Below, piece by piece: positions 1-64,000 of a stretch of DNA of 64,000 bases. The DNA is from Melittangium boletus DSM 14713 (GTDB lineage: Bacteria; Myxococcota; Myxococcia; Myxococcales; Myxococcaceae). A model generated the notes under the pieces. It made no database searches. It saw nothing but the letters and a program-made list of their open reading frames with translations, and was not told the origin of the DNA. The stretch spans positions 7,067,765 to 7,131,764 of the forward strand of contig NZ_CP022163.1 of NCBI RefSeq assembly GCF_002305855.1, in the 5' to 3' direction. Position numbers and translations under genes: made by a program. Positions within the stretch are counted from its first letter, which is position 1; each line of letters begins with the position of its first letter.

Positions 1-153
1 CCCCTCGAGTCCGGTGAGGTTGTTGTGGAGGAGGATCCGGTTGAGGTCCGCGACATCAATCCAGAGCCCGCCGCAATCTCCACATTCTCGGAAATTTTCG
101 CCGTGGTCCCCTTCGAGATCGGCCATCTCGACGCTGCAACCGGGGCAATTCAT
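1..153 (-). CDS. Partial zinc-ribbon protein (zf-TFIIB-like). The N-terminus is in the window and the C-terminus runs off the window start. It is not in the ORF track because no stop codon falls inside the window.
   Basis: Minus-strand ATG at 153-151. Translation is MNCPGCSVEMADLEGDHGENFRECGDCGGLWIDVADLNRILLHNNLTGLEG, with CPGC...CGDCGGLWID matching the CxxC..CxxCxGxW(L/I)D zinc-ribbon pattern. AGGAGA lies 11 nt upstream. The frame stays open to position 1. Confidence 0.45.
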   Translation of the reverse strand, partial: MNCPGCSVEMADLEGDHGENFRECGDCGGLWIDVADLNRILLHNNLTGLEG

Positions 154-317
154 GGGGTGTATCATTCTCCTGTTGGGGGGAGTCGAGCTCCCGTGGGGTG
201 ACGGCTGGAGGGCGGCGTGCCCCCCGGACGTTCAGGGAATGATAGGTCGCATGATTTTTCAGATGCAACCCAACCGCCGCATTGTGTTCACGCGAGCAAC
301 CCCCGGGGCCCCCCCGT

Positions 318-1583
318 TCAGGCCTTGACCCGCTGGATATCGGCCCCGAGGGCACGCAACTTCTGCTCGAGCCGCTCGTAGCCCCGGTCCAGGTGGTAGA
401 TGCGCTGGATGTCCGTCTTGCCCTCGGCGCGCAGGCCCGCCAGCACCAGTGAGGCGCTGGCCCGCAGGTCGGTGGCCATGACGGGCGCCCCGGACAGCGT
501 GCGGACGCCCTTCACCACCGCCGTGTGGCCCTGGATGGTGATGTCCGCCCCCATCCGGTGCAGCTCCGGCACGTGCATGAAGCGGTTCTCGAAGATGCGC
601 TCGGAGATGACCGAGGTGCCGTCCGCCACCGTCATCAGCCCCATGAGCTGGGCCTGCATGTCCGTGGGGAATCCCGGGTGCTCGGTCGTCTTCACGTCCA
701 CCGAGTGCGGAACCTGGGGCGCCTTCACCCGGATGCCTCCGTCCTCCGTGGTGAGGGTGCAACCCGTCTCGCGCAGCTTGAGGATGACGGCTTCCAGGTG
801 CTCGGGCACCACGCGCTTGACCAGCACCTCACCCCCGGTGATGGCGGCGGCCACCATCAGGGTCCCCGCCTCGATGCGGTCCGGGAGGATGGCGTGCTCC
901 ACCGGCTTGAGGGCCTCCACGCCCTCGATGGTGATGACGGAGGTGCCCGCGCCCTCGATGCGCGCGCCCATCTTGTTGAGCACCCGGGCGAGCTCCTCCA
1001 CCTCGGGCTCGCGCGCGCAGTTCTCCAGCACGCTGCGGCCGCGCGCCAGCACCGCGGCCATCATCACGTTCTCCGTGCCCGTCACGGTGATGACGTCGAA
1101 GTTGACGGTGCCCCCCGTGAGGTGCTTCGCCGTGGCCTCCACGTAGCCCTCGGTCAGGTGGATGTCGGCCCCCAGGGCCTTGAGTCCCTTGAGGTGCTGA
1201 TCGATGGGCCGCGCGCCGATGGCGCAGCCGCCCGGCATGGACACGCGGGCCCGGCCGAAGCGCGCCACCAGCGGGCCGAGCACCAGCACCGACGCGCGCA
1301 TCGTCTTCACCAGATCGTACGGGGCCTCGGGGGTGATGGGCCCGTGGACCTCGACCTCGCACACGTCTGAGCGGGCGCCGTCGAGCCGACCCGTCCCACA
1401 GCCCATGGTGCCGAGCACCTTGAGCATGGTCTTCACGTCGGCCAGGTCCGGCACGTTGCGGTAGACGCTCTTGCCATCCGCCAGCAGCGCCGAGGCGAGG
1501 ATGGGGAGCGCGGCGTTCTTCGCCCCCGACACGGACACCTCGCCCACGAGCCGGTGGCCACCCTTCACGATGATCTTGTCCAT
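318..1583 (-). CDS. murA: UDP-N-acetylglucosamine 1-carboxyvinyltransferase (MurA)
   Basis: 421 aa from [31 protein letters not shown]... to the C-terminus. Full-length match to the MurA family. The start was moved to the internal ATG at 1583 (cat at 1581-1583), which removes the 76-aa non-homologous N-terminal extension in the ORF track. Confidence 0.95.
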
Positions 1584-1593
1584 CAGTCCTGTC

Positions 1594-2471
1594 TCACCCC
1601 TGTGGCCGGGTGGCCACGGGCTGTGTCCCGAAAGCGAGGCGATCCCGCCGCTCCAGATCCTTCTCCACCCGCGCGTTCTCGTACCCCGCGGCCTGGAGGA
1701 GCGCCTGGACGGCCGCGCCCTGTGTTTCGCCAATCTCCAATGCAAGCAGCCCGCCAGGGGCGAGCACCCGCCTGGCTCCGGTGATGACCTGCCGCAGGAG
1801 CACGAGGCCATCGGGGCCTCCGTCCAGCGCCATCCGGGGCTCGCGGCGCACCTCCGCGGACAGCCCGGCGATCTCCCCCGAGGCGATGTACGGGGGATTG
1901 GACACCACCACCTGGAAGAGGGCGTCCGGGGGCAGGGGAGCGTAGAGGCTGCCCTCCAGGATCCGCACCCGCTCGGCCACGCCCAGGGTCTGGGCGTTCT
2001 CCCGCGCGAGCGCGCAGGCGTCCGGGGACAGGTCCGTGGCCGTCACCTGGGCCTGGGGCCGCTCGGCCGCGAGGCTGATGGCGATGCAGCCCGAGCCAGT
2101 GCACACGTCCAGCGCGGCGCCCGGGGCGTCCTTGGGCAGGGCGTGCAGGGCGGCCTCCACCAGCAGCTCCGTCTCCGGGCGGGGGATGAGCACCCGCGCG
2201 TCCACCTTGAAGGGGCGGTTGTAGAACTCGCGCACACCGGTGAGGTACTGGGTGGGCTCGCCCGCCATGCGCCGCGCGATGAGGGCACGCAAGGCGGCCA
2301 GCTCCTCCTTCTCCAGCGGCCGGTCCAGGTCCACGTACAGCCGCACCCGCGTCGTCTTCAACACATGGGCGAGCAGCACCTCGGTGGTGAGCCGCGGCGC
2401 GTCCACGCCCTTCTTGTCGAAGTGCTGGGTCGTCCAGGTGAGGACCTTGCGGATGGTCCAGATCTCCTCGC

Positions 2472-2475
<4 letters not shown>
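1594..2475 (-). CDS. prmC: Release-factor glutamine N5-methyltransferase (PrmC/HemK)
   Basis: 293 aa with the NPPY motif (VVSNPPY) and SAM-MTase motifs ([11 protein letters not shown]). It overlaps the prfA stop by 4 bp (ATGA), the classic prfA-prmC arrangement. Confidence 0.9.
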
Positions 2476-3563
<1,088 letters not shown>

Positions 3564-3716
3564 CTGTGTGGGCTCGGCGTTGTGCCCCGTTGTCCAGCCC
3601 CTGGCAAGGCCGGACGGGGTCGAGAAATTCCGTGGACTTCCGGGGGGGGAGCGTGAAAAAAGGGCGGTTCGCTGCCGCCAGTGCGGCCCATTTCCGCCTC
3701 AACGGAGTACCAGAAG

Positions 3717-3821
3717 ATGCCTGCTCAGAAGGGAAACCGCAGCAAGAAGAAGCTGTCCAACCGCGCTGGTTCGAAGAAGGCGGCCCTCAAGCGCCGCCGC
3801 GCTCGTGAGCGCCGCAAGTAG
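3717..3821 (+). CDS. 34-aa highly basic micro-protein (MPAQKGNRSKKKLSNRAGSKKAALKRRRARERRK). Candidate ribosome- or nucleic-acid-associated peptide, reminiscent of bS22-type small basic proteins. Below the ORF-track size cutoff.
   Basis: ATG at 3717-3719 and TAG at 3819-3821. GGAG lies 11 nt upstream. 15 of 34 residues are K/R and GC3 is high, consistent with host codon usage. Same strand as, and upstream of, the TPR gene. Confidence 0.4.
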   Translation: MPAQKGNRSKKKLSNRAGSKKAALKRRRARERRK

Positions 3822-3999
3822 TTCGCCATGCGCCTCCTCCTCTGTGCCGAGGGGGAGGGGGCGAGCACCCCTGCCTTTCGCGCTGGCTCGCCGGGGGCGG
3901 ACCCGTTAGCAACCCCTGGATGGAAACCGCCTGGCGCCCGCCGGGTGGGATGGCTCTTTCTTGCGCCGTGGGCGGCGCGTACATTGGCTTCGCGAGTTC

Positions 4000-4815
4000 A
4001 TGGCCCGGGAAAAGGACAACATCGCTCTCTCCGACGAGCACAACTCACGTGGCATCGAGTTGGCCGATCGTGGATGGCTCGACGAGGCCATCAAGGAGTT
4101 CAAGAAGGCGATCGATCTCGATCCCGACTCCGCGCACGCCCACGACAACCTCGCCACCGTCTACGCCGAGAAGAAGCTCTTCCGCGAGGCCCTGGGCGAG
4201 TACCTCACCGCGCTCAAGCTGGAGCCGGACAGTCCCACCGCTCACTACAACCTCGCCTGCTTCCTCTCCACGCATGCCGCCGAGATGGCGGTGTCGGAGT
4301 ACCGCGAGGCCATTGAGCTGGATCCGGAGTACCCGGACGCGCACCTCAACCTGGGTCTCACCTACGCGGACCAGGGCCGCATCGAGGACGCCATGCGCGA
4401 GCTGCAGACGGCCATCGAGCTGCAGCCCCAGGACGCCTTCCCCCGGCACGAGCTCGCCGCGCTGCTGATGGACGAGGGGGACTACCGCTCGGCCATCACC
4501 CAGCTCAAGGAAGTGGTGCGGCTGGAGGCGGACAATTTCGAGGCCCACCTGGACCTGGGCATCTGCTACGCCCAGAAGGGCTTCTACGCCGAGGCCGAGC
4601 GCTCCTACGAGAAGGCGAGCGCGCTCAACGCCGAGGATCTGCTGCTCAACTACAACCTGGCCGCCCTCTACGCGCTGTGGGGCCGCCGGGCCGATGCGTT
4701 GAACTTCCTGCAGAAGGCCGTGACGGCGGATCGCCAGAAGGTCCAGGGTTGGCTCGCCACGGATACGATGTTCGACTCGTTGAAGAGCGACCCCGGGTTC
4801 GAGGCGCTCTTCTGA
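4000..4815 (+). CDS. Tetratricopeptide-repeat protein
   Basis: Repeated TPR consensus (AHxNLAxxYxxxGxxxEAxxxYxxAIxLxP) at least five times. ATG at 4000; the ORF track begins at a TTG at 3961. A CorC-family gene follows 17 nt downstream. Confidence 0.8.
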   Translation: MAREKDNIALSDEHNSRGIELADRGWLDEAIKEFKKAIDLDPDSAHAHDNLATVYAEKKLFREALGEYLTALKLEPDSPTAHYNLACFLSTHAAEMAVSEYREAIELDPEYPDAHLNLGLTYADQGRIEDAMRELQTAIELQPQDAFPRHELAALLMDEGDYRSAITQLKEVVRLEADNFEAHLDLGICYAQKGFYAEAERSYEKASALNAEDLLLNYNLAALYALWGRRADALNFLQKAVTADRQKVQGWLATDTMFDSLKSDPGFEALF

Positions 4816-4831
4816 GCCCCTGAGCCTCCCT

Positions 4832-6172
4832 ATGGAATGGGTTTTTCTTGGACTGGCGCTCCTGCTGGTCCTGGCGAACGGTTTCTTCGTGGCGACCGAG
4901 TTCGCCATCGTGAAGATCCGTCCCACGCGCCTGCAGGCGATGGTGGACGACGGGCGTCCGGGGGCCGGCAACGCCATGAAGATGGTGGACAAGCTCGACG
5001 CCTACCTGTCCGCCACCCAGTTCGGCATCACGCTCGCCTCGCTGGGCCTGGGCTGGCTGGGCGAGCCCGCCTTCGCCCACCTGCTGGAGCCCGTGCTCGC
5101 GCGCGTGGTGCCCGAGGCGGCCGGCCCCGCGGTGGCGCACTCGGTGGCGGTGGCCATCGCCTTCGCCATCATCACCTTCCTGCACATCGTGCTCGGGGAG
5201 CTCGCGCCCAAGAGCCTCGCCATCCAGCGCGCCGAGGCGACCACGCTGGCCGTGGCGCTGCCCATGCGCGTCTTCTACGTGGTCTTCTACCCGGCCATCT
5301 GGGTGCTCAACGCCCTGGCGGGCTGGGTGCTCAAGGCCTTCGGGATGCACACCGCGCACGAGTCCCAGGACGCGCACAACGAGGACGAGCTGCGCGTCAT
5401 CCTCCACTCCTCGGCCGAGGCGGGCGCCATCACCACGGCGCGCGCGGAATTGCTCGAGCGCTCGCTGGAGATGGCCCAGAAGACGGCGCGCCAGGTCATG
5501 GTGCCGCGCAACCAGGTGAAATTCCTCGACATGGAGGAGCCCCTGGACAAGTGCGTCGCCGACGCGCGCGCGGCGGGCCACACGTGGCTGCCGGTGTGCC
5601 GGGGCAACATGGACGAGGTGGAGGGGGTGGTGAACGTCAAGGACCTCTTCTTCCTGCTCTCCCGTGGCGAGCTGCGCAGCCTGTCCCAGGTGCAGCGGCC
5701 CGTGCTCTACGTGCCCGAGCACGTGACGCTCGAGCAGCTGCTCAACGAGTTCCGCCGGCGGCGCCGTCAGACGGCGCTCGTGGTGGACGAGCACGGAGGC
5801 ACGTCCGGACTGGTGACGATCGCCGACGTGGTGGCGGAGATCGTGGGCGACGTGGCCGAGCTGGGCCGGCGCGTGGACGAGGTGCGCTCGCTGCCCGGAG
5901 GCCGCTTCGAGCTGCCCGGCACCGCCCAGCTGGATGACCTGGAGGACCGCCTGGACGTGTCCTTCGAGATCGACGACGAGGACATCGAGGTGACCACCAT
6001 CGCCGGCTACATCATGGCGAAGCTGGGCCGCATTCCGGAGAAGGGCGACCTCATCAAGCTGGACATGTGGCGCATCCAGGTGGAGGAGGTGGAAGGTCCC
6101 CGGGTGGTGCGCGTGACGGTGGAGCCGCAGGCGGGCCCCAAGCCCCCCGTGACGGCTGCCTCGGAGGCCTGA
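4832..6172 (+). CDS. CNNM/CorC/TlyC-family transporter (DUF21 transmembrane domain, CBS pair, CorC_HlyC C-terminal domain)
   Basis: 446 aa. The N-terminal four-TM DUF21 region (LLLVLANGFFVATEFAIVKIR), tandem CBS domains and a C-terminal transporter-associated domain (LVTIADVVAEIVGDV...) fit the hemolysin-like/Mg-Co efflux architecture. Confidence 0.9.
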   Translation: MEWVFLGLALLLVLANGFFVATEFAIVKIRPTRLQAMVDDGRPGAGNAMKMVDKLDAYLSATQFGITLASLGLGWLGEPAFAHLLEPVLARVVPEAAGPAVAHSVAVAIAFAIITFLHIVLGELAPKSLAIQRAEATTLAVALPMRVFYVVFYPAIWVLNALAGWVLKAFGMHTAHESQDAHNEDELRVILHSSAEAGAITTARAELLERSLEMAQKTARQVMVPRNQVKFLDMEEPLDKCVADARAAGHTWLPVCRGNMDEVEGVVNVKDLFFLLSRGELRSLSQVQRPVLYVPEHVTLEQLLNEFRRRRRQTALVVDEHGGTSGLVTIADVVAEIVGDVAELGRRVDEVRSLPGGRFELPGTAQLDDLEDRLDVSFEIDDEDIEVTTIAGYIMAKLGRIPEKGDLIKLDMWRIQVEEVEGPRVVRVTVEPQAGPKPPVTAASEA

Positions 6173-6453
6173 GTTCCTGGCCGCCCTCCGGGCGCCCGTG
6201 TTCCCCCTCGCAGGCCCGACGCCTCGGGGGAACCCGCCCGCATGTCAGACCCCTCTGCTACAGCTCGCACCAGCCCGGTCGCGCACACGGCCGGAGGACG
6301 ATTTCTTGCCTGCCCGCCGAGGTTGTCGGGGGGTCGTGCTTGATCGGTTGAAATCGGGCGTGTTACTCGTCCCCAATCGCTCCGGAGCCGATTTTTCGGC
6401 CTCGGAGCCGCTTTCCCGCCCTGCCGGTACACCTTTCGGGAGCCCGTTTTCCC

Positions 6454-9400
6454 ATGCGAATCAAGCGCCTGGACATCACCGGATTCAAGTCGTTCATGGA
6501 TCGCAGCGTCTTCACCTTCGATGAAGGCGTCACGGGCATCGTCGGCCCCAATGGCTGTGGCAAATCGAACGTGGTGGACTCCATCCGCTGGGTGATGGGC
6601 GAGCAGAGCGCCAAGAACCTGCGCGGCCGCGGCATGGAGGACGTCATCTTCAACGGCTCGGAGTCCAAGCCGCCGCTGTCCATGGCCGAGGTGTCGCTCA
6701 CCTTCCACGTGGATGAGACGGACACGATGCCCGCGCACCTCGGCGGCATCCCCGAGGTGACCGTCACCCGCCGGCTCTTCCGCAACGGCGAGTCCGAGTA
6801 CCTCATCAACAAGACGACGTGCCGCCTGCTGGACATCACCGAGCTGTTCCTCGGCACGGGCGTGGGCACCAAGGCCTACTCCATCATCGAGCAGGGCCGT
6901 GTGGGCCTCATCGTCTCCAGCAAGCCGGAGGACCGGCGCCACCTCATCGAGGAGGCCGCGGGCGTCACCAAGTACAAGTCGCGCCGCAAGGCCGCCGAGC
7001 GCAAGCTGGAGGCCACCCAGGCCAACCTCCTGCGCGTCACGGACGTCACCGGGGAGCTGGAGCGCCGTCTGGAGAGCCTGTCGCGCCAGGCCAAGAAGGC
7101 CGAGAAGTACAAGAAGCTCAAGACGCGCATGCGCGAGATCGAGCTGCACTCCGCCTCGCACCGCTACCTGGGCCTGCACGCCGAGGCCAAGCAGCTCCAG
7201 GAGCGCCTGGGCAGCCTCGGGGGCGAGGAGCGCGAGGGCCTGGACAAGATGCGCGCCCTGGAAGAGGCCATCGCCCAGCGCCGCGCGGAGCTGGAGACCG
7301 AGGCCCAGACACTGCAGAAGCTCTCCGCCGACGTGCACACCCTGGAGAGCGCCGTGCAGCGCGCGGACCAGGACCTGGCCTACTGGCGCAAGGATCTGGA
7401 GGAGACGAGCGCGCGGGTGGGCCAGTCCGAGGTGGAGCTCCACGCCCTCAAGGCCCGTCAGGCCGAGGTGGCCGAGACCATGGCCTCCCGCGAGGCGGAG
7501 CTCAGCTCCATCGCCGGCTCGTGGAAGGAGGACGAGGTCTCCATGAAGGTGGCGCAGGAGGAGCTGCGCCGGGTGAGCCAGCTGCAGGGGGAGATCTCCC
7601 TGCGGCTCGAGCAGGAGCGCGCCGCGCTCGTCACCGTGGCCAGCCGCCTCGCCAACCACGAGAGCAACCTCGTCAACCTCGCCCGTCAGAAGACGGACCT
7701 GGAGGCCCGGCGCGCCCGCAACCGCACCGAGGCGGACGCCCTTCGCGCCCAGGAGACGCAGCTCGAGGACGCGCGCCAGACGGTGGCCCGCCGGCTGGAG
7801 GGCAGCCGCCATCTGTCCCTGGAGATCGCCGAGCGCCGGGGCCAGGAAGAGGAGGCCCTGCGGCTCACCCGCCAGGCCTTCACGGAGAACGAGGTCCAGG
7901 TCATCGGCCTGCGCGAGGAGCTGAGCGACAAGCGCAGCCGGCTCGCCTCGCTGGAGGCGCTGCAGAAGGACTACGAGGGCTTTGACCGGGGCGTGCGCGC
8001 GGTGATGGTGCGCGCGGGCGAGGACGCGCGCACCCAGGGCATCTTCGGCCTCGTGGCGGACGTGCTCTCCACCACGCCGCGCTACGAGCGCGCCGTGGAG
8101 GCCGTGCTGGGCGAGCGGTTGCAGCACGTCGTCGTGGAGAGCCGCGCCAAGGGCGTGGAGCTGGTGGAGTACCTCAAGGACGCCGCCGAGGGCCGGGGCA
8201 GCTTCCTGCCCGTGCCCGCCCCCGAGCGCGTGCCGGCCGAGGTCCAGCCGGACATGTCCCGCCCCGGAATGCTCGCGCGCGCCCTCGACGAGGTGACGTG
8301 CGAGGACGCGCTCCGGCCCGTGGTGCGGCTGCTGCTCGGGGACGTGGTCATCGTGGAGGACCTGGCGAGTGCCCGGGCCTGCGCCGAGGCCGAGGGCGCC
8401 ACGTGGACGCTCGTCACCCTGGATGGCGAGGTGTTCCGCCCCGACGGCACCCTCACCGGCGGTGAGCGCGAGGGCGCCGCCGTGGGCGCCCTGCAGAAGA
8501 AGCGGGAGATCGCCGAGCTGGCCATCGAGGTGGCCCGGGTGGAGGAGCGCTACAACGAGATTCTCACCCGGCACTACACCCTGCAGAAGCAGATGGGGGA
8601 CACCGAGGACGTGCTGCGCGGGCTGGCGAAGAACCAGCACGCCGAGGAGCTGAGCCTCGCCCACCAGGAGAAGGACCTTCACAAGGCGAGCGAGGACCTG
8701 GCGCGCGTGCGCGATCGGCTCCGGGCCCTGGACGCGGACGAGTCCCAGCTCGTGCACATGCACGAGGGGCTGGCGCACGAGGAGGAGAACAGCCGGGGCG
8801 AGGTGGCCCATGGCCAGGCGGACCGCGAGGCGCGGGAGGAGCGCGTCAAACAACTGCTCGGCGAGCTGGAGTCGCTCAAGCAGCGGGCGGAGACGGCCTC
8901 GGCCAATCTCACCAGCCTCAAGGTGAAGGTGGCCGCCGGGGGCGAGCGCGGAGAGTCGGCGCGCAAGGAGCTGGAGAGCCTGCTGGCCCAGAAGGAAGAG
9001 ATGGCCAGCCGGGTGCGCAAGCTGGAGTCCACGGTGCGCGACGGGGCCTCGCGGGTGGCGGAGTTCAACCGCCGCATCGGCGAGACGGAGGCCGCGCGCG
9101 CGCAGAAGGCCGAGGAGCTGTACGGCGCCTCCCAGGGACTGGAGGGCCGGCGCTCGGCCCACGCCACGGCCACGGGCGAGGTGCGCGAGCAGGAGAACGG
9201 GCTGCGCGAGCTGCGCACGACGCTGGACGGGCTCACCCAGGGCCTCTCCCAGATGACGCTGCGCGAGCGGGAAATCGTCCTGGAGCTGGAGCACCTGGTG
9301 GCGGGCGTGCGCGAGCGCCACGGCCTGGAGCTGGCCGACGAGGTGCACCACTACCACCTGCTGCCGTCGCTCAGCGAGGAGGCGGAGCAGGAGCTCAAGG

Positions 9401-10053
9401 AGCTGCGCGCGCAGGTGGAGAAGATGGGGGAGATCAACCTCACCGCCATCGACGAGCACGCGGACCTCACCCAGCGCTCGGCGTTCCTGCTGGCGCAGAA
9501 GAAGGACCTGACGGAGTCCATCGAGAAGCTGCACGAGGCCATCCGGCGCATCGACGCGTCGAGCCGGGACCGCTTCAAGCAGACGTTCGACGTCGTCAAC
9601 GAGAAGTTCCAGGCCATCTTCCCGCGCCTGTTCGGCGGTGGCCGGGCGAGCCTCGTGCTCACCCAGGAAGGGCCGGGCGCGGAGCCGGGCGTGGAGATCG
9701 TCGCCCAGCCGCCCGGCAAGAAGCTGCAGAGCATGAACCTGCTGTCCGGCGGCGAGAAGGCGCTCACGGCCGTGGCGCTCATCTTCGCCATCTTCCTCAT
9801 CAAACCCACGCCCTTCTGCCTCCTGGACGAGGTCGACGCCCCGCTGGATGAGGGCAACGTGGGCCGCTACAACGACATGGTGAAGGAGATGAGCAAGCAG
9901 TCGCAGTTCATCCTCATCACCCACAACAAGCGCACCATGGAAGTGGCGGACACCCTCTACGGCGTGACGATGGAGGAGCCCGGCATCTCCAAGCTGGTGA
10001 GCGTGCGGCTGCGCGAGGCCACGGCGGCCAACGACAACACCAGCGTCGCGTAG
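6454..10053 (+). CDS. smc: Chromosome segregation protein SMC
   Basis: 1199 aa. N-terminal Walker A (ITGFKSFMDRSVFTFDEGVTGIVGPNGCGKSNVVD), long coiled coils, a hinge, and C-terminal signature and Walker B motifs (LSGGEKALTAVALIFAIFLIKPTPFCLLDEVDAPLD). Confidence 0.95.
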   Translation: MRIKRLDITGFKSFMDRSVFTFDEGVTGIVGPNGCGKSNVVDSIRWVMGEQSAKNLRGRGMEDVIFNGSESKPPLSMAEVSLTFHVDETDTMPAHLGGIPEVTVTRRLFRNGESEYLINKTTCRLLDITELFLGTGVGTKAYSIIEQGRVGLIVSSKPEDRRHLIEEAAGVTKYKSRRKAAERKLEATQANLLRVTDVTGELERRLESLSRQAKKAEKYKKLKTRMREIELHSASHRYLGLHAEAKQLQERLGSLGGEEREGLDKMRALEEAIAQRRAELETEAQTLQKLSADVHTLESAVQRADQDLAYWRKDLEETSARVGQSEVELHALKARQAEVAETMASREAELSSIAGSWKEDEVSMKVAQEELRRVSQLQGEISLRLEQERAALVTVASRLANHESNLVNLARQKTDLEARRARNRTEADALRAQETQLEDARQTVARRLEGSRHLSLEIAERRGQEEEALRLTRQAFTENEVQVIGLREELSDKRSRLASLEALQKDYEGFDRGVRAVMVRAGEDARTQGIFGLVADVLSTTPRYERAVEAVLGERLQHVVVESRAKGVELVEYLKDAAEGRGSFLPVPAPERVPAEVQPDMSRPGMLARALDEVTCEDALRPVVRLLLGDVVIVEDLASARACAEAEGATWTLVTLDGEVFRPDGTLTGGEREGAAVGALQKKREIAELAIEVARVEERYNEILTRHYTLQKQMGDTEDVLRGLAKNQHAEELSLAHQEKDLHKASEDLARVRDRLRALDADESQLVHMHEGLAHEEENSRGEVAHGQADREAREERVKQLLGELESLKQRAETASANLTSLKVKVAAGGERGESARKELESLLAQKEEMASRVRKLESTVRDGASRVAEFNRRIGETEAARAQKAEELYGASQGLEGRRSAHATATGEVREQENGLRELRTTLDGLTQGLSQMTLREREIVLELEHLVAGVRERHGLELADEVHHYHLLPSLSEEAEQELKELRAQVEKMGEINLTAIDEHADLTQRSAFLLAQKKDLTESIEKLHEAIRRIDASSRDRFKQTFDVVNEKFQAIFPRLFGGGRASLVLTQEGPGAEPGVEIVAQPPGKKLQSMNLLSGGEKALTAVALIFAIFLIKPTPFCLLDEVDAPLDEGNVGRYNDMVKEMSKQSQFILITHNKRTMEVADTLYGVTMEEPGISKLVSVRLREATAANDNTSVA

Positions 10054-10082
10054 GCGCGCGGCGCCCGGGAGCTGGATGTGAA

Positions 10083-10119
10083 GAAGGCGCGGCTCCTGGG
10101 TTCCAGGTGCCGCGCCTTC
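10083..10119. terminator. Bidirectional stem-loop between the convergent smc (+) and lipoprotein (-) genes
   Basis: Perfect 11-bp inverted repeat GAAGGCGCGGC / GCCGCGCCTTC with a 15-nt loop that is itself palindromic (cctgg gtt ccagg). It starts 30 nt after the smc stop. Confidence 0.5.
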
Positions 10120-10148
10120 GGTGCTTCAGGGCCCTCGGCCGCTCGGGC

Positions 10149-11363
10149 CTACTTCTTCTTCTTGGGAGCCGCTTCCGTGGTCTCCTTGGGGCAGGCGCCC
10201 TGGTCCGCGGCGAGACGCTGCTTGGCGGTGTCCAGGTCCTGCTGGGTGACGGCGATGATCTCCTGGGTCTTCGCCTCGAGGTCACCCCAGGCCGCGTCCT
10301 TGGCCTTGAGCTCGCGGGCGAGGTCCACGGTGCTCTGGTCCACCTGGCGCTGGGACTCGATGGAGTTCACCCACGCCTGGGCGGAGTCGACGAGCGTCCT
10401 GCACTTGCTCTTGAGCTCGTCGATGAGCTTCCAGTCCTTGGTCTTCTGGTACTTCGCCACGATGGCGTCATAGGCCTCGGCGGCGTTGGCGCGGTTGCCG
10501 AAGGCGATGGCGGCGTCGGCGGAGCGCTGGTTGCGCACCAGGTCCAGCTGCAGCAGCCGCAGCTCGGGCGTCAGGTCCGCGGCGGGCTCGGTGGCGTGCG
10601 AGTTGAAGTGGACGAAGCGGTAGGGGAACTTGAGCTCGTCCACCTCCAGCTTCACCGGCACCGCCATCATCTTGCCCTTGAGGCACGCGGCGAGCTGGTC
10701 TCCCTCGGGCGTTCCGACGGAATCGAAGGTGATGTCGGCCGCGGTGGCCGACGCCTTCTTCAGGTCCACGTTGGCGCGCAGCGTGGGGGGCGCCTTGGTC
10801 TCATAGCCCGCGTAGCAGTCACACCACTGGGCCTGCGCGAGCCGCACGTTGCCCGAGAAGTCCGAGCCCGGGTTGAGGCCGAAGCGCACGCTGGGGCTGT
10901 TGCCCGCCTCGTGGACGAAGGTGCTCTCGGACTCCACCGGCGCGGCGCCCTTGGCCAGGGGGGTGAGCGGCACGCGCGTGTCCACCAGCTTCTGCACGCA
11001 CGCGATGCCCTCGGGCGTGAGGTTCTCACCGGAGATGACGTGCGAGCCCCCCTGCTCGTTCACGGTGGTCTTCACGACCAGCCGCGTGGTCTCGGCGGTG
11101 CCACGGCTCTTCGGGTCCACCAGGCACTCCATCACCTGGGGACGGGAGGCGAGCAGCGCGCCCACGAGGATGCCCTGGTTGGCGGGCTGCGACAGGGCGG
11201 GTGCCTGGGTCTTGCACACCGCCACGTCGAAGGGGGACTGGTTGGTGATGCGCAGCCGCTCCTCCTTGGAGATGGGGGCGCCTCCAGTTTGGGCTTGCTG
11301 CTGACCGGCGCAGCCAGCGGCCGCGGCGGCGAGGAGGGAAGTGATGGCGAGACGGCTCATCAT
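10149..11363 (-). CDS. Hypothetical lipoprotein
   Basis: MMSRLAITSLLAAAAAGCAG is a signal peptide plus lipobox. A lysine-rich tail (EAAPKKKK) follows. ATGATG start at 11363/11360 with GGAGA upstream. No recognisable catalytic motifs. Confidence 0.7.
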   Translation of the reverse strand: MMSRLAITSLLAAAAAGCAGQQQAQTGGAPISKEERLRITNQSPFDVAVCKTQAPALSQPANQGILVGALLASRPQVMECLVDPKSRGTAETTRLVVKTTVNEQGGSHVISGENLTPEGIACVQKLVDTRVPLTPLAKGAAPVESESTFVHEAGNSPSVRFGLNPGSDFSGNVRLAQAQWCDCYAGYETKAPPTLRANVDLKKASATAADITFDSVGTPEGDQLAACLKGKMMAVPVKLEVDELKFPYRFVHFNSHATEPAADLTPELRLLQLDLVRNQRSADAAIAFGNRANAAEAYDAIVAKYQKTKDWKLIDELKSKCRTLVDSAQAWVNSIESQRQVDQSTVDLARELKAKDAAWGDLEAKTQEIIAVTQQDLDTAKQRLAADQGACPKETTEAAPKKKK

Positions 11364-11406
11364 GGAAGGGGTTCTCCGTTTCCGTTGGGGAAGGACAACG
11401 GAGGCC

Positions 11407-12792
<1,386 letters not shown>

Positions 12793-12802
12793 CGGCTTGG
12801 AG

Positions 12803-12837
12803 CCTCCCGCCCGGAGCATGGGCGGGTCACTCCGCCC
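12803..12837 (-). promoter_or_regulatory. Three-segment GC-rich element (GGGCGG / CCGCCC / GGGCGGGAGG) in the regulator leader that could form alternative hairpins. The last segment overlaps the RBS.
   Basis: Read on the minus strand: GGGCGG-agtgac-CCGCCC-atgctcc-GGGCGGGAGG-ctccaagcc-ATG. The middle segment can pair with either flank. Function unproven. Confidence 0.2.
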
Positions 12838-12955
12838 GTGTCTCCGGAGTTCCCCTGTTTACGGGGGCGCTCCCAAGGGAGCAAGCCTTTGTGATGCCCG
12901 TCGTCACCAGAGCGTCGGTGTGGGACGGGTGATCCGGTGGCTCGAGGCGCCGCGG

Positions 12956-13162
12956 TCAGTAGTTGCTGGGCGCGTCGCTGGACGGGAAGGACTCCTTGGA
13001 CTGCTCGTCCACGAGGTCATCCTCCTCGTTACCTCCCGACTTCACCTGGGCATTGGTGGGAGCGCCAGGTGAGGAGTGTTTCTCCGTCTTCGCGCCCGCC
13101 TCACGGCTCGGGGTCTGCTTCTCCTCGGTGCTGCCCGGGGCCTTTCGTTCCTGCTCTGCCAT
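12956..13162 (-). CDS. Small acidic, hydrophilic protein (68 aa), predicted disordered
   Basis: MAEQERKAPGSTEEKQTPSREAGAKTEK...EEDDLVDEQSKESFPSSDAPSNY. The second ATG (13162) has GGAGGT 5 nt upstream. GC3 is about 75%. It lies between grx and the FHA regulator on the same strand. Confidence 0.35.
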   Translation of the reverse strand: MAEQERKAPGSTEEKQTPSREAGAKTEKHSSPGAPTNAQVKSGGNEEDDLVDEQSKESFPSSDAPSNY

Positions 13163-13260
13163 CATCCACCTCCATGAGAGTGCCTTCTCTTCCTGGAAAG
13201 CTGTGCATGGGAGAGGATGGCCGCCCGCCCGGGGAGGACGGCCGCCTGCTGACCTGGCCG

Positions 13261-13518
13261 TCAGGCCTGGAGCATGGAGTCGAGCTTCTTGTCCCGATCC
13301 AGCTGAGCCAGGTCCGTGTAGCCGCCGACGTGGGTGTCGCCGATGAAGATCTGCGGCACGGTGCGCTGTCCGCCGCTCATCTCCACCAGTTTCGCGCGTG
13401 CGGTGTCGTCACCAGTCACGTCCACTTCCTCGTAGGACACGCCCTTGCGCTTGAGCAGATCCTTGGCCCGGACGCAGTAGCCACAGTAGGTGGTGGTGTA
13501 GATCTTCACGGGTTTCAC
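13261..13518 (-). CDS. grxC: Glutaredoxin (Grx3-type)
   Basis: 85 aa. IYTTTYCGYCVRAKDLL carries the active-site CxxC. The TVPQIFIGDTHVGGYTD glutathione-binding motif is present. Confidence 0.9.
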   Translation of the reverse strand: MKPVKIYTTTYCGYCVRAKDLLKRKGVSYEEVDVTGDDTARAKLVEMSGGQRTVPQIFIGDTHVGGYTDLAQLDRDKKLDSMLQA

Positions 13519-13607
13519 GCGGTCCTCCTCGGGTATGTCCGCGAAGGGTAATGGGGGCGCGTGGACTCCGCCATGGGTGAGTGAGCGGAGAGGCCCGAAA
13601 CGCGAAC

Positions 13608-13638
13608 GGCCCCTGGCTCCACGAGGGAACCAGGGGCC
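13608..13638 (-). terminator. Stem-loop downstream of groEL
   Basis: Perfect 9-bp inverted repeat GGCCCCTGG / CCAGGGGCC with a 13-nt loop. It lies 27 nt past the groEL stop and is followed on the transcribed strand by GUUCGCGUUUCGGG. Confidence 0.45.
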
Positions 13639-13664
13639 GTGGGGCGAACGGTGCCCGGGGACGA

Positions 13665-15669
<2,005 letters not shown>

Positions 15670-15749
15670 GGTCGGTCTCCTCGAGAGGGGGTGCCCTGGT
15701 TGCTCGGTGCACCCGGGGGTTTGGGAAAAGGGCTGCTGGGCCCAGGCGA

Positions 15750-15776
15750 TTGGCACTCGCACCACGTGAGTGCCAA
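15750..15776. promoter_or_regulatory. CIRCE operator (HrcA binding site) upstream of groES-groEL
   Basis: TTGGCACTC-gcaccacgt-GAGTGCCAA matches the CIRCE consensus TTAGCACTC-N9-GAGTGCTAA, a 9-bp inverted repeat with a 9-nt spacer. It sits about 80 nt upstream of the groES start. Confidence 0.8.
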
Positions 15777-15978
15777 CAGCCAAGCGCGCGGGATAATAAC
15801 CAGCGAAGTCGACCCGTCAAGCGAGCCCGTCGTGGGGGCTCGAAACGATGCAACCCCCCGCCACCATTCAGGTTTTAGGTTTTGTCCAGGAATGCACATC
15901 CTGGCGCGGGCGCGCGGCGGTCCGTTCCATTTCTGGCAGTCCCGGGGCGCGAGTGCCAGCGTAAGTGCCCGGAATGAC

Positions 15979-15994
15979 TGGATGCCGCTTTGCG
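15979..15994 (+). promoter_or_regulatory. Possible sigma54-type (-24/-12) promoter facing the hypothetical gene pair
   Basis: TGGATGCCGCTTTGCG has the GG-N10-GC spacing and a TTGC -12 element (consensus TGGCAC-N5-TTGCA). It lies about 80 nt upstream of the ATG at 16076. Weak; no experimental support. Confidence 0.2.
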
Positions 15995-16075
15995 GCACAA
16001 GGGGGGCCATTGATATCTTTGGGGGTGGCTCCTCCGTGGTGGATTCCTGGAGGGGAGCCGGGAGGAGCTTCGTCC

Positions 16076-16669
16076 ATGAGTCAACTGGTGACGTCCCCTT
16101 CGTTGAAGGAGTTCTTCAAGACCCTCCTGGAGGAGGCCATCCGCCGGCAGCAGGTCGCCGTCGGGCAGAGCACCGAGTTCTACCTGGTGAACCTGCTGGC
16201 CGAATTCGCCTCGTCCGACAAGCTGTTCAGCAAGGGAGACGACGGGCGCGCCGAGCAGGAGCCGCTGGCCATGCTCTACCACCGCTCGCTCCAGCAGCAG
16301 CGGGACGAGCGCATCCGCACCCTGCGGCGCCTGGGCGACGTGTCGCTCTACAAGGCGGGCTTCTTCTCCGGGTCGCTGCGCGAGGGGCCCGTGGGACAGG
16401 ACTACTACATCCAGATGGGTGGGGCGGCCTATGGCCAGGTGGCGGAGCTGGCGCCCGGCGCGGGCTTCGCCTCCGTCTACCGGGAGCTGAGCGCGCGCTT
16501 CCGCGCCCTGGTGGACGTGCTCGAGGAGATCGCCGCGCGGGGGCTCGTGCGCAATGGCCCCTCGGGCGCGCTCAAGGTGTACGAAACCTGGGTCCGCACG
16601 GGCAATGACAAGCTGCAGCGGGTGCTCGTGGACGCGGGGCTGGTGGTGCCCAAGGGGTTGGCGAACTGA
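16076..16669 (+). CDS. Hypothetical cytoplasmic protein (197 aa)
   Basis: ATG at 16076 with GGAGGAG 8 nt upstream. High GC3. No recognisable domain (MSQLVTSPSLKEFFKTLLEEAIRRQQ...). The ORF-track 5' extension from 15965 was discarded. Confidence 0.6.
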   Translation: MSQLVTSPSLKEFFKTLLEEAIRRQQVAVGQSTEFYLVNLLAEFASSDKLFSKGDDGRAEQEPLAMLYHRSLQQQRDERIRTLRRLGDVSLYKAGFFSGSLREGPVGQDYYIQMGGAAYGQVAELAPGAGFASVYRELSARFRALVDVLEEIAARGLVRNGPSGALKVYETWVRTGNDKLQRVLVDAGLVVPKGLAN

Positions 16670-16685
16670 ACCGGGAGCGCGACGC

Positions 16686-17327
16686 ATGATCGCCCGCGTT
16701 CAGGCCCACCTGGAGGCCATCTACGGTTTCACCTGCGAGGCCCGGGCGGAGGGCTTCCTGGTGGACACCGAGGCGGCCGTGCTCCTGGGCTCCTCCGGAG
16801 GACTCGAGGAGGAACTGCTCGTTCGCGAGGGAGAAGGGGAGGTGGAACTCGCCCTCTATCTGGCCCCCGCGTTGCTCTCCCGGCTGCGGCCCTACGAGAG
16901 CGCCCCGGTGCACGCCCTGCTGGATGGGGAGCTGGACGGCTTCTGCCAGCTCGCCGAGGGCGTCTCCCACTTCGTCTATATGGCGCAGACGGCCTTACAA
17001 GAGCGCACCGTGTCCTTGTTGGAGCTGGAGGCGCAGGCGGAGGTGGACAAGTTCGCCCTGTGCCTGTTGCAGCGCTGGGGGACGGGGGTGGAGGGGTGGG
17101 CGCGGGAGCTGATCGGGAAGCTCTTCGAGCGGGTGTCCTACCGGGCCCGGCTGACCGAGGCGGAGCGCTGGCGCTACCAGGAGGCCAACCGCCTGTCGCG
17201 CAACTTCTGCACCCGGCTGATGGGCCATGTCGCCGGGCGGCGGCTCGAACGGCTGCTGTCGGAGCTGCGCTACGCCTACCGATTGGGTGCGCAAGCCAAG
17301 CTGCGCCACTTCGCGCAAGTCTCCTGA
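16686..17327 (+). CDS. Hypothetical protein (213 aa), apparently co-transcribed with the preceding gene
   Basis: ATG at 16686, 17 nt after the upstream stop. MIARVQAHLEAIYGFTCEARAEGFLVDTEAAVLLG... No recognisable domain. Confidence 0.6.
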   Translation: MIARVQAHLEAIYGFTCEARAEGFLVDTEAAVLLGSSGGLEEELLVREGEGEVELALYLAPALLSRLRPYESAPVHALLDGELDGFCQLAEGVSHFVYMAQTALQERTVSLLELEAQAEVDKFALCLLQRWGTGVEGWARELIGKLFERVSYRARLTEAERWRYQEANRLSRNFCTRLMGHVAGRRLERLLSELRYAYRLGAQAKLRHFAQVS

Positions 17328-17360
17328 CCGCGGGGCGCGCGCATCGGGTACGGTGGGCGC

Positions 17361-17840
17361 ATGCCCCGAGAGGCCTCCGCTGGAGGAATCGTCATCCGAG
17401 AGCAGGGAGGTGAGCTGGAGGTGGCCGTGATCCGGCCTCACGGCCGCTCCCTGTGGGCATTGCCCAAGGGGCATGTGGATCCGGGTGAGTCGCCCGAGCA
17501 AACCGCCACGCGCGAGGTGTGGGAGGAGACGGGCCTGCGGGCCACGCTCGTCGCGCCCCTGGGGGAGATCCGCTACGTCTACCAGTTCCGTGGCCAGCGC
17601 ATCTTCAAGCGCGTCCACTTCTTCCTCTTCCGCTACCAGTCAGGGGTGCTGGGTGACATCCAGCACGAGGGACAGCGGATCGAGGTGGACGAGGCCCGCT
17701 GGGTGCCGCTCGTGCGGGCATCGGCGCTGCTGGGCTACAAGGGTGAGAAGGCCATCGCCGCGCGCGCGGCCAGGATGCTGCTGCGCGCGGGGACCGTCCT
17801 CGTCCCCTCCGGACAGAAGCCAGAGGGCACCGGAGACTAG
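17361..17840 (+). CDS. NUDIX hydrolase
   Basis: NUDIX box [23 protein letters not shown] (Gx5Ex7REVxEExGU). 159 aa. Confidence 0.85.
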
Positions 17841-18079
17841 AGCTCCTTGGCGTCCTTGGCGGAGTACTTGCCGGTGAGCGCCTCGCGCACGTCCCGGTCG
17901 AACTTCACCCGGCCCGTGGCCACCTCCCGCAGCGAGAGCACGGGCGGCTTGTTCTTGGAGATGTCGATGATGGGGCGGGCGCCGGCCATGAGCTGACGGG
18001 CGCGCTTGGCCGCCAGCAGCACGAGCGCGAAGCGGTTGTCGACCAGGGGGAGGCAGTCTTCGACTGTGACGCGAGCCAT
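17837..18079 (-). CDS. rpoZ: DNA-directed RNA polymerase subunit omega
   Basis: 80 aa. [30 protein letters not shown] is the conserved RpoZ N-terminus. Its stop codon overlaps the NUDIX stop (CTAG). Confidence 0.85.
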
Positions 18080-18258
18080 GGTTCAGAAATCCTATCGCGG
18101 AAGAACGCGGGGAAAGAAACCCAACCTAGAGAGCGCCCTCCACCGAGTCAAGGAAGGACGTGCCCGCCCATCGGGCGGGAGACGCGGCGCCTGTCCGCCG
18201 TGTGCTAGTGTTTTCTTAGATTCCAGAGACTTCCCAGAAACGGCTGATCCCCGCGCGC

Positions 18259-19620
18259 ATGATCACTTCCCCGCTTCGTCCTTCTGGAAATCACCCCACA
18301 TCCCCCGGGTCTCGCAAGCCCCATGCTTTTTGGAGCAATCAGTCGGTCTGGGGCATCTCGGCGCTCCTGTTCGGCTCGGTGGGGTTGGACTGGCTCTACC
18401 TCGGCCACATCCGTCCCATGGCGCTGGTCTACCGGCTCCTGGTGCTGGCCAGCCTGTTGATCATGCGCGAGCTGCACGCGCGCCCTTCCACCCGGGTGGG
18501 ACGTGGGGTGCAGTATGTGTCGCTCGTCGTCAGCAGCGGCTGCATCATCGGGCTGGTGCATGAGATGGGCGGACTCGACAGCCCCTTTGTCCTCGTGCTG
18601 CCCATCATGCCGCTGAGCATCGCCCTGTTGTTCGGGCAGAACCGGAGGGCCACCTTCGTGAGTGGCGTGATGGGAAGTCTGGGCACGTGGGTGCTCGTGC
18701 TGCTCTCCCACCGGCCCTTCATCGAGGGCGCCACCTGGTTGATGATCATGGTGGGCGTCGGGGCCTTGGCGGATGTGCTCTGCCGTCAGGCGCTCTACGT
18801 GCATCAGGCCGAGCAGCAGGTGCGCATCGAGCGCTCCCGGCGCGAGGCCCTGGAGGCGCTGGCCTTGAGCGAGCACCGCCGGGCCCAGTCGGAGAAGCTG
18901 GCCATCGTGGGTCGGCTGGCGTCGGGCGTGGCGCATGAAATCAACAACCCCCTGGCCTACGTGGGCTCCAACGTGGACTTCGTGCGCGAGGAGCTCCTGG
19001 CGTCGGTGGAGGTGGATCGCGAGGCGCTGGCCGAGGTGCTTTCGGAGACCCGCGTGGGCGTGCAGCACATCCAGCAGATCGTCTCGGACCTCAAGGGGTT
19101 CTCCCGCATGGACACCCACGAGAGCGTCGAGTGCTGCCTGGCGGACGTGGTGGCCGACGCGATGAAGCTCGCCTCGTTGAAGCTCAAGCACGTGGCGTGG
19201 CTGCGGGTGGACGTGCCCGCGACTCTGCCACCCGTCATCGCGGTGAGGCAGCGGCTGGTGCAGGTGGTGCTCAACCTGCTGGTCAATGCCGCGGACGTCC
19301 TGGACGCGCATGGCGTGCAGGGCGCCGAGGTGCGGGTGACGGGCCGGGCCGAGGACGCCTGCGTGGTGCTGCTCGTCGAGGACAATGGTCCGGGCTTCGC
19401 TCCCCACGTGCTGCCCCGGCTCTTCGAGGCCTTCTTCACGACCAAGGGCCCCGACAAGGGCACGGGCCTGGGCCTGAACCTGTCGCGCGAGCTGGTGGTT
19501 CAGTTCGGCGGAACGCTCACGGCCAGCAACCGCGCCGAGGGCGGGGCGCGCCTGCGCATCAGCCTCCCCATTCCCTCCGAGCTCCTGTCCGCGCGGGCAC
19601 ATGTCCTGGGAACGGCCTGA
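18259..19620 (+). CDS. Membrane sensor histidine kinase
   Basis: Multi-TM N-terminus. H-box (GVAHEINNPLAYV). N, G1 and G2 boxes in the HATPase_c domain (NLLVNAADV...EDNGPGF...GTGLGLNLS). Confidence 0.85.
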   Translation: MITSPLRPSGNHPTSPGSRKPHAFWSNQSVWGISALLFGSVGLDWLYLGHIRPMALVYRLLVLASLLIMRELHARPSTRVGRGVQYVSLVVSSGCIIGLVHEMGGLDSPFVLVLPIMPLSIALLFGQNRRATFVSGVMGSLGTWVLVLLSHRPFIEGATWLMIMVGVGALADVLCRQALYVHQAEQQVRIERSRREALEALALSEHRRAQSEKLAIVGRLASGVAHEINNPLAYVGSNVDFVREELLASVEVDREALAEVLSETRVGVQHIQQIVSDLKGFSRMDTHESVECCLADVVADAMKLASLKLKHVAWLRVDVPATLPPVIAVRQRLVQVVLNLLVNAADVLDAHGVQGAEVRVTGRAEDACVVLLVEDNGPGFAPHVLPRLFEAFFTTKGPDKGTGLGLNLSRELVVQFGGTLTASNRAEGGARLRISLPIPSELLSARAHVLGTA

Positions 19621-19685
19621 CGGGAGTTGTTTCCACCGGACAACACCTGGGTACGGATGGAGATGACGGGTTGTCCGGCGTGCGG

Positions 19686-21119
19686 ATGATGAGCCCCGTC
19701 AACTGGGAGGAGTGGATGGCGCGGGTGCGCGAAGGCGCGATGGCCGATGAAGGCTCGGTCTCGAAGGTCGTTCTCATCTCGTCGGTGGCCGCCCTGGGCG
19801 GCTTCTTGTTTGGGTTCGATACGTCCGTCATCAATGGCGCCGTGGGGGCCCTGGCGTCCGTGTTCCAGGCGGGAGACACGGCCATTGGACTGGCGGTGTC
19901 CGCGGCGCTCATCGGCTCGGCCGTGGGGGCGTTCGTCGGCGGAGAGCTCGCGGACCGCCTGGGCCGCGTCCGGGTGATGGTGGTGGCCGCGGTGCTCTTC
20001 GCCGTGAGCACCGTGGGCTCGGGCCTCGCCTTCGGGCTCGTGGACTTGAGCCTGTGGCGCCTGGTGGGCGGCATCGCGGTGGGCATCGCCAGCGTCATCG
20101 CTCCGGCCTACATCGCGGAGATCGCTCCGGCCCACCTCCGGGGACGGCTCGGGTCGCTGCAACAACTGGCGATCGTGACGGGCATCTTCTCGGCGCTGCT
20201 CGTGGACTACTTCATCGCCACCCAGGCCGGTTCCGCGGAGAGCCCCTACTGGTTCGGTCTGCCCGCGTGGCGCTGGATGCTCCTGTCCGAGCTGCCCATC
20301 GCCATCTTCTATGGCGTGGGCGCGCTCATGATTCCCGAGTCCCCGCGCTACCTCGTCGCCAAGAAGCACGACGCCAAGGCGCTCACCGTGCTGCGCACCA
20401 TCCTGGGCCGCGGCGCGGAGGCGAAGATGGGGGAGATCCGCCGGACGATCTCCACCGAGGCGTCGGGCCGGTTCAAGGATCTGCGCGGGCGCTTCGGGCT
20501 GCTGCCCATCGTGTGGATCGGCATCGCGCTGTCGGTGTTCCAGCAGTTCGTGGGCATCAACGTCATCTTCTATTACTCGAGCATCCTCTGGCAGGCGGTG
20601 GGGTTCTCCGAGAAGGACTCGCTGGCCATCACCGTCATCACCAGCGTCACCAACATCGTCACCACCTTCATCGCCATCGCCACGGTGGACCGCTTTGGAC
20701 GCAAGCCCCTGCTCATCGTGGGCTCGGTGGGCATGGCGCTCACGCTCGGGGTGCTGTCCTTCGTGTTCGGCTCGGCCCCGCTCGATGCCTCGGGAAATCC
20801 CGTGCTGCAAGGCGCGGCGGGCACGGTCGCCCTGTTCGCCGCGAACCTCTACGTCTTCTGCTTCGGCATGTCGTGGGGCCCGGTGGTGTGGGTGCTGCTC
20901 GGGGAGATGTTCAACAACCGCATCCGTGCCCATGCCCTGGCGCTCGCGGGGTCCGCGCAGTGGGTGGCCAACTTCCTCGTCTCCGCCACCTTCCCCGCGT
21001 TGCGCACGCTGAGCCTCGGGCTCGCCTACGGGCTGTACACCGCCTCCGCGCTGGGCTCGCTCTTCTTCGTGATCTTCTTCATCCGGGAGACCCGGGGCCG
21101 CGAGCTGGAGGACATGTGA
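19686..21119 (+). CDS. MFS sugar porter family transporter
   Basis: LGGFLFGFDTSVINGA, GRVRVMVVAAVLF, PESPRYL and the PETRGRELEDM C-terminus are signature sugar-porter motifs, with 12 TM segments. ATGATG at 19686; alternative starts at 19716 and 19740. The ORF-track 5' extension overlapping the kinase was discarded. Confidence 0.85.
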   Translation: MMSPVNWEEWMARVREGAMADEGSVSKVVLISSVAALGGFLFGFDTSVINGAVGALASVFQAGDTAIGLAVSAALIGSAVGAFVGGELADRLGRVRVMVVAAVLFAVSTVGSGLAFGLVDLSLWRLVGGIAVGIASVIAPAYIAEIAPAHLRGRLGSLQQLAIVTGIFSALLVDYFIATQAGSAESPYWFGLPAWRWMLLSELPIAIFYGVGALMIPESPRYLVAKKHDAKALTVLRTILGRGAEAKMGEIRRTISTEASGRFKDLRGRFGLLPIVWIGIALSVFQQFVGINVIFYYSSILWQAVGFSEKDSLAITVITSVTNIVTTFIAIATVDRFGRKPLLIVGSVGMALTLGVLSFVFGSAPLDASGNPVLQGAAGTVALFAANLYVFCFGMSWGPVVWVLLGEMFNNRIRAHALALAGSAQWVANFLVSATFPALRTLSLGLAYGLYTASALGSLFFVIFFIRETRGRELEDM

Positions 21120-21129
21120 GCGGCCGCCC

Positions 21130-22098
21130 TCATGGATCGAGCGCCGACACGTCCGGACAGGCGGCGGCGTTGCCCACCTCGGCCGTCTCCCAGCCGCGCT
21201 TGAAGTAGGTGACCCGGAAGCGGGCGTCCCAGCACTCCACCTGGGTGGCGTCGAGATCCGCCGGGACGTTGCCGCCCGTCGCCATCGCGCGCGCCATGCC
21301 GTCCCGGTCGCTCGTCCACCGGCTGACGATGAACAGGTCCGCCCGCTTGTTGCCCGGGAGGATGGCGGTGTCCTCGAGGAGGAAGGTCATCTCCCCGAGA
21401 CCACCGTGCGCCTCCCGGTACGTGTAGCGCAACGACGCTCGCGCCGCGACCGGGATGAACTCCACCTCCACGCTCATGGGAGGGGCCCGCGTCTGATAGG
21501 CGACGTCCAACCGCTTGTAGCCCGCGAAGCTCCCCATGTCGAAGCCGTGTGCGCGCGCCGCGGCGAGCTGGATGCTCACCGTCCCCGTTCCCCGCCGCAG
21601 GCCGCCGTTCGCCTCGAAGGTGCCCTCCACGAAGGACCACCATTCGTCCCGGCCGCGGGGGCGGAACTGGAGCTGGTACGCGAAGCGCCCGTCCTGCCGC
21701 GTCATCACGAAGCGCACCAGGTGACCGGGATGCTCCGAATCCTCCACGGGGCCCCACTCGCGCATGTCCGGCGCGCGCGTCGTGGGGTTCTGGGCGCGGA
21801 TCTTCTCCAACGTCGACAGGAGCCCATCGAGCGCCGTGTTGAACCGCTCCGAGGCCTGATGGGTGTCCTCGTAGAGGGTGGATGGGTCTCCCTCGGCGAC
21901 GGGCGTGTCCGCGAACGGGCGGACCTCCAAGGGGAGCGCGCTTCCGATCCCCGCGGCGCCCTCCCGCTTCGGGAGCTTGGCGGTCAGCTCCGCGCGCACG
22001 GGCAGGGCGTTGAGGAATTCGAGGTCGTCGTTGGAGAAGTTGCCGCCGCACGCGGTGGCGAGCAGGCCCAGCAGGGACAGCCAGCAGGTTCGCATCAC
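21130..22098 (-). CDS. Hypothetical lipoprotein
   Basis: MMRTCWLSLLGLLATACGG is a signal peptide plus lipobox. No catalytic motif recognised. It lies downstream of, and on the same strand as, the caspase-like gene. Confidence 0.7.
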   Translation of the reverse strand: MMRTCWLSLLGLLATACGGNFSNDDLEFLNALPVRAELTAKLPKREGAAGIGSALPLEVRPFADTPVAEGDPSTLYEDTHQASERFNTALDGLLSTLEKIRAQNPTTRAPDMREWGPVEDSEHPGHLVRFVMTRQDGRFAYQLQFRPRGRDEWWSFVEGTFEANGGLRRGTGTVSIQLAAARAHGFDMGSFAGYKRLDVAYQTRAPPMSVEVEFIPVAARASLRYTYREAHGGLGEMTFLLEDTAILPGNKRADLFIVSRWTSDRDGMARAMATGGNVPADLDATQVECWDARFRVTYFKRGWETAEVGNAAACPDVSALDP

Positions 22099-22107
22099 GT
22101 GCTCCCG

Positions 22108-23709
22108 TCAGAGTCGGTAGGTCACGAGCGCCCCGAGCTCCCAATAGCCCAGGGAGCGCCGCTCATCGACGTTGTAGAGGAGGTAATGGACGCGGGCGCG
22201 TCCGGTGAGTTCGACGCGGTCCGCCAGCCGCACGCGCAGACCCGCCACCAGTCCGGGCGTGAACACCGCGTAGAACTGATCCGGCAGGCTCGTGTCCTCG
22301 AAGTTCCGGCGCGCGACGAGGTAGGCCAGACGCGCGCCCAGGAAGGGGCTCCACCGGCCCTGGGGCCACTCGGCCACCAGCGAGGTGCCCACGGTCAACA
22401 AGGTGTAGCGGTAGCGCGGTCCCGAGAGCGTGGGCAGCTCCAGCGTGGCCTGGCGCGTGCCCAGGGACACATCCACGTCCCAGCGCCAGTCCTCGCGGAA
22501 GTAGTGGAACAGGCCTCCTTCCAGGCCCACCAGGGGCGTGGACAGGAAGAGGCTCTCGCGGGTGGGCGCGTCGAGGAAGGAGTGGTAGCCGCCGTTGAGG
22601 CCGAGCGTCCAGTACGTGCGCCGGGGGCGGGGCAGGGGCGCCACGCCCTTGACTGGATCATCCGAGAAGGGCGCGTCGCGGAACCGGGACTCGTCGAGCA
22701 CGGTGGTGCTTCCGCGCCGCACCTCGGCCTGGCCGATGCGCAGCCGGTCCGGCATCCGCCGCTTCACCGAGTAGAAGCCCGGGGCGAGGGCGAGGCGGCG
22801 CTCGGCGTCCGCGGCCTTGTCCATCTCCGCCACCACGAGCCCCGCGCCATTCACGAAGTAGTAGGCCCCCGGCGGCGCGGAGCGAGGCACGAGCAGGCCC
22901 TCGTCGAGGCCTCGCAGATCCGTGAGCACCACGTCTCCGTTGCCGGCCAGGTCGTAGCTGAACGTGGGGTGCTGGGGCCCGGCGCCGCTGTCCGCGGTGT
23001 CCGCCACCGTGCGCGCGTAGGCATGGGAGTAGGCCTCGAAGAGCGTCACCTGCCCATCGCCCGAGCGGTCCGCGTCTCCCATCAGCCCGCTGAGCAGGTG
23101 GTGGGTGAAATAGCTGCCTCCCAGCAGGTCCGACTCCTGGGAGTCCTCGTCCGCCGCGCTGGAGGTGAGCAGCACGAGCCCTCGTGCCTCGCGGCCCGTG
23201 CCCGCGTCGATGGCGAAGGCCGGGGCCCGCCGCACGCCCTTGGTGCGCGTGAGCCGCCCGGAGCGGCAGGCATCCAGGATGGCGATGCGCACGTCCGCGG
23301 GCGCCGCCGCCAGCCGGTGCTTGAGCGTGTCCAGGTCCAACGTCTCTCCACCCATGCGCAGCGCGCCATCCTTCGCGTGTCCCGAGTAGTAGACGAGCAG
23401 TTCGGTGCGCTCGCCCCGGGCGCGTGCCGCCGCGGACTCCTGCTCCAACAGGGCGAGCGTTCGCAGGAAGTCGTCCGGCGCCGCGTCCAGCAACAGCCGC
23501 GCGTCTCCGGAGGCCACGCCGCCGAGCCGCAGCAGGAGGGTGTGCAGCTTGCGTGCGTCCTCCGTCGCGAAGCGCAGGGGCCGGGTGTCCGCGCCCCCCT
23601 CGTCGTTGCCGGCCACCAGGGCGAAGCGGCGCAGGGGCCCGGCCTCGGTGGTTCCCGCCCACCCCAGGCACAGGAGGAGCCACCACCCGAGGGCCCACGC
23701 CCGCCTCAT
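22108..23709 (-). CDS. Caspase-family (peptidase C14) protein with a signal peptide and a beta-rich C-terminal domain
   Basis: A signal peptide (MRRAWALGWWLLLCLGWAGTTEA) is followed by the caspase His/Cys dyad context (LLVYYSGHAKDG ... IAILDACRSGRL). The C-terminal ~200 aa show amphipathic beta-strand periodicity. ATG at 23709 overlaps the anti-sigma stop by 4 bp. Confidence 0.8.
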   Translation of the reverse strand: MRRAWALGWWLLLCLGWAGTTEAGPLRRFALVAGNDEGGADTRPLRFATEDARKLHTLLLRLGGVASGDARLLLDAAPDDFLRTLALLEQESAAARARGERTELLVYYSGHAKDGALRMGGETLDLDTLKHRLAAAPADVRIAILDACRSGRLTRTKGVRRAPAFAIDAGTGREARGLVLLTSSAADEDSQESDLLGGSYFTHHLLSGLMGDADRSGDGQVTLFEAYSHAYARTVADTADSGAGPQHPTFSYDLAGNGDVVLTDLRGLDEGLLVPRSAPPGAYYFVNGAGLVVAEMDKAADAERRLALAPGFYSVKRRMPDRLRIGQAEVRRGSTTVLDESRFRDAPFSDDPVKGVAPLPRPRRTYWTLGLNGGYHSFLDAPTRESLFLSTPLVGLEGGLFHYFREDWRWDVDVSLGTRQATLELPTLSGPRYRYTLLTVGTSLVAEWPQGRWSPFLGARLAYLVARRNFEDTSLPDQFYAVFTPGLVAGLRVRLADRVELTGRARVHYLLYNVDERRSLGYWELGALVTYRL

Positions 23710-24458
23710 GGCTTGCGCAGGAGCCAGTGGATCTCCTCGCCCTGTATTCCCAGCGTCGTCATCGCGGGGAGCTTGCCTCCCGCGCGCTCCCACGCCCCCA
23801 ACACCGCTTCCCGCACCGCGTCCACCCGCAGGGGCTCGTCGGAGAGCAACACCATCACCCGCTCCTGGCCCTTGCCGGTGAACTCCAGGCTCTCGGGCAG
23901 CCAGCGCCGCTCGGCGCTTGGCTCCACCGGCAGGCTTCGGTCCTCCTGCGCGTAGAGGGTGGAGAACTCGCCCGCGTCATCCACCGAGACCGCCAGGACG
24001 AAGTGGTAGGGCCCCGCCACGTACCCCAGGCGCGCCCGCTCTCCTGGCAGGAGCACCTCGATGTCTCCCGGCTGCACGGAGCGCTGGGGACCCCCACCGC
24101 CGATGCGCAGATCCGCCGAGGCGCCTCCTCCCTTGAGCCGGTTGATGGGCTCCGTCGCGAGTAGGGGACGCACCGTCACCGCGAGCAGCACCGTGGCCGC
24201 CACCGCCACCAGGAAGCCGTTGACGCGCGGCTGATCGGGTCTCTTCTTGGCGTCGGCCACGGCGCCCTGGACTCCGGCCACGAAGCGCTCGAAGGGCACC
24301 TGCGCCTCGAAGCGCGCCTGTTCCGCCTCGAGTTCCTGGAGCACTTGCGCGCACGGGGTGCAGGTGGCCACGTGGGCCCGGGCTTGCTGCTCGTCCGCGC
24401 CGGTCAACTCCCCGGCGCGCAACCGCCTCACCGTCCATTCCGTCAGATGCGCGCTCAT
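23706..24458 (-). CDS. Anti-sigma factor (zf-HC2 type), single-pass membrane protein
   Basis: MSAHLTEWTVRRLRAGELTGADEQQARAHVATCTPCAQ carries the HxxxCxxC zinc motif. A TM helix (GFLVAVAATVLLAVTV) and a periplasmic domain follow. ATG at 24458 overlaps the sigma-factor stop by 4 bp. Confidence 0.75.
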   Translation of the reverse strand: MSAHLTEWTVRRLRAGELTGADEQQARAHVATCTPCAQVLQELEAEQARFEAQVPFERFVAGVQGAVADAKKRPDQPRVNGFLVAVAATVLLAVTVRPLLATEPINRLKGGGASADLRIGGGGPQRSVQPGDIEVLLPGERARLGYVAGPYHFVLAVSVDDAGEFSTLYAQEDRSLPVEPSAERRWLPESLEFTGKGQERVMVLLSDEPLRVDAVREAVLGAWERAGGKLPAMTTLGIQGEEIHWLLRKP

Positions 24459-24994
24459 GGGACCTTCAGCTCCTCGTTCGTCAGGGCGGCGAAGCTCTCC
24501 AGCCGTTTGCGCACCGTGGGCACCGAGCGCCCCAGCAACGCCGCCACCTCTTCCAACGTCATTCCATCCACCCAGTAGTGCACCACCGCCGCCTGGGTCT
24601 CCACGTCCACGCGCGACAGCAGCGAGCGCACCAACTCCCGGGTCTCCAGCACCTGCTCGCCCCGGTCTCCCTCGGGCCGGGCCCGTGCGTCCCGCTCGAA
24701 CCAGCGCCGCCAGGGTGCCCGCTCCGCGCGCAACTGGTTGAGGCAGTGGTTCGTGGTGATCTTCATCAACCACGCGAGGGGCGAGCCCTCCACGCGCAAG
24801 GAGTCCGGCTGCTGCAGGACACGGGCGAAGACTTCCTGGGCCGCGTCCTCGGCCTTGGTGGCGTCCTTGAGCAGGTAGCGGCAGCGTCCGTACACGCTGC
24901 CGCCGTACGCCGTGTACAGCTCGCGCAGGAAGACGCGCCGGTCCTTCTGGCCTCCAGCAATGACCTTCAGGGCGGGTTGGGTCGTTCCTGCCAC
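24455..24994 (-). CDS. ECF (sigma-70 family) RNA polymerase sigma factor
   Basis: Region 2 (AEDAAQEVFARVLQQ ... AWLMKITTNHCLNQLR) and region 4 (MTLEEVAALLGRSVPTVRKRLESF). The 179-aa product from the GTG at 24994 is ECF-sized. The ORF-track ATG at 25150 would overlap the upstream lipoprotein gene by 118 nt. Confidence 0.8.
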   Translation of the reverse strand: MAGTTQPALKVIAGGQKDRRVFLRELYTAYGGSVYGRCRYLLKDATKAEDAAQEVFARVLQQPDSLRVEGSPLAWLMKITTNHCLNQLRAERAPWRRWFERDARARPEGDRGEQVLETRELVRSLLSRVDVETQAAVVHYWVDGMTLEEVAALLGRSVPTVRKRLESFAALTNEELKVP

Positions 24995-25032
24995 GAACTC
25001 CTCGTCTCTCCGTGGGGGTGGGGGGGCCGAGC

Positions 25033-26013
25033 TTACAACGACGAGTAGACGGCCGGGGTGAAGACGCAGTCGGTGGCCTCGGTGCCGTAGCCCACCCGGG
25101 GATCGTAGCTGGCGCTCAGGTAGACGCTGGCGAAGTCGCTGTTCCAGCACTCGTTGAGGGTGGCCTCACCCGCCAGGTCTCCGCCCGACAGCTTGACGTC
25201 CGAGCGGCCCGCCCCCGTCTCCGTCCAGCGGCTCTTGATGGTGATGTTCTCCATCAGGGAGGAGGCGCCGGCCGGCTTGTACAGGTCCTGCTGCATCTTG
25301 AAGTCGAACTCGCCGCCCTGGCCGCGCACGGCGCTGAAGTGGTAGTCGGCCTCCCGGCTCTTGTCGCCGTTGCCCAGGCGGAACCGCGCGTCCACCGTGA
25401 CGGGGCTGGTGCTGTCCGGGCGGGCGTACTGGACGTTCAGGGCACCCTCGCCGGAGTCGATCTCCTGCAGGTTCTTGAGCCGATCCGAGTCGATCACCAT
25501 CTCGCCCCGGCCGAAGCCCTGCATCACCTCACCCGCCTCGTCCAACACGGGGGTATGCGTGCCGGTGAGCACGTCCGTGAAGGCCGCGTCCGCCGCCTGC
25601 TTGTTCTTGCCCGCGAGCGCGAAGCTGTAGGTGTTCTCGCCCGTCTTCTTCACCGTGAGCCGCCAGGCGTTGCGCGCCAGCGCCTCGGTGTAGGGACCCC
25701 ACACCGCGGTGTCGTCGGTGAGGGTGGTGGGGGTGTGCTTCGTCACCCGGTTCAGCAGCGCGAGGGTGGACAGCGTGGAGCCGTTGATGAACGCCGTGGT
25801 GCCGCGGGTGAGCTGGTAGAGCTCGCTCGTCTTGTCCTTCTCGAGGGGCTGGACGCCCTCATCGGACACGAGGGCCTGGCCCTTCCGCTGGGGCTCTCCC
25901 ACCTCCACCATCTCCTGCGTGGGCAGGGCGGAGCGGAACTGGGTCTCGGCGTCCATGCGGCCACAACCCGTGAGCACCAGTGCGGCCAACAGCAGGTTCT
26001 TGCGCGTCGTCAT
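25033..26013 (-). CDS. Hypothetical lipoprotein
   Basis: MTTRKNLLLAALVLTGCG is a signal peptide plus lipobox. ATG at 26013. Leads the sigma/anti-sigma/caspase gene string. Confidence 0.7.
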   Translation of the reverse strand: MTTRKNLLLAALVLTGCGRMDAETQFRSALPTQEMVEVGEPQRKGQALVSDEGVQPLEKDKTSELYQLTRGTTAFINGSTLSTLALLNRVTKHTPTTLTDDTAVWGPYTEALARNAWRLTVKKTGENTYSFALAGKNKQAADAAFTDVLTGTHTPVLDEAGEVMQGFGRGEMVIDSDRLKNLQEIDSGEGALNVQYARPDSTSPVTVDARFRLGNGDKSREADYHFSAVRGQGGEFDFKMQQDLYKPAGASSLMENITIKSRWTETGAGRSDVKLSGGDLAGEATLNECWNSDFASVYLSASYDPRVGYGTEATDCVFTPAVYSSL

Positions 26014-26222
26014 GTGTCTCTTCCCCTCGGATGGCCCGCCGGCCGTCATGGCCGCGCGGGTCGTTCGCTGGAAGGACACGGCAGGGCTCGAAAACAGAAA
26101 AAGGACCGTGCGGATAAGTAAAAGCGCAGGAATTTCAAGTCCTTGGAGGCTGGCCTGACTGCTCTCCGAGCGGACTTGGCCGGGGTTGGGGCGCCAATAA
26201 GTCCCGTTCCTACTTTCCCCAC

Positions 26223-27086
26223 ATGGAAATGGAAAAGCGAGACTCCAATCATCCAGGTGAGATGGGAATCGACGCCTCGCTCGCCGAGCGACAGCGCCAC
26301 CCCGAGGAAATCAACGCCCGAGGCCGTGCCGTCGAGGTCCTATTGGACGCCGGCGTGCCCTTCCTGGTCGGAGGCGCCTACGCCTACTCCACCTATACAG
26401 GCATCTACCGGGACACGAAGGACCTGGACCTGTTCCCCCGCAAGCACGACGCCCAGTTGGCGCTCAAGGTCTTGGAGAAGGACGGCTGGCGCACCGAGCG
26501 CACCGACGAGGCGTGGCTCTACAAGGCCTGGCGGGGCGACTACTTCGTGGACTTCATCTTCTCCTCGGGCAATGGCGTGGCCACGGTGGACGACGAGTGG
26601 TTCGAGCACGCGCGCAAGGCGCCGGTGTTCGGCCACGAGTGTCTGGTGTCCCCGGCCGAGGAGACCATCTGGTCCAAGGCCTTCGTCACCGAGCGCGAGC
26701 GCTATGACGGCGCGGACATCAACCACCTCATCCTCAAGATGGGGCATGGGATGGACTGGGTGCGCCTGCTGCGCCGCTTCGACCGGTACTGGGAAGTGCT
26801 GCTCAGCCACCTGATGATGTTCCGCTTCGCCTACCCCTGTGAGCGGGACCTGGTGCCCACGTGGCTGATGACGGAGCTCATGTCGCGCACGCTCGACACG
26901 CTCAAGGAGGGCAACTGGGGCGAGCGACTGTGCCGCGGCACGCTCATCTCCAAGGTCAACTACATGGTGGACATCAACCACTGGGGCTACGGGGACGGCA
27001 AGTCCTGGGACGAGCAGCAGCGAGAGAAGGGAGCGGCACGTGGCACGGGATGCGAGCTCGAAAATCCGTTTGGCGGCGGTCGGTGA
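26223..27086 (+). CDS. Small nucleotidyltransferase-fold protein (pol-beta superfamily), with an ANT(2'')/Lnu-like or AbiEii-like active-site pattern
   Basis: VGGAYAYSTYTGIYRDTKDLDLF is a GG...[ST]...DxD nucleotidyltransferase motif resembling GGWAIDALLGRQTREHRDIDI of aminoglycoside/lincosamide nucleotidyltransferases. A third acidic residue lies in GDYFVDFIF. The 3' end overlaps the next gene by 47 nt. Confidence 0.6.
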   Translation: MEMEKRDSNHPGEMGIDASLAERQRHPEEINARGRAVEVLLDAGVPFLVGGAYAYSTYTGIYRDTKDLDLFPRKHDAQLALKVLEKDGWRTERTDEAWLYKAWRGDYFVDFIFSSGNGVATVDDEWFEHARKAPVFGHECLVSPAEETIWSKAFVTERERYDGADINHLILKMGHGMDWVRLLRRFDRYWEVLLSHLMMFRFAYPCERDLVPTWLMTELMSRTLDTLKEGNWGERLCRGTLISKVNYMVDINHWGYGDGKSWDEQQREKGAARGTGCELENPFGGGR

Positions 27087-27774
27087 TCTGCACTGCCGCG
27101 AGGATCAGCACGGCCGCTTCCGGCAGCTCGTCAAGCAGGTGAACGCGGAGTCGGACATGCTGGTGCTCTGTGGCGACCTGACGGATCGCGGCATGGTGGA
27201 GGAGGGCAAGGTGCTCGCCGAGGAGCTGTCGGCCCTGCGGGTGCCGGCGGTGGCGGTGCTCGGCAATCACGACTACGAGCACAACCTGGCCAAGGAGATC
27301 TGCGGAGAGCTGTCGCGCGCGGGCGTGCACATGCTGGACGGCGATCACTTCATCTTCGAGAAGGTGCTGGGCGTGGCGGGCGTGAAGGGCTTCTCGGGCG
27401 GGTTTGGCAACGCCACGTTGCAGTCCTTCGGCGAGGGCCAGACGAAGGCCTTCGTGCAGGAGGCGGTGCACGAGTCCCTCAAGCTCGAGGCGGCGCTCAG
27501 CCACCTGGACACCCCGAAGAAGGTGGTGATCATGCACTACGCCCCCGTGCCGGAGACGCTGGAGGGCGAGAACCTGGAGATCCGCCCCTTCCTGGGCACC
27601 AGCCGCCTGGCGATGCCCGTGGACCACTATGGCGCGGAGGCCGTCTTCCATGGCCACGCCCACCATGGCTCGCCCGTGGCGAAGACGAAGGGCGGCATCC
27701 CCGTCTACAACGTGGCGATGCCCCTCATGACCCGGCTGCACCCCGACCAGCGCTTCCTGCTGCTCGAGGTGTAG
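27040..27774 (+). CDS. Metallophosphoesterase (calcineurin-like)
   Basis: GDLH (AAVGDLHC), GDLTDRG, GNHD (VLGNHDYE) and GHAHH motifs. GTG start at 27040. Overlaps the nucleotidyltransferase gene. Confidence 0.8.
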   Translation: MARDASSKIRLAAVGDLHCREDQHGRFRQLVKQVNAESDMLVLCGDLTDRGMVEEGKVLAEELSALRVPAVAVLGNHDYEHNLAKEICGELSRAGVHMLDGDHFIFEKVLGVAGVKGFSGGFGNATLQSFGEGQTKAFVQEAVHESLKLEAALSHLDTPKKVVIMHYAPVPETLEGENLEIRPFLGTSRLAMPVDHYGAEAVFHGHAHHGSPVAKTKGGIPVYNVAMPLMTRLHPDQRFLLLEV

Positions 27775-27779
27775 CCCTT

Positions 27780-29270
27780 TCAGGGCGTGCCGGTGGCGGC
27801 GGGCGCGCGCTCCAGCAGCGCCTCGAGGGTCAGGGGCAGGCTGTCGATCGTCTGCTTGTTCAGCTCCAGCACGTCCTCGGACGAGCCCCGGCCCCAGACG
27901 CGCTGGGGCTTGCCCGGCACCGGCGCGCCCACCCATAGACGGGCGATCACCGTGCCCGAGGTGTCCATCAGCGACACACCCGCGGACGTGTTGGTGATGC
28001 CATAGCGCGACCAGTTCCTGGGGTTGGAGTCCACCCGGGTCTCCGCCTCCAGCTTCTGGAGGGAGCCCAACAGGGAGGCCACCGTGAACTGCCTCGCCCG
28101 GCCCGGCATGGGGGACACCACTTCCCAGCGGTTCGAATCCATCGACGTCTCCAGGACGATGGGCTCGCCACCGCCCGGGGGGTGGACGGCGATGCGGGCC
28201 ACCGCGCCGAGTGGGACCGAGAGCGCCTGACGGCTCTTGAACTCCAGCGGCGACAGATCGACGGCGTTGAACAAGGAGGAGTCCACCTGGGCCAGCACGG
28301 GCTCTCCGGGCGCCTCCCTCAGCGCGAACACCAGCCGGTGGCCCTTCACCTCGACCTCCGCGATGCGCGCGCGGATGGCCTCTCCCATGGTGGGCACGAA
28401 GCTCAGCTCCACCTGGGGCTTCTCCAACGCCTTGCGCACCTGGGGCTCCAGTTGCTCATCCGGGAAGCCGAGGGCCACGCGGTCGTGGATGTCCGACACC
28501 AGCTGCTCCACCCGCTTGAGGGCCGCCGGCATCTCCACCGGCCGCACCAATTCCCAGGGTCTGTCGGTGGTGAGCCGCTCCAGGGTGTAGTGGTTCTTGC
28601 GCGCCTTCACCTCGATGCGGATCAGCGAGCGCTCCTCCACGGGGAACACCCGCGGATCCCTCCACCCGTCGGTGTTCTTGAAGAGCGCCAGGCGCAGCGC
28701 GCCATGGGCCTGGTACACGCGCGGGTCGCCCTCGCGCTGGACGTAGAGGGAGCCATCGAAGTTGTTGCTCGCGCCCACGTGGAAGGTGAACGTGTGCTGG
28801 CGCGAGGGATCCTCGGCGCCGCCGCCCTGGGCGTCCGGCACATAGGCCCGGGCCATCACGGTGGCGCGGGGCGGTTTCAAGCCGTAGCGCACCAGGTCCT
28901 CGTCGGTGGGGTTCTGCTCCAGGGCCTCCTTGAACTTCGCCTCGGCGAGATCCCGCGCCAGCGTGTCCACCAGGAGCCGGTCCGCCGGGCCGGGTCGCGG
29001 CGAGGTGATGCGCCAGCCCGCCGCTTGCCGCTCCATCACCGTCTTGCCCTGGGGCACGTCCAGGGAGATCCAGGTGATGACGGGCGGCACCCGGGGGGTG
29101 CTCCCGGTGCCCGCGTCGGGGGACTGGACGTCGAGGAGCGCGGTGGGCGCCTCGGGCTTGGGCTCCCTCCGCGCGGAGTCCTTTCCCTCGAGGTACGCGT
29201 AGAGGCCGAGTGCCACGGCCACTCCCACGGCGGCCAGCATGGAGACGACGTTCTTCTGTCGGGAGTTCAC
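27780..29270 (-). CDS. DUF4340-domain protein (periplasmic, N-terminal TM anchor), accessory to the GldG-like ABC system
   Basis: 496 aa. N-terminal anchor (VVSMLAAVGVAVALGLYAY). Typical DUF4340 architecture that follows GldG homologues. GTG at 29270 overlaps the gldG-like stop (GTGA). Alternative ATG at 29240. Confidence 0.8.
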   Translation of the reverse strand: MNSRQKNVVSMLAAVGVAVALGLYAYLEGKDSARREPKPEAPTALLDVQSPDAGTGSTPRVPPVITWISLDVPQGKTVMERQAAGWRITSPRPGPADRLLVDTLARDLAEAKFKEALEQNPTDEDLVRYGLKPPRATVMARAYVPDAQGGGAEDPSRQHTFTFHVGASNNFDGSLYVQREGDPRVYQAHGALRLALFKNTDGWRDPRVFPVEERSLIRIEVKARKNHYTLERLTTDRPWELVRPVEMPAALKRVEQLVSDIHDRVALGFPDEQLEPQVRKALEKPQVELSFVPTMGEAIRARIAEVEVKGHRLVFALREAPGEPVLAQVDSSLFNAVDLSPLEFKSRQALSVPLGAVARIAVHPPGGGEPIVLETSMDSNRWEVVSPMPGRARQFTVASLLGSLQKLEAETRVDSNPRNWSRYGITNTSAGVSLMDTSGTVIARLWVGAPVPGKPQRVWGRGSSEDVLELNKQTIDSLPLTLEALLERAPAATGTP

Positions 29271-30856
29271 TGATTGCGCCTCGCGAGCCAGATGGCCAGG
29301 CCCACGCCGAGCAGCGACAGGGGCAGCACATCGGTGGAGATGAAGCGGATGCGGCCGAGCAGTGCCGCGTCCAGGGGGAAGGAGGAGGTGGCCCGGTCCG
29401 GGGGACGGATGGTGATCTTGTCGTCCTGGTGGGTCGCCCAGCCGAACACGTTCATCACCAGGTTGCGGTTGCCCTCGTGGCCCCAGTTGCTGTTGAACAG
29501 GAGCTCCGAGTCGCCCACCACGACGAAGCGCGTTTCGTCCGAGCGCCGGAGTGGCCCGGCCCGGGTGTCGCGCGTGCTGGCGATGACCAGGGGAATCTGC
29601 CCCTTGCGCTCGTTCTCGTTGGGGACGGGCTTGTCGTCCGGGGTCGTCTCCACCCAGCCGAAGGGCGAGGTGAGCACCACCGCCTGGGGTTTCACGTTCG
29701 CGGCCAGGACGTCGGTCCGCAGGGTGAGGCCCCGCGCCGTGGGGAACTCGGTGTTGAGCTGCCGCTGGCGCAGGGGTTTGACGAGCTCGTGATCATTATA
29801 GAAGAGCGACAGCACGACATAGGGGTTGCCGCCGTTGAACTGCGCGTCGGCGACCACGCCCGGGTCGATCGCCACGCCATACGCCGCGAGCAGGCCCGCC
29901 ATCTCCGGACCGGACTCGCCATAGGCCTCGGCGAAGTAGATGAGCCTGCCTCCCGCGGCGAGATAGATGCGCAGGGACTCCACCTCGGGCGCGCTGAAGG
30001 GCGCCTTGGGCCCCGCGATCACCACCAGCGAGGTGTTGGGTGGCACGCTCGTGCCTCCCCCGAGGTTCAGCTCCCGGGGGGCGTAACCCTCCCGGATGAG
30101 CTGCCGCTTCATCTCCGACAGGCTCACCGTCCGCCCCTTCTGCCCGGGGCGGGAAACGTCCTGGTCGAGGGGCCACTCGCCGTGGCCGATCGTGAAGTAC
30201 ACGCGCCGCTCGCGGCCGCTCATGAGCCGGGCGATGGCGTTGGTGAGCTCCTCCTCGCTGACGACGTTGAGCAGGACGTGCGCCTGCTGCTCGCCCTCGC
30301 CGCGCGTGAGCACCACCTGGGTCTGGCCGTCGCGCAGCTGGTACTTCGACGCCAGGTCCGGGTGGCGGCGCGGATCCTTGAAGGCGTAGTCGAAGCGCTC
30401 GGGCGCCTCCAGGTGGTAGCGCTCGAAGGTGGTGCGCAGCCCCTCGTAGGCGGGGTGCTCCGGGGGGATGAAGGCCACGGCCTGGATGGGCTCGCTCAGA
30501 CCCGCGAGCGTGCCGAGCGTCTGGGCCGACAGGGTGAAGACCTGGCGCTCCGTCAGATCCCAGCGCCGGTTCTTCTGGTGGGCGAGGTAGTTGAGGGCCA
30601 CCAGCGCGCCCAGCACCGCGAGCACCGTCAGCGCGGAGTTGGCGAAGAAGAAGCTGGAGCGCCGCGAGGCGAACTGGCCGAACTGCTTGAAGTTCGTGGC
30701 GAAGTACACGCCCACGAGCACCGCGCCCACCAGCGCCTTGATGGCGAAGACCGTGAGCGAGCCCGAGGTGATGAAGAGGGTGAAGGGGCTGGAGAGCAGC
30801 AGCAACAGCCCGAAGACACCCAGGATCCTTCCGATGTTGGCCGTTTTCACGCCCAC
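29267..30856 (-). CDS. GldG-like ABC-transporter auxiliary component (ABC_transp_aux family)
   Basis: Roughly 530 aa with N- and C-terminal TM anchors (ILGVFGLLLLLSSPF ... VLPLSLLGVGLAIWLARRNQ) around a large periplasmic domain. The ORF has no internal ATG. GTG at 30856 has GGAG 8 nt upstream; GTG at 30850 is the alternative. Overlaps the gldF-like stop. Confidence 0.8.
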   Translation of the reverse strand: MGVKTANIGRILGVFGLLLLLSSPFTLFITSGSLTVFAIKALVGAVLVGVYFATNFKQFGQFASRRSSFFFANSALTVLAVLGALVALNYLAHQKNRRWDLTERQVFTLSAQTLGTLAGLSEPIQAVAFIPPEHPAYEGLRTTFERYHLEAPERFDYAFKDPRRHPDLASKYQLRDGQTQVVLTRGEGEQQAHVLLNVVSEEELTNAIARLMSGRERRVYFTIGHGEWPLDQDVSRPGQKGRTVSLSEMKRQLIREGYAPRELNLGGGTSVPPNTSLVVIAGPKAPFSAPEVESLRIYLAAGGRLIYFAEAYGESGPEMAGLLAAYGVAIDPGVVADAQFNGGNPYVVLSLFYNDHELVKPLRQRQLNTEFPTARGLTLRTDVLAANVKPQAVVLTSPFGWVETTPDDKPVPNENERKGQIPLVIASTRDTRAGPLRRSDETRFVVVGDSELLFNSNWGHEGNRNLVMNVFGWATHQDDKITIRPPDRATSSFPLDAALLGRIRFISTDVLPLSLLGVGLAIWLARRNQ

Positions 30857-31641
30857 CGCCGTGACTCCACCGCGCGGTGGCAGAGCAGCAGCGCGAGCAC
30901 GATGACGGACACGAAGAAGACGGGCGTCTGGGAGTCCAGCACGCCGCTGAGCATCCCCGACAGCTGCGAGGAGAAGGAGATGTAGTTGAGCACGGAGCGC
31001 ACGGGCTCCTCGGTGTTCTGGGCGAGTCCGCGCAGCAGCATCCACGGCAGGAGCACGGCGAAGGTCACCAGCGCGGCCACCATCTGGCTCTGCGTGAGCG
31101 CGGAGATGAACAGGCCCAGGGCCATGCAGGTGGCGCCCCACAGCAGCAGCCCCGCGTAGCCGAGCAGCACCGTGCCCCACTCGATCGCGGTGCCGGACTC
31201 ACCCGCGCCCAGCCACGTGAGCAGCAGGGGGAAGATGAGCGTGAGTCCGAGCGTGGCGGTGACGATGCCCAGCCCCCCCAGGTACTTGCCGAGGACGATC
31301 TCCACGGGCCGGATGGGCGAGGCCATCAACAACTCGAACGTCTTGTTGCGCCGCTCCTCGGCGAACAGCCGCATGGACAGGAAGGGCACCACGAAGATGG
31401 TGATGATCATCACGCTGTTCCAGAAGGGCACCATCACCCCGTCGGTGAGGTTGCGGAACATGGGGGGCACCTGCTCCCAGCCCGCCTGCCGCGCGTGGGC
31501 CTGGGCTCGCTGGAAGTCGGACAGGCCCGAGACGAAGAAGAAGGACGCGATGGCCTGCATCGCCGTGAAGACGGCGTAGGCCCACGGCGTGGTGAAGTAG
31601 ATGGACAGCTCCTTGCGGGCGATCGCCAGGGCGGTGCGCAA
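30847..31641 (-). CDS. ABC-2 type permease (GldF-like)
   Basis: 264 aa with six TM segments. MRTALAIARKELSIYFTTPWAYAVFT is a typical ABC-2/GldF N-terminus. Confidence 0.85.
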   Translation of the reverse strand: MRTALAIARKELSIYFTTPWAYAVFTAMQAIASFFFVSGLSDFQRAQAHARQAGWEQVPPMFRNLTDGVMVPFWNSVMIITIFVVPFLSMRLFAEERRNKTFELLMASPIRPVEIVLGKYLGGLGIVTATLGLTLIFPLLLTWLGAGESGTAIEWGTVLLGYAGLLLWGATCMALGLFISALTQSQMVAALVTFAVLLPWMLLRGLAQNTEEPVRSVLNYISFSSQLSGMLSGVLDSQTPVFFVSVIVLALLLCHRAVESRRWA

Positions 31642-31668
31642 TGGGGGCCTCCGGGGGATGAGGGAAGT

Positions 31669-32403
31669 TCAGGCCGCGGTCAGCTTGATGAAGATCTGCT
31701 CCAGGGACACGTTCTCCGCCTTGCCGCCATGCGCGCGCACGAGCTTGCCAGGCGTGTCGTGGGCCACCACGTGGCCCTGGTGGAGGATGAGGACCTTCTC
31801 GCACGTCATCATCACCTCCGGGAGGATGTGGGTGGAGAGGATGACGGTGTGCTTGCCCGCGAGCCCCTTGATGAGGCCGCGGATGTCGGCGCGCTGGGTG
31901 GGATCCAGGCCCTCGGTGGGCTCGTCGAGGATGAGCACCGGGGGCGAGCCGAGCAGGGCCTGGGCGATGCCCACGCGTTGCTGGTAGCCCTTGGACAGGT
32001 TCTGGATGACCCGGCCCATGACGTCGCCCAGGCCGGTGAGGCCGCCCACCCGCTCCACCTCGGCGTTCAGGCCCCGGCCGGGCAACTGCTTGAGCCGCGC
32101 CACGAAGCGCAGGTAGCCCACCACCGTCATCTCCGGGTACAGCGGCGGCGTCTCCGGCAGGTAGCCGATGCGCCGTTTGACCTCCAAGGGCTGCTCGAAG
32201 ACGTCGAAGCCCGCCACCCGGGCGCTCCCCTCGGACGGGGGCAACACGCCCGTGAGGATGCGCATGGTGGTGGACTTGCCCGCTCCGTTGGGGCCCAGGA
32301 ATCCCAGGATTTCCCCCTCGGCGACCGAGAAGTCCAGGCGCTCCACGGCGACGCGCTCCCGGTAGCGCTTGGTGAGCTGGCGGACCTCGATCATGGGAGG
32401 CAT
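31669..32403 (-). CDS. ABC transporter ATP-binding protein (GldA-like)
   Basis: Walker A (GPNGAGKST), Q-loop, signature (LSKGYQQRVGIA), Walker B (ILILDEPTEGLD) and H-loop. ATG at 32403 with GGAG 7 nt upstream. Confidence 0.9.
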   Translation of the reverse strand: MPPMIEVRQLTKRYRERVAVERLDFSVAEGEILGFLGPNGAGKSTTMRILTGVLPPSEGSARVAGFDVFEQPLEVKRRIGYLPETPPLYPEMTVVGYLRFVARLKQLPGRGLNAEVERVGGLTGLGDVMGRVIQNLSKGYQQRVGIAQALLGSPPVLILDEPTEGLDPTQRADIRGLIKGLAGKHTVILSTHILPEVMMTCEKVLILHQGHVVAHDTPGKLVRAHGGKAENVSLEQIFIKLTAA

Positions 32404-32465
32404 GAGCGGCTCCGGGGGGTGGAGGGAAGGGAAGGGCGGCAGGCCTTGTGCATGAAGGGCTTCCA

Positions 32466-32485
32466 GTGTGTCTTGCCGGACACAC
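32466..32485. promoter_or_regulatory. Palindromic candidate operator in the divergent gldA-like / aspartokinase intergenic region
   Basis: GTGTGTC-ttgccg-GACACAC is a perfect 7-bp inverted repeat with a 6-nt spacer. It lies about 55 nt upstream of the aspartokinase ATG. Confidence 0.3.
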
Positions 32486-32540
32486 CCAGAGGTTACCCGT
32501 GAGCGTCGCGGGGCCCTAGGAACAAAGCAGCGGGTGGTTC

Positions 32541-33737
32541 ATGCCAATCGTGGTGCAGAAATACGGCGGCTCCTCGGTCGCCGATGTGGAGAAGATCCGC
32601 CGGGTCGCACACCGGGTGAAGCAAACGCGCGAGCGCGGCTACCAGGTGGTGGTGGTGGTGTCGGCCATGGGTGACACCACGGACGAACTGCTGGCGCTGG
32701 CCAAGAAGGTGTCGGCGGACCCGCCGCGGCGCGAGCTGGACATGCTGCTCACGTGTGGCGAGCGCATCTCCATGGCGCTGCTGTCCATGGCGTTGCAGGA
32801 GCTGGGCGTGGGCGCCATCAGCTTCACCGGCAGCCAGAGCGGCATCATCACCACGGACGCGCACTCGCAGGCGCGCATCGTGGAGGTGCGGCCCTACCGC
32901 ATCGAGGAGGCGCTGGCGAAGGAGCGGGTGGTGATCGTCGCGGGCTACCAGGGGGTGTCCTCCCAGCGCGAGGTGACGACCCTCGGGCGCGGGGGCTCGG
33001 ACACCACGGCGGTGGCGCTGGCGGCGGCGCTGGACGCGGAGGCCTGTGAAATCTACTCGGACGTGGACGGCGTCTTCAGCGCGGACCCGCGGGTGGTTCC
33101 CGAGGCGAGGAAGCTGGACTCCCTCTCGTACGATGAGATGCAGGAGCTGGCGAGCGCGGGGGCGAAGGTGCTCAACGCGCAGGCGGTGGAGTTCGCCAAG
33201 GCGCGCGGCATCGTCATCCAGGCGCGCACGGCGCATGCCCAGGGCAGCGGGACGGCGGTGCGCGAGCAGGGCGCGCCCACGGATCCGCGGGTGCGGGGGG
33301 TGACGGCCGAGACGGAGATGGCGGTGCTCGCGGCGACGGTGGAGTCCGGGCGGGTGGCGTCGTTGCTCGGCTTCCTGGACGCTCGGGGGGTGAGGGGCCG
33401 GGCGCTGGCGTTCGATGGGTTGCTCGGGCGCGAGGGGCGGGTGTTCATCGCGGTCCCCTTGCAGGACGTGCACGGCCCGGAAGTGCTCCAGCGCGAGCTG
33501 GGCGAGCACTTCGGGGGGGCGGTGACGTGGTGCGAGGACGTGGGCGCGGTGACGGCGGTGGGCGCGGGGCTCAACGCGGACTGGAGCTACCTGCGCCGGG
33601 CGTTGGGCGTGGCCGAGCACCTGGGAGCCCGTGTGCATGCGGTTCACACTTCCCCCCTGCAACTCACGCTGTTGGTGGACAAGCAACACTTGAAGGCGCT
33701 CACGTTGGGCTTGCATCGCGACTTCCTCGGAACGTGA
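32541..33737 (+). CDS. ask: Aspartate kinase
   Basis: [23 protein letters not shown] ... [14 protein letters not shown] is the aspartokinase N-terminal motif. Two ACT regulatory domains at the C-terminus. Confidence 0.9.
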
Positions 33738-33839
33738 TCGGCCTTTTCTGTCCAGGCCGCTACTCAACCTGGGGCACATCACTTCCCAGGCCAGGGCTCG
33801 TGCTTACCGTGGGACCCCCAAGGGGAACGGGAGACAGGC

Positions 33840-36374
33840 ATGGGAGACGGTCGGAACATCATCGGCAGGTGGGTGGCCCTGGGATTGCTCCTGGGTCTCG
33901 GGGGCGGTTGCAAGGAGAACATCGCGCCGCGGAACGAGCCCGCTCAGGACGCGCCTCCACTGCAGATTCCGGATGGGGGCGTGCCGGACATCACGGATGG
34001 CGGCGCGCCGCATCTGCCGGGGCCCGGTGACGGGAGCACGCCGCCCTCGCGGCCCCCGCACGATGCCGAGCTCATCCGCAAGGAGAACGCGAAGCCGGGC
34101 ACCCGGGCCTGGAAGGTGACCAAGGGCGCCAACAACAACGAGATCGAGGGCTACGCGCTCGTCTCCACGGTCTCTCCGGGGGAGGGGGTCTCCATCGCGG
34201 TGTCGGTGAAGGATGGGCCGCGCAAGTTCTCCTATGAGGTCTACCGCCTGGGCTACTACGGGGGCACGGGGGGCCGCGAGGTGCTGCGCGGAGGCCCGTT
34301 GCAGGCGGTGCCCCAGACGCCCTGTGCGCCCCAGCGTCCCACGGGCCTGGTGAGCTGCACCTGGAAGCCCACGGTGGAGATCGAGACGGACGCCAAGTGG
34401 GTGCCCGGGGTGTACGTGATGAAGCTCGTGCGCGAGGACAACTTCCAGCGCTACGTGCCCTTCTTCGTGAGGGATCCGCATCCGGCCTCGGAGGTGATGG
34501 CCATCATCCCGACCTTCACCTGGCAGGCGTACAACGTGTGGGGCGGCACGAGCCTCTACGACGACAAGCCCGGCATCACCGGAACGGGACGCGCCTTCCA
34601 GGCCTCGTTCGATCGGCCCTACTACCGCAACTTCGGCGCGGGCCACCTGATGGACGACGAGCATGGGCTCATCCTGTGGCTGGAGGCGCAGGGGCTGGAC
34701 GTGACGTACGTGACGGACGAGGAGATGGATCGCAGCGGAGAGGCGCTGAGCCACGCCAAGGTGATGGTGATGTCGGGCCATGACGAGTACTGGACGCGCA
34801 CGCAGCGCGACCGGGCGGACAAGGCCCAGGCCGAGGGCCGGTCGATCATCAACCTCGGCGCCAATCAGGCCTACTGGCAGGTGCGGCTCGAGCCCGCGCC
34901 GGATGGACGGACGGACCGCATCATCACCTGCTACAAGGGCGACAAGCGCGATCCGGTGGGACTCAAGAGCCAGGACGTGTCGACGAAGTTCCGGGATCTG
35001 CCCACGAAGCGTCCGGAGAACGAGCTGCTGGGCGTGATGTTCTCCGCCCGCTGGCACCAGTTCGCCCACCCCGTGGTCATCACCAAGGAGGACCACTGGG
35101 CGCTCGAGGGCACGGGCCTCAAGAACGGGGACACGCTCTGGCGCGCCAACGGCTACGAGCAGGATCAAGTGGTGCAGAACGGCAAGTCGCCCGCGGGCCT
35201 GGACGTGCTGGCCGAGTCGCCCGCGCTGTCACTGCAGGGGGCCTTCGGCTTCGGACAGATGGTGGTGTTCCGCAAGGGCAACGCGTGGGTGTTCTCGGCG
35301 GGCGGTATCGACTTCGTGCACACGCTGGGCATCACCGAGGCGGGGGATGATCGCGCGGCGCGCATCGTGGCCAACGTGCTCTACAAGGCCCTGGGCCGCC
35401 CCGTGCCCGATGATCTGGTACGGATGAACTCGCCGTCGCTGCCCCCGGCCAAGGGGCCCTTCGCCTCGAACGTGCGCACCGTGGCGGGCCAGGCCGGCAA
35501 GCGGGGAGATCAGGATGGAGGCCCGGGCAAGGGCCTGCTGGCGGCGCCCGTGGCGGTGGCGATGCTGCCCGATGGGGGCTGGGCGGTGGTGGACGCGATG
35601 GCCAACAAGGTCAAGCGCGTGGCTCCGGACGGCACCATCTCCACGCTCTCCCAGGTGCGGCTCAACGGCCCGCTGGGAATCGCCGCGGACGCGCAGGGCA
35701 ACGTCTACGTGGCCGATTCGGACAACTACTGCATCCGCCGCATCACTCCGGACGGCACCACGACGGTGTTCGCCGGGGCGGAGATGGAGGCGGGCTTGAC
35801 GGATGGCAACGCCGCGCTGGCGCGCTTCAACCAGCCCGCGGGCCTCTTCGTCACGCCGCAGAGCGAGTTGCTCGTGGCGGACCTGGGCAATGGCGTCATC
35901 CGGCGCATCGATCTGCTCACGCCGGGCAACCCGGTGACGACGCTGCCCTCCAACGCGTGGATGTACCGGCCCTCGGCGGTGGCGCAGGGCCCGGACGGCA
36001 CGGTGTACGTGGTGGAGACGGGCATGATGCGCGTGCTGGCCCTGACCAACGGCACGGTGCGGGTGCTGGCCGGCGCTCCTCCCGGTGGCTTCGCGGACGC
36101 GAACGGCGAGGACGCGCGGATGCTTCCGTACATCGGGCTCGCGGTGCTGCCGGACGGCAGCGTGGCCTTCTCGGACCCAGGCAACTACCGCGTGCGGCGC
36201 ATCACCCCGGATGGGAACGTGACGACGCTCGCGGGCTCGGGACGCTTTGGCGCGCGCGATGGCCAGGGGGAGCAGGCGGACCTGGTGGTGCCCGGAGGGC
36301 TCGCGGTGGGTCCGGACGGCACGCTGTACGTGGCGGACTCGGGCAACGCGACCCTGCGCGCCATCACCCGCTGA
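33840..36374 (+). CDS. Large lipoprotein with an N-terminal N,N-dimethylformamidase-large-subunit-like region and C-terminal NHL (beta-propeller) repeats
   Basis: Lipobox LLGLGGGC. Motifs IIPTFTWQAYNVWGG, VMVMSGHDEYWT and ANQAYWQVRLEP resemble DmfA2-like proteins. The C-terminal repeats (NVYVADSDNYCIRRITPDG, TVYVVETG, TLYVADSGNATLRAI) are NHL-type. Confidence 0.75.
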   Translation: MGDGRNIIGRWVALGLLLGLGGGCKENIAPRNEPAQDAPPLQIPDGGVPDITDGGAPHLPGPGDGSTPPSRPPHDAELIRKENAKPGTRAWKVTKGANNNEIEGYALVSTVSPGEGVSIAVSVKDGPRKFSYEVYRLGYYGGTGGREVLRGGPLQAVPQTPCAPQRPTGLVSCTWKPTVEIETDAKWVPGVYVMKLVREDNFQRYVPFFVRDPHPASEVMAIIPTFTWQAYNVWGGTSLYDDKPGITGTGRAFQASFDRPYYRNFGAGHLMDDEHGLILWLEAQGLDVTYVTDEEMDRSGEALSHAKVMVMSGHDEYWTRTQRDRADKAQAEGRSIINLGANQAYWQVRLEPAPDGRTDRIITCYKGDKRDPVGLKSQDVSTKFRDLPTKRPENELLGVMFSARWHQFAHPVVITKEDHWALEGTGLKNGDTLWRANGYEQDQVVQNGKSPAGLDVLAESPALSLQGAFGFGQMVVFRKGNAWVFSAGGIDFVHTLGITEAGDDRAARIVANVLYKALGRPVPDDLVRMNSPSLPPAKGPFASNVRTVAGQAGKRGDQDGGPGKGLLAAPVAVAMLPDGGWAVVDAMANKVKRVAPDGTISTLSQVRLNGPLGIAADAQGNVYVADSDNYCIRRITPDGTTTVFAGAEMEAGLTDGNAALARFNQPAGLFVTPQSELLVADLGNGVIRRIDLLTPGNPVTTLPSNAWMYRPSAVAQGPDGTVYVVETGMMRVLALTNGTVRVLAGAPPGGFADANGEDARMLPYIGLAVLPDGSVAFSDPGNYRVRRITPDGNVTTLAGSGRFGARDGQGEQADLVVPGGLAVGPDGTLYVADSGNATLRAITR

Positions 36375-36390
36375 GCGGGCGCCGTCCCGC

Positions 36391-36433
36391 CGAAGCCCTC
36401 GTCTTCCGCCGCGCGCGGGGGGCGGGGGCTTCG
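36391..36433. terminator. Bidirectional stem-loop between convergent genes
   Basis: CGAAGCCC ... GGGCTTCG is an 8-bp inverted repeat enclosing the internal palindrome CCGCGCGCGG. It sits 17 nt after the plus-strand stop and 6 nt after the minus-strand stop. Confidence 0.45.
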
Positions 36434-36438
36434 CCGTT

Positions 36439-37386
36439 TCAGCGGCCCATGCCGCGAGGGCCTCCTGGCGGGGGACCCGGCCTCATGTCCGCCTCCTGGA
36501 TGAGCCGGCGCCGATCGGGCGTGTCCTTGGGCATCTCCACGAAGGCGCACATCTCGCACAACCGGCTGTAGATGCGCTCCCCCACGCGCTCGCGCAGAAG
36601 CTCCGTGTCTCGCGCCGCGCTCTTGGCGTCCTCCGTGGAGCGGTAGCCCGAGGGGGCCGAGGAGCGGGGCGCGCGGCGCTCGGGCTCCAGCGAGTAGTTC
36701 GTCGCGAAGAGCGTGGTGCGGCCCGCGTTGTAGCGCCGGGCGATGAGCTCATCGAGCGTCTCCATCTCGAACTGGCTGCCGCGCCCCTTGCCCATCTCGT
36801 CGATGGCCAGCACCGTCACGTCCGACAGCGGGCCGATGATCTCCCCTCCGCTCTTGCCCTCCTGGAAGCCGCGCCGGATGGTGGCGTAGAGCAGGGAGAT
36901 CTCCACGTAGCGCGCCTCCAGTCCCACCTCGAGCACCAGGTGCTTGAGCGTGGCGGCCAGCAGGTGCGTCTTGCCGGTGCCCACGGGGCCGCTGAGCATG
37001 AAGCCCTTGTTCACCCCCGCCTTGTCGTAGTGGTGGGCGAAGTGCATGGCGAGGTTGCGCGCCCGATCCTGGGCCTCGTTGGCGGCGCGGTAGTTCTCGA
37101 AGCTCGCGTGCGAGGTGACGCCGGGCAGGCCAATCTCGTTGAAGTGGGCCACGCGCTTCATGCGGTGCTGGCACACGCACGGCACCAGCACCTCGTAGCG
37201 CTTGGGCCCCACCTTGGCGCTGAAGGTCTGCTCGCGCACCTCGTACGTGTAGCCGCGCCCCTCACACAGGGTGCAGTGCTCCGAGCACGTACACACCCGC
37301 GCATGGGCCCGGTCTCCCCGCCGCTCGATGACGTAGGTCCGCCCCTCACACACGCCACACACCGCGCCGCTCGACTTGGTGACCAT
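36439..37386 (-). CDS. DnaC/IstB-like AAA+ ATPase with an N-terminal Cys-rich zinc-binding region
   Basis: Three CxxC-type pairs at the N-terminus (CGVCEG, CTCSEHCTLCEG, CVCQH). Walker A GPVGTGKTHLLAA, Walker B VLAIDEMGKG and the helicase-loader/IstB signature (ELIARRYNAGRTTLFATNY). ATG at 37386. Confidence 0.75.
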   Translation of the reverse strand: MVTKSSGAVCGVCEGRTYVIERRGDRAHARVCTCSEHCTLCEGRGYTYEVREQTFSAKVGPKRYEVLVPCVCQHRMKRVAHFNEIGLPGVTSHASFENYRAANEAQDRARNLAMHFAHHYDKAGVNKGFMLSGPVGTGKTHLLAATLKHLVLEVGLEARYVEISLLYATIRRGFQEGKSGGEIIGPLSDVTVLAIDEMGKGRGSQFEMETLDELIARRYNAGRTTLFATNYSLEPERRAPRSSAPSGYRSTEDAKSAARDTELLRERVGERIYSRLCEMCAFVEMPKDTPDRRRLIQEADMRPGPPPGGPRGMGR

Positions 37387-37429
37387 GGCCTTGCGCCATA
37401 GCAGAGCCGCCCGACGCGCGTCAGCCCCC

Positions 37430-38074
37430 CTACGCGTCCCCGAGCCCCAGCCGCCGCCGCACCGCCATGAGCAGCCGGAAGCGGCGCGACAGCCGCCGGG
37501 CATGGGCGGACATGAACCCCGCGTCCGAGTCGGCTCCGCTCGCCGTCCGCCACAAGGCGCGCCGCTCGGGGAAGGGCAGGGCGCGCAGCAGCACCAGGCT
37601 CACCAACGTCTCCTGGGCCTGCATGCGCTCGAAGTCCTGGGGCACCTCGCGCGCCAGCATCGCGAGCAGCCCTTGAATCCGGGGCGCGAGCGCGGGCTCC
37701 GTCTCGGCCAGTTGGGTGAGCGCGGCCGTCCACTGCGCGTGCCGCAGCTCCTCGAAGGTCCGCCGGGCCGGGCGCCGGACTCCCTCGCCCGCCCCCGCCG
37801 CGCGCTCGCGGTAGCGCTTGATCTCCGCCTCCACCTGCCGGCGGCAGGCCCGCAGGCTGCGCAGCACGGGCTCGCCGGGCCGCGCGTCCCACAGCGCCTT
37901 CTCCGCCGAGCGGGCGATCCCCCGCGCCACCACCTCGAAAGGCACTCCCAGTGCGGCCCACGCCGTCACCAACTCCGTGTCCAGCGCGGACAGCATCAAG
38001 CCGCTCCCGCGCAGGGCCAGGAAGTAGTCATGCACCAGTTCTTCGAAGCTGGCGCTCTCGGGCAGGAGGCTCAT
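37430..38074 (-). CDS. Hypothetical protein (214 aa) upstream of, and co-oriented with, the DnaC/IstB-like ATPase
   Basis: ATG at 38074. Its stop lies 44 nt from the ATPase start. Arg-rich helical protein with no recognised motif (MSLLPESASFEELVHDYFLALRGSG...). Confidence 0.55.
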   Translation of the reverse strand: MSLLPESASFEELVHDYFLALRGSGLMLSALDTELVTAWAALGVPFEVVARGIARSAEKALWDARPGEPVLRSLRACRRQVEAEIKRYRERAAGAGEGVRRPARRTFEELRHAQWTAALTQLAETEPALAPRIQGLLAMLAREVPQDFERMQAQETLVSLVLLRALPFPERRALWRTASGADSDAGFMSAHARRLSRRFRLLMAVRRRLGLGDA

Positions 38075-38234
38075 GGGCTGCTACATCTTCCTTGGTGGGC
38101 GAACGGACGGCCAGAAGCAAGCTCCTCCCTTACCAGGGCGCCCTGACATGGCAAGGCGCACGTCATCTTCCGCACAGTCCTTCTGGAAACTTTCCGTGGA
38201 GAACCAGGCAAGCCGACGTGCCCTGAGGGGCCTG

Positions 38235-38263
38235 TTGACCCGCCCCAACGCACCGCGCATAGT
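38235..38263 (+). promoter_or_regulatory. Sigma70-like promoter for the gltD-like gene
   Basis: TTGACC (38235-38240), a 17-nt spacer, then CATAGT (38258-38263). This predicts a 5'UTR of about 85 nt. The UTR contains a small hairpin CTTGCC-aagcag-GCAAGC at 38304-38320 and a GAGGAA RBS 6 nt before the ATG. Confidence 0.4.
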
Positions 38264-38354
38264 GCCGGGCTTCGCAGACCGAAATTCCCGAAGAGTCCCG
38301 GACACTTGCCAAGCAGGCAAGCCAGCCCGCCGGGAACCCCCGCAGAGGAAACAC

Positions 38355-41300
38355 ATGCGCCGTAAGCTTCTCCTCAGCCTCCTGCTCCTGGCTGCCTCGG
38401 TCGAGGCCCAGGAAAAGAAAACCCCGCGCGAATCCAAGCTCGTGAAGAAGAGCTCCACGGCCACCGTGGACAAGTCGCTCGCGGGTGACATCAGCCGCAA
38501 GAAGGAGAAGCAGGACAACGCGCCCGCGCTCCAATACGACCAGTTCCAACTGGGCGTGGAAGGGCAGGTGGCGTCCAAGCGCCGCGAGCAGATCGAGTCG
38601 CTCAAGAAGATCATCTCCCTGTCCGCGGACCCGAAGGAGCAGCCCTCGCTGCTCTTCCGCCTGGGCGAGCTCTACTGGGAGGAGTCGAAGTACTACTTCT
38701 TCGACGCCAACCGGAAGGATGACGATCTCATCGCCGCGATGAACGCCGGAGACGCCGCGGGGCAGACGCGCGCCAAGGCGGCCAAGGCGGAGCTGCTCCA
38801 GCGCTCCAAGCAGTACGGCAAGCTCGCGCTCGAGCAGTACACGAAGATCGTCCAGAGCTATCCGGACTTCGAGCGCTCGGACGAGGTGCTCTTCTTCCTG
38901 GGCACCAACCTCATGGAGGACGGCCAGGACCGCAAGGCGCTGGTGGCCTTCAAGCGCCTCATCGAGAAGTTCCCCAAGTCCAAGTACATCCCGGACACGT
39001 ACTTCGCCTTCGGCGAGTACTTCTTCAACAACTCCAAGGGCAAGCCCGCGGACCTGGAGAAGGCGCTCGCGGCCTACAAGAAGGCCGCCGAGTTCCCCGA
39101 GAGCCAAGTGTACGCGTTCGCCCTGTACAAGCAGGGCTGGTGCCACTTCAACCTCACCGACTACATGTCCGCCAAGGACAAGTGGAAGGCGGTGGTGCTC
39201 TACGGCGAGCTGGCCGGCTCCCAGGCGGTGGCGAAGGATCCCAACGCGCCGGCCAACAAGAAGGGCAACTCGCTGGTGCGCGAGGCCCGGCAGGACTACG
39301 TGCGCGCCTACGCCCGCGAGGGTGACGTGATGCTCGCGCGCGAGGACTTCTCCAAGGTCGCGACCAATCCGGAAGACCGCTTCACGATGCTCAAGGGTCT
39401 GGCCAACCTCTACTACGCGGATGGCAAGGACCGCGAGGCGGCCATCACCTACAACTCCCTCATCAAGGAGAAGCCCCTGTCGCCCGAGGCTCCGGGCTTC
39501 CAGGGCCGCATCGTCGACATCGTTCTGCGCATGGGCAACAAGGACCGCACCGTCACCCAGGTGCGCCGGCTCGTGAAGATCATGAAGGAGGTCGAAGGCT
39601 CCGGAATGATCAAGGACGAGAAGGATCAGAAGGCGCTCGCGGAGGCCAAGGACCTGGCCGAGCGCACCCTGTCCAACCTCGCCGTCACCTGGCACAACGA
39701 GGCGAAGAAGACGCGCGAGGAGGCCACGTTCGGCTACGCCGACATGATCTACTCGGACTACCTCACGCTCTTCCCGGACAGCCCCAAGGCGTACGACCTG
39801 CGCTTCTTCTGGGCGGAACTGCTCAACGACAACCTGCAGAAGTACGACAAGGCCGCGGCCAACTACACCCTCGTGGTGTTGCAGGACGTGAAGCTGCTGG
39901 AGGCCAAGGACGAGGAGGGCAACCCCAAGCCGGGCAAGCCCGGCAAGTGGCTCAACAACGCCGCGTACAACGCCGTGCTCGCCTACGACGAGATGGTGAA
40001 GGACGCCGAGAGCAAGGGCCAGTACAAGGACGAGGTCAGCAAGGACATCCGCAAGAAGGCCACCATCCCCGAGGGCAAGAAGGACCTGCTGGAGGCGTGC
40101 GAGCGCTACCTCAAGTACGTGACCAAGGGTGACAAGCGGGTGGAGATCGCCTTCAAGGCGGCCAACATCTACTACCGCCACAACCACTTCGACGAGGCGG
40201 TGCTGCGCTTCAGCGAGATCGCGCTGGGCTCGCCCGACTACAAGTTCGACACCGGTGAGCGCGCGGGCGAGGTGGCCGCCAACCTGGTGCTCGACTCGTA
40301 CAACCTGCTCGAGGACTGGTCGAAGGTGAACGAGTGGGCGCGCCGCTTCTACAACACGGAGAAGCTCGCCACGCCCAAGTTCCGCGAGGAACTGTCCAAG
40401 GTCATCGAGCAGTCGGCGTTCAAGCTCGTGAGCCAGTTGGAGGCCAAGGGCCAGTTCGCCAAGGCGGCCGATGCCTACCTGTCCTTCGTGGCGGACTTCC
40501 CGCAGACGGAGATCGCCGACGTGGCGCTCTTCAACGCGTCGGTGGACTACTACAAGGCCAAGATGCTGGATAAGGCCATCCAGGTGCGCCAGGGCATCAT
40601 CGAGAACTACCCGAACTCGCGCTTCGTGCCCGAGTGCATCTACAACAACGCGGAGGCGCTGGAGGCCATTGGTGACTTCCGCGAGTCCGGCGACGTGTAC
40701 GAGCAGTACGTGCGCGGCTACGAGGCGAGCAAGGGCGGCGCGCCGGTGGCGCGTGCCTCCGCCAAGAAGGGCAAGGGCGCGGTCGTCTCGGACAAGCCCG
40801 GTGCTCCGCAGAAGTGGGAGGAGTCCAAGGCCCAGGTGGCGCTCTTCAACGCGGCCACCTACCGCGAGGGTCTGGGTGACTACAAGGCGGCGCTGGCGTT
40901 GCGCGAGCGCTACCTGAACCTGTGGCCCAAGGCGAAGGACGCCGAGGAGATCTCCCTGTCCATCGTCGACCTGCACGTGACGACGGGCAACTACGGCAAG
41001 GCCCTGAGCCTCCTGGAGGAGTACGAGCGCCAGAACATGCGCAGCCCGAGCAAGATGCTCATGGCCGAGGGCCGCATCGTCGACATCTACGAGAACAAGA
41101 TGAAGCGCCAGGGCGACACCAACCGCCTCTACGCGCGCATCCTCGACTACTACGAGAAGCTGCCCAAGCGCCTGCAGCAGGGCCTGGACAAGTCGGCGCT
41201 GGCCCCGGTGGCGCGCGCGCAGTACCGCAGCGTGGAGCCGGACTTCCAGCACTACTCCCGCCTCAAGCTGTCCTGGGGCCGGCCCGCCAGCCCCGACAAG

Positions 41301-41936
41301 CTCAAGGCCTCCATCTCGGAGAAGAACGCCTCGCGCGAGGTCGTGGAGAAGAAGTACGTGCAGACGGTGTCGCTCGGCGCCGCCGAGACGGGCATCTGCG
41401 CCCTGCACCGCATCGGCCTCATCTACGACAACTTCGCCGACAAGATGATCAACGTCCCCATGCCCCCGGGCATCGACGAGGAGACGGAAGGCGCGCTGCG
41501 CGAGGAGTTCGGCAACCAGGCCCTTCCCATCAAGGACACCGCCGCCAACACGTTCGCCACCGCCGTGGCCAAGAGCCAGGAGCTGGGCGTCTACAACGAC
41601 TGCGCGGCCGAGAGCCTCAAGATGCTGCGCACCACCTACCGCCCGGAGCAGTTCCCGACGATGGTGGAGGAGAAGATGCCCCTCACCAAGGGACTCGACC
41701 TGGCCATCGGCGGGGACATGCTCGCCGCCATCCAGGACGTGCCTCCGCCGGTGGTGGATGACTCCGCGAAGGAACAGAACCAGACCCAGGAGGCGGCCGA
41801 GGACGTGTCGGACCTCGCCAAGCGCCTCCAGCAGCAGACGGCTACCCAGGTTGACGGCCCGGCCGCGCCCACCAAGGAGGGCACGCCCAAGAGCAAGGCC
41901 GGCACGGACGAGCAGGAACCCGAGGACTTCCTCTAA
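38355..41936 (+). CDS. gltD: Large secreted TPR-repeat protein, GltD/AgmU-like (gliding-motility complex)
   Basis: 1193 aa from the ATG at 38355 (signal peptide MRRKLLLSLLLLAASVEAQ). TPR-like repeats throughout. It is the first gene of a syntenic string (TPR lipoprotein, small secreted protein, FHA/TonB-C protein, beta-barrel, giant TPR protein, zinc-ribbon/GYF protein) matching the M. xanthus G1 glt cluster. The symbol is assigned by synteny and architecture, not by alignment. Confidence 0.8.
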   Translation: MRRKLLLSLLLLAASVEAQEKKTPRESKLVKKSSTATVDKSLAGDISRKKEKQDNAPALQYDQFQLGVEGQVASKRREQIESLKKIISLSADPKEQPSLLFRLGELYWEESKYYFFDANRKDDDLIAAMNAGDAAGQTRAKAAKAELLQRSKQYGKLALEQYTKIVQSYPDFERSDEVLFFLGTNLMEDGQDRKALVAFKRLIEKFPKSKYIPDTYFAFGEYFFNNSKGKPADLEKALAAYKKAAEFPESQVYAFALYKQGWCHFNLTDYMSAKDKWKAVVLYGELAGSQAVAKDPNAPANKKGNSLVREARQDYVRAYAREGDVMLAREDFSKVATNPEDRFTMLKGLANLYYADGKDREAAITYNSLIKEKPLSPEAPGFQGRIVDIVLRMGNKDRTVTQVRRLVKIMKEVEGSGMIKDEKDQKALAEAKDLAERTLSNLAVTWHNEAKKTREEATFGYADMIYSDYLTLFPDSPKAYDLRFFWAELLNDNLQKYDKAAANYTLVVLQDVKLLEAKDEEGNPKPGKPGKWLNNAAYNAVLAYDEMVKDAESKGQYKDEVSKDIRKKATIPEGKKDLLEACERYLKYVTKGDKRVEIAFKAANIYYRHNHFDEAVLRFSEIALGSPDYKFDTGERAGEVAANLVLDSYNLLEDWSKVNEWARRFYNTEKLATPKFREELSKVIEQSAFKLVSQLEAKGQFAKAADAYLSFVADFPQTEIADVALFNASVDYYKAKMLDKAIQVRQGIIENYPNSRFVPECIYNNAEALEAIGDFRESGDVYEQYVRGYEASKGGAPVARASAKKGKGAVVSDKPGAPQKWEESKAQVALFNAATYREGLGDYKAALALRERYLNLWPKAKDAEEISLSIVDLHVTTGNYGKALSLLEEYERQNMRSPSKMLMAEGRIVDIYENKMKRQGDTNRLYARILDYYEKLPKRLQQGLDKSALAPVARAQYRSVEPDFQHYSRLKLSWGRPASPDKLKASISEKNASREVVEKKYVQTVSLGAAETGICALHRIGLIYDNFADKMINVPMPPGIDEETEGALREEFGNQALPIKDTAANTFATAVAKSQELGVYNDCAAESLKMLRTTYRPEQFPTMVEEKMPLTKGLDLAIGGDMLAAIQDVPPPVVDDSAKEQNQTQEAAEDVSDLAKRLQQQTATQVDGPAAPTKEGTPKSKAGTDEQEPEDFL

Positions 41937-43372
41937 TGAATCGCCCCTCTTTCATGATGCGCCCCCTCCTCCTGGCCGCCGCCGCGGCGCTCTTCGCCGC
42001 GGGCTGCGCGGGCACCAAGGCCGCCGGTCCCACCACGGACGCCACCAAGTCGCTCAAGCCGAACGAGCCGCAGTCCATCTCCAACCGCGCCAAGCTCCTC
42101 TTCGAGGACGCGCTCGGTGCCTACGAGGCCCAGAAGAAGGCCGGCGCCATCGACTACCCGTCGCTGGAGCGCAAGTTCAACGCCGCGCTGAGCGCGGACT
42201 CGGGTCTGGCCGAGGCGCAGTACAACCTGGGTGTGCTCGCCGAGCGGCAGGGCAAGACCCAGGAGGCCATTGGTCACTACCAGGCGGCCCTCAAGACCAA
42301 GCCGTCGCTGCGTCAGGCCTCGGAGAACCTGGCGGTGATGGCGCAGAACGCCGGGGACGTGACCGGAGCGGTGTCCCTCTACCAGGGCATCCTGAAAATC
42401 TACCCGGACGACGCCAACAGCCGCGCGCGGCTCGCGGAGATCTACCGGCAGACGGGTGACCACGACAAGGCCATGGAGTTCGCGCGCGCGGCCCTCATGC
42501 GCGAGCCCCAGTCCGTCACCGCCTACAAGGTGATGATGCGCAGCTACCTCGAGCGCAGGCAGCTCGCCATGGCCAAGCTCGTGGCCCTGCGCGCGCTCAA
42601 GATCGACCAGAACGATCCCGAGCTGCACCACACCATCGGCCTCGTGCTCCTGCAGGAGGAGAAGAAGGACGATGCGCGCCTGGAGTTCAAGCGGGCCGTG
42701 GAGGTGCGCGCCGACTACGTTCCCTCGCACGTGGCGCTCGCCCAGCTGGAGCTGGACGTGGAGAACTACCCCGGCGCCGAGGCGCACCTGCGCCGCATCC
42801 TCCAGTCCAACAGCAAGAACGCCGCCGCGCACCTGAACCTGGGCGTCGCCCTCAAGGGCCAGGGCCAGTTCGACAAGGCCATGCAGGAGTATGACGAGGC
42901 GGAGAAGCTCGACCCGAACATGGCCGCCATCTACTTCAACCGCGCCGTGCTCCTGCACCGCAACAAGGGCGTGCCCGAGCGGGCCGTGGAGCTGTACCGC
43001 AAGTACGTGGCCCTGTCCGGAGGCGAGGTGGCGCTGCCCGCCGAGCACCCCCTGTTCGCGCTGATGCGCGAGGCGGAGTCCATCGTCCAGGCCCAGCGCG
43101 ACGCCGTCCTCCAGGAGGAGCAGGCCAAGAAGCTCGAGGAGCTGCAGAAGCAGCAGCAGGAACTCATGAAGGCCGAGGAGGCCAAGCAGGGCACGGTCAC
43201 CAACGCCGCGGGCACCGACGCCCCGGCGCCCACGCAGCCCGCGGCGGCCGTGCAGCCCGCGGGTGCCGCCGCCCCTGCCCCCGCCCCCGCCCCGGCGCCA
43301 GCTCCGGCGGGCTCTCCGCAGACAAATCCGCCCAAGGCGGATCCGAACGAGCCCTCCGACGACCTCTTCTAG
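41936..43372 (+). CDS. gltE: TPR lipoprotein, GltE/AglT-like
   Basis: 478 aa. Lipobox LFAAGCAG. Multiple TPR repeats. Ala/Pro-rich C-terminus (APAPAPAPAPAPAG). The start overlaps the preceding stop (TAATG). Confidence 0.75.
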   Translation: MNRPSFMMRPLLLAAAAALFAAGCAGTKAAGPTTDATKSLKPNEPQSISNRAKLLFEDALGAYEAQKKAGAIDYPSLERKFNAALSADSGLAEAQYNLGVLAERQGKTQEAIGHYQAALKTKPSLRQASENLAVMAQNAGDVTGAVSLYQGILKIYPDDANSRARLAEIYRQTGDHDKAMEFARAALMREPQSVTAYKVMMRSYLERRQLAMAKLVALRALKIDQNDPELHHTIGLVLLQEEKKDDARLEFKRAVEVRADYVPSHVALAQLELDVENYPGAEAHLRRILQSNSKNAAAHLNLGVALKGQGQFDKAMQEYDEAEKLDPNMAAIYFNRAVLLHRNKGVPERAVELYRKYVALSGGEVALPAEHPLFALMREAESIVQAQRDAVLQEEQAKKLEELQKQQQELMKAEEAKQGTVTNAAGTDAPAPTQPAAAVQPAGAAAPAPAPAPAPAPAGSPQTNPPKADPNEPSDDLF

Positions 43373-43435
43373 CGAGGGGTTTCGTGGTGCCAGTGGCGGG
43401 TAGGGGGGGATTGATGCGAACCTTCATGACGTACT

Positions 43436-43458
43436 CGGCCCGCCGGTGAGGCGGGCCG
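43436..43458 (+). promoter_or_regulatory. GC hairpin immediately 5' of the RBS of the small secreted-protein gene
   Basis: CGGCCCGC-cggtgag-GCGGGCCG is an 8-bp perfect stem. It is followed by ccGGAGAcagtgATG. It lies about 65 nt downstream of the gltE-like stop and has no U-tract. Confidence 0.3.
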
Positions 43459-43471
43459 CCCGGAGACAGTG

Positions 43472-43741
43472 ATGCGCAAGCTCCTGATGCTGTGTGGAAT
43501 GTTGACCGTGATGCCGGCCCTGGCCCAGGAGGAAGGGGCCGCGGGCGGCAAGCAGGCGGGGGGCAAGGCCGGCAAGGGCGGCCCCCAGACCATCGATTTC
43601 GAGGACGACACCATCGAGGGCGACCTCACCAAGCCGGACGGCGAGTACGTCGAGGCGCGCAAGAAGGTCCAGCACTCCAACCTCATCCGCATCCGCGAGG
43701 ACTTCGAGGACAAGGTGATGCAGTCCGTGGGCGAGCTTTGA
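43472..43741 (+). CDS. Small secreted protein (about 89 aa), GltF-like by position
   Basis: Signal peptide MRKLLMLCGMLTVMPALAQ. Acidic mature part (TIDFEDDTIEGDLTKPDGEYVEARKK). ATG at 43472; a GTG lies 3 nt upstream. Confidence 0.6.
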   Translation: MRKLLMLCGMLTVMPALAQEEGAAGGKQAGGKAGKGGPQTIDFEDDTIEGDLTKPDGEYVEARKKVQHSNLIRIREDFEDKVMQSVGEL

Positions 43742-43816
43742 TTCAACTCGCCGGGAACCCATCGCCGTCCGCGTTGTCCTAGCCCTCGTCATCAGCAGCC
43801 AATTTGGGGAACTGAA

Positions 43817-45742
43817 ATGCCCGTGCCTCTGACACTCAAGGTCTTCAAGGGTGACACCCTCGTCACCTCGAAGGACTTCGAGCGCGACATCATCAAGATC
43901 GGCCGTCTCGCCTCGGCGCACCTGTGCCTGGAAGACGACAAGGTGAGCCGCATCCACTCCGTCATCGAGGTGGCCTCCGACGGCAGCCTGTCGATCATCG
44001 ACATGGGCAGCGTCGAGGGCACCTACGTCAACGGCAAGCGGGTCAACAAGGGCCAGCTGTCGTTCGGCGATGAGATCAAGGTGGGTGGAACCACCATCCG
44101 CCTGGAGGACACCACGGCCATCGCCGCGGCGAACCTCTCCGTGGCCGCCGCGAGCACCTCGCCCACGCCCACGCCCGCTCCGGCCCAGACGCCGACGCCC
44201 GAGCTGGGGGCGAATCTCGCTCAGGCCGCCATCTCGCCGGCCAAGGCCGCGACGCCCGCTCCGGTGGTGACGCAGGCCGCTGCAGCGCCCGTCGCCGCGA
44301 CTCCCGCGCCCGTCGCCGCGCCCAAGGCCGCCGCCCAGCCGGTGGCCGCCGCCGTGGAGACGTCGGCCGAGGCGCCCGCGCCGCGCGTGCGCCGCGTGGC
44401 GAGCAAGCGCAACGGTCCGCTCGGCCTGGGCGTGCACTTCATGTGGGGTGATCAGCGCGTGGGGGATTTCTTCCTCGCGCCGGGCCAGAAGCGTGCCTTC
44501 TCCGTGGGCAGCGCCAAGGGCGTGGACTTCATCATGGGCGACTCCAAGCTGGGCTCGGAGCGCTTCGAGGTGGTGCGCACGGACGGCCAGTCCTTCACCG
44601 TGCTCTTCACCTCCAAGATGAAGGGCGAGCTCGTGCGCAAGGGCGAGACGCACGACCTCAAGGACAAGGCGAGCGCCGAGGGTGATGCCTACGCCATCAC
44701 GCTCAAGGACGACGACTTCCTCGCGGTGGACCTGGGCGGCGTGACGCTGGAGGCCTGCTTCGAGTCCGTGCCCAAGAAGGCCTGGGCGCCGGTGGGCGAG
44801 TCGGTGGACTTCTCCGTCATCAACGTCTTCCTGGTGCTCTTCTTCCTCGCGTCGATGTTCGTCATCAGCGCCAGCAACCTGGCCGCGGCGGGCGAGCAGT
44901 TCACGGACGAGCTGGCGGGCAACAACGCGCGCCTCGCCAAGCTCATCGTCAAGCCGCCCGAGACGCAGAAGAACAAGTTCCTCGAGAAGCTCAACCAGCA
45001 GAAGGCCGAGAAGCAGGCCGAGAAGGCCAAGGCCAAGAAGGAAGACACCCAGCAGGCCAAGAAGGAGGTCGTCAAGCCCACGCCCGCCAACGCCACCAAG
45101 GCGGACAAGAAGGCCGAGGCGAAGAACATGGCGGCCAAGATCTTCGGCGGCAAGGGTGGCGCCGCGAGCCTGTTCGCCGGTGGCGGCCTGGGTGGAGACC
45201 TCAAGGGCGCCATGGGCAACATGTTCGGCGCCAAGACGGGCGGCGTGAGCAACGGCCTGGTGGGCATGGGTCTGCGCGGCGGTGGCGGTGGCGGTGGCGG
45301 CGGTGACGTGGTCGGCATCGGCAGCGTGGGCACCAAGGGCCGCGCGGGTGGCGTGAGCGGCTACGGCACGGGCATGGGCAGCCTGGGCGGCACCAAGCAG
45401 AGCGTGGAGGTGGGCATCGCGGCCGAGGAGGCCACGGTGAGCGGTTCGCTCGACAAGGAACTCATCCGCCAGGTCATCCAGCGCAACCGCGGGCAGATCC
45501 GCTTCTGCTACGAGAGCCTCCTCAACCGCTTCCCGAAGCTGGGCGGCAAGGTGGCCATCCGCTTCACCATCGCGACCGAGGGCAACGTGGTGACCTCGTC
45601 CGTGGCCCAGTCCACGGCGGGCAACTCCGAGCTGGAGCAGTGCGTGGCCGGCCGTGTGCGCACCTGGACGTTCCCCAAGCCCAAGGGCGGCGGCTCCGTG
45701 GTCGTCACCTACCCGTTCATCTTCAAGGCGGCGGGCGAGTAG
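43817..45742 (+). CDS. gltG: FHA-domain / transmembrane / TonB-C-like protein, GltG/PglI-like
   Basis: N-terminal FHA (KIGRLASAHLCLEDDKVSRIHSVIEV...GSVEGTYVNGKRV). Ala/Pro-rich linker. TM segment (FSVINVFLVLFFLASMFVISA). Lys-rich and Gly-rich periplasmic linker. C-terminal AgmX/PglI-type domain (ELIRQVIQRNRGQIRFCYE...VVVTYPFIFKAAGE). Confidence 0.8.
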   Translation: MPVPLTLKVFKGDTLVTSKDFERDIIKIGRLASAHLCLEDDKVSRIHSVIEVASDGSLSIIDMGSVEGTYVNGKRVNKGQLSFGDEIKVGGTTIRLEDTTAIAAANLSVAAASTSPTPTPAPAQTPTPELGANLAQAAISPAKAATPAPVVTQAAAAPVAATPAPVAAPKAAAQPVAAAVETSAEAPAPRVRRVASKRNGPLGLGVHFMWGDQRVGDFFLAPGQKRAFSVGSAKGVDFIMGDSKLGSERFEVVRTDGQSFTVLFTSKMKGELVRKGETHDLKDKASAEGDAYAITLKDDDFLAVDLGGVTLEACFESVPKKAWAPVGESVDFSVINVFLVLFFLASMFVISASNLAAAGEQFTDELAGNNARLAKLIVKPPETQKNKFLEKLNQQKAEKQAEKAKAKKEDTQQAKKEVVKPTPANATKADKKAEAKNMAAKIFGGKGGAASLFAGGGLGGDLKGAMGNMFGAKTGGVSNGLVGMGLRGGGGGGGGGDVVGIGSVGTKGRAGGVSGYGTGMGSLGGTKQSVEVGIAAEEATVSGSLDKELIRQVIQRNRGQIRFCYESLLNRFPKLGGKVAIRFTIATEGNVVTSSVAQSTAGNSELEQCVAGRVRTWTFPKPKGGGSVVVTYPFIFKAAGE

Positions 45743-45764
45743 CCCTCCTCTGAGTGGAAACATC

Positions 45765-45808
45765 CAAGTGGGCGGTTCCGTTCATCCGGAGCCGCCCACT
45801 TGCTTTTT
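45765..45808 (+). terminator. Rho-independent terminator after the gltG-like gene
   Basis: CAAGTGGGCGG-(16-nt loop)-CCGCCCACTTG is a perfect 11-bp stem followed by CTTTTTGG. It starts 23 nt after the stop. Confidence 0.65.
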
Positions 45809-45851
45809 GGCGCTGGCGTCTGGGGGCCCATGGGCTAACTTCGGTTCCCGA

Positions 45852-46466
45852 ATGAAAGCCCTTCGCCCCGTCGTCATTTGCGCCGCCCTGGCTGTTCCCG
45901 CGCTGGCTCATGCGCAGGCCGCCGGTGACAGGCCCGCCGACAACTATGAAGAAATCGAGCGTGGCCTCTATTTCTCGGTGCTCGGTGGTCCGTCCTTTGT
46001 CGTCAATCCTCCCGCGACCTCGGGTCCGCGTCCTTTCGCCGCCGGGCAGATGGCCTCGGTGGAGGTTGGCGTGGATTTCGGCGAGCGCTTGTCGCTCGGT
46101 CTGTTCGTGATGGGAGCCACCAACCGCGCGGGCTCGGAGTACACGGGCAACTCGGATGGCGCGGCCTCCGGCGACTTCTCCACCCTGGTGCCGGGCGCCG
46201 TGGCGCGCGTGCATCTGGTGGGACTCGCCGACGCGCAGGAGGTCAAGCGCACCTGGTTCTACGTGCGGGGTGGGGCGGGTTACGCCATGTTCGCGCCCAA
46301 GCAACTCCTGCCCGACTCCGACATTCTGGTGTTCCTGGGTCCGGGAGTGGAGTACTACACGCGCCTGCGCCACTTCTCGATTGGTGTCGAAGTGACGGGC
46401 AGCTTTCTGGTCAAGTCTCAGTCTTTCGGGTTCGCGCTGACGCCGAACCTTCGCTACGCGTTCTAG
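45852..46466 (+). CDS. Outer-membrane beta-barrel protein, GltH-like
   Basis: Signal peptide MKALRPVVICAALAVPALAHAQ. Alternating hydrophobic beta-strand pattern. C-terminal aromatic residue (NLRYAF). ATG at 45852, in frame with the ORF-track entry starting at 45654. Confidence 0.7.
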   Translation: MKALRPVVICAALAVPALAHAQAAGDRPADNYEEIERGLYFSVLGGPSFVVNPPATSGPRPFAAGQMASVEVGVDFGERLSLGLFVMGATNRAGSEYTGNSDGAASGDFSTLVPGAVARVHLVGLADAQEVKRTWFYVRGGAGYAMFAPKQLLPDSDILVFLGPGVEYYTRLRHFSIGVEVTGSFLVKSQSFGFALTPNLRYAF

Positions 46467-46478
46467 CGGGAGAATCAC

Positions 46479-48335
46479 GTGCCTCAGGAGAATGGAAGCG
46501 GTGGACCACGCGGTGGTCGGGGCCCGGGCGGTGGACCCGGCCAGGGTCCTCGCCGGGATGGTCCGGGTGGGGGGTTCGGGGGTCGTGACGGTGGCCGGGG
46601 CCGGGGTGAAGGCCGCGGCGGCCGGGGCCGGGATCGGGCGGAAGGGCCCGTGGGTCCGGGTCAGCGCATCATCGCCGAGCTGAGCGGCCTGGAGAAGGCC
46701 CTGGGCAAGGGTGATCTCGTCGGCGAGAAGCAGCCGCTCGAGGCCATCGTGCGCTCGCTGCGCTCCCTGCGGGTGAAGTCGCTCGACGAGCTGGAGCTCA
46801 ACGTCAAGGGTCGGCTCATGACCACGCTGCTGCGGGTGCAGCGTCAGACGAAGCCGGCCCAGCCGGAGGCTCCGTCGGAAGCGGCTCCGTCGGCCGCCGC
46901 CGAGGGCGCGGAAGCTCCCGCGGCACAGGAGGCCCCGCCGGCCGCCGCCGAGGGCGCGGAGGCTCCCGCCGCGAGCGAGGCGCCGGCGCCGGCGGCCCCG
47001 GCGGTGGACCCCGCGAAGGAGAAGTTCCAGGCCTATGGCGACGTGCTCTACCTGGTGGGCCGCGCCTGGCGTGCCGCCGGTGACGCGGAGCGTTCCTCCG
47101 CGGCGTTCGCGCTGAGTGGCCGTTCCGTCGAGCCCGAGCGTGAGGAGCCCGCCGCCGCGCGTCCCGCGAGTGAGCGTCCCGAGGGGGAGCGTCGCGAGCG
47201 GCGTGAGCGTCCCGAGGGCGAGCGGCGCGAGCGGCGTGAGCGTCCCGAGGGCGAGCGGCGCGAGCGGCGTGAGCGTCCCGAGGGCGAGCGTCGCGAGCGG
47301 CGTGAGCGTCCCGAGGGGGAGCGCCGTCCTCAGCCCGAGCTGACGGGTGATTGGCAGGAGCAGGTCAAGCAGCTCGAGGGCATGGGCCGTACCCGCGACG
47401 CGGCGCGCATGCACGAGCGCAACAACTCCTTCGCCGAGGCCACGCGCCTCTTCGAGGCGGGCGGAGATCTGAAGAGCGCGCTGCGCACGGCGCTGGCGGG
47501 CAAGGACAACGACGCCGCCCGGCGCCTCACCGCCACGGTTCCCCCCGAGCAGCTCGCCCAGGTGCTCGAGAAGGCGGGCGCCTACGAACTGCTGATGGAG
47601 ATCTACATCGGCAAGGGTGACTTCGAGAACGTCGCCCGGTTGTACGAGCGGGCCCGTCAGTTCGATCAGGCGGCGCTCGCCTACGAGCGCGCGGGGAAGC
47701 TGTCCCTGGCGCGCAAGGCGTACGAGCGCTCGCGGGACTTCGCCGCGGCCAACCGCATCCGGGACCTCGAGGTGAAGGCCCTGGTGGAGCGGGGAGATCG
47801 GCTCGGAGCGGCCACCCTGCTGGTGACCGCTGGACGTCGTCAGGACGCCGTGGAGGTGCTGGGGTCGCTGCCTCCGCCCAAGGCCTTCCACTTCCTGCAG
47901 CGGCTCAAGTTGGACGAGGAGGCCAAGGCCCTCGCCCAGAAGGAGCTGGCGCGTGCCGAGGCGGAGAACAAGCCCGCTGGCCGTGCCCGGTGGTTGGAAC
48001 TGCTCGGCGAGTCCGCCACCGCGGCGGCGCTCTACGAGGAGATCGGCCGCAAGGAGAAGGCCCTCGGCCTGTTCGAGCTGATCGGCCACCTGCCCAAGGC
48101 CGCGGCCCTCGCGGAGGAATTGCAGCTCCGGGATCGCGCCATCGCCCTGTACACGAAGCTCGGCGACAACGCGGGCGTGGAGCGTTCCCAGTCCCTGCCC
48201 GCCACGCCTCCCGCCAAGCGGCCGGCGGATGCCGCGGCGGCCGCCGAAGAGGCCGAAGAGACTGGGGGGGCCGAAACGCCGGTCGCCGGACAGAGCTCGT
48301 CCGCTCCTGCTACTGACGGGCAAGAAAGCCAATAA
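46479..48335 (+). CDS. Repeat-rich protein with an N-terminal RGG/Gly-Arg low-complexity region, tandem ERPEGERRERR repeats and a C-terminal TPR-like helical domain
   Basis: GTG start with GGGAGA 7 nt upstream. The N-terminus reads GGRGPGGGPGQGPRRDGPGGGFGGRDGGRGRGEGRGGRGRDR. Five 11-aa repeats. C-terminal helical repeats (AYELLMEIYIGKGDFENVARLYERARQFDQAALAYERAGKLSLARKAYERSRDF). Confidence 0.7.
   Translation: MPQENGSGGPRGGRGPGGGPGQGPRRDGPGGGFGGRDGGRGRGEGRGGRGRDRAEGPVGPGQRIIAELSGLEKALGKGDLVGEKQPLEAIVRSLRSLRVKSLDELELNVKGRLMTTLLRVQRQTKPAQPEAPSEAAPSAAAEGAEAPAAQEAPPAAAEGAEAPAASEAPAPAAPAVDPAKEKFQAYGDVLYLVGRAWRAAGDAERSSAAFALSGRSVEPEREEPAAARPASERPEGERRERRERPEGERRERRERPEGERRERRERPEGERRERRERPEGERRPQPELTGDWQEQVKQLEGMGRTRDAARMHERNNSFAEATRLFEAGGDLKSALRTALAGKDNDAARRLTATVPPEQLAQVLEKAGAYELLMEIYIGKGDFENVARLYERARQFDQAALAYERAGKLSLARKAYERSRDFAAANRIRDLEVKALVERGDRLGAATLLVTAGRRQDAVEVLGSLPPPKAFHFLQRLKLDEEAKALAQKELARAEAENKPAGRARWLELLGESATAAALYEEIGRKEKALGLFELIGHLPKAAALAEELQLRDRAIALYTKLGDNAGVERSQSLPATPPAKRPADAAAAAEEAEETGGAETPVAGQSSSAPATDGQESQ
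47172..47333 (+). repeat. Tandem 33-bp direct repeat (about 4.9 copies) inside the 46479..48335 CDS
   Basis: gagcgtcccgagggcgagcggcgcgagcggcgt repeated head-to-tail with 1-3 substitutions per copy. It encodes (ERPEGERRERR)n. An imperfect 2-copy 45-bp repeat (AAEGAEAPAA...) lies upstream at about 46891-46990. Confidence 0.9.
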
Positions 48336-48369
48336 ATCTCGACAGTTGGCGGGATTTACGCGATTGCGA

Positions 48370-48418
48370 GGGGCGGGTGGCGGGCGATAGAGTGCCGCTC
48401 TCCCGCCCCTTTCTTTTT
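48370..48418 (+). terminator. Rho-independent-type terminator abutting the RBS of the giant gltI-like gene
   Basis: GGGGCGGG-(24-nt loop)-CCCGCCCC is a perfect 8-bp GC stem followed by TTTCTTTTT. The gltI-like ATG is 18 nt further on (GCGAGG RBS). Confidence 0.6.
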
Positions 48419-48435
48419 CGCGAGGCTTTCTTTTC

Positions 48436-51400
48436 ATGGATCTGTCGAACCTCCGCCGACCCGCCGAGCGTGGTGTCTCCGACCGGCCTTTCGCCGAGGT
48501 AGAGGCCTCTCTCGAAAAAGCGGGGCGCGTCGAGGATCTCATCCGTCTCTACGAGGGTCACGCGCGTGAGACGTCCGGCGCCGAGGCGGCGCGTGTGTTG
48601 GTTCGCGCGGGGCAGCTCGCCCAGGAGCGCTTGCGCAATCCGGCTCGCTCCGAGGAACTCCTGCGCCACGCGTTGTTGCTCGCCGAGGACCCGCGCCCCG
48701 CGCTGCTCGGATTGAAGGCCGTTCACGAGTCCCGCCAGGACACGAGCGCGCTCGTCGACGTGTTGGAGCGCCTGGGCGCGCTGAGCCAGGGGGAGGAGGC
48801 CTCGGCCTTCTTCCAGCAAGCGGCGACGTTGCACGAGCAGAAGCTCTTCCGGCGGGATCGCGCCGTGCTGTGTCTGCAGCGCGCGGTGCGCGCGATGCCG
48901 GACCGGGCCATCTTCAAGCGCGCGCGTCAGTTGCTCCTCGTCGAGGAGCGCTTCCAGCCCATCTTCGAATTGCTCGAGCGTGAGCGGACCACGTTGGGCG
49001 GCGACGGGATGGCGGAGGAGTACGCCGCGTTCTGCGAGCGGTTGGTGGAAGATCCCACCGAGCACGCGCTCGCTCAGCGGGCCCTGGCCGTGCTGCGGCA
49101 ACTCGAGCCGGAGAACCCCCGCGCGGAGAAGGTCTCGCAGACGATGCAGCGCTTCGAGCAGACGTGGCGCGATCGCGCCCGCACGCTGCGCGGCATGTCG
49201 CTCGAGGAGCGGGATCGCAAGAGCGCGGCGCGGCTGTCACTGCTGGTGGCCAAGCTGCACGCGTGGTTCGAGCCGGACGTGGCGGAGAAGGTGGAGGAGG
49301 CGCTCGAGCGCTGCTTCCTGCTGTGGCCGGGGATGCCCGATGCCCTCAACCTCATCGAGCGTCTCGCCGAGCGCAAGGGGGACTTCGGTCCGGCCCAGGA
49401 GTGGCTGGAGGGACTGGCCACGGATGCTCGCGAGCGGAGTGTCCAGGCGGAGTTGTGGCTGCGGCTGGGGACCCTGCGCCTCACGCGGCTCAACGACTCG
49501 GCCGGAGCGCTCGCCGCCTTCGAGAAGGCCACGTCCGTGGACCCCTCTCGCGCGGACGTGGCGAGCCTCGGCGCGGAGTTGCTGCTGGAGCAGGAGCGCG
49601 CCGAGGACGCGCTCGCCATGTTGGAGCGCTCCCTGGGCTCGGTGAAGGATCGGGCGACGCAGGTGTCCTTGCGCCTGCGGTTGGCGGAACTCTGCCTGCA
49701 GCTGAGGAATGGGCCCGCGATGCGCGCCCACCTGGAGACGGTGCTCAAGTTGGAGCCCTTCAACGCCCAGGCGGCCTTCCTTCTCGCCCGGCTCCTGGCG
49801 GACCAGGAGGAACTCGCGGCACTGGAGCCCTTGCTGGACCTGGCGATGCTCGCGCCTCGCTCGCGCTCCGAGCGCGTGGCGCTTTGCGAGACGCTGGCGG
49901 CCCTCTACGAGGAGGCGGATGACGCGCGGGGCGCCTTCGAGGTGCTGGCGCGCGCCCTCGCGCTGGAGCCCGCCCGTCCCCTGCTGCTCGAGTCGGTGGT
50001 GGAGAACGCGAACAAGGCGCACGCGGAGCCCGCGCTCGCGACGGCGCTGCGGCGGGCGGCCCTGGTCGCGCTGCCTCCCGAGGCGGCCATTCCGCTCTGG
50101 CGCCACCTCGCCCAGTTGCTGCAGGGGCCGCTGGCGGACCCCGCGGGGGCCGAGGCCGCCTGGAAGGAAGTGCTCGCGCGCGCTCCGGGTGACAGTGCCG
50201 CGCAGGAGGCGGTGCGCGCGCTGCGTGCCGCCGCGGCGATCTCGGCGGATCCCAAGCTGCGCCTGGAGGCCGAGCTGGTCCGGCGCGAGGCCGAGGGCGC
50301 GACGCCCGCCGAGCTGGAGCCGACGGTTCGCGAGCTGGTGAAGCTCGCTCCGGACGACCTGGCCGGTCTGCGGCGTCTGCAGATGGTGTGCGCGGCGGTG
50401 TCGAAGGTCGAGGAGGCCGCGGAGCTGGCCGGACGGCTCGCGAAGCTGGCCGAGACCCAGGTGGAGCGCAGCGACTGGTCCTCGCGTCAGGCGCGCCTCT
50501 TCGCCGAGCGGCTCAACCGCCCGCAGGAGGCCGCGGCCCTCTTCCTCCAGCTCCTCTCGGAGAACGTGTCCACGGGCGTGGTGCTGGGTGGGCTCGAGCG
50601 GCTCATGGCGGCCAAGGTGCGCACGGCGGAGATCGCCGAGGCGCTCGCCCGTCACTATGGCCGTCAGGGAGACCCCCAGCGGCAGGCCTCCGCGCTCCTG
50701 CAGCAGCTCGAGGTCACGACGGACGGGGCGGTGCGGCAGCGGCTGTTCGCCCAGATCGCCAACCTCCAGGAGACGCAACTCGCGGATGGACGCTCGGCGT
50801 TCGACCTGCGCGTGAAGGCGTTGCGCGAGACGCCCACGGACGAGGTGAACCGCGCCGAGCTGGCGCGTCTGGCGCGGGAGCTGTCCGCCCACGCCGAGCT
50901 GGTGCGCGTGTTGCGCGCCCTGGCGGGCGAGACGGAGACTCCGGCGCTCGCCGTTCAACTGCTCTCCGAGACCTCGAAGCTGGCCGAGGAGTCCAACGCC
51001 CTTCCGGAAGCCATTGGCGCGCTGGAGGCGGCGCTGCAGCGGGTGCCCGAATCGTCCGATGTCCTGGGCCGGCTCATCGCCCTGTACACCAAGGCGGGTC
51101 GGGCGGCGGAGGCGGACGCCCTCCTGCGCAAGCGCATCCTGACGGCCACTCGCGCGGAGAAGGTCGAGCTGTTGATGCAGCTCGTGGACCTCAACGCGGG
51201 CCTGGGTCGTCCGCTGCAGGCCGCCGAGGCGCTGCAGTCCGCCATCCAGTCCGGCGCGGACGAGGTGCGCCACCTGCCGCTGCTGGCCGAGCTGTACGAG
51301 AAGGCGGACCGCAAGCCCGAGTGGGGTGAGGTGCTCGCCCGGCAGATCGCGCTCGCGGAGGACGCGGGGGACCTGGACCGGGTGGCGCGCCTGACGCTCA

Positions 51401-54400
51401 AGCGCTCGCAGGTCCTGCAGGACTCCCAGGGAGATCTCACGGACGTGGTGCGCCGCTTCTCGGACATCCTCCGTCAGCGCCCCTCCGACGCGGAGGCCCG
51501 CGCCGAACTCGAGGGAATGCTGGGAGAGGGGGCGTCTCGCGAGGAGGCGGCGCGGGCGCTCATCCCCGCTTACGAGTCCACGAAGGATCACCGCAAGCTG
51601 GTCGCCGCGCTGGAGGTGCTCGCCGAGGTGGCGCGTGAGGACTCCGCGCGCGTGCTGGCGCTGCGCCAGACCGCGCAGGTGTACTTGAGCCAGTTGCGTC
51701 AGCCGGAGCTGGCTTTCGCCTCGCTCGCCCGGGCCCTGCGACTGGCGCCGGGGGATGCCGCGCTGCGCGCCGCCGCGCGTCAGGCCGCCGAGGACGCGGA
51801 CTCGCTGGATGCCTACGCGGAAATCCTCATCGAGCTCACCGAGGAAGGGAGCTCGGACTCCGTTCGCGTGGGTCTGCTGCGCGAGCTGGCCGAGGTCCAG
51901 GAGAAGAAGCTCGACGATCGCGCCGCGGCCTTGAAGTCCCTGCGGGCCCTGTTGGTGCTCGAGCCGGGCAGCCTCGACTGCCTGCGCGCGCTGCAGCGCC
52001 TGCACCGCGCGGGCGAGGAGTGGGCCGCGCTCGCCGAGGTGTTGGAGAAGCTCGCCGCCGCCGCGTCCGAGCCGTCCGAGCAGCTCGCGCACCTGCGAGA
52101 GGCCGCCCTGCTGCATGAGTCGAAGCTCTCCGACTCGGAGAGCGCCGCCAATGCGTGGCGTGTCATCGCCGAGAAGGATCCGCTCCAGCGCGAGGCAGCC
52201 GCTTCCCTGGATCGGCTCTACACGGAGCTGAGCCGCCCGAAGGATCTCGCATGGGCGCTCGGCCTGCGGCGCACGCAGGAAGGGCAGAGCCCCCAGGGCC
52301 GCGAGGTCTCGTTCCGGCTCGCGGAGCTGCTGCGCACCGCGTTGGGAGATCCCCACGCCGCGCTCCAGCTCTACCAGGGCATCCTCTCGGAGGATCCCGG
52401 CCATCCCGGTGCCCGTTCGGCGCTCGAGGAGTGGGTGAAGGCCGCCGTGCCCATGAGCGCGGGCGCGCTGGAGGTGTTGGATCCCGTGCTGGCGCGGCTC
52501 GGAGATCATGCCCGGCGCGTGGCGCTGCGCGAGACGCGTCTGGAGTCCGCGCTCAGCGCGGAGAAGGTCCAGCTCACCGCGGACATCCGCCGCATCTACG
52601 AGCAGGACATGCATCAGCCGTCGCTCGCCTTCATGGCGGCGGTGAAGGCCTTCTCCCAGGGCGTGGAGCGCGAGGCGCTTCGACCCGAGCTGGAACGGCT
52701 CGCGCGGGAGACGGGCTCTCACGAGATGCTGGCCGAGCTGTACGAGGAAGCCGCGCTGGATCTGCCTCGGGGAGACCCGGCGGCGCTCGGCATGTTGCGG
52801 CGCTCCGCGGAACTGCGCGAGCAGATGGGCCAGACGGAGGAGGCCACGGGAGTCTGGAAGCGGGTCCTCGAGGACGCGCCCCAGGATCGCCAGGCACTCG
52901 AGATGCTGTCGCGCCTGTATGAGCGGGGCCAGAACGCCAAGAGCCTGTCCGAGGTCTACGCCGCCCAGTCGGCGCTGGCCACGGAGCCGGAGGCGCGGCG
53001 CGCCCTGTTGGTGAAGGCGGGCGAGGCCTATGCCGCCGCGGGCGACGACGCCAAGGCCATCGAGACGTGGCGCTCGGCGCTGGCCATCCGCAAGGCGGAC
53101 GACGGGTTGCTCGCGCTGGACAAGCTGTTCGCCAAGACGCGGCGCCCGCTGGAGCAGGCGGACGTGTTGGATCAGCTCGCGGAGCTGGCCACGGACAACG
53201 AGTCGCGCCGGGGATTCGTCCTCCGCCGCGCGCAGCTGTTGGAGAAGGAAGGCAGCCACGCCGAGGCGTTGAGCGCCTACCGCGCCCTGATGGGCCTGGC
53301 GCCCGGGGATCCGCAGGCCGTCGCCGGTCTGGAGCGCATGCTTCAGCTCGAGGCGCAGCGGGTGGAGGCGGCTCGGTTGTTGGAGCCCGTCCACCGTGGC
53401 CTCAACGACACGCGCAAGCTGGTGGAGGTGCTCGAGATCCTCCTGCCTGGCACGCAGCCCGCGCTGCGGTTGGAGCGGGTGCAGGAGATCGCCACCTTGC
53501 GTGAGGCGCTGGGACAGACGTCCCTCGCCTTCGCCGCGCGGCTGCGTGCCTTCAATGAGGCTCCGCAGGCCGAGGGTGTGTGCGATGACCTGGAACGGCT
53601 CGCGGCCGACTCAGGCTCCTTCGAGGATGTGGCGGCGGCCTACGAGGATCAGCTCGATCGTGGGAGCACCGAGCCCCTGGCGGGCGATCTCTGGCGGCGG
53701 CTCGCGGCCATCTACGACGGGCGCCTCAAGCGCTACGATCTGGCGGTGCGCGCGTTGGAGGAAGTCAGCCGGCGCGATCCCAAGGACAAGCAGGTGCTGG
53801 AGTCGATCGCCCGCGTGCACCGCCGCACGGGCGCGCATCGGGAGCTGGCGCTGGTGATGCGCCGGCAGGTCGCCGCCGAGCCGTCCGTGCCCGCCCAGGT
53901 GAACCTGCTCTTCGAGCTGGCGCACCTGGCCGAGGAGACGCTTTCCGACAAGGCGCTCGCGGCGCAGACGTACCGCGACGTGTTGGAGCGCCGTCCGGAG
54001 GACGCCAACGCCTTCAAGCTGCTGGGCCGTGTGCTCACGCAGATGGAGCGCTGGCCGGAGCTGGCGCAGCACATCGAGCGGGAGAGCCAACTGGCCGACG
54101 CGCGCAATGCCCTGGAAGAGGGCAGTGATCTGCGCGTGCGCCTGGGCCGTCTCAAGTTCAGCCGCCTGGATGATCCGCGTGGCGCGCTGGAGCTGTACCA
54201 GGAGGTGCTGCGCCGCCGGGCGGGCCATGCCGGAGCGGTGGGTGCCCTGGAGGAGATGGCGCGCTCGGACAGCCCGTTGCGTGGCCAGGCGGCCCTGGCG
54301 CTCGAGCCAGTGTTCGCGGCGGTGGGAGACCACCTCAAGCAGGTGCAGATGCTGGAGTCGCGCGTCTCCGCCGAGCCCGTTCCCCAGGAGCGTTCGGTGC

Positions 54401-57400
54401 TGCTGCGCCGCATCGCGGAGACGTACGCGGGACCGCTGGAGAACGTGGAGATGGCCTTCTTGTCGGCCACCCGCGCGCTGCGCGAGATGCCGGATGATTC
54501 GCGCACGCTCGAACTCTGCCTCTCGCTGGTGGACAAGGCCGGGGCCGCGGAGGAGTTCGCGGCGATTCTGTCCGAGATCGCTCCCCGGGCTGGCGACGCG
54601 GCTCGCTCCGAGTTGTACCGCGCCCTGGCCCGGTTGCAGGCGCGCCTGGGCGAGGACGACGAGGCCCTGGCCTCGTGGCGCAAGGTGCTGACGATCAGCC
54701 CCACGGACACGGAGGCGCTCGACAGCGTGGTGCGGCTGGTGTCCGAGCAGGGCACGCCCCAGGAGTTGCTGGAGGTGCTGCGGCGCCAGCTCGCGAGCGC
54801 CGAGGAGCCCGCCCGCCGGGCGTCGGTGCTGTTGCAGATCGCCGTGCTGCAGGAGGCGGAGCTCCAGGATGGCCTGGGCGCGCTGGCCACCTTGCGGCGC
54901 TTGCTGGACGTGAAGCCGGACGACGCCGCGGCGCTCACGCGGATGGACGGCCTGTGCCAGAAGCTGGAGCGCTGGCCGGAGCTGGCGGACGTGCTCGCCC
55001 GGCGCATCGCGCTCGTGTCGCCCGAGGAGGGACTGGAGCTGAAGTTCCGCCTCGCCGTGGTCCGCGAGACGAAGCTGCTGGACAAGGCGGGCGCGCTGGC
55101 GCTCTACGGCGAAGTGCTCTCCGTGCAGCCGAATCACGCGGGCACGGTGGGCCGCCTGGACGCGATGGTGACCCGCGAGCCGCAGAACCTGCTCGCGGTG
55201 GAGACGCTGCTGCGCGCCTTCCGCGAGAGCGGGGACGCGACGCGGCTCGCCTCGCTCATCGAAACGCGCGTGGGCGTGTCTCCGGACGCGCACGAGCGCA
55301 AGACGCTGCTCGGTGAGTTGGCCACGCTGCGCGAGAGCCAGGGCGAGCCGGAACTCGCCTTCCTGGCGCTCTTCCGCTCCTTCAAGGGGGACCCGAACGA
55401 CCGCGAGCTGCGCGTGCGGCTGGAGAACGCCACGGACGCGGCGGGCTCGTACGACGAGCTGGTGGTGGCCTACGAGGAAGCGCTGCCGCGCGTGGCCGAG
55501 GTGCGGGACGCGGCGGAGATGTGCATCAAGCTGGGCCAGCTCTTCGAGTCGCGGCTGCGCGAGCCCGAGCGCGCCGTCGTCTACTACGAGCGCGCTCGCA
55601 AGCTGGACTCCTCGTCGCAGCACAAGGCGCTGGCCGCGTTGGATCGGCTGTACATCACGCTGGAGGCCTGGGAGGAGCTGGCTCCCGTGCTGGAGGCCCT
55701 CGCCTCCACGGCGGAGCAGACGGCGGACAAGGTGGGCTTCCTCTTCCGCCTGGGTCAGCTCACCCAGGAGAAGCTGCACAGCATGGATCGCGCGGCGTCC
55801 GCGTTCGAGCAGGTGCTGGCGCTGGATGGCGCGCACCTCGCGTCGGCGCGGCTGCTCGAGAGCCTCTACGACTCGGCCGGGGCGCACGACAAGCTGTACA
55901 ACATCCTGAAGCTGCAGTCCGAGCGGGTCACGGGTCCCGAGCGCGAGCGGGTCCTCACGCGCATGGCGCAGGTGTCGGCCGAGGGGCTGGAGGACCTGGG
56001 CGGCGCCATCAACCTGTACCGCGAGCTGCTGGCGAAGAACGCGCGCAACGAGCAGGCGTTCTCCTCGCTGGAGGCGTTGTACGAGCGGGCGGGCCGTCAC
56101 GAGGAGCTGCGCGCGCTGTTGGCGGACCGTCTGGCGCAGACGCTGGATCCGCGCGAGGTGGTGCGGCTCAACGAGCGGCTGGGCCAGGTGTTGTACCGCC
56201 TGCTCAAGCAGCCCGAGGCGGCGGTGAGCTACCTCAAGGCCGCGCTGGAGCGAGACCCCCGGCACCGGGGCGTGCTGGACACGCTGCGTGAGCTGTACGA
56301 GGAGACGGGACCGGCGGAGGAGCTGGTGGGCATCCTGCGGCGGCTCGTGCCGTTGCAGGAGTCGGCCGAGGGCGTGAAGGTCTTGCGCCTGCGGCTGGCC
56401 GAGGTGCTCTCGGGCGTGGGTCGCCGCGAGGAGGCCTTGGACGCGGCCCGCCGCGCGCTGGAAGTGGAGCCCCACGCGGTCGTGGACCTGGAGCGGGTCC
56501 ACACGCTCTTTGTCTCCCTGCGGGCCTACAACGACGCGGTGCGCGCGCTCGAGTTGAAGGTGCAGGTGCACCTGCAAACCGAGGAGCGCGACCAGGCGGT
56601 GGCCACGTGGTTCGCGGTGGCGGACCTCTGGGCGGGCGCGGGCAACAAGCCCGAGCTGGCGGCGGGCGCGTTGGAGAAGGTGCTGGAGCTGGATCCGGCC
56701 CACCGCACCGCCTATGAGCGCGCGTGCGGCCTCTACCGCGCGAACAACGACTGGCGGGCCTACGCGCAGGTGGTGGATCGCTACCTGCCGCACCTCGTCA
56801 CGGAAGAGGAGAAGCTGGCCACCCTCAAGGAGCTGGCGAGGGTGCAGGAGGAGCGCCTGGGCCAGAAGGACGTGGCCTTCCTGGCGCTCTGCCGCGCGCT
56901 GCAGATCGACGCCGCGGACGACACGCTGCGCGAGGAGGTGGAGCGGCTCGCCGACGAGACGGGTTCTCACGAGGAACTCGCCGCCGTCTACGAGGAGGTG
57001 GCGGATGCCCTGCCGCGAGGCCCTCTCGCCGAGCGCATGTACGCCACGCTGGCGCGCGTCCAGGACCTGAAGCTGGATGACGCGCAGGCGGCGGAAGCGG
57101 CGCTGCGGAAGATCCTGGAGTTCGATCCGACGAACGTCACGGCGCTCGACGGACTGGCCGGGATGTTCCAGCGCCGTGGCCGCGAGCGCGAGTACGTGGT
57201 GGCGCTCGAGCAGAAGATCGAGGCCGCGGACTCCATCGAGACGCGCAAGTCCATCCTCCGGGAGATCGCCCGGGTCCAGGACGAGCAGGGCGAGCCGGAC
57301 GAGGCCGCGAGCGCGCTCCTGCGGGCGTTGGAGCTGGAGCCGGACGCCGAGACGCTGGGCGTGCTCACCGCGCTCTATCGTCGCCAGAAGGCCTGGAAGG

Positions 57401-60400
57401 ACGTGGCGGCCACGCTGTTGCGGGCGCGCGACCTGGCGGCCACCGTCGAGGAGCGGGCCCGCATCCAGATCGAGATCGCGAGCGTCTACGAGCGGGACAT
57501 CGGTGATGACGAACCCGCGGTGGTCGCCTACCGGCAGGCGCTCGAGTTCGAGCCCTACAACCTCCAGGCCCTGGAGTCGTTGGAGCGGCTGCACACGCGG
57601 TTGGATCAGCCGGCGGAACTGCTGGCCATCTACGAGCGCATGTTGGAGGTCATCTCCGACTACCGCGAGCGGGTGCGGGTGCTGTTCCGCTCGGCGAGCA
57701 TCTGGGAGGACACGTACCAGAACCCGGCCAACGCGGACGCCTTCATCGAGGGCGTGCTCGCCATCGATCCGCAGAACCTGCAAGCCATCAAGACCCTCAT
57801 CCGCCTGCGCCGCGTGCAGGGGCGGTGGGAGGAGCTGGTGGTCGCCTACGAGCGGCAGCTGCAACTGGCCACGTCGACGCAGGAGCAGGCCGAGCTCTAT
57901 GTGGAGATCGGCAACGTCTACCACCAGCAGCTCAAGCAGGTGGACCGGGCGGTGAACACGTACCACTACGCGCTGGGCATGGATCCAGGCTGCCGGCCCG
58001 CGCTGCATGCGCTCGGCAACCTCTACGAGCGCAGCGGCAACTGGCCCTACGCGCTGGATGTGCTGCAGCAGGAGGCGCAGCTCGCGGGGCACACGCCCGA
58101 GGCGGTGGAGCTGTACTACCGCATGGGACGGATGCACGAGGACATGCTGATGGACACGGGCAGTGCGCGTGCGAGCTATCAGCAGGCCATCGCCATCGAC
58201 CCGGGTCACCTGGCCAGCATCCGAGCCCTCAAGGGCATCCAGGAGCAGGAGAAGGACTGGGGCGGCTACGAGCAGTCCCTGTTGCAGGAGGCACATCAGA
58301 CCGAGGACGCCGAGGCCAAGGCGCGCGCGCTGCTCGAGGTGGCGCGCTACAACGCCGAGACGAAGGGCGATCCGGAGACGGCCACGCAGTACTACGAGGA
58401 GACGCTGCGCTACGCCCCGGACAGCCTGGAGGCGGCTCAGCCCTTGTCGGAGGTCTACAGCGCCCGCGAGGACTGGGTGGCTTGCGAGCGGATGCTCGAC
58501 ATCGTGGTGCGCCGCCTGGCCGAGCGGGCCATCGCGGAGAAGGACACCGGACTGGCCGCGGAGCTGTGCCGTCAGCTCTACCGGTTGGGCTACGTCGCGG
58601 ACAAGATGGGCAACCGGGACAAGGCGCTCGACTCGTACAAGAAGGCCTACGATCTCGATGCCACGTATCTGCCGGTGCTCGAGGGCTACGGCCATCTGCT
58701 CGTGCAGCACGCGAAGCGCTACGAGGACGCGCTGCGCATCTTCCAGACCATCCTCATCCACCACCGGGAGGATCTCACCGACATGGAGGTGGTGGAGGTC
58801 TACTGGCAGCTGGGAGACATCCACGCGAAGCTGAACCAGACGGACCGGGCGCAGAACCACTTCGAGAAGGCGCTCGCGGTGGACTCCAACCATGAGGCCT
58901 CCTTGCGCGCGCTGGTGGCGCTCATGGATGCGTCGGGGCGGTGGGAGCGCGCGGGCGATCTCCGCCAGCAGCTCGCCCAGGTGCTGGAAGGAGAGGCCAA
59001 GGCGCGGGTCTTCCTCGAGCTGGGTCAGCTCTCGCGCGAGAAGTTGAAGGATCCGTATCAGGCCATCGACGCGTACAACGGGGCGCTCAAGCTGCTGCCG
59101 GAATCGCTCGAGGTGCTGGACGCGCTGTACGTGCTGCTGCGCGAGACGCGCCAGGGCCAGAAGGCCGCGGACATGCTGTCGCGCATGTTGCGGTTGCCGG
59201 CGCTGGCGTCCGAGCCAAGCAAGGCCCGGCGGGTGTGGTTCGCGCTCGGAGAGTTGCGCCGGGATGAACTGCGCGACGTGGACGGCGCGGCCGAGGCCTT
59301 CAACACGGCGCTGGACCTGGATCACCGCTTCATCGAGGCCTTCAGCGCGCTCGAGGCGATGCTGGGTGGCGCGGGCCAGTGGAGGGCGCTGGAGGAGAAC
59401 TACGTGAAGATGATCGGGCGCATGCCGAAGACGCCCGACACGCACGGGGCGCGCATGGGCCTGTGGCGGGCGCTGGGCGATCTCTATCGTCAGGTGCTCA
59501 AGAACCAGGAGAACGCGGTGGCGGCCTACGGGCTCGTCGCCAAGGGCCTGCCGGACGATGCCTCCGTGCAGGAGATCTACGCCGAGCTGGCCGCGGCTTC
59601 TCCGGGCAAGGAGGACGAGGCCATCGCGGCGTTGCGCCGTGCCCTCCCGCACACCTCGGATGCGCAAAAGGTGTGCTCGCAACTGGTGCGTCTGTCCGCG
59701 CTGCGCAGGGACTACGATGGTGCGTGGATGGCCGCGCAGGCCGTGGCCGGGCTGCTCGGCGAGGCGGGGGATGACGAGAAGGAGATCCTCTCCAAGCTGG
59801 GGCCCTACGCGAAGCTCAAGGAGGTGGCTCAGCGGCCGCTACCCGATCGCATGTGGCAGTCGCATCTGCTGCATCCCCGGCTTCGCGGGCCCTTCACCGA
59901 GATGATGGGCCTGCTGTTCGAGCAGATCGGGCATCTGTACGCGGTGCCCTTCACGAACTATCAGCTCGTGCCCAAGAAGCACCGCATCGACCTGCCGAGC
60001 TCGCAGGAGTTCCTCGTCCAGCACTACCGGTACGTGGCGCGTCTCTTCGGCATGGACGCGGTGGAGTTGTACTCGCCGCACCTGGTGGCCCGGCGCGAGA
60101 ACATGGCCAAACGCTCCAACGAGCCGACGCCGGATCCTCGCCTCAACCTGGAGGTGCTGCAGACGCACCCCGCGTGCATCCGCGCGGGTGGGCGCTTCTT
60201 CGCCGAGCAGGGGCAGAAGGAGGCGTACTACATGCTGGGCCGGGCGTTCGCGCTGGTGCGGCCGGAACTGGCCTGGAGTCAGCGGCTGGCGCCGGAGCGG
60301 CTCGAGGTGGTGATTCAAGCCGCGCTCAGCCTGGTGGTGCCGAACCTGCGCCTCACGGTGGACCCCCGCGCGGTGGACGCCGAGCGCCGGGGCCTGGAGA

Positions 60401-60705
60401 AGGGCTTCAGCGAGCAGGGCCGCGCGGCGCTGGCGAAGGTGGCTCGAGTCTACGTGCCGGTGGCCACGCCCGCGGATGTCCGCCAGTATTTCGAGTACGT
60501 GGAACTGACGGCGGCGCGCGCGGGCCTCTTCGCCGCGGGTGAGTGCGAGCCCGTCAAGCGCATGGTGTTGGAGGAGACCGGCTCGGCCTTTCGGGTGACG
60601 CCGAAGGCGAAGCTGAGGGAGTTGCTCCTGTTCGCCACGTCCGAGGAGCTGCGCGAGCTGCGTGTCGCGATAGGTACGGACGTGGAGGTTCAGGTGAGAA
60701 AGTAG
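48436..60705 (+). CDS. gltI: Giant cytoplasmic TPR-repeat protein (4089 aa), GltI/AgmK-like
   Basis: An uninterrupted 12.27-kb ORF with host codon usage. About 100 TPR-like units (recurring ...A...Y..AL...P....AL..L..LY...G.W..L... pattern). No signal peptide. Position and size match AgmK in the Glt G1 cluster. Confidence 0.85.
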
Positions 60706-60859
60706 CTGTGCGATGAGGAGTGAGCGTGAGATCCAATCCGGAGTTCGCGCGTTGAACCAGCGACCGGGCGGGCAAGAGCGGCATCCTTGACCCCCCCGGA
60801 CGCCACCTCTACGATTCCAACGGGTTTTCTCCCGTTATTCCTGAGACTTGCGGGGAACG

Positions 60860-62902
60860 ATGCGTTTCGTCTGCGACAGCTGCCGCGCGCAGTATTCGAT
60901 TAGCGACGACAAGGTTGGCGCCAAGGGCGTCAAGGTGCGTTGCAAGAAGTGTGGCCACAACATCGTGGTGCGCTCCGCCGGTTCGGCACCGGCGAAGGAT
61001 GAAGGGACGGCCGGTGAGGCCGCCAGTGGTTCGGCGTCGTCCCAGGGTTCGTCGAACGAGGGCTTCGGCTTGCCGGCGACCTTGGGCACGCCTCCCGAGG
61101 GAGGCATCTTCGGCGGTGTCGAGGATGATGAGATCGGCGCCGTGTTCGACCAGGTGCTCAACTCGGGTTCGCACAAGGTACCTCCGGGCGAAGCGGGGGA
61201 TGGCCCCGCGCAACTGGATGCGTCGGCGGTGTCGGATGCGAGCGACGCGGTGCGCAAGCTCGCGGAGGCCGAGGCGAGCAGCACCAAGCCGGCGACCTCG
61301 CACGAGTGGTTCGTCGCCATCGACGAGAAGCAGGTGGGTCCGCTCACCATGGAGAAGGTGAAGGAGCACTGGGAGAAGGGCGAGGTCGGTCCGGACAGCC
61401 TGTGCTGGCGCGCGGGCTTCAGCGATTGGATTCCGCTTTCCGAGGCCACGGAGCTGGCGTCGGTGCTGGCGCCGCGTCCGACTCGGCCGGTCATCGTGGA
61501 GCCCACGCCCGTGGCGTCGTCTTCGTCGGCGTCTTCGGGCCCGGTGGAGTCCGCGTTCAGCGCGGGTGGCTCGTCGAAGTCCGGCCGGGCCGAAACACCC
61601 GCGCCCGTGGCTCCGTCCGCACAGGACTCGGGCTGGAAGCCCTCGGCGGCGAGCGTGCTGGCCTCGTTGGTGAAGGAGGAGAACGAGGCGCTGTCGAAGC
61701 CCGCGGCCAAGTCTTCCGTGTCCGAGGAAAAGGCGAAGCCCGCCTCCTCGGGGTTGCTCGATGTGCCGCCGCCTGACGCGGGTGCGGCCAAGAGCCCGTT
61801 GTTGGCGGAGACGCCGGCTCCCGCGCCGTACATGCAGCCGGCTCCGGCGCCAGGCTACGCGCCACCCGCGCCCCAGGGCTATCCGCAGCAGCCCATGCCT
61901 CAGCAGTACGCGCCGCCCCAGGGCTACGCTCCGCCTCCGGCCTATCCCGGCTATCCGCCCCAGGCGGCGCCCAAGCAGGGGGGGAAGACGGGGATGGTGA
62001 TTGGCATCGCGGCGGGCGCGCTGTTGATGATTGGCGGCGTTGGCTTCTTCCTGGCGTCTCGTCCTTCGGACCCGCCTCCCACGCCCCAGCCCGTGGCCCA
62101 GGCTCCAGCGCCCGCTCCGGTGAAGCCCGCGGAGGTGCCCGCGACCCCTCCGCCCACTGCGGTGGCCACCGCGCCGACTCCTGCCCCAGCTCCGGCGGGA
62201 ACGCCACCAACGCCCGCGGCCACCGCGCCCGCGACGGCACCCTCCACGCCCCCGGCGGTGGCGGCCGTGGCGACGCCTCCTCCGGCGACGCCTCCGCCCG
62301 CCAGCGAGCCGGTGAAGCCCGCCGAGGAGCCCAAGGCTCCGCCGCAGCAGGTGGCTCGCGCGGAGCTCCCGGATCGAAGTGGCTCCAAGCGAGGTTCTTC
62401 GCCGAGCCGTTCTTCGTCTTCGCGGGGTTCGAGCGACGACGACGCCGAGGAGATCTCGGCGCGCTCCAAGCCCGCGGCGAAGAGCAGCGGGGGAGGGAAC
62501 GCGGATGACGAATTCGATGAGCTGTTTGGCACGAAGAAGGCCAGTGCCAAGAGTGGCGGGTCAGCGAATGGCCGTACGGCCTACATTCCGCCCGAGCCTG
62601 GCGGAGGTGGCGCCACGGTCGAACGCCTCGGGCAGTCGGACATCATGCAGGTGGTGCTGAGCAACAAGCCCGCCATCGTGAAGTGTGTGGGTGAGCAGAA
62701 GAAGAAGGACCCGGGCCTGAGCGGCAAGCTGGTGATGCGCTGGACGATCCAGACCAACGGCAAGACGAAGAACGTGTCCTGCCAGACAGGTGAGTTCCGC
62801 TCGACTTACATGGCTTCCTGCATCTCCGGGTTGATCAAGGGATGGAACTTCCCGAAGCACAAGGTCGAGGGGGATCCCATCGATTTCCCGTTTACGTTCT
62901 AA
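60860..62902 (+). CDS. gltJ: Zinc-ribbon / GYF-like / proline-rich / TM / AgmX-C-terminal domain protein, GltJ/AgmX-like
   Basis: N-terminal MJ0042-type zinc ribbon (MRFVCDSCRAQYSISDDKVGAKGVKVRCKKCGHNIVV). GYF-like domain (WFVAIDEKQVGPLTMEKVKEHWEKGEVGPDSLCWRAGFSDWIPL). Pro-rich low complexity. TM helix (MVIGIAAGALLMIGGVGFFLA). C-terminal domain paralogous to that of the gltG-like protein. ATG at 60860; the ORF track starts at a TTG at 60848. Confidence 0.8.
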   Translation: MRFVCDSCRAQYSISDDKVGAKGVKVRCKKCGHNIVVRSAGSAPAKDEGTAGEAASGSASSQGSSNEGFGLPATLGTPPEGGIFGGVEDDEIGAVFDQVLNSGSHKVPPGEAGDGPAQLDASAVSDASDAVRKLAEAEASSTKPATSHEWFVAIDEKQVGPLTMEKVKEHWEKGEVGPDSLCWRAGFSDWIPLSEATELASVLAPRPTRPVIVEPTPVASSSSASSGPVESAFSAGGSSKSGRAETPAPVAPSAQDSGWKPSAASVLASLVKEENEALSKPAAKSSVSEEKAKPASSGLLDVPPPDAGAAKSPLLAETPAPAPYMQPAPAPGYAPPAPQGYPQQPMPQQYAPPQGYAPPPAYPGYPPQAAPKQGGKTGMVIGIAAGALLMIGGVGFFLASRPSDPPPTPQPVAQAPAPAPVKPAEVPATPPPTAVATAPTPAPAPAGTPPTPAATAPATAPSTPPAVAAVATPPPATPPPASEPVKPAEEPKAPPQQVARAELPDRSGSKRGSSPSRSSSSRGSSDDDAEEISARSKPAAKSSGGGNADDEFDELFGTKKASAKSGGSANGRTAYIPPEPGGGGATVERLGQSDIMQVVLSNKPAIVKCVGEQKKKDPGLSGKLVMRWTIQTNGKTKNVSCQTGEFRSTYMASCISGLIKGWNFPKHKVEGDPIDFPFTF

Positions 62903-62911
62903 CAACCCATT

Positions 62912-62963
62912 CAAGGGGAACAGTCACGTACGACACAGATATCTCGTACGGCTGTTCCTCTTG
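62912..62963 (+). terminator. Imperfect long hairpin downstream of the gltJ-like gene, with no U-tract
   Basis: CAAGGGGAACAG ... CTGTTCCTCTTG (11 of 12 bp) enclosing the inner ACGTACGA / TCGTACGG arms. It starts 10 nt after the stop. Confidence 0.35.
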
Positions 62964-63124
62964 AGGGGAGTGAATGTCCCTCTGGACGGAGCGTCGGAAT
63001 CGCGTGTCGACAATCGTTGACACGCCTGGAGTGGCGGGACTAAGCCCCGCGCTGCAGGACGAGGGGGCCTTGAGAGGCCGGCGGCCCGCCTCACGCGATG
63101 TATCCCTTCAGGAGGAAGCCGAGA

Positions 63125-64000
63125 ATGCAGCTTCGGAAGATGACGTTGATGTTCGCCGCGCTGAGCGCGGTGAGCCTGATGATGGCGTGTGATGGTGGTG
63201 GTCGTGACACCTTGGCGTGTGCGTCGGATACGGACTGCCTTGAGTCCGAGATCTGCCACCCGCAGGCTGGCGTCTGTGTGCAGACCTGTTCGAGCGCGGC
63301 GGATTGTCCCGACTCCGCGAAGACGTGCGATCCCTTGAGCGGCACGAGCAACTCTATCTGCAAGTGCAAGACGGATGAGCTGTGCCAGGGTGACACGCGT
63401 TTGTCTGACGCCTCGGGCCTGTCGTGCTCGACGACGTACAGCGTGTGCACGGATCAGACGGCCACGAAGTGCACGTCGAATGCGCAGTGCGCCGCGAACC
63501 AGACCTGCAACACGACGACGGGTGCTTGCGAGGATCGTCCCGCTGAGGGCGCCGCCTGCTCTGGTCAGGGGCAGACGACTTGCGCCTACGGTCAGTTCTG
63601 CAGCAGCAGCAAGTGTGCGGCCGTGCCTGCTCCTACCTGTCAGAACTATACGAATTTCACTAGGCGCAGTGAATTGGGAACGACTGGTCCCATCATTTTC
63701 AATGCGTCTGTAGTGAGCGCAGCAACTGATTCGTTCTGTGGCAGCGGCACAAACACAAAGCGCGTGAAGGTCAATGTCTCCGCTTATTCCAGCACTCCCT
63801 TTCCTCAGACGAAGAATGAACTGAACGGCCTGTTCTATGTTCAGGTTGCTGGAACTAGGTTGGATGGGGCCGACACCATCAGCTCTTCAGCTGGGAACTA
63901 CACCGTGACTGGTTCCAACCGAGAGCGCGCTGATTTCGTCATGAGCTTTTGTGTGGCGCCGTCTAGCGATACCCTGTCTTTGGGGGTGTATTTCACGGGT
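63125..64000 (+). CDS. Cys-rich secreted lipoprotein (partial; continues past the window end) with a sharp GC drop in its distal part
   Basis: ATG at 63125 with GGAGGAAG 8 nt upstream. Lipobox LSAVSLMMACDG. About 25 Cys residues in C-x-DC / C-x-TC spacings (ACASDTDCLESEICHPQAGVCVQTCSSAADCPDSAKTCDP...). Open in frame for 292 codons to the window end. Not in the ORF track because there is no stop codon. Confidence 0.7.
   Translation, partial: MQLRKMTLMFAALSAVSLMMACDGGGRDTLACASDTDCLESEICHPQAGVCVQTCSSAADCPDSAKTCDPLSGTSNSICKCKTDELCQGDTRLSDASGLSCSTTYSVCTDQTATKCTSNAQCAANQTCNTTTGACEDRPAEGAACSGQGQTTCAYGQFCSSSKCAAVPAPTCQNYTNFTRRSELGTTGPIIFNASVVSAATDSFCGSGTNTKRVKVNVSAYSSTPFPQTKNELNGLFYVQVAGTRLDGADTISSSAGNYTVTGSNRERADFVMSFCVAPSSDTLSLGVYFTG

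Follow-up and report, generated by a model that had tools for sequence, protein, structure and literature searches.

The drop in GC content within the last gene of the window (the whole stretch of DNA analysed, 64,000 nt from Melittangium boletus DSM 14713) marks the point at which related myxobacteria swap a variable head domain together with the neighbouring gene, and suggests an undescribed recognition or antagonism locus. The gene probably encodes an outer-membrane lipoprotein, orthologous to Myxococcus xanthus MXAN_4860, in which a lipid anchor is followed by a disulfide-rich stalk and, at the C-terminus, an Ig-like head. On balance, the head and the following MORN gene appear to be replaced as a unit, and the lipoprotein appears to display the head for type-specific recognition or binding, with the MORN protein as its cognate partner in the periplasm. 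The features of the locus, in window coordinates, are as follows.

48436–60705, plus strand: open reading frame of the G1 gliding cluster, gltI-like gene for a giant TPR protein of 4089 aa.
60848–62902, plus strand: gltJ, adventurous gliding motility protein GltJ (NCBIfam NF033761, E 5.9e-261, 868 bits against a cutoff of 450).
62908–62967, plus strand: long hairpin just past the gltJ stop codon, an inverted repeat with 13-nt arms (62911–62923 and 62952–62964), 92% complementary.
63002–63025, no strand assigned: palindrome GCGTGTCGAC-n4-GTTGACACGC in the spacer 5' of the lipoprotein gene, 90% complementary.
63110–63116, plus strand: Shine-Dalgarno-like AGGAGGA, 8 nt 5' of the ATG, read directly from the sequence.
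63125–63190, plus strand: signal peptide and lipobox (MQLRKMTLMFAALSAVSLMMA followed by C) as translated, with Cys22 as the putative lipidated residue.
63191–63625, plus strand: Cys-rich stalk, codons 23–167, with invariant Cys columns, GC 0.635 and GC3 0.80.
63614–63640, plus strand: stalk/head junction (AAVPAPTCQ), 5' boundary of the exchanged cassette and GC3 change point.
63626–64000, plus strand: polymorphic head, a modelled Ig-like beta-sandwich of type A, codons 168–292 of 302, GC 0.52 and GC3 0.58.

The lipoprotein reading frame runs from ATG 63125 to the window end with no stop; 292 codons are within the window, and the last 10 codons of the head and the stop lie beyond it. The product matches a 302-aa NCBI protein from M. 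boletus DSM 14713 at 100% identity and is named 'Lipoprotein' in UniRef. The N-terminus reads ...SLMMA before the Cys, as in the lipobox of bacterial lipoproteins, and lipidation is predicted. Residues M1, Q2, R4 and C22 are invariant in an alignment of 31 homologues. The stalk contains about 22 conserved Cys residues arranged in small beta-hairpin modules, in agreement with the Cys-rich lipoprotein originally predicted; its divergence tracks the species background. At the junction P170, T171, C172 and N174 are invariant in the homologue alignment. The head is about 135 aa long, rich in N, S, T, Y, F and K, and ends in ...GGNFFCYQADY at residue 302. The full-length protein thus stops 10 residues past the window end without MYXO-CTERM, and no sorting signal, for which a search there had been suggested, is present.

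The AF2 model has a mean pLDDT of 88.6 (stalk 75–97, head 93–98), and the fold of the head in it is a generic Ig-like sandwich. Scans of Pfam, NCBIfam and PADLOC assign the lipoprotein to no family, and PA14 gives no Pfam match at E up to 1. The head profile has no match among PDB sequences, Foldseek returns nothing with E below 0.001, and no toxin or enzyme relatives of the fold were found in either. Similarity of the head to known toxins was likewise not detected in Pfam, NCBIfam, PDB, Foldseek, PADLOC or representative proteins. TIGR04201 (Myxo_Cys_RPT) matches two orthologues below threshold (E 0.005–0.009) and the window protein not at all (NCBIfam).

MXAN_4860 is annotated only as hypothetical. 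Its peptides ADLGTTGPIIYK and DFPNKADLGTTGPIIYK are recovered in outer-membrane-vesicle fractions, and peptides of the head domain are among those detected. It belongs to the abundant vesicle proteins and is 3.7-fold enriched over the outer membrane (PMC4158809). The lipobox Cys and the recovery of the orthologue in vesicle fractions both point to an outer-membrane lipoprotein. The distal, AT-rich frame had been taken for real coding sequence. This holds: it is kept in 191 homologues, is contained in the identical NCBI protein, shows dN/dS of 0.06–0.43 within head types and is represented by orthologue peptides.

The gene was also placed correctly, directly 3' of the glt cluster: the upstream frame is GltJ, with Pfam matches to Zn_ribbon_4 and GYF_2, and gltJ is the last recognised gene of the G1 cluster. 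The C-terminal 756 aa of the gltI-like protein are found again 5' of gltJ in related loci; GltI/AgmK is described as a TPR protein of 4132 aa (PMC3169522). In 67 of 72 related loci the lipoprotein gene lies directly 3' of gltJ, with the end of gltJ about 230 nt upstream and gltI 5' of gltJ. Its synteny with gltI and gltJ is strict, even in distant MAGs. Throughout Archangiaceae and Myxococcaceae the lipoprotein gene keeps its place beside gltJ, where the G1 gliding cluster ends on its 3' side. It occupies a syntenic, single-copy chromosomal locus that is not carried on mobile elements.

The head occurs at this one locus in at least six discrete sequence types, distributed incongruently with taxonomy. 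In closely related genomes the DNA is 90–100% identical as far as about nt 430–500 of the gene. In five such pairs identity falls at the junction to 35–55% and recovers only past the next gene, which encodes the secreted MORN-repeat protein. The heads of close pairs are 28–49% identical in protein despite flanks 90–100% identical in DNA. Identity profiles and nucleotide alignment of the junction place the breakpoints between the last Cys module and PAPTC. This 5' edge of the variable segment is fixed; the 3' edge shifts, lying inside or past the MORN gene and at times beyond the TIGR04552 gene. L014 and L045 share 93% identity in the TIGR04552 protein, 89% in the stalk and 36% in the head. The corresponding values are 97, 86 and 41% for L023 and L031 (both named C. 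exercitus), and 98, 76 and 49% for L004 and L027 (both named A. gephyra); each of these same-named loci is a separate GTDB species representative, so that strict within-species polymorphism rests on the source names. Strains bearing one species name differ in head type also elsewhere: M. xanthus strains have a type A or a type C head, and in C. macrosporus DSM 14697 has type A and strain HW-1 type C. Conversely, one head type recurs between genera at 65–82% identity, and L035 (Myxococcus) and L045 (Corallococcus) have heads 82% identical on stalks merely 49% identical. The window head belongs to type A, the commonest type, and is 75–78% identical to Archangium heads.

Comparison of orthologous loci thus bears out what had been expected of it: the C-terminal part differs between close genomes, occurs in discrete types and begins exactly at the GC step. 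Discrete types and exchange at the junction across the family support, at family level, the proposed polymorphic C-terminal module swapped on a Cys-rich stalk; the recent acquisition by M. boletus proposed with it is not sustained (see below). Differential loss of tandem paralogues was considered as a source of the pattern and rejected, as tandem head and MORN duplicates are present in no genome and the flanks remain 90–100% identical across the type switch. The only additional copies of the head belong to short but complete lipoprotein genes at three Corallococcus loci. Lipoprotein paralogues located elsewhere in the genome (P0098, P0035, L065) have neither gltJ nor MORN neighbours.

Heads are under purifying selection within a type. 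Among 13 pairs of related loci, dN/dS of the head lies at 0.06–0.26 in 11; the remaining two give 0.37 and 0.43, and stalks 0.23–0.69. dS is higher in the head than in the stalk in 10 of the 13 pairs. Given this strong within-type purifying selection, and the greater synonymous divergence of heads than of their own stalks in most close pairs, the types may be old allelic classes maintained by balancing (frequency-dependent) selection.

The gene after the lipoprotein encodes, in relatives, a MORN_2-repeat protein with a cleavable signal peptide (PF07661, E 1.2e-15; in L004, positions 7124–7624, 56.2 bits with a gathering score of 29.6). In M. boletus the MORN and TIGR04552 genes both lie past the window end and are deduced from the Melittangium-like metagenome contigs L073–L076, in which the MORN_2 matches are faint. 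Head identity and MORN identity are correlated with TIGR04552 identity controlled (partial Mantel r 0.75; 0 of 2000 permutations reached this value); for stalk and head, under the same control, r is 0.09. Each locus has one MORN gene. Orphan head or MORN cassettes and immunity arrays were not found. Two gltJ-linked loci, each with a head of the very divergent type F, lack a MORN gene.

These data are consistent with exchange of the head and MORN gene as one segment, by homologous recombination that would be anchored in the conserved flanks. The step in GC and GC3 at 63626 would then be the 5' edge of the cassette and, in the Melittangium clade, would also open a low-GC3 block of about 5–6 kb. 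The stalk may hold out the head, either in the outer membrane or on vesicles derived from it, for type-specific binding or recognition. The MORN partner carries a signal peptide and so is expected in the compartment that an outer-membrane lipoprotein faces; there it may act as the cognate binding partner of the head, as a holder, masking factor or neutraliser. Binding of head and MORN protein is suggested by their co-inheritance, a signal that linkage in one recombination tract would equally give. This function, a head displayed for recognition or binding and a matching partner in the periplasm, is an inference.

The logic of presentation would be that of TraA with reversed polarity. TraA is likewise an envelope protein of the same organisms, its allelic types are at odds with taxonomy, and it has the same design of anchor, stalk and variable head. 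Its Cys-rich repeat 'stalk' is thought to display the polymorphic recognition domain (PMC6372800). In TraA, however, the variable PA14-like domain is N-terminal and the MYXO-CTERM anchor C-terminal; here the lipid anchor is N-terminal and the Ig-like head C-terminal. The partner TraB does not set specificity, whereas here a small secreted MORN protein co-varies with the head. Sequence homology to TraA does not go past the weak sub-threshold Cys-repeat (TIGR04201) matches in the two orthologues.

A somewhat improbable alternative is that of a structural component, either of the outer membrane or of the gliding apparatus, with an exposed head diversified by phages, predators or bacteriocins and with the MORN protein as a co-adapting structural partner. 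The strict gltI/gltJ synteny, distant MAGs included, is in its favour, and receptor polymorphisms typically take the form of long-lived allelic classes subject to purifying selection. Transposon mutants in the next conserved gene, MXAN_4858 (TIGR04552), moreover resemble glt mutants in development (bioRxiv 10.64898/2026.08.28.747804). MXAN_4860 itself, however, falls outside the G1 cluster as genetically defined, MXAN_4870–4862 (PMC3169522), and the literature searched records no motility phenotype for it; IMG/VR viral contigs contain no phage-encoded relative of the window head.

The layout also recalls a polymorphic toxin acting in the periplasm: a toxic or inhibitory head delivered by outer-membrane exchange or vesicles, with the secreted MORN protein as non-transferred, type-specific immunity protein. 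This is considered unlikely. It would account for the conserved N-terminal part, the variable C-terminal domain, the co-varying small gene next to it and the sharp junction at a conserved motif, as well as for the abundance of the lipoprotein in outer-membrane vesicles, the location of the MORN partner in the facing compartment and the absence of both the typical head and the MORN gene from type F loci. In addition, MORN_2 proteins of the YwqK kind are antitoxins to LXG toxins in Bacillus; the MORN protein of these loci, however, has no YwqK-family match in NCBIfam. An Ig-like head of 135 aa without catalytic or pore-forming relatives (PDB, Foldseek, Pfam, NCBIfam, PADLOC) speaks against a toxin, as do the missing orphan cassettes and immunity arrays and the single-copy, syntenic chromosomal locus off mobile elements. 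No Rhs, CdiA, LXG or other delivery scaffold was seen to carry the head among 1.84 billion representative proteins.

The junction motif of CdiA is VENN. A sharp junction at a conserved motif, here PAPTC, is shared with the polymorphic toxins (CdiA-CT/CdiI, Rhs, LXG; Zhang et al. 2012, PMC3482391), and so are the co-inheritance of a variable C-terminal domain with a variable downstream gene and the patchy taxon distribution that results from recombinational exchange. Unlike in those systems, recognisable toxin folds, trafficking domains of secretion systems and orphan cassettes are lacking here, and the head types are homologous variants of one fold, not unrelated toxin domains.

SitA loci are multi-copy and often located on Mx-alpha-like elements, in contrast to the single-copy locus fixed beside gltJ. 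With SitA/SitI the present pair shares a lipobox lipoprotein, a conserved N-terminal part, a polymorphic C-terminal module, a cognate gene directly 3' and the character of outer-membrane cargo. SitA-type immunity proteins are cytoplasmic, whereas the partner here has a signal peptide. In SitA, escort domains that are specific to each family and about 375 aa long are joined to C-terminal nucleases acting in the cytoplasm (PMC8546572); by that description it is set apart from the 145-aa Cys-rich stalk and the Ig-like head without nuclease or toxin relatives. Membership of the SitA or TraA families was rejected, there being no escort or nuclease domain, no PA14 and no MYXO-CTERM. In Proteus mirabilis, IdsD and IdsE are encoded by adjacent genes with co-varying variable regions, and type-specific binding of the products encodes strain identity. 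The Ids proteins are T6SS-delivered membrane proteins without homology to the lipoprotein/MORN pair and without a lipoprotein or MORN component.

Beyond the preferred reading of a displayed binding head with a periplasmic partner, a further extension is speculative and judged improbable: the head and MORN cassette as a hitherto unrecognised determinant of self and non-self that is linked to the gliding machinery. The head would travel from cell to cell through outer-membrane exchange or in vesicles and bind an envelope target in the recipient, possibly a Glt component. Only recipients that have the matching periplasmic MORN protein would be spared, and head type would thereby decide which neighbours move or survive together. 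If true, the cassette would amount to a second TraA-like greenbeard, or to a counterpart of SitA/SitI that works by binding and not by enzymatic activity.

Kin recognition and cooperative motility in bacteria are studied in myxobacteria as one of the main models, and TraA, SitA toxins and T6SS and Rhs effectors are polymorphic determinants already known. A polymorphic cassette of two genes, present in single copy and fixed in the chromosome where the gliding cluster ends, would add to these a new candidate locus for identity or antagonism; a phage-receptor locus is the alternative. The literature searched on MXAN_4861, 4860 and 4859, on genes downstream of gltJ and on polymorphic loci yielded no description of the head and MORN cassette. 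The locus would provide a clean natural case of long-lived allelic classes that recombination at a defined junction motif keeps up across genera.

The step in base composition is sharp, as originally described, with its size overstated: GC is 63.5% proximally, not about 70%, and 52% distally, and proximal GC3 is 0.79–0.80, not near 90%, already under that of the neighbouring genes (gltI 0.92, gltJ 0.83). By maximum likelihood the GC3 change point is codon 167 (63626; 0.80 to 0.58; 1 of 2000 permutations reached the value), coinciding with the stalk/head junction; the all-base change point is 63634 (GC 0.637 to 0.518; 28 of 2000 permutations). The last 375 nt are the lowest-GC stretch of that length in the 64 kb (0.523 against a mean of 0.690, sd 0.035).

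Recent horizontal acquisition of the C-terminal module by the M. boletus genome would explain so abrupt a fall in GC3 at codon 167 in a segment that is exchanged within the family, and an ISL3 fragment and a DUF6444 gene, mobile-element remnants, occur a few kb downstream in relatives. It is nevertheless very unlikely and largely refuted. Melittangium-like relatives (74–84% protein identity) have the same step, with head GC of 0.52–0.56 and GC3 of 0.64–0.76. Three of them share it although their heads differ by 12–23% in protein and their third positions are only 0.55–0.74 identical to those of the window at codons of identical amino acid. Their low-GC3 block extends over the MORN gene (0.56) and the conserved TIGR04552 gene (0.48); the block is therefore regional and old, and the composition signal is not cassette-specific. 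The TIGR04552 genes of the block are about 81% identical to Archangium, as expected of vertical descent, and the head is of type A, the commonest type and that of the nearest genera; within a type, selection on heads is purifying.

An assembly join at about 63.64 kb, or an AT-rich head due to amino acids alone, is refuted and retains hardly any probability: the NCBI protein and over 70 independent assemblies have the same junction and frame. The residues of the head do favour AT, and GC falls modestly into it in general (0.666 to 0.616 across 41 loci), but gltI codon usage predicts a drop of only about 3 points (0.678 to 0.647) out of the 11 observed. The remainder is codon choice, and in most other genera GC3 is nearly level (mean 0.88 to 0.85). 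For genome scanning, an intragenic GC3 step can flag a cassette boundary even where the copy in hand is not a recent import.

In the spacer, a promoter scan revealed no sigma-70-like site upstream of the lipoprotein gene, and Rfam gave only sub-threshold hairpin (miRNA-model) matches over spacer and gene. The hairpin after gltJ is possibly a terminator or processing element, and the palindrome is a candidate regulator binding site.

The lipoprotein gene and two elements of the spacer before it are placed in the window as follows.

63125 to the window end, + strand: lipoprotein ORF, ATG start, open over 292 codons, preceded by AGGAGGA at 63110-63116
62908-62967: long near-perfect hairpin directly after the gltJ stop codon, with 13-nt outer arms and inner pairing
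63002-63025: palindrome GCGTGTCGAC-n4-GTTGACACGC in the spacer, ~100 nt upstream of the lipoprotein start codon

The product is a lipid-anchored, Cys-rich stalk with a C-terminal Ig-like head. Translated, the ORF matches a 302-aa Melittangium boletus DSM 14713 protein at 100% identity; UniRef names that protein 'Lipoprotein'. Only 10 residues (GNFFCYQADY) lie past the window end; a MYXO-CTERM signal, for which the original prediction suggested a search there, is absent. The signal peptide and lipobox (Cys22) are followed by the stalk with ~22 conserved Cys and, from an invariant PAPTC, by the head. No Pfam or NCBIfam family matches the protein. The AlphaFold2 model (109-sequence alignment, mean pLDDT 88.6, C-terminal domain 93-98) predicts the stalk as a row of small disulfide-stabilised hairpins and the head as a beta-sandwich. 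The head profile matches 160 representative proteins (up to ~500 aa, some matches fragments) at E <= 0.001 among 1.84 billion. In these the head is always C-terminal, and Rhs, CdiA and LXG scaffolds never carry it. IMG/VR yielded no relative of the head.

Part of the interest of the locus lies in its single copy and its fixed place at the gliding cluster's end; the lipoprotein gene itself is not among the listed glt genes. Upstream ORFs encode GltJ (NF033761, E 6e-261) and a GltI-like TPR protein of 4089 aa (compared with PMC3169522). Among 72 loci, scanned with one genome per species, the end of gltJ lies ~230 nt upstream of the lipoprotein gene in 67, with the gltI 3' end further upstream in most. 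Downstream, in conserved order, come the MORN gene, whose 160-190-aa product has MORN_2 repeats (PF07661, E 1.2e-15) and a cleavable signal peptide, and a gene for a RelA/SpoT-like protein of 366 aa (TIGR04552, E 2e-122). A variable zone with a Big_5/BNR lipoprotein gene on the opposite strand follows, then ffh. Lying between gltJ and the lipoprotein gene, the hairpin could serve as a terminator or a processing site; Rfam gave sub-threshold miRNA-model matches only. The palindrome is a candidate site for the binding of a regulator, and the spacer yielded no sigma-70-like promoter.

The compositional step within the gene is real and not a matter of chance. The likelihood change-point scan places the GC3 break at codon 167 (63626; 0.80 to 0.58; 1 of 2000 permutations as extreme) and the all-base break at 63634 (0.637 to 0.518; 28 of 2000). 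Split at 63634/63635, GC falls from 0.635 to 0.519 and GC3 from 0.79 to 0.59. The final 375 nt of the window have the lowest GC (0.523) among 375-nt stretches across the 64 kb (mean 0.690, sd 0.035). The switch from ~70% to ~50% GC originally described is thus partly confirmed: the step stands, and the starting level is corrected to 63.5% GC and, in place of ~0.9, to a GC3 of 0.80, below that of gltI (0.92) and gltJ (0.83). If the protein is recoded with the codon usage of gltI, a GC drop from 0.678 to 0.647 is expected at the step; amino-acid composition therefore accounts for ~3 of the 11 GC points and codon choice for the remainder. The 3' end of gltJ (TonB-C-like domain, 62500-62900) also drops in GC, to 0.58-0.63, with GC3 still 0.72-0.92. 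This drop is driven by amino-acid composition, unlike the codon-driven drop in the head.

A recent import, as first proposed for the window's copy, is very improbable in view of a shared step, diverged third positions and regionally low GC3. The same step recurs in three Melittangium-like relatives from metagenomes, whose proteins are 84%, 77% and 74% identical; their head GC is 0.52-0.56, their head GC3 0.64-0.76 and their stalk GC3 0.80-0.88. In amino-acid-identical codons their third positions are only 0.55-0.74 identical to the window. In two of the three, low GC3 extends over the MORN gene (0.56-0.57), the conserved TIGR04552 gene (0.48) and the Big_5 lipoprotein gene (0.61), and returns to 0.93 in ffh. 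An old low-GC3 block of ~5-6 kb, specific to the clade, therefore has its 5' edge at the GC3 step and starts at the cassette junction, the cassette being the head and the MORN gene. In other genera the head is almost normal in GC3 (mean 0.88 in the stalk, 0.85 in the head). The block could be the trace of an ancient exchange in which a donor of lower GC replaced a long tract, or it could reflect locally relaxed codon usage. The TIGR04552 proteins of the Melittangium-like relatives share ~81% identity with Archangium, the level expected from vertical descent, and look vertically inherited. The GC3 of their genes (0.48 in contigs L073, 1695-2792, and L074, 2705-3871) against 0.83 in Archangium is a regional codon-usage anomaly. 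Just past TIGR04552 in these contigs, at the far side of the lowest-GC3 stretch, are remnants of mobile elements: a fragment of an ISL3 transposase and a DUF6444 gene (L073 2943-3299; L074 4230-4682).

At the gltJ-linked locus the head falls into discrete sequence types, and alleles are common to several genera, a further point of interest. Types beyond A-F are seen in distant MAGs.

Type A (that of the window): Melittangium, Archangium, Vitiosangium, Hyalangium, Corallococcus, Pyxidicoccus, Myxococcus and others
Type B: Archangium, Corallococcus, Myxococcus, Stigmatella
Type C: Myxococcus; C. macrosporus HW-1
Type D: M. vastator; C. sicarius
Type E: A. minus; Cystobacter; M. dinghuensis
Type F: two Archangium MAGs

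By source names, types A and C both occur within M. xanthus and likewise within C. macrosporus.

Protein identity between pairs of related loci
L014 / L045: TIGR04552 93%, stalk 89%, head 36%
L023 / L031: TIGR04552 97%, stalk 86%, head 41%
L004 / L027: TIGR04552 98%, stalk 76%, head 49%
L035 (Myxococcus) / L045 (Corallococcus): TIGR04552 78%, stalk 49%, head 82%

The junction is sharp. In five close pairs DNA identity is 90-100% from the gltJ tail across the spacer to 430-500 nt into the gene, plunges abruptly to 35-55%, and is back to 85-95% only at ~+1440 to +1700, inside or past the MORN gene. In the pair L011/L022, 60-80% identity persists across TIGR04552 too; the exchanged segment therefore has a fixed 5' edge and a variable 3' edge. 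The nucleotide alignment puts the 5' breakpoints after the last Cys module (CSGEG..TC.YG..C) and before PAPTC, which is where GC3 changes in the window. The original prediction is partly supported: types and junction profiles speak for a polymorphic, swapped C-terminal module, but recent acquisition is not supported for the window's copy.

The MORN gene is inherited with the head. MORN proteins are 38% (L014/L045) and 47% (L023/L031) identical, against 93-97% for TIGR04552 in both pairs. With TIGR04552 identity regressed out, a Mantel test gives r = 0.75 for head against MORN identity (reached by 0 of 2000 permutations) and only 0.09 for stalk against head. Loci carry one MORN gene, and no orphan cassettes were found at related loci. 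Two gltJ-linked loci with a very divergent type F head (L049 6864-7010; L050 6852-7030) are without the MORN gene; a strong intrinsic terminator follows the lipoprotein gene, then TIGR04552 directly.

Within a type, purifying selection acts on the head: of 13 pairs, 11 have a head dN/dS of 0.06-0.26 and two have higher values (0.37 and 0.43), with 0.23-0.69 in the stalk. Head dS exceeds that of the attached stalk in 10 of the 13 (L013/L014: head 0.53, stalk 0.13). The pattern fits old allelic classes held by balancing selection and shifted among backgrounds by recombination. It is at odds with a continuous arms race and with differential loss of paralogues.

The orthologue in M. xanthus DK1622 is MXAN_4860, an abundant yet uncharacterised vesicle protein, which adds to the interest of the locus. 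The vesicle proteome of Berleman et al. includes two peptides assigned to its head, ADLGTTGPIIYK and DFPNKADLGTTGPIIYK (PMC4158809 supplement), and the paper counts it among the abundant vesicle proteins, at 3.7-fold enrichment over outer membrane (PMC4158809). The genetically defined G1 cluster ends at MXAN_4862 (PMC3169522). The TIGR04552 gene corresponds to MXAN_4858, and transposon insertions in it give mutants that resemble glt mutants in their development (2026 preprint, bioRxiv 10.64898/2026.08.28.747804). The literature search found no further description of MXAN_4860 or MXAN_4859.

The cassette would be replaced through homologous recombination in its conserved flanks; this cassette mechanism is very probable. 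Balancing selection would maintain the head types. The head may be displayed as a recognition or binding module and bind the MORN protein type-specifically. Such a function, with a cognate partner, is the favoured one of three readings and is put forward tentatively. In kind the locus belongs with polymorphic C-terminal cassette systems and polymorphic recognition receptors. TraA, in which a polymorphic PA14-like domain is proposed to be displayed on a Cys-rich stalk (PMC6372800), has a mirrored architecture; the lipoprotein differs in its reversed polarity and lipid anchor. Identity with TraA is rejected, as PA14 domain, MYXO-CTERM and traB partner are absent. That enemies have diversified a structural envelope protein or a gliding accessory protein is a rather unlikely reading. 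A periplasm-acting toxin-immunity pair is improbable: the gene arrangement mirrors polymorphic toxin-immunity loci and shares their cassette logic, but no toxin-like features were found in the head, the partner is periplasmic, and neither a known toxin domain nor orphan cassettes were found. The three functional readings overlap. Identity with SitA is likewise rejected, its 375-aa escort domain, nuclease domain and cytoplasmic immunity protein (PMC8546572) being absent.

Directly past TIGR04552 a second hypervariable zone starts in all close pairs (~+2750 from the lipoprotein start; L004 8835-11100). DNA identity of close genomes drops there again, to 25-70%, and the zone contains the Big_5/BNR lipoprotein gene (minus strand, GC3 0.61-0.70) ahead of ffh. 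Records titled 'Comamonas sp. KCTC 72670' (L015) and 'Longimicrobium sp.' MAG (L037) hold a myxobacterial gltJ-lipoprotein locus and are probably mislabelled or contaminated assemblies. In one MAG (L042 6500-6750) the head region is a frameshifted low-complexity translation past ...CAAVPC, either a disrupted allele or an assembly error. Three Corallococcus loci (L023 8933-9607, minus strand; L028; L046) encode an extra 224-aa lipoprotein, a short Cys linker with a further divergent head; its gene, convergent with TIGR04552, is not accompanied by a MORN gene.
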